NCBI GenBank assembly: GCA_018241585.1 | Contig: JAFEDN010000480.1 | Span: 1 to 58,023 of the forward strand | Origin: Pseudomonadota bacterium | GTDB taxonomy: Bacteria > Pseudomonadota > Gammaproteobacteria > Coxiellales > Coxiellaceae | Direction: 5' to 3' | Length of the DNA stretch: 58,023 bases | In this document: one piece after another, positions 1-58,023 of the stretch | Layout of the letters: the number at the start of each line of letters is the position of its first letter | Numbering within the stretch: position 1 is the first letter of the stretch | Notes under the pieces: generated by a model | What the model saw: the letters and a program-made list of their open reading frames with translations, nothing else | Told to the model about the DNA's origin: nothing | Database searches by the model: none | Program-made: the position numbers and the translations under genes

Positions 1-9468: not shown

Positions 9469-11057
9469 CCCGGATATTTCACCGTTAAATTAATTTTTCA
9501 GAAAAATTTTTGAGCAAGCAAAAAGAGAGCATTTCAGATAGAAAAGATTTATTTTTTGAACAAAGAGGCTGATTTTGGGCGCAATTCCCCCCCCCCCCAT
9601 TCTTTGCTTGTGCCGGGGACAGCACGCTATCGCTCTATCCTGCACATAATTTAGCGGCTAATTGCGAAAATAAATTTTGATATGGAAAGCTGCTCGAAAG
9701 CAGAAAACGAATACGACGCGTATTACGAATAATCACCGCGCCAATTTTAAATAATTTTAAACGTATCGTACCGCATTGTGCCTGTGATAATTCAGTTCCC
9801 AATAAACCAATACGGCGAATGGCTGAACTAAAATATAAGCAGCACTCGAAAGCAATAATCGAAATTGATTCGCCCACCAGTCATGGCAACGGGTTCTATC
9901 CGCAAATAAATCCCATTGTTGTTCTTTAATGCGATTTTCCATTTCACCCCGAGCACAATAAATCTCATCGTAAAGCCATTGGGCTTCACCAGAAAGATTA
10001 GTGACGATAAATCGAGGATTGGCTCCTTTTAGCGTATGTTCTGCTTTAACCACGATACGGCGAGCGGTTTTCCAGGTCTTAGCCGCATAATAAAATTCAG
10101 AAAATAAGCGCTGTTTTTCTTGTGTCATTTGATAATTTTGTTCAGCCTGTTTCTGTAAAGATTCTGCAGCTTCGAGTAGTCGTTCATTTTTAGCCATTCC
10201 AACGATATATCCCACCTCATGGTTATCGCACCACTGCAACATCTTCGGGCGACAAAATCCGCTATCACCTCGAAAAATAATGTTGACTGTCGGCCACACT
10301 TGCCGCAATCTTTTAACCAATAACGATAAAATCGCCCAGGCGTGCTTGGCCCCATCTTGATTACCGGGGCGTAAATAACTTACTAACAGGTGTTGACCAC
10401 AGAAAACATATAAGGGCAAAAAACAATATTTCTCATAATAACCGTGAAAAAATCGCTTTTCTTGATGGCCATGGACAGGATCATCTGTGGGATCAAAATC
10501 TAAAATTAATTCCTGCGGCGTTTCATCCAATGATTGGATAAACTGCTCGATAAAAACTCGATGGATATCCCAGGCTATTCGACGAGCGCTGCGATTTTCC
10601 AGTCGGCATAAAGTCGAAGGGCTTGCTAGAGCTTCAGCGCAGTTTACAGCCGTTTGGAAAGCGGGATCATGACGCAATCGATCATGATCATTCAGATCTT
10701 CGTAGCCTAGGGCAATACCATAAATTCTTTGCTTCAATAAAGCTAATTGTTCATGGATAATCAGTGAGGGTTCCCGGGGATCGGGTATGACATCACAGAG
10801 CTGTTGGGTCAATTTTAATTGCCGATCAATTTCTCTTAGCAGTAATACGCCACCATCACTGCTGACGTCGCCCCCTGAAAATTCAGCTTCAATTTGACGT
10901 CGATTTAATGATGGAAATTTAATGGGGTCTTCGGTACAATTTGTCACAGCGAAAGTCTCCTTTTTTCCCTTAATTATTCGTCTTTAACAAACTGAATTAT
11001 TAGGAAAATGTTAGGCTTTCGCTACTCCTTTTTCAATCCTATGATGAAATATCCGGG
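9469..11057 (-). mobile_element. IS1380-family insertion sequence (1589 bp)
   Basis: Perfect 13-bp terminal inverted repeats: CCCGGATATTTCA (9469..9481) and TGAAATATCCGGG (11045..11057). Flanked by a 4-bp direct repeat TTAT (9465..9468 and 11058..11061). Encodes an IS1380-like DDE transposase. Inserted inside a toxin ORF. Confidence 0.88.
9635..10947 (-). pseudogene. IS1380-family transposase, interrupted by a 1-nt frameshift near 9820..9826
   Basis: The ORF track splits it into 9757..10947 (396 aa) and 9635..9877 (80 aa). Family-typical motifs are FSGGDVSSDGGVLLLREIDRQL, YCARGEMENRIKEQ and WWANQFRLLLSSAAYIL. The sequence continues in another frame as AIRRIGLLGTELSQAQCGTIRLKLFKIGAVI. One base appears to be missing after the ...YILVQ codon. 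Confidence 0.8.
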
Positions 11058-11293
11058 TTATCGCTATTTAGCATGACGTAAAATATTCTTAATCCAACTC
11101 CGTGGCTGCTGATTTTTATTTCCCATAATTTATTGCGAATATGTCTAAATTCGACTAATAATGCCTCAAAACCTGAAATTTCAATGCCTCGAATACATTC
11201 GACTACCCTTGCTCTATCCTTTGGGGTCAAATCTCGCAAAAATTTTCCAACAGGATCAGCACCATTCATACTTTTATAAAAAACGACTTCCAT
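11039..11293 (-). pseudogene. 5' fragment of gp49/HigB-like toxin gene, truncated by the IS
   Basis: MEVVFYKSMNGADPVGKFLRDLTPKDRARVVECIRGIEISGFEALLVEFRHIRNKLWEIKISSHGVGLRIFYVMLNSD is the phage gp49-like/DUF891 pattern. It then reads into the IS inverted repeat (NPDISS*). Confidence 0.8.
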
Positions 11294-11442
11294 AAATATA
11301 TCCAAAAGAATATAAAAAATCAACACTATTTTTAGATACAATCATAAATGAAAAGAAAATTTTTTATCCTAGTAAAAATGCTGGTGCTAATATAAAATTC
11401 TTCGAAAAAAGTAATTTTCGTGACAAACCTTAAAGGAATACT

Positions 11443-11865
11443 ATGCGTTGGATTTTGGCCTTTCATATTATTTTTATGGTCGCTTGGTTCGCCGGATTAT
11501 TTTATTTGCCTCGTTTGTTTATGTATCACACTTTAAGTGTCGACTCGATCAGTATCAACCGTTTTAAAATCATGGAACGGAAACTTTTTTACATGATTAT
11601 GACACCTGCAGGAATCTTAACTACACTTTTTGGCGTTTGGCTGATGGTATTGGGATGGGCCGGGTATCAAAGTCAAGGTTGGCTGCATTTAAAGCTGGTC
11701 CTAGTGTTATTGTTGTGGATTTACCATGGCTATTGCGGATATTTATTAAAACTGTTTCGAAAAAATAACAATCAAAAAACGGCGCACTTTTACCGCTGGT
11801 TTAACGAAATCCCCACTTTACTATTGATCGTCATTGTGATCTTAGCGGTGGTAAAACCTTTTTAA
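11443..11865 (+). CDS. hemJ: protoporphyrinogen IX oxidase HemJ (UPF0093 family membrane protein)
   Basis: N-terminus MRWILAFHIIFMVAWFAGLFYLPRLFMYH is the HemJ family hallmark. About 140 aa with 4 TM segments. Adjacent to hemL. Confidence 0.8.
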   Translation: MRWILAFHIIFMVAWFAGLFYLPRLFMYHTLSVDSISINRFKIMERKLFYMIMTPAGILTTLFGVWLMVLGWAGYQSQGWLHLKLVLVLLLWIYHGYCGYLLKLFRKNNNQKTAHFYRWFNEIPTLLLIVIVILAVVKPF

Positions 11866-11866
11866 G

Positions 11867-12037
11867 TTAAATTGCAATCATTTGAAAATCTTCTTTCATG
11901 GCTTTGCAATCTGGGCATAACCAATCTTCGGGGACGTCTTCCCAACGAGTCCCCGGCAAGATACCATCCTCAGGCCAGCCCTTAGCCTCATCGTAAATAA
12001 AACCGCATAGCAAACATAAATATTTTTTATATGGCAT
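11867..12037 (-). CDS. rubredoxin
   Basis: Trimmed to ATG 12037. 56 aa, [51 protein letters not shown], with two CxxC knuckles. Confidence 0.85.
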
Positions 12038-12100
12038 AATAAGCACTCCGCATTTAGAAAGAGCTAGTGGCCCGCTAGATAATAATAGGAGTCTCGAAAA

Positions 12101-13402
12101 ATGCCAACACTTTCTGCTATTTCTTTGCACAATTCCGAGAAATTGTTTCAGTTAGCCCAGCAATACATCCCCGGGGGAGTTAATTCACCTGTTAGAGCAT
12201 TTTCTGCAGTGGGTTCTAACCCTCCCTTTATTCAATCTGCAAAAGGAGCCTATTTAACCGATATTGATGGAAATCGTTATATAGATTATGTCGGTTCTTG
12301 GGGGCCAATGATTTTAGGGCATGCTCACCCCGCAATCATCTCCGCCGTAAAAGCCGCATGCGAACAAGGGTTAAGTTACGGAGCTCCCTGTCCGATGGAA
12401 TTAGAACTGGCGAAAGAAATTTGCCAACGAATGCCCAATATTGAGCAAGTGCGCATGGTGAATTCTGGAACCGAAGCAGCCATGTCGGCGATCCGTTTGG
12501 CCAGAGCATACACGGGCCGCCACAAAATCATTAAATTTGAAGGATGTTATCACGGGCATGCCGATAGTCTGTTAGTCAAAGCCGGCTCCGGAGCACTGAC
12601 TTTCGGAGTTCCTAGTTCACCCGGAGTGCCGCCTGCTGTTGTCTCTGAAACCTTAACTGCTCGTTTTAACGATTTAGACTCAGTCAGCGCTTTATTTGAG
12701 CGCTGGGGAGATCAAATAGCAGCCATCATTGTTGAGCCAATTCCAGGCAATATGAATATGGTTATGCCACTGCCAGAATTTTTATCGGGTTTGCGGGAAC
12801 AATGTACTCAATATGACAGCTTGTTAATATTTGACGAAGTGATCACTGGTTTCAGAGTGGGACCCCAAGGAGCTCAAGGTTTATATGGAATTGTTCCTGA
12901 TCTAACTATTTTGGGTAAAATTATCGGAGGCGGTATGCCGGTTGGGGCTTTTGGAGGAAGGCGCGATATCATGTCTTCGCTCGCACCCCAGGGTCCGGTG
13001 TACCAAGCCGGTACTTTGTCCGGTAACCCAATTGCTATGACCGCAGGTATAACTACCTTAAGGCAATTAACGGACGATCATTACCAAAAATTATCTCGAT
13101 TATCTCATTCACTGATGCAAGGAATAAAAGAGCTGGCCGATTCTGCCGGTATCCCGGTAGCCACCACTTCTTGTGGGGGATTATTTGGAATTTTCTTCAG
13201 CCAAGAACCGGTTATTCATTATTTTGAGCAGGTGAAAGCCTGTGATATTAACCGCTTTAAAATATTTTTTAATGAGCTGTTGAATCGAGGCATCTATTTA
13301 GCCCCATCCGCTTTCGAAGCCGGATTTATGTCTTTAGCCCACACTGAACATGAAATTCAGCAGACACTAACCCAAGTTGAGCAGGCATTAGCTAATTTAT
13401 AG
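12101..13402 (+). CDS. hemL: glutamate-1-semialdehyde 2,1-aminomutase
   Basis: 433 aa. [10 protein letters not shown], class-III aminotransferase body, PLP-lysine region [16 protein letters not shown]. Confidence 0.95.
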
Positions 13403-13453
13403 CAATTTTTATTAACAAGAGCAACACAAGGTTTGCTGTCTATGTTTATATAA

Positions 13454-13472
13454 TATATACTTCAAGTATATA
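13454..13472. promoter_or_regulatory. perfect 9+1+9 palindrome, candidate VapB operator
   Basis: TATATACTT C AAGTATATA lies 22 nt upstream of the vapB ATG, in an AT-rich promoter region. Confidence 0.4.
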
Positions 13473-13494
13473 CTTATGCAAGGTGGGGGTTGGT

Positions 13495-13722
13495 ATGCAA
13501 ACAACTAAAGTTTTTAAATCCGGTAATTCTCAAGCGGTGAGATTACCTAAGGAATTTCAAATTCACAGTGAGACTGTAGAAATTTTTAGGCGAAACGGAG
13601 ATATTATTATCCGCGAAATACCGAAAACATTAGAAAAAGCTTTTAATTTATTAACGCACTTTCCAGAAGATTTTTTTGCAGAAGGCAGGAAAGACCCATC
13701 TCCACAAGACAGAGATTTTTAA
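13495..13722 (+). CDS. vapB: VapB antitoxin (AbrB/SpoVT-type)
   Basis: MQTTKVFKSGNSQAVRLPKEF is the swapped-hairpin AbrB motif. Lies 3 nt upstream of the PIN gene. Confidence 0.8.
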   Translation: MQTTKVFKSGNSQAVRLPKEFQIHSETVEIFRRNGDIIIREIPKTLEKAFNLLTHFPEDFFAEGRKDPSPQDRDF

Positions 13723-13725
13723 TTT

Positions 13726-14139
13726 ATGTCGTTGCGTTATTTATTAGATACTAATATTTGCATTTATATAGCCAAGCAAAAACCGATGAGTGTTTTAAAT
13801 AAATTTAAGCAAATAGCGATCGGAGACATAGGAATGTCTGTTATTACTTACGGCGAGTTAGCTTATGGTGCTAAAAAAAGCCATCATCCCAAAAAAGCTT
13901 TAGAAGTGTTGGAAGACTTGGTCAGCTTAATTCCCTCTTTACCGCTGCCAATACAGGCAGCTAAATGTTACAGCGATATTCGCGGTGAATCAGAAAAGAG
14001 AGGCAAGCCTATAAGTAACAATGATCTTTGGATTGCCGCACATGCACTGACTTTGGATTTAACAATTGTCACTAATAATATGAAAGAATTTACCAGAATA
14101 GCTCATCTTAAATTAGAGAATTGGGTTAATGAAGAGTAA
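13726..14139 (+). CDS. vapC: VapC PIN-domain ribonuclease toxin
   Basis: LLDTNICIY (first acidic residue), about 137 aa, NNDLWIAAHAL, TNNMKEF. Classic VapC layout. Confidence 0.85.
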   Translation: MSLRYLLDTNICIYIAKQKPMSVLNKFKQIAIGDIGMSVITYGELAYGAKKSHHPKKALEVLEDLVSLIPSLPLPIQAAKCYSDIRGESEKRGKPISNNDLWIAAHALTLDLTIVTNNMKEFTRIAHLKLENWVNEE

Positions 14140-14202
14140 GTTAACTGCCAGATTTGGCGGGTATTATTTTCGCTATGCTAGGCATAAGCCGTTAATTTTT
14201 TG

Positions 14203-14316
14203 ACTCGGGACACCCTGGTCCTCTCAATGCTCTGCTGCTTTGATCTGTCCAATTACTTAAAAATGAAGGGAAAGGTCGCTCCGCTGTTCTCTTCCTTGTG
14301 ATCCTCATCAGGACGC
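14203..14316 (-). repeat. hairpin-rich intergenic repeat, core-type copy H (degenerate)
   Basis: Minus strand reads CCTGATGAGGATCACAAGGAAGAGAACAGCGGAGCGACCTTTCCCTTCAT, matching the family core. It explains the spurious ORF 14192..14383. Confidence 0.7.
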
Positions 14317-14385
14317 CTGTCGCTACAAATTGAGAAAAAATATATTTTCGGTTAAAATATGTTTTCCAAATAAAGAGGCGCACTC

Positions 14386-15852
14386 ATGTTTTTCAATACT
14401 AAACCAGCACTATCAGCCATTGTCTTCAGCAGCGTCATTTCTTTTACTTCTTTGCCGGCTTTTGCGGATAATTTAATTGAAGTTTATCATCAGGCGGTGG
14501 CTAATGACGCCATTTTCAAACAAGCTCAAGCAGATTGGTTAGCTGCTCAACAGGATATACCCATTGCCCGCTCCTACTTATTACCTAATATTTCCTTGGC
14601 CGCCGGCGCTTTTGAAAATTACCAAAATTTTACTACAGACGCCTCTTTCACTCATAATGGCAGCTACGCCAGCACCAGTGTCAATTTGACTATTCTGCAA
14701 CCTATTTTTAATTGGAAAGTGTGGGCTAGTTTACGAAGTGCACGTGCAGGCGTTAAAGCCGCTACAGCTAACTATTATTATGCGCAACAAGATTTAATTA
14801 CTCGCACGGTCCAAGCCTATTTAAATGTTTTACAGGCAGACGATATTTTGCGCTTAACCCGTGCCAATAAAGCTGCTTTGGCAGAAGAATACGATACCGC
14901 CAAACGAAAATATGATGTCGGTCTGGCTAGAATTACCGACGTTTATGACGCTCAAGCACAATATGATCAAGCCAGAGCTAAAGAAATTGCTCAAGTGAAC
15001 ACCCTGCAAGTATCCATTGAAGCCTTACATCAAATTACCGGTCAATATTATCATTATTTGGATGGGCTATCAGATAAGGGAATCCCTTTAAGTGCGCCGC
15101 AACCTAACGATATTGAGATTTGGGCTCAAACCGCATCCAAACAAAATTACCAATTACAGGCTCAATACTACAGCACAATTGCTGCTAAGGAGCAGGTTCA
15201 AGTAGAGGCAGCAAATTTTTATCCCTCCTTCGGCATTCAAGGCAGCTTTTCCGATCAACGTCAGTTTGATAGAACTTTGACTTTGACCGACCCTCCGCAT
15301 AATGAAAATTTAGTACAGCAGCTCAGCGCCATCGGACTTGGGGTTAATTGGGATATCTTCCAAGGGGGCAACGTGGTAGCCAGCACTCGCCAAGCACGTT
15401 ATCAATATGCCAGCTCCAGCGCTAAAGAACAAACCGTGAGTCAGCAGGTAGTTGCTGGCGCTCGCAAAGCGTTCTTAGGTGTTAATTCTTACAATGCCCA
15501 AATTAGAGCGGATCAATTATCCGTTAAATCGGCACAAAGCGCCTTAGAATCATCTCGCGCAGGTTATAATGTCGGTTACCGTACGTTGACAGATGTCTTA
15601 AATGACACCACCTTGCTTTATCAAAGTGAACAAGCTTTAGCAGTTGATCAATACGCTTATATAAATAATTTTGTCGCTTTAAAAGAGCTGGCGGGAACCT
15701 TAGGGCCGGCGGATGTGGTCAAGCTAAATTCATGGTTAACCAAACCGATCAACTTAGAAGCCGATGAAAAAATCACCACTGATGGGAACACCAAAGAACC
15801 CAGACAACCTACTACCTCTACCGCCGAGACAACTCTTCCCAATACAAAATAA
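14386..15852 (+). CDS. tolC: TolC-family outer-membrane channel
   Basis: 488 aa with a signal peptide ending PAFA. Two internally repeated OEP halves (LLPNISL..., FYPSFGIQGSF...). Confidence 0.85.
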   Translation: MFFNTKPALSAIVFSSVISFTSLPAFADNLIEVYHQAVANDAIFKQAQADWLAAQQDIPIARSYLLPNISLAAGAFENYQNFTTDASFTHNGSYASTSVNLTILQPIFNWKVWASLRSARAGVKAATANYYYAQQDLITRTVQAYLNVLQADDILRLTRANKAALAEEYDTAKRKYDVGLARITDVYDAQAQYDQARAKEIAQVNTLQVSIEALHQITGQYYHYLDGLSDKGIPLSAPQPNDIEIWAQTASKQNYQLQAQYYSTIAAKEQVQVEAANFYPSFGIQGSFSDQRQFDRTLTLTDPPHNENLVQQLSAIGLGVNWDIFQGGNVVASTRQARYQYASSSAKEQTVSQQVVAGARKAFLGVNSYNAQIRADQLSVKSAQSALESSRAGYNVGYRTLTDVLNDTTLLYQSEQALAVDQYAYINNFVALKELAGTLGPADVVKLNSWLTKPINLEADEKITTDGNTKEPRQPTTSTAETTLPNTK

Positions 15853-15990
15853 GTAAAAGATGAGCTTGTTGGGGGATTGCGATTACTATACTTGTAAAAT
15901 GAATCGTTTTTAAAGATAATACGCGAGCTTGTTAGAATAGTTTGATAGAATGAAATCATTAGGAATTGTTTCGATAAGGAGTCCCACCCG

Positions 15991-17883
15991 ATGAATAGGT
16001 CTCAAAACTCTGACTCATCCACCACCCAAACCACTTTATCGTCTAATTTTTTACAGGATAGTTCATTGCTCACTCACTTACCTGAGCAGCAACAGAGCGG
16101 GGATGACAAATTAGGCGATCATCCTTCCGGGGAATCCACCCCGAAAAAGGAACTGGTTTCAGTAAGCGCTTCCGGTGGGCAGATGACCCTAGATTTTTCT
16201 ATCCACTTTAAAGATTTAACCATCGGGAAGCTCTTGGGACAGGGCGGTTATGGCAAAGTCTATGCTGGTGAATGGCAGTTTAATACTGTTGCGATTAAAC
16301 AATATGCCGCTCAGGACTTCAGTGAACAGGCTCAAAATGAAATTCTCAAAGAAGCTAAGGTAATGGCTACTGCCAGCACGCAATCTGATTATTTAGTGCG
16401 ATTGCGAGGCATAGTATTAGAAAAGCCTTACTATTCGTTAGTGATGGAATATATGCCAGGCGGAGATTTATTTCATTTGCTTAAAAGCAGTCAAGAACTC
16501 ACCTGGACGATGCGCTATCGAATCAGTCTGGATATGACTATTGGTTTACACCATTTACATCAACGAAATATTCTGCATCGGGATTTAAAAAGTCTCAATG
16601 TGCTTTTGGATATGAACTTCCGCGCTAAATTAGCAGACTTTGGCCTATCCAGTCTAAAAACCAGTTCGGCCAGCACTACAGCAGGTGAGTTTAAAGGAAC
16701 GCTTTTATGGTCTGCCCCGGAACTGTTTAAGCGCGGGGCTAAAGCGACGGCAGCTTCCGATCTATATGCTTTAGCCATGGTGTTTTGGGAACTGATTACT
16801 CGAAAGATACCCTTTGCCGATGCACCTAGCCCATCAATTGCTATCGACTGGGTCAAATCGGGCGAACAAGAAAATATCCCGGAAGGCACGCCGGAACAAT
16901 ATAAAACAATTATATTGGATTGTTGGAATAAAACATCAGAAAAACGTCCCAGCGCATGGGTTGTGGCCAAACGATTAGATATGTTATTGCAGGGACAGCA
17001 TCAGAAACCTTCAATTCAATTCAGTAGTTCATCATCAGGGAGTAGTACTTCATCCTCCACCATCGAGGCTTTATTCGAAGGCAAATCGTTAGTTACCTTT
17101 TCAAACCCTTCGTCGCCTCCTGCTGTCATTTCTGAATCGCCACCCTCACCCAAGCCGGTGGATGATGAGAAGCACAACCAACCAATCCCTGCTTCAAAAA
17201 ATTCTCAAATTTTTATGCCTACACCAATAACCCACTCTACTAAAGTCAGTAAGGATCAATTAAAAGTACAAGATGCATTAGTAAAGGCCTGTGAATCAGG
17301 TGATTTAAAAGCAGTACAGGCTTTGTTTAAACCAACTTGGTTTAGGAAAATTATTGCTAAACCGGATATAGCAAATAATAAAGGTGTACATCCATTAGGC
17401 GCAGCTGTATGGGGTATGAATAAAGAAATAATAGAAGAATTAATTAAACAGGCAGCAGGCATTGCTCCTCTAACTTGGAAAGAATGTGAAGAGCATAACT
17501 ATAAACATTATAAAAATGTTTTTACGATTCAGTCATTTGAGCCAAAAGATTGGCAACAATGGCACGATTTAATTAAAAAGCTAGATCACTCTCCTTTTCT
17601 ACAATCTATTCATTTAAAAGAGCTTAAATATGCATGGACTCATATAGGTCAATTATCTGATGGTACTAAAGCTACTTGGAAAGGGCTGAAAATTATCATT
17701 AATAGACGTATAAAAAAAGATGATATAATCGGATTTACTGAAAGTGCTTGGATAGCCTTTAGAGAGACAAATCACCGATATGCCGCGCTTAAGTACCCTA
17801 TTTCACAACGTATACTGCAAGCAACTAATAAGTCGGCACAGGTGACATTAACCGGCTCTACCCCAGTTGCAGGGATATCCTAA
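15991..17883 (+). CDS. eukaryote-like Ser/Thr(/Tyr) protein kinase (TKL-like) with Ser-rich linker and C-terminal helical/ANK-like domain; candidate effector
   Basis: Full Hanks kinase motif set: GQGGYGKVYAG, VAIK, HRDLKSLNVLLD, DFGLS, SAPE, DLYALAMVFWEL. Followed by SSSSSGSSTSSS and a 260-aa tail containing KACESGDLKAVQALF...GVHPLGAAVWGMNKEIIEELIK. Confidence 0.85.
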   Translation: MNRSQNSDSSTTQTTLSSNFLQDSSLLTHLPEQQQSGDDKLGDHPSGESTPKKELVSVSASGGQMTLDFSIHFKDLTIGKLLGQGGYGKVYAGEWQFNTVAIKQYAAQDFSEQAQNEILKEAKVMATASTQSDYLVRLRGIVLEKPYYSLVMEYMPGGDLFHLLKSSQELTWTMRYRISLDMTIGLHHLHQRNILHRDLKSLNVLLDMNFRAKLADFGLSSLKTSSASTTAGEFKGTLLWSAPELFKRGAKATAASDLYALAMVFWELITRKIPFADAPSPSIAIDWVKSGEQENIPEGTPEQYKTIILDCWNKTSEKRPSAWVVAKRLDMLLQGQHQKPSIQFSSSSSGSSTSSSTIEALFEGKSLVTFSNPSSPPAVISESPPSPKPVDDEKHNQPIPASKNSQIFMPTPITHSTKVSKDQLKVQDALVKACESGDLKAVQALFKPTWFRKIIAKPDIANNKGVHPLGAAVWGMNKEIIEELIKQAAGIAPLTWKECEEHNYKHYKNVFTIQSFEPKDWQQWHDLIKKLDHSPFLQSIHLKELKYAWTHIGQLSDGTKATWKGLKIIINRRIKKDDIIGFTESAWIAFRETNHRYAALKYPISQRILQATNKSAQVTLTGSTPVAGIS

Positions 17884-18013
17884 TTTAACAATTTACCGCG
17901 TGGCCAAGCGACGAGAGGCGTCTAAACAAACATTTACCAAAATAACAGTGGCTCCATTCTTTTCTTTTAGATCAACTCAATTACCATAAGTTTGAGACTA
18001 GTAATTTCAAATA

Positions 18014-19174
18014 TTAAAAATATTGTTCAAGGCCTTTTTGCCAGGGCAATATTAAAACATTATCGATCTTTTTAGCATATTTTTCATTGCAAAAAACTAC
18101 CGCTTCTGAATTTGGAATATCTGCAGATAAGGTAATGAACGGTCTGATTTCTTCACGATTGATCTGGGTAGAACTTTTAATTTCGATACAGAGTAGGGGT
18201 TTCCCTGGACGCTCAACGATCAAATCAATTTCAGCATCGTTAACTGTTCGTAAGTAAGAGAAGCGATATTCACGGCGATGATATTCAGCCAAACGTCTAC
18301 ATTCTAATATAATAAAATGCTCAAACGCATTGCCATAATCATTAGTTCTTGGAACAAGCGGTATGCTGGTTGTACGAGTAAGTGCGCGCACTACACCCGT
18401 ATCAAAAAAATAAAATTTAGGTCTATTGCTAAATCGTTTCCGGAATGAATTATGGAATGATTCTAGGAAAAATCCAATCAATGTATCTTCTAAAATTGAA
18501 AAATAGCTACTAATGGTTTTATCAGTAACACCAACATCACGGGCGATATTGCTAAAATTAATAATTTTTCCATTGCATTGTGCGGCGACCTCCAAAAAAC
18601 GTCTGAATGGATCGAGTTGACGAATCACATGCTCATTCCAAATTTCTTCTTTCAAATAAGTATGGGCATAAGCGTGTAAAAATTCTTGTCTATCATGATT
18701 GTCATTGCAATTTAATATTTGGGGCAATGTACCCCATTGCAATGCAGTATCCAAATTAAATTGGATACCTAATTCCAAAGAAGTAAAGGGAAACAAATGA
18801 TAGACAAAAGCTCTGCCCGCTAACAAATTCGCCCCGCCTTTTTTTAATTTACGAGCACTTGAACCGCTCATGATGAAATAGCAATGAGTTTTTCTCATCA
18901 ATTGCTGTACAATATCCAGTAGCCGGGGTATTTTTTGAATTTCATCAATAATTACATGAGTTGTGGTTTCTGGTAACGCTGCAACAATTTGAACTAGTTC
19001 ATTAGGATTACGGGCAAATCTATCTTCCTCAGCACTATCAAGCAAATCAATGATCAGACTAGATTCAGCAGGAAAATTGTGCTCGAGCAATGTGCTCTTA
19101 CCAGTATTACGAGGACCAAATAGGAAAAAATGATTATTTTTCGGTAACTTAAGCAACCTATGCAGCAATTTCAT
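18014..19174 (-). CDS. AAA-type ATPase with C-terminal DUF4143-like domain
   Basis: Walker A FGPRNTGKSTLL, Walker B VIIDEIQ. Size and C-terminal pattern (EIDLIVE) are typical of AAA_14/DUF4143 ATP-binding proteins. Confidence 0.7.
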   Translation of the reverse strand: MKLLHRLLKLPKNNHFFLFGPRNTGKSTLLEHNFPAESSLIIDLLDSAEEDRFARNPNELVQIVAALPETTTHVIIDEIQKIPRLLDIVQQLMRKTHCYFIMSGSSARKLKKGGANLLAGRAFVYHLFPFTSLELGIQFNLDTALQWGTLPQILNCNDNHDRQEFLHAYAHTYLKEEIWNEHVIRQLDPFRRFLEVAAQCNGKIINFSNIARDVGVTDKTISSYFSILEDTLIGFFLESFHNSFRKRFSNRPKFYFFDTGVVRALTRTTSIPLVPRTNDYGNAFEHFIILECRRLAEYHRREYRFSYLRTVNDAEIDLIVERPGKPLLCIEIKSSTQINREEIRPFITLSADIPNSEAVVFCNEKYAKKIDNVLILPWQKGLEQYF

Positions 19175-19243
19175 ATTGAAACTCCGAAAATGTCAGTATT
19201 TTTCGGATCATACTACGAAAAATTCTCTCTGGTAAATAGCCGA

Positions 19244-22200
19244 CTAAGTAATTAATTGCAATGTCTGAGATTGATCCTGCTCGCGAGGTTTCAATTCCTC
19301 GGCTAACAGCATATACATGGCTGGTACTACGAATAAAGTAAATAGCGTTCCAATAGCAATGCCCGTAGCGATGACCAGTCCAATGTTGTAACGGCTGACG
19401 GCTCCTGCTCCGGTCGCTAAAATTAACGGAATAACGCCTAACACCATGGCTGCGGTGGTCATTAAGATCGGACGCAGACGAATCCCGGCAGCAATTTCAA
19501 TAGCTTCGCGCTTGGATTTACCAGCCAACTGGGTATCATTAGCAAATTGAACTATTAAAATTCCATGCTTGCTGATTAAACCAATCAAGGTCACTAACCC
19601 CACTTCCGAATAAATATTTAAACTAGCGCCGCCTATACCTAAACTGATAAAAATCATCGCTCCGCAAATTGACATCGGTACACTAATTAAAATGATCAAA
19701 GGGTCGCGAAAACTTTCAAATAAAGCCGCCAAAGCTAAATAAATCACGATCAACGCAAAGAAAAAAGTGACGATCAGGGCACTACTTTCTTGAATATATT
19801 GCCGCGATTGCGAAGCATAATTAACGAAATAATCGGGAGTGATAATCCTTGTGGCGATTTGATTCAGTGTTTGTAAAGCTTGTGCTTGAGTAACCCCAGG
19901 CGCCATCACTGCTGAGATGGTTGCAGAATTTAATTGTTGAAAATGATTAATGGTTTCAGGCACAACACTGCTATGAAATTTAACTACGGTAGACAAAGGA
20001 ACCATTGAACCCGAACTGGTTCGAATATAATAATTTAGTAATTGTTGGAAATTGAGCCGATCCATACGCGAAGTTTGCGGAATCACTTGATAAGATCGGC
20101 CATCCAAGCTGAAGTAATTGATATAATTTTCACTCAAGCTGGAGGTTAAAACATCGCCCACGTCCTGCATAGTTAAGCCCATTTGTGAAATTTTATCCCG
20201 GTCTAAATCAATGGTAACTTGCTGCTTATCAATCTTTAGATCACTATCTAAATACAAAAATTGCCCTGTTTTATAAGCTTCTTGAATAATACTTAGCGCT
20301 ACATCGTTTATCGCCAGAAAAGGATTCGCAGATTGAATGACAAACTGCACCGGCAATCCCTGACCACCACCCGGCAAAGGCGGCAATTCAAAAGCTGCTC
20401 CCTTAACACCTGATATCTCATTTAATTGTTGTTGTGCATACGGAACCATCGACATTTCTGTTTTTCGACGTTGATCCCAAGTCTTTAACACACCACCAAC
20501 AATACTTGAATTAAAACCATTGTTGCCAAAGATTTCAAATGTATGAGCAACTTCCGGCCAGGCCAGAAAATTTTTGGCCATGGGTTTGGAATATAAAATT
20601 GTCTGCGATAAAGAGGCATTAGGCGCTGTAGTCATTTGGGTAATGATCACTCCCTGATCTTCCATCGGAGCTAATTCCTTTTTGGATGTGGCATATAAAA
20701 AATAAATTGAAATTAAAATTAACGAAGCAAAAACCAGGGTAACCGGCAAGTAATCAAGAGAGCGATGTAATCGGCGGGTATACCCTTTCCGTAAATGATC
20801 AAAGGTGTTATCTAAAAATAACATAAACCTATTTTTATGATCATTGATTTTAGGTTTGAGCATTTTTGAAGACATCATCGGTGATAATGTTAGAGCGATA
20901 ATTGCTGAGATGGTAACAGCACCTGCTAAAGTAAAAGCGAATTCGGTAAACAAAGCACCGGTTAAGCCACCCATGAAGCCAATAGGCAAATACACGGCAA
21001 TTAAAATAACCGTAATGGCCAAAATTGGATTAGCTAATTCTCGAGCGCCAATAATGGCTGCATCAATAGGCTTCAGACCTTGTTCAATATGCCGTTCCAC
21101 ATTCTCCACTACAATAATGGCGTCATCGACTACTAAACCAATCGCTAAAACTAATGCTAATAACGTTAATAAATTAATAGAGTAATGGAACATAAACATG
21201 ACGAAAAAAGCGCCAATTAACGATAATGGAATGGTTACTGAAGGAATAATTACGGATCGAACCGATCCTAAAAATAAAAAAATGACCACGGTCACTATGA
21301 TTAAAGCTTCAATGATCGATTTAATCACCTCTTCGATAGATGCATGGACATACTCAGTTGCGTCATAAACTATATTGCTGCGCAATCCCTGCGGTAATTG
21401 CGCTAATATTGAGGGATATATTTGACGAATATTTTTCATCACTGTCAGTAAGTTGGCTTTTGGCGCCACTTGTATGCCGATATAAACAGCATCTTTATTA
21501 TCAAAACTAACTGAAGAATTATAATTCTGTGCTCCTAAAGTCACTGTAGCTACATCTTTAATCCGAACGATGGCATTACTGTTATTTGCTTTAACTATTA
21601 AATTTTCAAATTGTTTAACGGTATGTAAACCGGTAGTAGCAGTTAGATTGATGGTGATCATGTTACCATCGGTACGGCCTGATGCAGAAATAAAATCGTT
21701 AGCCGCCAGCACCTTGGCGATATCAGCAGCAGTAACCCCTAACGCCGACATTTTCAAAGGATTTAACCAAATACGCATAGCAATAAGCTGCTGACCTAAA
21801 ATTTCTGCTTTTTGAACACCATTAACAGCTTGTAATCTAGGCTGAACCACTCTAACTAAATAATCAGTAATTTGATTATTGGCCAGCTCGCCGCTATAAA
21901 AAGCGATATACATAGAATCTACTGTTTCGCTAATCGAAATTCCTAACGTCGGTTGCTGCGACGCAGGCGGTAATTGATTAATCACCGCATTCACTTTGCT
22001 GTTAATGTCGCTCAATGCTGCATTAGAATCATAATTCAATAATAAATTAACTGTAATAATGCTAGTATTTTGGGTACTGATCGAAGTCATGTAGTCGATC
22101 CCATTTGCTTGAGCGATGGAAGTTTCCAACGGAGTGGTAATAAAACCAGCCATTATTTCAGGATCGGCGCCAATATAATAAGTGGTTACGGTAATAATCG

Positions 22201-22327
22201 CGTTTTCTGTAAAAGGAAATTGCCGTATCGGTAATAAACCGACCGAACGAATTCCGAGCACTAATATCAACAAACTGATCACCGTTGCTAAAACAGGTCT
22301 GCGAACAAAAATATCAGTGATCTTCAT
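19244..22327 (-). CDS. RND efflux transporter, inner-membrane permease (AcrB/MdtB-like)
   Basis: 1027 aa. N-terminus MKITDIFVRRPVLATVISLLILVLG. 12-TM/2-loop architecture. Confidence 0.93.
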   Translation of the reverse strand: MKITDIFVRRPVLATVISLLILVLGIRSVGLLPIRQFPFTENAIITVTTYYIGADPEIMAGFITTPLETSIAQANGIDYMTSISTQNTSIITVNLLLNYDSNAALSDINSKVNAVINQLPPASQQPTLGISISETVDSMYIAFYSGELANNQITDYLVRVVQPRLQAVNGVQKAEILGQQLIAMRIWLNPLKMSALGVTAADIAKVLAANDFISASGRTDGNMITINLTATTGLHTVKQFENLIVKANNSNAIVRIKDVATVTLGAQNYNSSVSFDNKDAVYIGIQVAPKANLLTVMKNIRQIYPSILAQLPQGLRSNIVYDATEYVHASIEEVIKSIIEALIIVTVVIFLFLGSVRSVIIPSVTIPLSLIGAFFVMFMFHYSINLLTLLALVLAIGLVVDDAIIVVENVERHIEQGLKPIDAAIIGARELANPILAITVILIAVYLPIGFMGGLTGALFTEFAFTLAGAVTISAIIALTLSPMMSSKMLKPKINDHKNRFMLFLDNTFDHLRKGYTRRLHRSLDYLPVTLVFASLILISIYFLYATSKKELAPMEDQGVIITQMTTAPNASLSQTILYSKPMAKNFLAWPEVAHTFEIFGNNGFNSSIVGGVLKTWDQRRKTEMSMVPYAQQQLNEISGVKGAAFELPPLPGGGQGLPVQFVIQSANPFLAINDVALSIIQEAYKTGQFLYLDSDLKIDKQQVTIDLDRDKISQMGLTMQDVGDVLTSSLSENYINYFSLDGRSYQVIPQTSRMDRLNFQQLLNYYIRTSSGSMVPLSTVVKFHSSVVPETINHFQQLNSATISAVMAPGVTQAQALQTLNQIATRIITPDYFVNYASQSRQYIQESSALIVTFFFALIVIYLALAALFESFRDPLIILISVPMSICGAMIFISLGIGGASLNIYSEVGLVTLIGLISKHGILIVQFANDTQLAGKSKREAIEIAAGIRLRPILMTTAAMVLGVIPLILATGAGAVSRYNIGLVIATGIAIGTLFTLFVVPAMYMLLAEELKPREQDQSQTLQLIT

Positions 22328-22336
22328 TCATGATCC

Positions 22337-23488
22337 TTACAACTGCTCGTTGCGAACTTGAGGATTGGGATTACTGCTGGGAGTAATTTGGTTGTTAATG
22401 ACCACTTGGCTGCCGTTTTTTAATTTCATCTGGCCGCTGGTGACTACCCAATCACCCTGTTTTACTCCTGAAATGACTTGTATTTGATCGCCGCGAGTTT
22501 CACCTACTTGAACAAATGATTGGTTAACGGTAAGAATTGAACGGCCTTTTAGGTCTTTTTTGCCTGTATCGCGGACAATGTAAACGATTTGCCCATACGG
22601 ATTAAAACTGATTGCCGCAGTTGGCAAAGTTAAATATTTTTGCGGTGAACCTACGGTCAAAATGACATCCACAAACATGCCTGGTAACAATAATTTTTTT
22701 GGATTGGGCACAGTGGCTTGAATAGAAACATTTCGAGTATTGTTATCAATTTCCGGCTCAATGGTAGAAATTTTCCCAGTCACGGTTTGTTTAGGAAAAA
22801 CGTTGCTGGCCATATTGATGGTTTGACCCACTTTAACAACAGGCAAATACTGCTGAGGTAAAGTAAATTCTGCATATATAGGGTCTAAGGCTTGGATACT
22901 GACGATTTTAGTTCCTGCCGGCAAGTAATCTCCAGGATTCACTGTTGAAATTCCCAACCGGCCGTCAAAAGGAGCGCGGATGCGTTTTTTAGCGATTATG
23001 GTATTCTCTTGCTCAACTTGTGCTAAATAGACTTGCCATTGAGCGTAATCAGTTTCTACTTGTTGTTGGCTGATGGCATGCACCGCAAATTGTGCAAGGT
23101 CTCTTTTATAGATAGACTGATATAAGTTGGCTTGCGCTTGGTATTGATGGAGAGTAGCCACTTCCGTATCGATATTTAATTCGATCATCAAAGCATTTTT
23201 TTGAATAATGTCACCATCCTTAAAATCTACCTTTCTGACTAATCCATCTAATTCGTTAGTGACAAAAGTTCCCAATACCGCAGAAAAACTACCGGTAGCT
23301 CTTAATTGCTGCTGCCATGGCTGATAGCCGGCAACCGTTGCAGACACTGTAATGGCAGTTGGTTGATTAGCTTTTATCGCTTTAGCCATCATGGACATTG
23401 ACCAGAACTTGAAAATGAAAATCGCGCCAAACAAAATCACCACTGCGATAATCATGATCAACATCCGTTTAGTTAAGCCTTTAGCCAC
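22337..23488 (-). CDS. RND efflux periplasmic adaptor (membrane fusion protein)
   Basis: 383 aa with an N-terminal TM anchor, coiled-coil hairpin and beta-barrel pattern. Sits immediately upstream of the RND permease. Confidence 0.9.
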   Translation of the reverse strand: MAKGLTKRMLIMIIAVVILFGAIFIFKFWSMSMMAKAIKANQPTAITVSATVAGYQPWQQQLRATGSFSAVLGTFVTNELDGLVRKVDFKDGDIIQKNALMIELNIDTEVATLHQYQAQANLYQSIYKRDLAQFAVHAISQQQVETDYAQWQVYLAQVEQENTIIAKKRIRAPFDGRLGISTVNPGDYLPAGTKIVSIQALDPIYAEFTLPQQYLPVVKVGQTINMASNVFPKQTVTGKISTIEPEIDNNTRNVSIQATVPNPKKLLLPGMFVDVILTVGSPQKYLTLPTAAISFNPYGQIVYIVRDTGKKDLKGRSILTVNQSFVQVGETRGDQIQVISGVKQGDWVVTSGQMKLKNGSQVVINNQITPSSNPNPQVRNEQL

Positions 23489-23496
23489 AAGATTTC

Positions 23497-25008
23497 CTAT
23501 TGGGGAAAGTATTTATCATATATTGCTCCATGATTAATTCCAGGTGGCACTACCACTTGCCACCAACCACCTCCGAGCGCTTGGAATAAAGCCGCGGTAT
23601 CGGCATAGCGAGCGGCTTGTGCTTTGACACGAGCAATACTGGTTTGCTGGTATTGTAATTGAGCATTCAACAAGTTCAAATAATTTGTGGCTCCTAAGTG
23701 GTACTGTTTGCCAGTTAAAATGTATGAACCCCGGGCCGAGTTTTCAGCTGCAGCCGCCGCCTTTAACGTTTGCGCATCAATTTCCAAGGCTTGTAACGCG
23801 TCAGCGACATTTTGAAAGGCTTGTAACACGGTTTGTTGATATTGTGCTAATGCTTGCTGATAAGCTGCTTCAGCCGCGGCTTTTTTGGCGATCAAAGCGC
23901 CACCTTCAAAAATAGGTTGCATAACACTTGCGGCGATATTCCAATAGCTACTGGCTGTAGTGAATAAGGTATTTAGGCTGGTTCCTGCCCAACCATAAGC
24001 TGCACTGAGCGTAAGTTGAGGTAACAGATTAGCAGTGGCGACTCCAATTTGAGTCGATGCATAGTGCAGTAAAGCTTCTGAAGCAAGAATGTCAGGACGC
24101 TGCCGGATCAATTCAGAGGGTAGACTGACCGGGATAGCACCAGGCAAGGTTATGTCTGAGAGATAAAACTTGGGTAATGGGCTTAAACTGGGCACATCTC
24201 CTACCAAAGCGGCTAGAGCATCTCTGTTTTGCGCTAAATTTTTTCGCAATGGCGGTAGAGTAGCTTCTATTTGTGCTAGTTGCGTTTGCTGAATTAGCAC
24301 ATCGCCACCTGAAGCAGCGCCTAACCGGTATTGTTGTTCTACAATATACAGAATATTTCTTTGTTCTTTGATTAGCTCCATGGTAGTGGCAATTTGTGCA
24401 CGCAATGAAGCTTCAGTTATTGCGGTGGTAACGATATTAGCTGTTAAGGTTAGATAAGCCGCTTGTTCTTGGTAATATTGATAATCCACTTGGGCTCCAT
24501 AACCTTCTATTTGACGGCGCACCCCTCCCCAAAGATCAAATACGTAAGAAACATTAAAAGCGACATTATACAGGGTATAGGTGATGCTGGGCGCGCCCGG
24601 AGCACCTACTAAAGCACCAGGCTGCCTTTGCCGGGTGACCGAGGCATTGGCAGTGATTTTAGGAAAGAGTTGTCCTTCCGCAGCCCGCAAATTATATTCA
24701 GCCGCCTGCAAGGCGGCTTGTGCTGCGGCTAAATTCGGGCTGTGCTCAATTCCTTTTATGATCAGTTCATTTAAACAAGGCGAGTGGAACAGCCGCCACC
24801 AATCTCCAGGAATATCTCGTCCATAAATCAATTGTTGTGAATTCCCCCCAGCACTCGGCGCAGTAACGGTTTTGCTAGGGATTGGCTTTTCGGTATATCG
24901 ATCAGTGGGCGGTGGAGTCGCCGGCCTAAAATTAGGCCCGACTAAGCAGGCGCTTAGGAAAACGCTTAAGATTAAAAGCAAATTCCTTTTTTTGAAAATT
25001 AATTCCAT
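23497..25008 (-). CDS. RND efflux outer-membrane lipoprotein (NodT/OprM family)
   Basis: Lipobox FLSAC. GDWWRLF motif near the N-terminus. C-terminal ALGGGW motif. First gene of the OMF-MFP-RND operon. Confidence 0.9.
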   Translation of the reverse strand: MELIFKKRNLLLILSVFLSACLVGPNFRPATPPPTDRYTEKPIPSKTVTAPSAGGNSQQLIYGRDIPGDWWRLFHSPCLNELIIKGIEHSPNLAAAQAALQAAEYNLRAAEGQLFPKITANASVTRQRQPGALVGAPGAPSITYTLYNVAFNVSYVFDLWGGVRRQIEGYGAQVDYQYYQEQAAYLTLTANIVTTAITEASLRAQIATTMELIKEQRNILYIVEQQYRLGAASGGDVLIQQTQLAQIEATLPPLRKNLAQNRDALAALVGDVPSLSPLPKFYLSDITLPGAIPVSLPSELIRQRPDILASEALLHYASTQIGVATANLLPQLTLSAAYGWAGTSLNTLFTTASSYWNIAASVMQPIFEGGALIAKKAAAEAAYQQALAQYQQTVLQAFQNVADALQALEIDAQTLKAAAAAENSARGSYILTGKQYHLGATNYLNLLNAQLQYQQTSIARVKAQAARYADTAALFQALGGGWWQVVVPPGINHGAIYDKYFPQ

Positions 25009-25229
25009 TCAATTCCAAGTCCATTTTTTCAGTCATTGTGATTGTACCAAAGTACCGTGGAAAAGTACTAAGTGATGAGCAAGAAACCCTACAATAAAAG
25101 ATTATATGCATAGGCGTCGACCATTAAGTTCTTGATAATTAATAAAAAACAGGCAAAGAAATTTTATTAATATTTACCTAACAAACAGACAGTATAATAA
25201 TTGCTAAGAAATATCAAAATCAATTCATT

Positions 25230-26621
25230 ATGAAAAAAGAAAAAGGGCCAAACTATTTTATCTCGTATGCAAGCACAGCTAATCACAGTTTTATAATAAT
25301 AACCAAACAAGTGATCTCTCCTAAAAATCATCCACAGCCAAAAAACATAGTCATAGCCAGCTTTGGTCTTTATGGAGAACAGGATAGATATCTAACTTCC
25401 ATTCTCACGTGCGGTTTCCGGACAGAAAACGGACGTCTTAGATCAGATCATTTTGTTCTGAATCAAACACCAAAAATGCAAGAGCTCAATGAAATCGAAA
25501 TAGATGATAGGTATTTAGGTGTTAAGTCTTTTCAAGTAAGTCGGAAAACTGCTATTAGAATTTTAAATGAAGCAAAACAAGATGCAAAAATCAATGAACT
25601 TAAGAAACCTGTTATTAAAAAAAGCGATAGAAGATTGCCAACGCGATTGCGAACAGAGGTTGAAACCAAGGCAGAAGATATAACACATTTCTTTGATGAA
25701 GAAGAAAAAAACCACCACTTATGGTTTCGTAATGAATTAAATAAAAACCAAAGAGGCGGTCCTAATTTCAATGGCAGAGATTTTAACTGTAAAAAATATT
25801 CAATTTACATCTTGAGAAAAGCCGGCATTTATGATCCTGATATAGAAAAAGATCGATATCCAAACAGTGTTGCAAGTGGATTAAAATTAGGTCATTTTTC
25901 AGGTCATTGTTGGGAATCAAAGTTAAACGTTGTAACTAATCAAAAAAAAGTTTTAACTTTCCCCAGAAGCTACCTTAATATATTTAATTCTCATAAGGAT
26001 AATCCTATAGAGGGCGCTTTAGCTATCCTAAGAGATTATGCTGAAAATAGCCTTAAAAATAGCATATTTCATCCGAAAAGACATCATTGCTCAATCATCA
26101 GGGAGGCTATTATACATATTGAAAAAAACCGTGAACATTTTAAGGATATAATTAGTATTCTTGTTTATTTAAAAACTAAAGTTAATAAACATAAAGACGT
26201 GGTTGGTTCTTTATATAGAAGGTATGAATTCTTATTAGAAAAATCACGCCAGATTAATCCCGAGGCTATTCCAATTAAACAAGAAATCAAAGAAGTTAAG
26301 CATCTGCAAGCAGTTCTGCCTAGCACTGCTTCAAGAGAAAACATAGACGTAATATATATGGACACTAAACATGTGGGACAAAAGCCTGAAAAACCAGTGG
26401 AGAAAACTGAAAGCGCTGCTCCAGCGGTAAATACCGTAACTTCAAAAAACACTTATAGTCTTTTTAGTTTAAGAAACGCGGGCATAGTTGTAGGTGCTAT
26501 CGGTGGCGTGGCTTCTGGACTGCCTGCGGCAACAGTGCTTGGTTGTGCCGCAGTTGGGGGAATCCTCGGAGGTGTTACTCAAAAACTCGCAGAAAACTGT
26601 GGGATTACTAAAACTAAGTAA
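25230..26621 (+). CDS. low-GC orphan protein, Lys-rich, with C-terminal glycine-zipper membrane anchor; candidate effector
   Basis: 463-aa ORF. Hand count of one 60-nt line in this gene gives 21/60 G+C. C-terminus GIVVGAIGGVASGLPAATVLGCAAVGGILGG. N-terminal His (ANHSFIIIT) plus FNCKKYSIYILRKAGI resembles a permuted papain/PPPDE-LRAT arrangement (weak). Confidence 0.6.
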   Translation: MKKEKGPNYFISYASTANHSFIIITKQVISPKNHPQPKNIVIASFGLYGEQDRYLTSILTCGFRTENGRLRSDHFVLNQTPKMQELNEIEIDDRYLGVKSFQVSRKTAIRILNEAKQDAKINELKKPVIKKSDRRLPTRLRTEVETKAEDITHFFDEEEKNHHLWFRNELNKNQRGGPNFNGRDFNCKKYSIYILRKAGIYDPDIEKDRYPNSVASGLKLGHFSGHCWESKLNVVTNQKKVLTFPRSYLNIFNSHKDNPIEGALAILRDYAENSLKNSIFHPKRHHCSIIREAIIHIEKNREHFKDIISILVYLKTKVNKHKDVVGSLYRRYEFLLEKSRQINPEAIPIKQEIKEVKHLQAVLPSTASRENIDVIYMDTKHVGQKPEKPVEKTESAAPAVNTVTSKNTYSLFSLRNAGIVVGAIGGVASGLPAATVLGCAAVGGILGGVTQKLAENCGITKTK

Positions 26622-26656
26622 GAAAGTCAGAAATATTTAGCGCCACAGCCCTGATA

Positions 26657-28048
26657 TTATAGCGGTTTAGTATTATCTTCTTTGGGTGGAATATGCAAAA
26701 CTTGCAAGTAGGCTGATGTTTCAGCAGCATGCGGAGTAAGTTTAACGGCTTCGCATGGCGGCTGCGAGGGCTCACACTTTTTATCTATAAGCTCCGAAAT
26801 TAATGTGAGATGTTTGGATAAAGCGCCTCTATTAGCTAAAACAGCATGACATCCTTTTTGACCCATTTCTTCGGCCTGTGCCGGATTCCCTAAAAGATTT
26901 AATAAAGATGTGGTTAATTCCTCTGCGTTGCTTACCACTTGTGCACCACCTGCTTTGATCAGCAACTGACTGATTTCAACAAAATTATCTAAGTGAGGAC
27001 CGGTCAGCACTGGAATTTTTAAAATCGCAGGCTCAATTAAATTGTGGCCGCCGATCGGAACAAAACTACCACCAACCACTGCGATATCAGCAGCAGCATA
27101 AAACAACAACAGCTCTCCCATAGTGTCCCCTAAAAGAATCTCAGTGGCAGAGGTGATTGGTTCACGTAAACTACGAATAGCGACCCGGTAACCCGAATTG
27201 ATACAAATTTGTCCCACTTTAGCAAAACGTTCGGGATGTCTGGGCACTAATATCAATAACACATCAGGGAATTTGATACGAATATTTTGTAACGCTTTGA
27301 GGATAACCAGTTCTTCACCTTCATGGGTACTGGCGGCTACCCATACTGGCCGGTTTGAACCCAATTCTTCACGTAATTTCCGGCCTCGTAACTCCAAATC
27401 TGCCGGTAATTGAATGTCAAACTTAATGTTGCCGCAGACTTTTAGTTTATCACTGTCCAGGCCCAGAGATAGATAGCGTTGACCATCCAATTCGCCTTGA
27501 GCAGCAACTACTTTAAAAGTGTTGACCATTTGCTGGGTCAACGAAGCAATTCGGCGATAGCCTCGGCAAGACCGTTCAGAGAGCCGGGCGTTAGCCAACA
27601 TTAATGGCAGATTTCTTTTTGAACAGGCAAACAACAAATTGGGCCACAATTCAGTCTCCAGGATGATACCGATATTAGGATGAGTTCTATCTAAAAAACG
27701 CTGTACGCTTCCCGGTAAATCATAGGGAGTGTTGATGGAAATGACTTGTTGCCCAAAATTTTTAATTACTTGGGCTGCACCGGTAGGCGTGGTCGAAGTA
27801 ATCACTATCTGATATTCCGGATAATTTTTCAACAAAGCGCGCACTAAGGGTACGGCCGCTAAGGTTTCACCCATGGATACGGCGTGGACCCAAATAACTT
27901 TGGCAGCAGTCACTTGCGGAATGAACCCGAACCGCTGCAGCCAGCGTACACGGTATTCTTTGTTATGAACCATAGAACGCCAACCGATCCGTAGCAACAA
28001 AAATGGAACAGCCAGATAGTATAAAATCGAATAAATGTAACGTATCAC
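26657..28048 (-). CDS. waaA: 3-deoxy-D-manno-octulosonic acid (Kdo) transferase
   Basis: Aligns by eye to E. coli WaaA (RWLQRFGF, WVHAVSMGE, GGSFVPIGGHNLIEPA). I prefer GTG 28048 (GGGGAG 7 nt upstream) over the track's TTG 28075. There is an extra ~40-aa C-terminal tail. Confidence 0.88.
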   Translation of the reverse strand: MIRYIYSILYYLAVPFLLLRIGWRSMVHNKEYRVRWLQRFGFIPQVTAAKVIWVHAVSMGETLAAVPLVRALLKNYPEYQIVITSTTPTGAAQVIKNFGQQVISINTPYDLPGSVQRFLDRTHPNIGIILETELWPNLLFACSKRNLPLMLANARLSERSCRGYRRIASLTQQMVNTFKVVAAQGELDGQRYLSLGLDSDKLKVCGNIKFDIQLPADLELRGRKLREELGSNRPVWVAASTHEGEELVILKALQNIRIKFPDVLLILVPRHPERFAKVGQICINSGYRVAIRSLREPITSATEILLGDTMGELLLFYAAADIAVVGGSFVPIGGHNLIEPAILKIPVLTGPHLDNFVEISQLLIKAGGAQVVSNAEELTTSLLNLLGNPAQAEEMGQKGCHAVLANRGALSKHLTLISELIDKKCEPSQPPCEAVKLTPHAAETSAYLQVLHIPPKEDNTKPL

Positions 28049-28202
28049 AAAAAAACTCCCCGTCCGAAGCAGCAATAATTCCCGTTATACTATAATACAT
28101 TGAAAAATATCGTAGACAACTCACACACAGCGCGGGAATCACTGTTCGGTTTAGCGGTAACTGCGTTAGAATAACAATTTATTTCCCTAATAGGTCAATG
28201 CA

Positions 28203-28448
28203 ATGAAAAATTTTTTGTTATTTCGTAAAATGGTAACCCCTTGGTTATTACAATTTTTGTTTTGGGTCTCCTTGATTGTATTTATCCTAGTTGCAATTGT
28301 GGATATCATACACCAGGTTAGCTGGCGTGTCGTGTTTGAAATTTTGATATTAGGCCCGTTGGCTTCACGGATTATCTGTGAGGTGTTAATTTTAATTTTC
28401 CGGATAAACGAAAATCTGATAGCGATCAGAAAAAAATTGGAATCATAA
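28203..28448 (+). CDS. small membrane protein, DUF4282-like
   Basis: 81 aa, two TM helices. Pattern F.F.KMVTP...RIICEVLILIFRINENL is typical of DUF4282. Stops 3 nt before parE. Confidence 0.5.
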   Translation: MKNFLLFRKMVTPWLLQFLFWVSLIVFILVAIVDIIHQVSWRVVFEILILGPLASRIICEVLILIFRINENLIAIRKKLES

Positions 28449-28451
28449 GAT

Positions 28452-35489: not shown

Positions 35490-38090
35490 TTGGAAAGAGA
35501 TTTGAAGTTATTTAGTCGATCCTACATTTGCTTACCGGTTACCTTGCTGAGCACCTTATCAGTAACACCTATTGCCTTGGCTATGGATAATATTTCTGTC
35601 GCCAACCAACTAGGCTGGGTGTCTGCTCCTGAAGCCAACATCTGCCATGGTTATTTCTCCGAACCGCCGATTGTTCTTGAAAACCCCACCCCCAATCTGC
35701 AAGCGCCTGTGCATATCAGCTATGCGGGGCCAGGCACATTATCGACCTATGGGGAATCGGTAATCAGCCAAGAAGTTTTGATCACTCAACCCGGACGGCT
35801 CATCAAAGCAGATAGAGCAGTAATTTATAGAGACCCTAAAACAGGACAACTAGGTTACGTTAAATTAGAAGGGCATGTTGAAGTTCGTGAAAAAGGTAAA
35901 CTTTTAGTCGGCCCTTATTCGATAGTTCGTTTCGACCAACACACGGTTGAAGTGGGTCAATCCGCTTATCACTTGTATGAAGACCCCAATGTTTTGAAGC
36001 TACCTAATGTTCCTAAACCCTATGACGCCTGGGGCACTGCCGATAGAAGTTATCGCGACAACCAGGGAGTTATTCAACTCACCAACGCAACTTATAGTAC
36101 TTGCGAACCGACCAATCCCGCTTGGCAAATTTCCGCCGGCAAAATCGATCTTGACCAAAAATCTGGATGGGGAACCGCTTACAATATGAAGCTGCGTTTC
36201 TATGATGTTCCTGTTTTATATGTGCCCTTATACACTTTCCCTATTGATAATCGCAGAAAAACCGGCTTTTTAACGCCTGATATCACTTACCAATCTGCTA
36301 ACGGCTTAGAGGCTGCTTTTCCTTTTTACTGGAATTTAGCCCCCAATTATGACTTAACTACGACTCCTAAAGTGATTCAAACCCGAGGATTACTCCTCAA
36401 CAATCTCTTTAGATACCTGCTTAGCCCAGGAAATAATGGTGAAATGTATTTGAGTTTCAATCCGTATGATCCAAAATTCAATCAATTTCGTAAGGATACT
36501 TTAGCTAATCCTGGAGAAGCTCCTCCAGGTGTTTCTTTAACTCCTTATCTTAATGATTTAGCAAGCGACGGCTCAACTCGAGCTTTTTTCCATCTCTATG
36601 ATAGCGCCCATTTTAATGATAATTGGAACGGTCATATCCTGTTAAATTACGTGACTGATGATTATTTCTTTCAGGATTATGGCTCCGCTTATTCCGATAT
36701 TATCGCCAACCAGTTACCAAACCAAGGTGATATCGAATACCGAGACAACAATATTAGTTTCATTGGCTTGATTCAAGGTTACCAAACCTTACATATTATC
36801 GGTCAAGCAGCAAACCCAGCGTTAGACCAATATACCCGGTTACCGGAGTTAGATTTTAACAGCGATTTTGCTGATTTATTTTACGGTTTAGATTTTTCTC
36901 TAGGCGCACAATCGGTCAATTTTGCCTACAACAGCCAATTTGAACCGGAAACCACAGATTTGCCTGTAGGAGAGCGATTGCATTTGCGCCCTACTTTAAG
37001 CTGGCCGCTCTTTACGGCAGGAGCTTACCTAACTCCTCAAATTGCTTTGGATAGTACTTCTTATGCAACAAAATTAGCGACAGACGAAGCAGATCAGGAC
37101 CAAAATCAAATTCAACCTAATGGCGATTTCAATAATCGTCCTTCTTTTGATGCCAGCCGAAATATTCCTATTTTTGATGTTGATAGCGGTTTGTATTTTG
37201 ACCGTCCTCTTTTTTTAGATGATCGCCATTATCTGGCTACTTTGGAACCGCGATTTTACTATTTGTATGTACCTTACGTTAATCAAAATAAATATCCTAA
37301 TTTTGACTCCGAACTACTGCCTTTTACTTTTGAACAACTTTTTGATGTCAACCGGTTTACTAGTTACGATCGGCTGGAAAATGCTAATCAAATCAGTCTA
37401 GGGTTAACTTCCCGTTTTCTAAATAGTGATACTTCTTTTCAAAAATTAAAATTTGATACCGGTTTCGGTTACTATCTGGAATCACCAAAGGTATGCTTAG
37501 ACCCAACTGATTGCAGCACCAGCACCGATCAATTTATTTCCCCCCACTCCAGGCTAACACCTTTAGTTGCCCAATTAACTTATTATCCCTGGAAATATTG
37601 GTCAACCACCGCCAGCTATGCCTATGATGTTAATGTCGGCGCTACCAATAATGCCCAAATTGGCGTAGATTTTGATAAAGATCAAACGTATGTGTTTACC
37701 TTTAATTATATGTATGTTCGTGAACAAAACTTTCAAAACATGACTGACTCATATGGCTTCAGCAACAGCACCAATTTAATTAATGCCGGATTCGCGTGGC
37801 CATTTACTATTCATTGGAGCGGACTGGCTTACGGTCAATACAATATCAGCAAAGAACGGCCCGACAGCTATTATGGTGGTTTAGCTTATGACACTTGTTG
37901 TTGGAGCTTCCGGGTAATTGCTTCAAGAAGTTTCTGGAAACAGACCAATTCCGATGATGGATCGTTCGCAAATATCTATAAAAATGCCTACTATGTCCAA
38001 CTTCAATTAAAGAGTTTAGGCACTATCGGCAATAAACCAGGAAGCTTAATCAGTCAAACGTTAAGCAATTTTGCCGATCCTTTTAAATAA
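35490..38090 (+). CDS. lptD: LPS-assembly outer-membrane protein LptD
   Basis: 866 aa with signal peptide and OstA-N plus a large beta-barrel. Synteny with surA-pdxA-rsmA. Start is TTG and uncertain. Confidence 0.9.
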   Translation: MERDLKLFSRSYICLPVTLLSTLSVTPIALAMDNISVANQLGWVSAPEANICHGYFSEPPIVLENPTPNLQAPVHISYAGPGTLSTYGESVISQEVLITQPGRLIKADRAVIYRDPKTGQLGYVKLEGHVEVREKGKLLVGPYSIVRFDQHTVEVGQSAYHLYEDPNVLKLPNVPKPYDAWGTADRSYRDNQGVIQLTNATYSTCEPTNPAWQISAGKIDLDQKSGWGTAYNMKLRFYDVPVLYVPLYTFPIDNRRKTGFLTPDITYQSANGLEAAFPFYWNLAPNYDLTTTPKVIQTRGLLLNNLFRYLLSPGNNGEMYLSFNPYDPKFNQFRKDTLANPGEAPPGVSLTPYLNDLASDGSTRAFFHLYDSAHFNDNWNGHILLNYVTDDYFFQDYGSAYSDIIANQLPNQGDIEYRDNNISFIGLIQGYQTLHIIGQAANPALDQYTRLPELDFNSDFADLFYGLDFSLGAQSVNFAYNSQFEPETTDLPVGERLHLRPTLSWPLFTAGAYLTPQIALDSTSYATKLATDEADQDQNQIQPNGDFNNRPSFDASRNIPIFDVDSGLYFDRPLFLDDRHYLATLEPRFYYLYVPYVNQNKYPNFDSELLPFTFEQLFDVNRFTSYDRLENANQISLGLTSRFLNSDTSFQKLKFDTGFGYYLESPKVCLDPTDCSTSTDQFISPHSRLTPLVAQLTYYPWKYWSTTASYAYDVNVGATNNAQIGVDFDKDQTYVFTFNYMYVREQNFQNMTDSYGFSNSTNLINAGFAWPFTIHWSGLAYGQYNISKERPDSYYGGLAYDTCCWSFRVIASRSFWKQTNSDDGSFANIYKNAYYVQLQLKSLGTIGNKPGSLISQTLSNFADPFK

Positions 38091-38108
38091 AAAACGGGAG
38101 AAATTATC

Positions 38109-39071
38109 ATGATTCGAAAAATTTTATTGGTGTTAGTAACCTGCTTGATGTGCTGTTCATCTGCAATATGGGCGCAACCAAAATCTAATACCGCTACAAA
38201 TTCTAGCAAGGAGCCGGCAGTATTACAAAACCGTATTGCTGCTGTAGTCAATGATGAAATCATTCCTGAAAGCGAATTGGATATTATGATCGATCAAATG
38301 CGCTTACAGTTTACTACCAACCATCAAACTCCCCCTTCCGATGAAAAATTAAGACAGATGGCTCTCAATCAATTAATTTCATACCATCTGCAATTACAAA
38401 TGGCTGCCCGTAACCAAATACAGGTGACGCCATCTGAAATCGACGATGCTATTGATCGAATTGTTAAAGCTCATAACGCCACATTGGATCAACTTAAATT
38501 ACAATTATCCCAGCAAGGTATTAACTACGATGATTTTCGTAAAAAAATTGGTGAACAAATTATTATTGGTAAATTACAGCAAGGTATCGCCGCTGGACAA
38601 GTCAAGGTAACCGATCAGGATGTCGCCAATTATCAAAAAACCGCCGCAGGTCCTAAAGAGTTTCATATCGCCGATTTTTTCGTACCCCTGCCGGAAAAAT
38701 ATACTGCTGCTCAAAAGCAACAGGCATTGGCTAAAGCCAGCGGTATTCAGCAAAAGCTTAATAACGGGGTTAGCCCAGATACTCTCTCTCCACCGTACCG
38801 GGATTTAGGATGGCGCAATAAAGATAATTTGCCGGCCATCTTCGCTGCTCAACTCAACGTTTTAACTTTGAAAAACGCTTCCATGCCTTTACTGGCGCCT
38901 AATGGTTATCATGTTCTTAAAATATTAGAGGAACGTTCACCTCCTTCCACATTAAGCGATGATCAAATAAGACAATTACTGTTCCGTCAAAAATTTGAAG
39001 AAGCCGTAGCCAATATAGTCAACAAAGCCAAAGGTGAAGCTTATATTCAGATTATGCCGGCAAATCAATGA
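38109..39071 (+). CDS. surA: periplasmic chaperone/PPIase SurA (short, single-parvulin form)
   Basis: Signal peptide, then SurA N-domain (IAAVVNDEIIPESELD). 320 aa versus about 430 in E. coli. ATGA overlap with pdxA. Confidence 0.8.
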   Translation: MIRKILLVLVTCLMCCSSAIWAQPKSNTATNSSKEPAVLQNRIAAVVNDEIIPESELDIMIDQMRLQFTTNHQTPPSDEKLRQMALNQLISYHLQLQMAARNQIQVTPSEIDDAIDRIVKAHNATLDQLKLQLSQQGINYDDFRKKIGEQIIIGKLQQGIAAGQVKVTDQDVANYQKTAAGPKEFHIADFFVPLPEKYTAAQKQQALAKASGIQQKLNNGVSPDTLSPPYRDLGWRNKDNLPAIFAAQLNVLTLKNASMPLLAPNGYHVLKILEERSPPSTLSDDQIRQLLFRQKFEEAVANIVNKAKGEAYIQIMPANQ

Positions 39072-40009
39072 GCAATAGTAAAATGGAAGTGGTCCTAACA
39101 CCGGGCGAGCCTGCAGGCATCGGTCCAGATATTGTGGTGCAGTTATTAGATCGATATCGGCAATTACCGGTTGTTTTGGTAGCAGATCAAGGGTTAATTG
39201 AACAACGTGCTAATCTGTTAGGGGTGCGCTTGCCTGAAGATATTAAGATTCTGCATGTCCCATTAAGCCATAAAAGCCTTCCTGGTATTTTGGATTCGCG
39301 TAATGCCGGCTATGTTTTAGCATGCTTGGAGGTTGCCGCCAATGCCTGCTTACAGGGGAAATTCCATGCTTTGGTGACCGGTCCAGTTCATAAAGGCATT
39401 ATCAATCAGGCAGGGATTCCTTTTACTGGGCATACTGAATATCTCGCTCAGCTGACGAAGAGTGCTCATGTGGTTATGCTCATGGCCTGCGAATCGCTGA
39501 AGGTAGCTTTATTAACCACACATCTCCCGCTGTCAGAAGTACCTAAAGCAATCACTCAGGAAAAAATCTATAATACTATTCAGGTTATCCATAAAGACCT
39601 TGGTCACCGCTTTCAGTATGAAAATCCTCGAATAGCCGTTTGCGGCCTGAATCCTCACGCTGGCGAAAATGGCTACTTGGGCCGTGAAGAAATTGATATT
39701 ATCGCACCGGTTTTAAAAATATTAAAAGGAGCAGGTTTGTTGGTCCATGGCCCTTTACCAGCCGATACGGCGTTTACCCCTCAAGCATTGGAAAAATGTG
39801 ATGTGGTATTAACTCTGTATCATGACCAAGGTTTGCCGGTCATTAAAGCAAATTATTTTCAATCAACTGTTAATGTTACTTTAGGGTTACCCATCATTAG
39901 GACTTCTGTAGATCACGGTACTGCATTAGATTTGGCAGGGACAGGAAAAACCTGTTGTTTAAACCTGCTGGCCGCTATTGAAATGGCATTGCAATTAAAG
40001 GGTAATTAA
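39068..40009 (+). CDS. pdxA: 4-hydroxythreonine-4-phosphate dehydrogenase
   Basis: TPGEPAGIGPD, GHTEYLA, CGLNPHAGE, SVDHGTALDLAG. Confidence 0.92.
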   Translation: MSNSKMEVVLTPGEPAGIGPDIVVQLLDRYRQLPVVLVADQGLIEQRANLLGVRLPEDIKILHVPLSHKSLPGILDSRNAGYVLACLEVAANACLQGKFHALVTGPVHKGIINQAGIPFTGHTEYLAQLTKSAHVVMLMACESLKVALLTTHLPLSEVPKAITQEKIYNTIQVIHKDLGHRFQYENPRIAVCGLNPHAGENGYLGREEIDIIAPVLKILKGAGLLVHGPLPADTAFTPQALEKCDVVLTLYHDQGLPVIKANYFQSTVNVTLGLPIIRTSVDHGTALDLAGTGKTCCLNLLAAIEMALQLKGN

Positions 40010-40013
40010 CTCG

Positions 40014-40799
40014 ATGACTCATTCCTATCATCAAGCTCGGAAACGCTTTGGACAACATTTTTTAGTGAACGAAACCGTATTAGAAAAAATAACTGCCGCC
40101 ATTGGATTATCAACCACAGATCATGTTGTGGAAATTGGCCCAGGAAAAGGCGCCCTGACCCAGTATTTACTACCGTTGGTTAACCATTTGACTGTTATTG
40201 AAATTGACCATGACCTGGCTGGCTATCTGCGAAGCCGTTTTGAGAACATAGTCAACTTTACTCTATACAATACCGATGTTTTGCATTTTGATTGGTCGGC
40301 CACTTTTACAACCCGGCAGCGGCTGGTTGGCAATTTGCCTTATAACATTACTTCGGTGCTGCTATTTCAATTGTTTGAATTCACTGAGCTAATTCAAGAC
40401 ATGCATTTTTTGCTGCAAAAAGAAGTGGTTGACCGATTAACTGCAGCTCCAGGCAGCAGTAACTATAGTAGATTATCGGTAATGGCCCAATATCATGCCA
40501 ATATCTGCTCTTTGTTTGAGGTTGAAGCCAGTTGTTTTGATCCTCCTCCCCGGGTTGAATCGGCGTTCGCCCGTTTTGATCTGCATGCAACGCCCCCTTA
40601 CCCGGCAAAAAATTTTGCTCTGTTCGCGAAAATCGTAAAGGAAGCATTCTGTTACCGAAGAAAAACCTTGGCTAACAGCTTGTCACACTTTATTAATGCT
40701 CAACAACTCGAGCAATTAGGAATTGATCCGCATTGGCGTCCTCAGCAAATATCTGTAGAGAACTTCGTAAAAATTAGTAACAGCGGCTTCATTTCCTGA
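40014..40799 (+). CDS. rsmA: 16S rRNA (adenine1518/1519-N6)-dimethyltransferase
   Basis: RKRFGQHFL, EIGPGKGALT, GNLPYNI. Confidence 0.92.
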   Translation: MTHSYHQARKRFGQHFLVNETVLEKITAAIGLSTTDHVVEIGPGKGALTQYLLPLVNHLTVIEIDHDLAGYLRSRFENIVNFTLYNTDVLHFDWSATFTTRQRLVGNLPYNITSVLLFQLFEFTELIQDMHFLLQKEVVDRLTAAPGSSNYSRLSVMAQYHANICSLFEVEASCFDPPPRVESAFARFDLHATPPYPAKNFALFAKIVKEAFCYRRKTLANSLSHFINAQQLEQLGIDPHWRPQQISVENFVKISNSGFIS

Positions 40800-40860
40800 T
40801 CAGGGATCGTAAGGGAGAGCAGAGCGGCGCCGACTTTCCCCTTGCGATTACTCATCAGGC
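40794..40860 (+). repeat. minimal core-type repeat copy D, a single long hairpin overlapping the rsmA stop codon
   Basis: CCTGATCAGGGATCGTAAGGG [22-nt loop] CCCCTTGCGATTACTCATCAGG. The rsmA TGA (40797..40799) lies in the 5' arm. Confidence 0.8.
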
Positions 40861-40909
40861 AAGGTATTTTATTGTATGTTAAATGGAATTCCCTTTAAGG
40901 AGGTATGGT

Positions 40910-41347
40910 GTGTTAAAATATCAACATGTTTTAGTTGCGGTCGATTTGTCACCGTTAACTGAACAAATCATTAGCCAAGCTAAGCAAATTGCGGATGATA
41001 GTAAAGCCTTACTGAGTCTGGTACATGTAATGGAACACTCGCCAGTTGCTTACGGCGGAGAATTTTCCATTCCCGTAGATGTTAATTTAGAACAATCACT
41101 GGAAAAAGAAGTACGGGGAGAATTGCAAAAATTGGGTGATAAATTTCAGATACCTGTTGATCGCCAATATTTGGAAAGTGGAGCAGTCAAATTGGCCGTA
41201 ACCGATTTAGCTGAATCTTTACATGCCGATTTAATTGTTGTAGGAACTCATGGTCATCATGGTTTAGACTTATTGTTAGGTTCTAGAGCCAATGCCATCC
41301 TGCATCGTGCTCAATGTGATGTCTTAGTTATTAGGGTCAAGGAATAA
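40910..41347 (+). CDS. universal stress protein (UspA family)
   Basis: YQHVLVAVDLS and VVGTHGHHGLDLLLGS. I prefer GTG 40910 (AGGAGG 6 nt upstream) over the track's ATG 40883. Confidence 0.8.
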   Translation: MLKYQHVLVAVDLSPLTEQIISQAKQIADDSKALLSLVHVMEHSPVAYGGEFSIPVDVNLEQSLEKEVRGELQKLGDKFQIPVDRQYLESGAVKLAVTDLAESLHADLIVVGTHGHHGLDLLLGSRANAILHRAQCDVLVIRVKE

Positions 41348-41349
41348 AA

Positions 41350-42279
41350 ATGGAAGAAATTCTAGCAAAAGAACTGTTAGCAGATCGTCGCAAAGATAGA
41401 CGCTGGCGCAACATTCGTTGGGTCGGCTGGATGATAATCTTAATTTTGTTTTTAATTATTTTTTTATTAGCCGCAGGCGTCGGCAGCAACCATAAATCCG
41501 AAATAGGCGCCGGCCAACCTTATGTGGCTTTGATTCGTTTAACCGGGATAATCATGCCCGAAACGGATTTTTCGGCAGAGAAAGTGGTTCCCCAATTGAA
41601 CGAAGCTTTTACTGACAATAATGCCAAAGGGGTCGTGCTGATTATTAATTCCCCGGGCGGCAGTCCCGTACAAGCCTCTATTATTCATGATAAAATTGTG
41701 GCTTTAAAGCAAAAATATAAGAAAAAAGTGATCGTAGTCGGTGAAGATGCTCTAGCTTCCGGGTCTTATTTAGTTGCGACCGCTGCTGATAAAATTTACG
41801 TCAATAATGATACTTTAACAGGTTCCATTGGTGTCATTATGGAAGGTTTCGGCGCTAATGACGCTATTGCCAAAATAGGGATACAACGCCGGGTTTTCAC
41901 TGCAGGTGCTAACAAAGACCGGCTAGACCCTTTTCAACCGCTAAAGCCAGAAGATGTTGCCAAAGTAAAAACCGTGCTAGATCAAGTACATCAAAGTTTT
42001 ATCAATGATGTTCTAACCGGGCGGCAGGGGAAATTGAAAGGAGATCAAAAGGAATTATTTTCCGGGGACTTCTGGAGCGGACAACAAGCTGTGCAATTAG
42101 GTTTAGCGGATGACACTTTAAATCTTTGGGATGCAATGGAAAAAGAATTCAATACCCGGTATTACAAAGATTACAGTGTTAAACCTTCATTCTTACAGGA
42201 ATTATTAGGGAATGTCGGTACAGAATTACATTTGAATTTTTCTCAACAATTTAACAAACACTTGGATGCTTCAATATAG
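41350..42279 (+). CDS. sppA: S49-family signal peptide peptidase (SppA, 36K type)
   Basis: N-terminal TM, VLIINSPGGS, catalytic-Ser region ASGSYLVA. Confidence 0.8.
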   Translation: MEEILAKELLADRRKDRRWRNIRWVGWMIILILFLIIFLLAAGVGSNHKSEIGAGQPYVALIRLTGIIMPETDFSAEKVVPQLNEAFTDNNAKGVVLIINSPGGSPVQASIIHDKIVALKQKYKKKVIVVGEDALASGSYLVATAADKIYVNNDTLTGSIGVIMEGFGANDAIAKIGIQRRVFTAGANKDRLDPFQPLKPEDVAKVKTVLDQVHQSFINDVLTGRQGKLKGDQKELFSGDFWSGQQAVQLGLADDTLNLWDAMEKEFNTRYYKDYSVKPSFLQELLGNVGTELHLNFSQQFNKHLDASI

Positions 42280-42290
42280 ATAGACAATAT

Positions 42291-42899
42291 TTGTATGGCC
42301 GGTTAGACCAGGTAGCGTCAGACCCATTTGATCAATTCGATATCTGGTTTAACCAAGCCTGTATGGATATGCCATTAAAATTGGTTAATTCCATGGTGTT
42401 GGCCACCACCTCAAATAATTTCCCTTCGGCACGCGTGGTATTATTAAAAGAATACAGTCCAGAGGGTTTGGTCTTTTACACTAATTATTTAAGTAGAAAA
42501 GGGTGTGAAATTTCCGAAAACCCAAATGTTTCTTTGTTATTTTGGTGGGAAGCTCATGAAAGACAAGTCAGGATCGAAGGTATAGCCGAAAAAATTTCTC
42601 ATGAACGATCCGAAGCTTATTTTCATACTCGCCCTAAATTTTCTCAAATTGCAGCGATGGCTTCGAAACAAAGTAAGCCTCTTGAAAATTTACAAGATTT
42701 TCAAAGTGATTATCAAACATTATTAGAACAATATGCCTCGGCTGAAATTTCTCTACCTTGCCCTGAAAATTGGGGGGGATATTTAATTAAACCTAAGCTC
42801 TTCGAATTTTGGCAAGGACGTGAAAACCGATTACATGATCGATTTCAATTCAAGCTCGACACTGACGGAAATTGGAAAATATCTCGTCTATATCCTTAA
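42291..42899 (+). CDS. pdxH: pyridoxamine 5'-phosphate oxidase
   Basis: DPFDQFDIWFNQA, FYTNYLSRKG, WGGYLIKP.. EFWQGR..RLHDR. TTG start. Shorter N-terminus than E. coli PdxH. Confidence 0.88.
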   Translation: MYGRLDQVASDPFDQFDIWFNQACMDMPLKLVNSMVLATTSNNFPSARVVLLKEYSPEGLVFYTNYLSRKGCEISENPNVSLLFWWEAHERQVRIEGIAEKISHERSEAYFHTRPKFSQIAAMASKQSKPLENLQDFQSDYQTLLEQYASAEISLPCPENWGGYLIKPKLFEFWQGRENRLHDRFQFKLDTDGNWKISRLYP

Positions 42900-42951
42900 C
42901 ATCACTAGATGACTTGTAACCTTTCACGAGCTGAAGCAGCGATTCGATGGC

Positions 42952-43575
42952 TCAGTGGCTGGCGACATGAGCGACAATGGTCATTACCCCAGATAAAACC
43001 ATCACTCCAGTAACTAGCATGCCACCAAACCATATTTTTAAATCCCTGCGAAGTATTTCTGAAGTTAATGTGATTTTGTTTTCAAGTTCTTTAGATTGTT
43101 GGATTATTTTCGTATCGAGTTCTCTAAATTGTTGAGTTGTTTTCTCATCGAATTCTCTAAATTGCCGGGTTGTTTTCTCATCGAATTCTCTAAATTGCCG
43201 GGTTGTTTTCTCATCGAATTCTCTAAATTGCTGGGTTGTTTTCGCATCGAATTCTGTAAATTGCCGGGTTGTTTTCGCATCGAACTCTACAAATTGCCGG
43301 GTTGTTTTCGTATCTAACTCTTTTATTTGCTGATCTAGTTCCTTAAATTGTTGAGTCATGCGCAATTCAAGTTCTTTTATTTGAGAAGTTAAGTCTAACT
43401 CAGTCTCTTTTAAATCGCTTTTAGTTAGTGATTGTTCCTGAACAATCATAAAAATGGTTTCGGCTTGAGCTTCTGCTTGCTCACGGGTAAAACCAACTGC
43501 CTCTAATCGCTTTACATATCCTAAAGGATCAAAATGAATTCCTGGATTACTCATGTTTTTCTCTGGTTTTGCCAT
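42952..43575 (-). CDS. DUF1640-like coiled-coil protein with C-terminal TM anchor and internal 11-aa tandem repeats
   Basis: N-terminus FDPLGYVKRLEAVGFTREQAEAQAE is DUF1640-like. Central repeats (F.EFD.KTTRQ)x6-7. C-terminal TM WFGGMLVTGVMVLSGVMTIV. Confidence 0.65.
   Translation of the reverse strand: MAKPEKNMSNPGIHFDPLGYVKRLEAVGFTREQAEAQAETIFMIVQEQSLTKSDLKETELDLTSQIKELELRMTQQFKELDQQIKELDTKTTRQFVEFDAKTTRQFTEFDAKTTQQFREFDEKTTRQFREFDEKTTRQFREFDEKTTQQFRELDTKIIQQSKELENKITLTSEILRRDLKIWFGGMLVTGVMVLSGVMTIVAHVASH
43114..43311. repeat. 33-bp in-frame tandem repeat, 6 units (3 nearly identical) plus degenerate flanks
   Basis: The unit ATCGAATTCTCTAAATTGCCGGGTTGTTTTCTC starts at 43114, 43147, 43180, 43213, 43246 and 43279. 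Units 2 and 3 are identical. Confidence 0.9.
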
Positions 43576-43624
43576 AATAACCTCTTAAAATATACAATTA
43601 GCATATTTTAATTAGTTTATTATT

Positions 43625-44464
43625 TCATGCAATACCGTGATTATCTTTTTTACAGGCGGTCATAAACCCCCGCAATAATTTTATCATCTGTAAAATAGAT
43701 TGACGCGCTGTGAGTAAAGTTTCTTCATGAGATTGCGGCAAAACACTTAATCCAGCGGCAAAATTGGTGACTAAAGTCAAACCAATTACTCGCAAGCCGC
43801 AATGACGAGCTGCAAGCACTTCCGGGACTACCGACATGCCGACCACATCAGCGCCAAAATCTCGGAATAATCGAATTTCAGCCGGAGTTTCAAAAGTAGG
43901 ACCTAGCACGCTGATATAAACCCCTTCCATCACTGAAATGGTCAATTCATGCGCTACTTTTTCCATTTGCAGACACCAAGCCTTATCATAAGCTTCAGTC
44001 ATATCCGGAAAACGTTCTCCAAAGTTGGGATCATTTCTTCCAGCTAAGGGATTACGCCCTTGAAAATTAATATGATCTTTTAACAGCACCAATTGACCCG
44101 GCTTTATTTCACTACTCAGTGAACCGACAGCACCTGTTATAATGACTGTGTGACAACCTAGAAGTTTTAAAGTTCGAACATAAGTTAAGATATGGCTAGA
44201 GTCACAGCCTTCATAATAATGAGCGCGGCCACCCAAGCAGATAACCGGTACTTGCTGTAAAAAACCCATGGTTAATTCTGCTTTTTGCCCTTCAATTAGG
44301 TCGACAGGAAAACCTGGCAAATCTTGAAAAAGCAGGGTTTTCGGTTGAGTCAGTTCTTGTAACAGCAGCCCCAGACCAGAACCCAGTATAATGCCAAACG
44401 CAGGTTTAAAATCCGGGGCCGCCTTTGCAACAGCTTGTGCAGCCTGATAAGCAGCTTCAGTCAT
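43625..44464 (-). CDS. purine nucleoside phosphorylase (PunA/MTAP-type, trimeric class)
   Basis: GIILGSGLG, GRAHYYEG, GMSVVPE. Confidence 0.85.
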   Translation of the reverse strand: MTEAAYQAAQAVAKAAPDFKPAFGIILGSGLGLLLQELTQPKTLLFQDLPGFPVDLIEGQKAELTMGFLQQVPVICLGGRAHYYEGCDSSHILTYVRTLKLLGCHTVIITGAVGSLSSEIKPGQLVLLKDHINFQGRNPLAGRNDPNFGERFPDMTEAYDKAWCLQMEKVAHELTISVMEGVYISVLGPTFETPAEIRLFRDFGADVVGMSVVPEVLAARHCGLRVIGLTLVTNFAAGLSVLPQSHEETLLTARQSILQMIKLLRGFMTACKKDNHGIA

Positions 44465-44877
44465 AGATCAAGTACTCCCAAAGTAAAGGCGCCAAAAGGA
44501 AATGGCAACAGTTGTTTCATGGTAATATGCTGATAAACTCCTGGTAAGGTACAGAGATGACAAATGCTGTCCGGAAGAGAAAATTCAAATAATCGTTGGC
44601 GGCACGCGCCACAAGGAAAACAGATTTCATTTCCTGAAGAAATAACCAATATTTCCGACCATCGCCTTTGTCCATCATTCACCAGCGCAGATAAAGCACA
44701 GGCTTCAGCACATAAACTTAACCCGTAAGAGGCGTTTTCAATATTACCACCGGTCACCAAAGAGCCATTTCCGGCTCTTAAACAGGCGCCCACTAAAAAC
44801 TTCGAATAAGGCGCATAAGCTTTTTCCATGGCCTCTTTAGCTGCAACTAATAACTCAAAAGGTGGACCTTTTTGCAA
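44461..44877 (-). CDS. cdd: cytidine deaminase
   Basis: Zinc motifs CAEACA and PCGACRQ. 138 aa (tetrameric type). Confidence 0.88.
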   Translation of the reverse strand: MQKGPPFELLVAAKEAMEKAYAPYSKFLVGACLRAGNGSLVTGGNIENASYGLSLCAEACALSALVNDGQRRWSEILVISSGNEICFPCGACRQRLFEFSLPDSICHLCTLPGVYQHITMKQLLPFPFGAFTLGVLDL

Positions 44878-45400
44878 TCGTTATTCTCCTGGCTTGCAAT
44901 CCCTCGTTGCCAACAGCAGGCAGAAATTTGACTTTTTCTCCTACTTGCAATTGATGAAACTTAACGTCCATCAAATGACTTAAATTAAAATAATACTCAT
45001 TTTTTTCTTGATCAACAATAAAACCATAACCTTCATCTTCCATCAAACGAGCTATCTCACCTAAAAGACGCTCCCCATGGTTTTTAGTATCTCCATAAAG
45101 GCGGCGCCGGTACTCATCTAACTGCTCTCTAAGGCTGTCGGTAGCCTGCTGGATAGCTAAATACAAATTCTCTTGAGGATGATGAGATGCGATTAGGTAC
45201 TTCCCTGGCACATTCATAAAAATCGTCACGTTATGCAATTTTCCTTGATGCTGATGTTTTTGGACCTGCTCGACAACCACCTGGCAGGAGGTTATCCGGT
45301 TATAAACATGGTCCAACTTATTGATTTTTTCTCTTATACGGTCTTCTACAGCAGCAGAATGATCAATATCACGGAAAGTAATTTTTAATGGCTGTTGCAT
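44855..45400 (-). CDS. HPF/RaiA-type ribosome-associated factor fused to a C-terminal cold-shock (CSD/S1-like) domain
   Basis: The N-terminal ~105 aa are HPF-like (KITFRDIDHSAAVEDRIREKINKLDHVYNRITSCQVVV). The C-terminus GYGFIVDQEKNEYYFNLSHL...GEKVKFLP..GNEGLQARRI is cold-shock-like. Confidence 0.72.
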   Translation of the reverse strand: MQQPLKITFRDIDHSAAVEDRIREKINKLDHVYNRITSCQVVVEQVQKHQHQGKLHNVTIFMNVPGKYLIASHHPQENLYLAIQQATDSLREQLDEYRRRLYGDTKNHGERLLGEIARLMEDEGYGFIVDQEKNEYYFNLSHLMDVKFHQLQVGEKVKFLPAVGNEGLQARRITIAKRSTF

Positions 45401-45459
45401 AATCTACTCCCCCTTTAAGAATAAATTTAGACTGCCTATACATAATTATAGACGGAATA

Positions 45460-45678
45460 TTAGCCTTCTACATCAGAGGGCGTTTCCTCAGGGTCTAGCT
45501 CAGATAGCTGGCTGGTATTATTAATGCGATGAAAAATTTCTTCACGGTGAACGGAAATATGGCGCGGGGCGTCTATTCCGATACGGACTTGATTGCCTCT
45601 GACTTCCAATACATGAAGCCGGACTTCACCATTACCAATAATCAGGCGTTCGCCTGTAGCACGTGTTAGAACAAGCAT
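45460..45678 (-). CDS. csrA: carbon storage regulator CsrA
   Basis: Trimmed to ATG 45678 (GGAGGA SD). [48 protein letters not shown]. Confidence 0.92.
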
Positions 45679-45819
45679 GTTATTTTCCTCCATTGAACGG
45701 TATATTTTTTTTTCCTGTTCAGCAAAGTTCATTATATCGTGTAGGAAATTATTTATCAACCAGGGTATCTTGCATAGATCTTTAAATTTTCTGCTATTTA
45801 TGATTACATTAAGCAATAT

Positions 45820-47190
45820 ATGAAAGATGATAAAATAAGGTTACTGCCTCTCACTGCCATAGTTACTGGGAATATGATGGGATCAGGGATTTTTATGTTA
45901 CCTGCTAACTTGGCGCAAATAGGCTCTATTAGTATATTAGGTTGGCTACTAACTGCCATTGGTTCTGTTTTACTCGCCTTGGTTTTTTCAGGGCTGGGTC
46001 TATTAGCTCCTAAACCTGGCGGGCCTTACGCTTATGTTAAAGACGGTTATGGTGACTATTTAGGGTTTCAAACCGTTTACGCCTACTGGCTAGCCGCTTG
46101 GATAGGTAACATTGCCATTGCTATTGTCAGCGTTGGCTATTTAAGTTATTTCTTTTCCTTTATGAACACCTCATGGATTAAATGCTTAGCCGCTATAGCT
46201 ATTATTTGGTTTTTTACGATTGCGAATTCCTTAGGCGCTAAGTTTGTAGGTAAAGTGCAGACTTTTACCACTGCAACGATGCTGATCCCAATATTAGGTT
46301 TTGCTTTATTCGGCTGGTTACGTTTTAATTCGGAAATTTTTAAAGGGGCCTTTAATGTCTCAGGTCAGAGTGATTGGTCAGCCCTCTCATCAGCCGCTTC
46401 CTTAACATTGTGGTCGTTTATCGGAGTGGAATCAGCCTCAGTAACCGCTGGAGAAATCGAAAATCCGCAACGAAATATTCCCTTAGCCACTTTGTTAGGG
46501 GTGATTTTGGCCGCTGGGGCCTATATATTAAGCACCATTGTTATTATGGGAATTGTTCCGAATGCCGATTTAGCGCATTCAGAATCTCCTTTTGCATTGG
46601 CTGCTGACTATATTTTCGGTCCTATTGGGGGAAAATTAGTCAGTATTTGCGCCATCATCGCTTGTCTTGGCAGCTTAGCGGGTTGGACTTTATTAGTCGG
46701 GCAATCGGCGAAAGCGGCTGCCGATGATAAGCTATTCCCCAAAATTTTCTCCAAGACTAACCAATACAAAGCTCCTTTCGCAGGATTGCTGTTAGTGGCA
46801 TGTTTAATGACTGTAATTTTATTGCTGACTGTAGCTCCTTCTTTGAGCAAACAGTTTGAAATAATCGGTTTAATTACCGTTTTTCTTTCTTTATTGCCCT
46901 ATTTATACTCCGCCGGATCAGCCATTATCATTGGTTACCGTATGGGACTTAAAAAAAGTCATTATACTTATTTTGCCATCATCTCGTTACTGGCTGTGAT
47001 TTACAGCATATGGACTATTTCCAGCATCGGTCAAGGGATTCTTTATTACGGTATCCTAACTTTATTATTGAGTATTCCTCTTTATATTGTTGTTTTATGG
47101 CACAGACAGCATGCCAACCTTCAAGGAAGAATTTGGACGCCAGAATCACCAGACAAGATGGATTCTGTATCTCCCAAGAACCCATATTAA
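45820..47190 (+). CDS. APA/APC-family basic amino acid antiporter (AdiC/PotE/ArcD-like); probable arginine:ornithine exchanger by context
   Basis: 456 aa, 12 TM. N-terminus [42 protein letters not shown] resembles AdiC/PotE. Next to arcABC. Confidence 0.8.
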
Positions 47191-47239
47191 ACTGATTTGT
47201 TCACTAGCTTAGAACATGAAAAATTTTTTATGATCCACA

Positions 47240-47267
47240 TTGAAAAGAAAAAAGAATAGAGTACAAT
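47240..47267 (+). promoter_or_regulatory. putative sigma70 promoter for tae4-tai4
   Basis: TTGAAA (47240..47245), 16-nt spacer, TACAAT (47262..47267), 34 nt upstream of ATG 47301. Confidence 0.3.
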
Positions 47268-47300
47268 AGCTTGAAAATTCATAAAATCAAGGAAGAAGTT

Positions 47301-47792
47301 ATGGTTAGACCATCCTTTATCACCGCATGGGCGGCCTTCGCGGCAGTTAAACTTCCAGTTAATCAAGTAGGCAAAAAAATGGGTGGAAATGTTCAAAAAC
47401 ATATTGAATTACCTACTGGTGGCTTTGAAAATGCTTGCCCTATTAGGATGAGCTATGTGTTAAATTCTACTGGATTTCTTATTCACAAAAGCGGTTTGTA
47501 TGTAACGGTTACCGGTGGTGATAATCGCCAATATATTTACCGTGTCGGCGATATGATCAATTACCTTAATATGGTATTTGGTAAACCAGACAAAGTAGTT
47601 AAATTTCCAAAAGCAGCAGATTTCGTTAATATGAAAGGAATTATTGCAGTTAAAGGTCATGGTTGGATCAATGCTAAAGGTCATGTAACGCTTTGGGACG
47701 GAAAAAAGTGTGCGGATAGTTGTCATTTTATGTATGACCCAGATAACGGTCCTTTCATTCCGGAGGTAGCTTCAATATGGGTTTTGCATTAA
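47301..47792 (+). CDS. tae4: Tae4-family peptidoglycan amidase (T6SS amidase effector 4-like; NlpC/P60-type Cys-His)
   Basis: Trimmed to ATG 47301 (AAGGAAGA SD). Near-collinear by memory with Salmonella/Enterobacter Tae4: MVRPSFITAWAAF, GGFENACPIRMSYVLNSTGF (catalytic Cys), YIYRVGDMINYL, GIIAVKGHGWINAKGHVTLWDG (catalytic His), DPDNGPFIPEV. No signal peptide. Confidence 0.85.
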   Translation: MVRPSFITAWAAFAAVKLPVNQVGKKMGGNVQKHIELPTGGFENACPIRMSYVLNSTGFLIHKSGLYVTVTGGDNRQYIYRVGDMINYLNMVFGKPDKVVKFPKAADFVNMKGIIAVKGHGWINAKGHVTLWDGKKCADSCHFMYDPDNGPFIPEVASIWVLH

Positions 47793-48181
47793 GGCACTTG
47801 AAAAATTTTTTAGTCATAATCAGCTTAACCTTTACGGTGGTTTTTGGTCTTGCCTATGCCGATTCGAAAGATAACTCCCAAAACATGATTGAAAAATATT
47901 CCCAAAAAACCCTTCTCAAAAATTGGGCCTTAAGTGTTTGCCTGGCTGAGATTTCTAAAGATGCCAGTGAAAGAGCTGACGCCAATGCGACAGCAAGTGC
48001 TTATCTTGAATTTGGCCATCAACCGATTGAAGCATATGATCAACTAAGAAATCTAACCATTCAATTCACTCGTCGTCAATACCGTGGTTCTATTAAATCT
48101 GATTTTAATACCATGAAATGCATTGATTTATCTCATAGTAAAGAACTTGACGATTTGGCTACGAAACTAACCCAAAAATAG
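47777..48181 (+). CDS. tai4: probable Tai4-type periplasmic immunity protein
   Basis: Overlaps the tae4 3' end by 16 nt. Signal peptide (LVIISLTFTVVFGLAYA). About 105-aa predicted helical mature part (NWALSVCLAEISKD...ANATASAYLEFG), as expected for Tai4. Confidence 0.6.
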   Translation: MGFALRHLKNFLVIISLTFTVVFGLAYADSKDNSQNMIEKYSQKTLLKNWALSVCLAEISKDASERADANATASAYLEFGHQPIEAYDQLRNLTIQFTRRQYRGSIKSDFNTMKCIDLSHSKELDDLATKLTQK

Positions 48182-48212
48182 CATGCACCATTCCCATCTA
48201 TACCGCGAACGA

Positions 48213-49109
48213 TTACAATACTTGTGTACCAGCTTTTCCTTGCAATATCCATTCTGCTTCTTCGAGGGCGCCAATATAAGCGGCTTTACCACTGGCTTTT
48301 ACAAAATTGATGGCCGCTTGAACTTTTGGGCCCATGGAGCCGGGTGGAAAGTTTTCCTTTTGTAATTCTTCAATGCTGATTTTTCTTATCGGCTGCGCTT
48401 GCGGAGTGTTCCAATTGCTCATCACGGCTTTAACATCTGTTAACATCAATAAACCATCCGCTGAAAGTTGCTCGGCCAACAATGCAGCCGACAAATCTTT
48501 ATCAATAACTGCTTCTATTCCATAGTAACAACCTCCCCTTTTCACCACCGGAATTCCACCTCCCCCGCAGCAAATCACCAAAAAATCAGAGTGTATTAGA
48601 AACTGGATCGCAGTTAGCTCTAAAATGTTTTTAGGTTCAGGTGAAGCCATTACTCTGCGAAAATTACTTCCATCTTGTTTAAACTGCCATTGAGGATGGA
48701 TAGCCGCTAACTGCAATGATTGCTCCTGAGTATAAACAGGACCTATAAATTTGGCCGGGTCGCGAAAGGCAGCATCTCGTGGGTCCACTTCCACTTGTGT
48801 CAGCAAAGTGGCTATTGGCTTTTTTGGTAATTGATTGCGCATTTCCTGTTCCAGCATATAGCCAATCATCCCCTCTGATTCAGCCCCTAAAATATCAAGG
48901 GAAAAATCATCGGTCTTTGCTGCAGCAGACTGAAGAGCCAATAAACCTACTTGAGGGCCGTTGCCGTGAGTTAACACGATAGAATGGCTTTGAGCTATTT
49001 TAGCCAAATGCCGCGAAGCTTGTTCAATATTTTTTTTCTGCATGGCGATGGTTAAGGGTTCGCCGCGCTTAAGAAGCGCATTTCCACCTAAAGCAACCAC
49101 TAAATTCAT
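48213..49109 (-). CDS. arcC: carbamate kinase
   Basis: [25 protein letters not shown]. Last gene of arcA-arcB-arcC. Confidence 0.92.
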
Positions 49110-50101
49110 AAAGTCGCTACTAAAACGGCTTTGATCGTGTGCAACCGATTTTCTGCTTGATCAAAAACGATAGAATGATCAGATTCAAATACTTCTTCAG
49201 TGACTTCCAAACCGTCCAAACCAAATTGCTGAAACATTTTTTCCCCAATTTGAGTTTCTCGATTATGATAAGCAGGCAGGCAATGCATAAACTTTACATA
49301 AGGATTTTGGGTCATTGCCAATACCTGTCGATTGACCTGGTATTTTTTTAGCAACTCAATCCGCTCCTTCCAAATAGATTCCGGCTCACCCATCGAAACC
49401 CATACATCGGTATATAGAAAATCGACATCTTGTACGGCTGTGGCAATGTCTTCAGTCAATAATAATTTTGCTTCCGTTTGTCCGGCAGTCTGCCGACAAC
49501 GTTCAATCAGTTCTTCCCTTGGACGACAGCTTAAAGGCGCCGCCATTCTAAAATCCATACCCATTTTAGCAGCGCCCACTAATAAAGAATTCCCCATGTT
49601 GAAATGGCCATCTCCCAAATAACAAATTTTGATATCTTTTAGGGGTTTTTGACAATGCTCCTGCATAGTTAATAAATCAGCAAGAATTTGTGTAGGATGA
49701 TATTCCGTGGTCAAACCATTCCAAATCGGAACTCCAGCATAGGCCGCAAATTGATCCACGTTTTTTTGATCAAATCCTCGATACTCAATACCATCGTACA
49801 TTCTACCAAGCACTCTAGCAGTGTCTTTCATACTCTCTTTAACACCGATTTGAGACCCTGTTGGGCCTATATATGTCACATTGGCTCCTTGATCATAAGC
49901 GGCCACTTCGAAAGCGCATCTGGTACGTGTAGAGGTTTTTTCAAAAATTAAAGCAATATTTTTTCCTTTTAAGCGCTGTTGTTCGGTCCCAGCGTATTTT
50001 GCTCTTTTCAAATCCCTGGCCAAATCTAGTAAATAGTTAATTTCTTGAGGTGAAAAATGTTCTAGCGTTAAAAAATTTCTATTCTTTAAATTGAAAGCCA
50101 T
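49106..50101 (-). CDS. arcB: ornithine carbamoyltransferase, catabolic type
   Basis: N-terminal ~110 aa are almost collinear with P. aeruginosa ArcB ([11 protein letters not shown]...[26 protein letters not shown]). HCLPA motif. Confidence 0.92.
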
Positions 50102-50110
50102 ACTTTCCTC

Positions 50111-51322
50111 TTAAGACCTTTCTATTGGACAACTCATACAACGCGCTCCTCCACGGCCTCTGCCTAATTCATACCCTGGAATGGTAATCACTTCTATCCC
50201 TTCTTTTCGCAATTTTGTATTGGTAAAAACGTTTCGTTCATATCCAATGACCACCCCTGGCGCAACGGCCAACACATTATTGCCATCATCCCACTGTTCA
50301 CGCTCGGCTTCGTACTTGTCACCTCCTGTGGTAATCAACCTGAGGTCCTTTACTTTTATTGCGCGAGCGATGGTAGAAAAGAGGTCTTTTTGCCTTTCAA
50401 CCATTATTTGGCCGGCATCGTTGATTATCAGTCTCCATGTGGCCGCTTTTTCTAAGATATTGGGATAAATACAGAAAGCATCTCGGTCCACCATCGTTAA
50501 CAGAGTATCTAAATGCATACATGAACGATGTTTTGGCAACTTCAAAGCAATAATTTGATTGATGCTATCCGTTGGTAAAATTTCTTTAGCGATCATTTCC
50601 ACGGCTTGCGGTGTAGTTCTTTCTCCCATACCAATTAGCACGGCGCCATTACCGATAATTAAAACATCCCCACCTTCAATCGTGGCTGAACCATAATCAC
50701 GTTCTGGTTCGCCGTAGCATATTTTTATTTTTGCTTGTTTGAACATAGGGTGAAATTTATAAATTGCCTTCATGTTTAAAGTTTCAGGTTGCCGAGCTTT
50801 TTTAGCCATCGGATTGATTGAAACGCCTCCATAAATCCAGCAAGAAGTGTCTCTAGTAAATAAATGATTGGGTAGAGGAGGCAGCAAAAACTCGTCATCT
50901 GCAAGGTAAGCAAATACAAAACTTTTAAATTCCTTAGGAATTTCCTTTTTATTGAGCCCGCCTAATAAATGAAGACAAAGTTTTGCCGGGGTTAATTCGT
51001 TTAAATACGCAGTTAATTCCGCCGCTAATGAACTGCCATATAAATATTCGTTAATATGATGTGCAATCACCCATTGCTTAGCTTCGGCATTAGCTAATAC
51101 TTCCTCTAAAAGTTCTTCTAATAAAAAAACCTGAACGTTTCGTTCTCTTAAAGTATCTGCAAAGATATCATGTTCGATTCTGGCTCTTTTAACCCAAAGG
51201 ACATCGTCAAACAATAATTTGTGACAATTAGAAGGTGTGAGTCTTTTTAAACTCAAATCTGGACGATGTAAAATCACTTTCTTTAGAACGCCAACCTCTG
51301 AACCTACGTAAAATTGCTGCAT
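50111..51322 (-). CDS. arcA: arginine deiminase
   Basis: 403 aa. FTRDTS, catalytic C-terminal GGARCMSCP. Confidence 0.92.
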
Positions 51323-51371
51323 ACTTATCTCTATATAATTTTTTGCTTGAAATATTGGTCATGTACTGAGG

Positions 51372-52040
51372 TCATTTCGGCGAAGTCAGTTTCTCTACAC
51401 CTTCGCTTGTTCCCATATAGATACAATCCGCACCTCGATGAGCAAAAATTCCATTAGCCACTACTCCAACGATGTTATTTAAAGCGGTCTCAACTGCGAT
51501 CGGTTCGGAAATATCTAAATTATGGATGTATAAGATAACGTTGCCATTATCTGTTTTAAAACCCTCACGATAAACCGGGTCAGCCCCCATTTTAACTATT
51601 TGGCGCGCAACATAACTCCTTGCCATTGGAATAACTTCAATAGGAACTGGGAAATTGCCTAATTTTTTTACTTTTTTTGCAGAATCCACAATACATAAAA
51701 AATTCTCCGACGAAGCAGCAATAATTTTTTCACGTGTTAATGCCCCGCCGCCGCCCTTTATTAAAGAAAAAAATTCATTAAACTCATCAGCTCCATCTAC
51801 GTACAACGACAGGCTACCAACTTCATTTAAATCATAAATGGCAATACCCTGTTGACGTAATAATCGTTCCGTTTGTGTTGAACTTGCCACAGCACCATCG
51901 ATTTTGCTTTTAATCTTGCCCAACCCTTCTATAAAATAATTAACAGTCGAACCTGTCCCCACCCCAATGATGCTGCCAACTTCAACTTTTTCTAAAGCCG
52001 CCAACGCTGCCGCTTGTTTCATTGCTTCATTGGATTTCAT
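51372..52040 (-). CDS. rpiA: ribose-5-phosphate isomerase A
   Basis: [27 protein letters not shown]. Confidence 0.92.
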
Positions 52041-52061
52041 AAAGATTCCTTAAATGTTTTC

Positions 52062-52216
52062 CAGCAGCCACCACTGAAGCGGAAGCTACTTCCTAATTTA
52101 TCAACCCTGGCAAAGCCAGGTTCTCAGTAATAAAGGGGAAAGTGCACTACTGCTCTTTCCCTACCTCTTGCGATCTCCCACATACAAAGTGAGATTCCCT
52201 TCGGCGGGAACTCCTG
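52062..52216 (-). mobile_element. MITE copy E (decayed, 155 bp)
   Basis: TIR CAGCAGCCACCACTGAAGC (52062..52080) and degenerate partner CCTTCGGCGGGAACTCCTG (52198..52216). Internal core and hairpin-2 modules lie on the minus strand. The 9-bp flanks are AATGTTTTC and AATTTTTTA (7/9). Confidence 0.7.
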
Positions 52217-52249
52217 AATTTTTTATAATTTACTATTGTAGCAATTTCA

Positions 52250-52283
52250 ACTCCCCCTTGCGATCCCTTGCCAGGATAGGTAT
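52250..52283 (-). repeat. solo core fragment of the repeat family
   Basis: Minus strand reads ACCTATCCTGGCAAGGGATCGCAAGGGGGAG, matching ACCTATCCCGATGAGGGATCGCAAGGGAGAG of copies B/F. Ends 9 nt before the ftsY start. Confidence 0.7.
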
Positions 52284-52292
52284 TCTCAACAC

Positions 52293-53252
52293 GTGTTTAA
52301 TTTTTTAAAAAAAAACGAAGAATCTAATGCGCCTGCCAAGCAAGGATGGCTGTCTCGTTTAAATGCGGGTTTGAAAAAGACTCGCAAAGTCTTTACAGAT
52401 AGTCTGGCGAATTTGATTTTAGGAAAAAAACAAATTGATGCTCAGTTGCTGCGCGACTTGGAAACTCAATTGTTGCTGGCAGATGTAGGGGTTGAAGTCA
52501 CTGAGCACATTTTAAAACAATTGACTGAGCAAGTTGCACGAAACGAACTGAATGATCCTCAAAAGCTAATCGAGTCTTTAAAAAAACAGTTAACAAGGCA
52601 GCTTATCCCCTATGAACAACCCTTGCAGCCCACGGAGCAGCCTTTCGTGATTCTTATGGTTGGTATTAACGGTTCTGGTAAAACCACCAGCGCCGCAAAA
52701 ATCTGTCATTTTTATCAACAACAAGGCAAGCGAGTTATGCTTGCTGCGGGGGATACTTTCCGAGCAGCCGCTATTGAGCAGTTGCAAATTTGGGGGGAAC
52801 GTAATCAAGTTCCTGTCATCGCGCAGCATCAGGGCGCTGACAGCGCTTCGGTGATTTATGATGCCATGCAAGCCGCGCAAGCTAAAAAATTTGACCTGTT
52901 AATCGCAGATACCGCCGGCCGTTTACATACGCAAGAGCCGTTAATGGCTGAACTAGCAAAAATCAAGAGAGTAATGAGTAAACTCGATCCAAAAGCGCCT
53001 CACGAGGTGTTATTGGTAATCGATGCCGGTATCGGACAAAATGCGCTGCGCCAAGCCGAACAATTTCATCAGTCTTTAGGGTTAACAGGGTTATGCCTTA
53101 CTAAGCTAGATGGCACCGCAAAAGGAGGTATGTTGTTTTCGATCAGCAACAAAATGAAGCTACCAATTCGTTTTATTGGAATCGGCGAACAAGTAGATGA
53201 TTTAAAACCCTTCCAAGCCAACGAATTTATAGAAGCTTTATTTGGCCAATAA
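52293..53252 (+). CDS. ftsY: signal recognition particle receptor FtsY (short, NG-domain only)
   Basis: GINGSGKTTS, DTAGR, TKLDGTAKGG. GTG start. Confidence 0.92.
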   Translation: MFNFLKKNEESNAPAKQGWLSRLNAGLKKTRKVFTDSLANLILGKKQIDAQLLRDLETQLLLADVGVEVTEHILKQLTEQVARNELNDPQKLIESLKKQLTRQLIPYEQPLQPTEQPFVILMVGINGSGKTTSAAKICHFYQQQGKRVMLAAGDTFRAAAIEQLQIWGERNQVPVIAQHQGADSASVIYDAMQAAQAKKFDLLIADTAGRLHTQEPLMAELAKIKRVMSKLDPKAPHEVLLVIDAGIGQNALRQAEQFHQSLGLTGLCLTKLDGTAKGGMLFSISNKMKLPIRFIGIGEQVDDLKPFQANEFIEALFGQ

Positions 53253-53293
53253 ATCAATAAAAAATAATTTCCGTAGAAATCCTATCTCTTCAT

Positions 53294-54016
53294 TCAAATG
53301 TTAACAACGAAAGACAAGCCCAAGTTTATTTCATTGCTGTAAACTTTTAACCGCGAAGTTTCAGAACAGTCTCCATTATCAAAGGTATCGGTAAACTGAA
53401 AGTCTGGAAATTTGGTAAAAACGTACTCAATACGGCCCATGAAATATCTTCCTAATCCTAAGTTGTAACCTAAGCCTAGACGATAGCCATTTTTACGAAC
53501 ATAGCCGCTATCTTGAATGAGCTCGCCATCGTCTGTTACTTGAGTTGCACGAAAACGAGGTAAATTGAGGCCGACAATACCGTACAACATGGTATTTTTA
53601 TCTGTTAACACATAACCTGGACGAAAATCGACTAGGAAAATATCACTCATAGTCACTTGGTTAGTCAAATGCTCTTCCGTGATCAAATCGCTACCATTAC
53701 TTTGTGCTTCCCGCCGGCCAAACTCCATGCCGCCTTCGACTCCCAAATAGAATTTTTTGAGTAGTACACCATAACCGGTAAAAAGACCTAGCTGGGTATT
53801 GCTGGTGCTACCATCGAGCAAGGTTTCACCTGCTCCTGGTAAATCATTTTGATCTTGATCTGAAACGTTAACAATCTGCCAATTTAAATTGGTGACCGAA
53901 AAAGTCGGCATAATACCAAAATAAACGTACTGTCCAGTAGCCCAAGAACATGTACTCCAAGCAGTTAGAATGATTCCCAGTGCAAAATTTAAATTTTTTT
54001 TCTTTATGTTAAACAT
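53294..54016 (-). CDS. outer-membrane beta-barrel protein (paralogue-like of 3861..4601)
   Basis: Signal peptide ending SWA. Alternating beta-strand pattern (GLFTGYGV, YLGVEGGMEFG, GYRLGLGYNLGLG). Confidence 0.6.
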   Translation of the reverse strand: MFNIKKKNLNFALGIILTAWSTCSWATGQYVYFGIMPTFSVTNLNWQIVNVSDQDQNDLPGAGETLLDGSTSNTQLGLFTGYGVLLKKFYLGVEGGMEFGRREAQSNGSDLITEEHLTNQVTMSDIFLVDFRPGYVLTDKNTMLYGIVGLNLPRFRATQVTDDGELIQDSGYVRKNGYRLGLGYNLGLGRYFMGRIEYVFTKFPDFQFTDTFDNGDCSETSRLKVYSNEINLGLSFVVNI

Positions 54017-54027
54017 CGGTTAAACCT

Positions 54028-54245
54028 CAGCAGTCCCCACTGAAGCAAAAATTAGCTATCAGCTCAAGAAATATAGAAAGGACTATTTTTCAATATAAAT
54101 ATTTTTCGTAGAAAAACCTATCCTGATGAGGGTTCGCAAGGGAGAGGAGAGCGGTAGCGATCTTTCCCTTGATTACTGAGTTCCGGCTTTGCCGGAGCTC
54201 AGTATCCAAACCAGGAAGCAGCTCTCGCTTCAGCGGGAGCTGCTG
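54028..54245 (+). mobile_element. MITE copy F (218 bp)
   Basis: TIRs CAGCAGTCCCCACTGAAGC (54028..54046) and GCTTCAGCGGGAGCTGCTG (54227..54245). Perfect 9-bp direct repeat GTTAAACCT (54019..54027 and 54246..54254). The right ~130 bp are nearly identical to copy B. Confidence 0.9.
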
Positions 54246-54262
54246 GTTAAACCTTAATTTCC

Positions 54263-54291
54263 CTGACATGTTGCGCATCTTATCTTATAAT
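54263..54291 (+). promoter_or_regulatory. putative sigma70 promoter placing the TSS at or next to the ftsE ATG
   Basis: CTGACA (54263..54268), 17-nt spacer, TATAAT (54286..54291). ATG at 54298 with no SD in between. Confidence 0.3.
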
Positions 54292-54297
54292 CATCGA

Positions 54298-54960
54298 ATG
54301 ATCCAATTTAATAACGTCAGTAAAATTTATGGTAACGGTCACACCGCGCTAAATAATATCAGTTTTGAACTGCGAAAAGGTCAAATGGCTTTTCTCATAG
54401 GACATTCCGGTGCAGGAAAGACCAGCTTACTGAAATTGATTATCCGGATGGAGCGGCCCAGCAGGGGCCAAATCTTCTTAAATGATAAAAATCTTGATAA
54501 ATTGAGCGATCGGCAAATACCCTATCTTCGCAGGAAAATAGGCGTAATTTTTCAATCTCCGCTCCTGTTGAATAATCGCACTGTGTTTGAAAACGTGGCA
54601 CTTCCTTTGCAGGTCAGTGGTTATTCCTTTCAGGAAAGCCAAAGAAGAGCACGGGCCGCCTTGGAAAAAGTGGGTTTGTTGTCAAAAGAAAAATGTATGC
54701 CCTTGGCATTATCAACCGGAGAACAACATCGTGTTAGTATCGCTCGAGCTGTGGTCAATAAGCCGGAAATATTACTGGCCGACGAACCCACCGGAAATTT
54801 AGACCCACAACTTTCTGTGGAAATTATGCGTTTATTTGAAGCATTCAATCAGGCCGGGGTAACGGTGCTAATTGCTACTCATGATCTAGCTGTGGTTTCT
54901 TTGCTGAAACACTCCGTATTACAATTACAAAATGGCTCATTGGTAGGGAAAAATGGCTAA
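54298..54960 (+). CDS. ftsE: cell-division ABC ATPase FtsE
   Basis: Trimmed to ATG 54298 (MIQFNNVSKIYGNGHTAL, matching the E. coli FtsE N-terminus). The track's upstream extension reads through MITE F. Walker A GHSGAGKTS, signature LSTGEQ, Walker B ILLADEPTG. Confidence 0.92.
   Translation: MIQFNNVSKIYGNGHTALNNISFELRKGQMAFLIGHSGAGKTSLLKLIIRMERPSRGQIFLNDKNLDKLSDRQIPYLRRKIGVIFQSPLLLNNRTVFENVALPLQVSGYSFQESQRRARAALEKVGLLSKEKCMPLALSTGEQHRVSIARAVVNKPEILLADEPTGNLDPQLSVEIMRLFEAFNQAGVTVLIATHDLAVVSLLKHSVLQLQNGSLVGKNG

Positions 54961-58023: not shown

Follow-up and report, generated by a model that had tools for sequence, protein, structure and literature searches.

Tae4 effectors and their Tai4 immunity proteins are known from T6SS clusters of Enterobacterales, where the pairs of Salmonella Typhimurium (STM0277/STM0278; PDB entries 4J30 and 4HFF) and Enterobacter cloacae (4HFK) lie next to hcp. 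Delivery as Hcp cargo is a known mode for Tae4. Mutation of any one of the Salmonella Tae4 residues C44, H126, D137, C135, and C139 abolishes periplasmic toxicity (PMC3695027), and toxicity depends on a disulfide that is formed by DsbA of the target cell (PMC5792426). The same dependence on a disulfide holds for Ssp1/Ssp2 of Serratia marcescens which, with their immunity proteins Rap1a/Rap2a, belong to the Tae4/Tai4 superfamily (PMC5792426). In the 58-kb contig analyzed here as a whole (the “window”), a Tae4-Tai4 pair was found that belongs to this fold family, although it is more distantly related to the Serratia pairs, which are encoded within a T6SS cluster. Its Tae4 aligns over the full length with the Salmonella and Enterobacter proteins at about 60% identity, and the pair shares with them the gene order, the overlapping open reading frames (ORFs), the catalytic triad and cysteine pair, the Tai4 disulfide cysteines, the serine loop, and the Sec signal. 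Unlike the Salmonella and Enterobacter pairs, however, it is found on its own, within the arginine deiminase locus of a Legionellales-like organism.

The closest relatives of the window pair are orphan pairs of Burkholderiales and Rhodocyclales (a Noviherbaspirillum MAG, L001; Roseateles, L002 and L003; Delftia, L013) with 63–74% identity. They share a 16-nt overlap of the two genes, housekeeping neighbors, and a neighborhood of 8–10 kb with none of nine T6SS core genes, but differ in host lineage and in GC content (45–70% compared to 41% for the window). Burkholderiales are commonly T6SS-positive, whereas T6SSs are rare in the order of the window host. The same pair also occurs away from the main T6SS cluster in orphan hcp-tae4-tai4 modules (L004, L009, L010, L015, L106, L109, L112, and L175), which carry their own hcp immediately upstream, unlike the window, which has none. 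At present, the window pair is regarded as a known Tae4-Tai4 system in a new and unusual host and as one more ordinary case of orphan cargo.

The window is 58,023 bp long, and database searches with its proteins returned no identical sequences. It contains core chromosomal genes including hemA-prfA-prmC, parE, lptD-surA-pdxA-ksgA, ftsYEX, and prs. Its ParE is 83–86% identical to a set of metagenomic proteins, and the best named matches are those of Coxiella burnetii and of Coxiellaceae/Legionellales MAGs (70–72% identity). Further products of the window are a U-box plus ankyrin protein (2..1564, truncated at the contig end) and a eukaryote-type TKL kinase, the best structural relatives of which include plant CTR1 and human RIPK1, in agreement with the eukaryote-like accessory genes described when the sequence was read without database searches (hereafter the sequence-only reading). 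Based on the ParE matches together with these two proteins, the host is identified from its gene content as an uncultured Legionellales/Coxiellaceae-like bacterium, which is probably eukaryote-associated. No dot/icm genes were found within the 58-kb window.

The tae4 gene (47301..47792, + strand) encodes a putative NlpC/P60-type peptidoglycan amidase effector of 163 aa, as judged from Pfam, PDB, and conserved residues. The longest ORF would start at TTG 47271, but this start was set aside since homologues favor ATG 47301. The protein begins with MVRPSF..AW, followed by NACPIRMSYVLN, KGHGWINAKGHVTLW, and DPDNGPFIPE. It matches Pfam PF14113 with 73.5 bits (E = 2e-20; cut-off 27) and, over residues 1–162, Salmonella Tae4 in the PDB (4J30_A/4HFF_A, E = 8e-63). 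An alignment with 32 diverse homologues showed C46, H128, D139, C137, and C141 to be invariant; C46/H128/D139 align with C44/H126/D137 of the Salmonella protein and C137/C141 with C135/C139. The cysteine pair flanks the catalytic Asp (D139). The motifs and the catalytic Cys and His named in the sequence-only reading are thus confirmed by the Pfam match, the 4J30 match, and the alignment of C46 and H128. The length of 163 aa is the mode of the family, and the protein is collinear throughout with T6SS-delivered Tae4 members. Its N-terminus is the conserved RPSF..AW..F motif of the folded domain and is collinear with the crystallized proteins from residue 1; in agreement with the earlier view, it has no signal peptide. 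Its C-terminus is a conserved element of the Tae4 fold, and there is neither an extra domain nor a lineage-specific extension at either end of this small single-domain protein. Identity to any other database sequence is 73–74% at most.

The tai4 gene (47777..48181, + strand) lies directly downstream of its effector gene and encodes a putative periplasmic immunity protein of 134 aa, as indicated by Pfam (PF16695, 57.7 bits, E = 1.8e-15; cut-off 27.1) and the PDB (4HFF_B, E = 1.7e-27; Serratia Rap2a, 3ZIB, E = 2.3e-14). A Sec signal peptide of 28 aa (47777..47860, + strand), with the sequence MGFALRHLKNFLVIISLTFTVVFGLAYA followed by D, was read from the translation. A positively charged n-region is followed by a hydrophobic core of 15 residues and an A-x-A motif, with cleavage predicted after AYA, and Tai4 homologues have equivalent N-termini. 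The cysteines C55 and C115 are conserved in 100% of 87 other homologues and correspond to the C48–C108 disulfide of the Salmonella protein. Moreover, E78 (conserved in 99% of the 87) corresponds to Salmonella E71, a Glu that contacts Tae4, and S105, within RGSIK, aligns with Salmonella S98, the inhibitory Ser of the d-e loop (PMC3695027). An overlapping Tai4 with a Sec signal, as the sequence-only reading had proposed, is therefore borne out by the exact 16-nt overlap, the PF16695 match, and the AYA cleavage motif. The family matches of both proteins lie far beyond chance and the identity of the pair as Tae4-Tai4 is certain, although the NCBIfam profiles returned no matches for either protein.

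Both genes are intact, and their conservation points to purifying selection. Of the 60 columns with a conservation of 90% or more among 148 other distinct family members, Tae4 retains 59; the sole deviating column has H34 here and N in all 148 others. Likewise, Tai4 retains all 12 columns that reach this level of conservation among 87 homologues. Because these positions are kept in both proteins and the base composition is host-like, the pair is considered to be functional rather than a relic by all sequence criteria, with enzymatic activity and immunity predicted from homology. The suggestion that the cassette may be a relic can accordingly be discarded, as nearly all conserved residues are still present in the two proteins, which speaks against a pseudogene.

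The overlap of tae4 and tai4 is exactly 16 nt, a length shared by 89 of 150 family loci, and it is therefore an ancestral coupling device rather than a local accident. Each gene is preceded by a good ribosome-binding site, as read from the sequence: a Shine-Dalgarno-like AAGGAAG (47289..47295, + strand), located 5 nt before the tae4 ATG at 47301, and a GGAGG ribosome-binding site for Tai4 (47762..47766, + strand) within the 3′ end of tae4. The promoter assigned to the pair in the sequence-only reading, TTGAAA-16 nt-TACAAT (47240..47267, + strand), is present upstream of the cassette, agrees with the consensus at 10 of 12 positions, and ranks as the second best site within 45300..48600. However, 12 promoter-like sites occur in the region compared to 10.1 expected from shuffled sequences, and because this is no enrichment, the site is a plausible promoter at most.

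The cassette is located between an amino-acid permease gene of the APC family (45820..47190, + strand; Pfam AA_permease_2, E = 8e-56), homologues of which carry the name arginine/agmatine antiporter in their source records, and a convergent arcC-arcB-arcA block (48213..51322, − strand). The block comprises arcC (48213..49109, − strand; Pfam AA_kinase), arcB (49106..50101, − strand; Pfam OTCace), and arcA (50111..51322, − strand; Pfam ADI), so that the position given earlier, between an arginine antiporter gene and a convergent arcC, holds. The stop codons of the permease gene and arcC are 1,022 bp apart, and the Tae4-Tai4 cassette occupies this gap; the permease stop is followed by tae4 after only 110 nt, with no hcp between.

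Relatives of the locus were retrieved via the flanking permease. In L076 and L082, where the permease is 64% identical, arcC abuts the permease gene tail to tail without a cassette, and the 1-kb Tae4-Tai4 cassette is therefore an insertion at the 3′-3′ junction of the permease gene and arcC, as had been proposed for this arginine deiminase locus. The contigs of L077, L078, L080, and L081, in which upstream synteny is the same as in the window, end 45–190 bp past the permease stop. In L176 and L177, a TPR gene lies downstream of the permease gene, and since these contexts differ from those of L076 and L082, the junction downstream of the permease is variable. Repeats at the cassette edges were just short, chance-level matches, and no IS, integrase, or tRNA was found next to the cassette. 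A plasmid or phage as the vector of the pair is disfavored because Tae4 is rare on plasmids and essentially absent from phages: there were 17 plasmid records, all below 60% identity, with most of the listed ones being of chromosome or megaplasmid size, and a single phage match, to an unannotated 1.4-kb record.

The two cassette genes have GC contents of 38.6% and 36.8% and GC3 values of 0.29 and 0.31, which fall within the distribution of the window genes (z −0.8 to −1.5), and their codon usage likewise falls inside the range of the host genes. The closest homologues, on the other hand, derive from Betaproteobacteria and are genes of 44–63% GC. The host-like composition points either to prolonged residence or to a donor of low GC content, and horizontal acquisition of the Tae4-Tai4 bicistron is the best explanation for its presence.

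The absence of T6SS genes from the 58-kb window, as noted in the sequence-only reading, was confirmed by Pfam scans, reading of translations, and tblastn, all of which were empty. The Pfam scans covered every ORF of 110 aa or longer and five more (the contig-end ORF and four gap ORFs), the remaining gap ORFs were checked by reading their translations, and the queries for tblastn were nine T6SS core proteins together with two Hcp sequences. The window is a single 58-kb contig, perhaps ~2% of a genome. For comparison, Tae4 loci were collected from 185,579 species genomes (75 loci) and from JGI metagenomes (80 loci), and neighborhoods of 8–10 kb were searched with nine T6SS core queries, which were taken from the Enterobacter locus L055 and identified by Pfam. 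Loci were counted only if at least 8 kb was available on either side, and the counts cover the nine core genes, with VgrG and PAAR outside the systematic set. Where the identity of Tae4 to the window protein was 60% or higher (25 loci), none had a T6SS cluster, three had only hcp, immediately upstream, and 22 had none of the nine genes, with no other arrangement. Among 50 loci below 60% identity, a T6SS cluster was found in 24 (Enterobacterales), hcp only in none, none of the nine genes in 25, and another arrangement in one. The four closest Tae4 contexts, inspected by Pfam, contained housekeeping neighbors only. Since 22 of the 25 loci are without the nine core genes, an orphan position is the rule for the family branch of the window Tae4. 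Where hcp was present (45 loci), its distance to tae4 was mostly no more than a few hundred bases, and it was generally upstream of tae4 but just downstream of tai4 in clusters of the Salmonella/Citrobacter type, and orphan hcp-tae4-tai4 modules such as L175 also exist. This proximity fits the known delivery of Tae4 as Hcp cargo.

T6SS clusters have been reported in Legionella cherrii, L. dumoffii Tex-KL, and L. gormanii, although most Legionellales have no T6SS (PMC5348487). T6SS clusters are also described from restricted clades of Legionellaceae (10.1101/2024.10.21.619444), and a partial T6SS from a Legionellales amoeba symbiont (10.64898/2026.04.11.717937). Based on these three reports, T6SSs are rare and patchy but present in Legionellales. 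A Tae4 with the two most conserved motifs of the family was found in no Legionellales genome among the 185,579 species representatives, and a T6SS that fires Tae4 would therefore be without precedent in this order. A literature search for Tae4 and Legionella likewise yielded no report for this genus or its relatives. Within the scope of these searches, the window pair is the first Tae4-Tai4 in Legionellales.

Judging from its homologues in Salmonella, Enterobacter, and Serratia, the Tae4 of the window would be synthesized as a cytoplasmic protein lacking a signal peptide and, once in the periplasm of a rival Gram-negative cell, would form the C137–C141 disulfide, after which the triad C46/H128/D139 may cleave the gamma-D-Glu-mDAP bond of peptidoglycan. 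Tai4, the translation of which is probably coupled to that of tae4 via the 16-nt overlap, would be exported by Sec, dimerize, and plug the Tae4 active site with its S105-containing loop, thereby shielding the producer and its kin. Most plausibly, Tae4 is carried by Hcp as cargo of a T6SS whose genes lie elsewhere in the host genome, a route to which we assign a probability of roughly 55%; both the activity and this route are predicted by analogy with the described systems. A T6SS elsewhere in the genome is favored because this is presumably the usual arrangement in the family branch of the window Tae4. The absence of T6SS genes nearby carries little weight against it, since the view is limited to a single 58-kb contig, 22 of 25 related loci are orphans as well, and T6SSs are patchy in Legionellales.

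Alternatively, the host may have no T6SS at all, and the pair may be kept mainly for the protection that Tai4 offers against T6SS-armed neighbors in a biofilm or a shared amoeba. Under this tentative explanation, Tae4 would be an undelivered passenger that is at most freed by lysis. The 58 kb without a T6SS gene, the absence of T6SSs from most Legionellales (PMC5348487), the common occurrence of Tae4-bearing bacteria in soil and fresh-water metagenomes, and the existence of orphan immunity genes, for example in the immunity islet of Salmonella Typhi (PMC7400221), are all consistent with such a role. An effector that is not delivered should decay, however, and yet, after an apparently long residence, Tae4 still has its triad, its disulfide pair, and 59 of 60 conserved positions, so that a purely defensive role leaves the preserved effector unexplained. 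Moreover, acquired-immunity islands usually contain immunity genes without intact effectors.

It is unlikely that Tae4 is delivered instead by a Dot/Icm type IVB system, by outer-membrane vesicles, or by regulated lysis, with co-resident bacteria or peptidoglycan-derived structures in the host as targets. The sequence-only reading had been led to another route of this kind by the window without T6SS genes, but that step is not supported, given a view of 58 kb, orphan positions in 22 of 25 relatives, the T6SSs known from Some Legionellales, and an effector in which nothing suggests another secretion signal. The Legionellales-like lineage and the eukaryote-like proteins, which are typical of Dot/Icm effector repertoires, would suit such a route, as would an intact pair under selection. 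Nevertheless, Tae4 is collinear from end to end with T6SS-delivered members and has no extension to carry another signal, and the conserved disulfide pair points to an oxidizing bacterial periplasm rather than the eukaryotic cytosol (PMC5792426). The literature search that found no Tae4 in Legionella or its relatives and the window without a dot/icm gene also count against it. A T6SS-less, Dot/Icm-bearing, amoeba-associated member of the Legionellales that keeps an active Tae4 under selection and uses it, via the type IVB system, vesicles, or lysis, to attack bacteria in the same host or biofilm is doubtful, and delivery without a T6SS is unlikely and without support.

Domestication of the pair for remodeling or recycling of the host's own wall is very improbable. 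Although the location in a core metabolic locus and the host-like composition might suggest such a role, Tae4 without a signal peptide could not reach the periplasm of its producer, and a dedicated high-affinity inhibitor has been kept; we know of no Tae4 family member that serves this purpose. Least probable of all is an assembly artifact in which a cassette from another organism was mis-joined into the contig, for while the window is apparently a single contig from an uncultured organism and the closest homologues are betaproteobacterial, the cassette is just 1 kb with host genes of one syntenic locus on both sides, it resembles the host rather than its closest homologues in GC, GC3, and codon usage, and no database sequence exceeds 73–74% identity.

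The finding extends the host range of Tae4-Tai4 to an uncultured Legionellales/Coxiellaceae-like lineage. The locus is also an example of how a two-gene cassette of 1 kb without a mobility gene can settle at a convergent junction and turn compositionally native. If the genome proves to be T6SS-less, it would be a useful test case for T6SS-independent use of such effectors. More broadly, the pair hints that some members of the mostly intracellular Legionellales may also wage contact-dependent warfare on bacteria.

The position occupied by the tae4-tai4 cassette, immediately downstream of the APC-family permease gene (window 45820..47190, + strand), appears to be a variable site or one that contains repeats. 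The contigs of four independent assemblies from relatives with window-like synteny (L077, L078, L080, and L081) stop 45-190 bp past the permease stop codon, and in another relative (L176/L177) the permease gene is followed by a TPR gene. Upstream of the permease, an S30AE ribosome hibernation factor fused to a C-terminal cold-shock domain is encoded at 44855..45400 (- strand), and this fusion is also kept in the relatives L077 and L080. A CsrA paralogue adjoins the fusion gene, in divergent orientation with respect to the permease.

Within the cassette, residue 34 of Tae4 (47400..47402) is a histidine, at a position that is asparagine in all of the other family members compared (148 of 148). 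The Tai4 stop is separated from the stop of the convergent arcC by only 31 nt (48182..48212), and no terminator-like hairpin was found in this interval. Cassette transcripts could extend into arcC in the antisense direction.

The window also encodes eukaryote-like proteins. A U-box and ankyrin-repeat protein (2..1564, - strand), truncated by the contig end, is of the E3-ligase type, a eukaryote-like kind known among Legionella effectors. The GC content of the first kilobase is 53%, compared with a window mean of 41%. A eukaryote-type TKL kinase-domain protein of 630 aa is encoded at 15991..17883 (+ strand), and the solved structures closest to it include plant CTR1, human RIPK1/2, and MLK kinases. 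The DUF5617-containing protein (25230..26621, + strand), which has no relative among solved structures, is encoded by the gene with the lowest GC3 in the window (0.256) and may represent a further accessory or effector-like gene. Elsewhere, an insertion sequence with a DDE_Tnp_1_4 transposase (9757..10947) separates an HTH antitoxin-like gene (9043..9369) from a Gp49/HigB-like gene (11039..11341), and a VapB/VapC pair (MazE-like and PIN) is located at 13483..14139.

Among the tae4 loci of other genomes (L095-L174), the GC content of tae4 is clearly below that of its surroundings in most genomes, for example 52% vs. 69% at locus L110 and 59% vs. 70% at locus L100. This compositional difference suggests that the small tae4 cassette has undergone frequent horizontal movement without any recognisable mobility gene.
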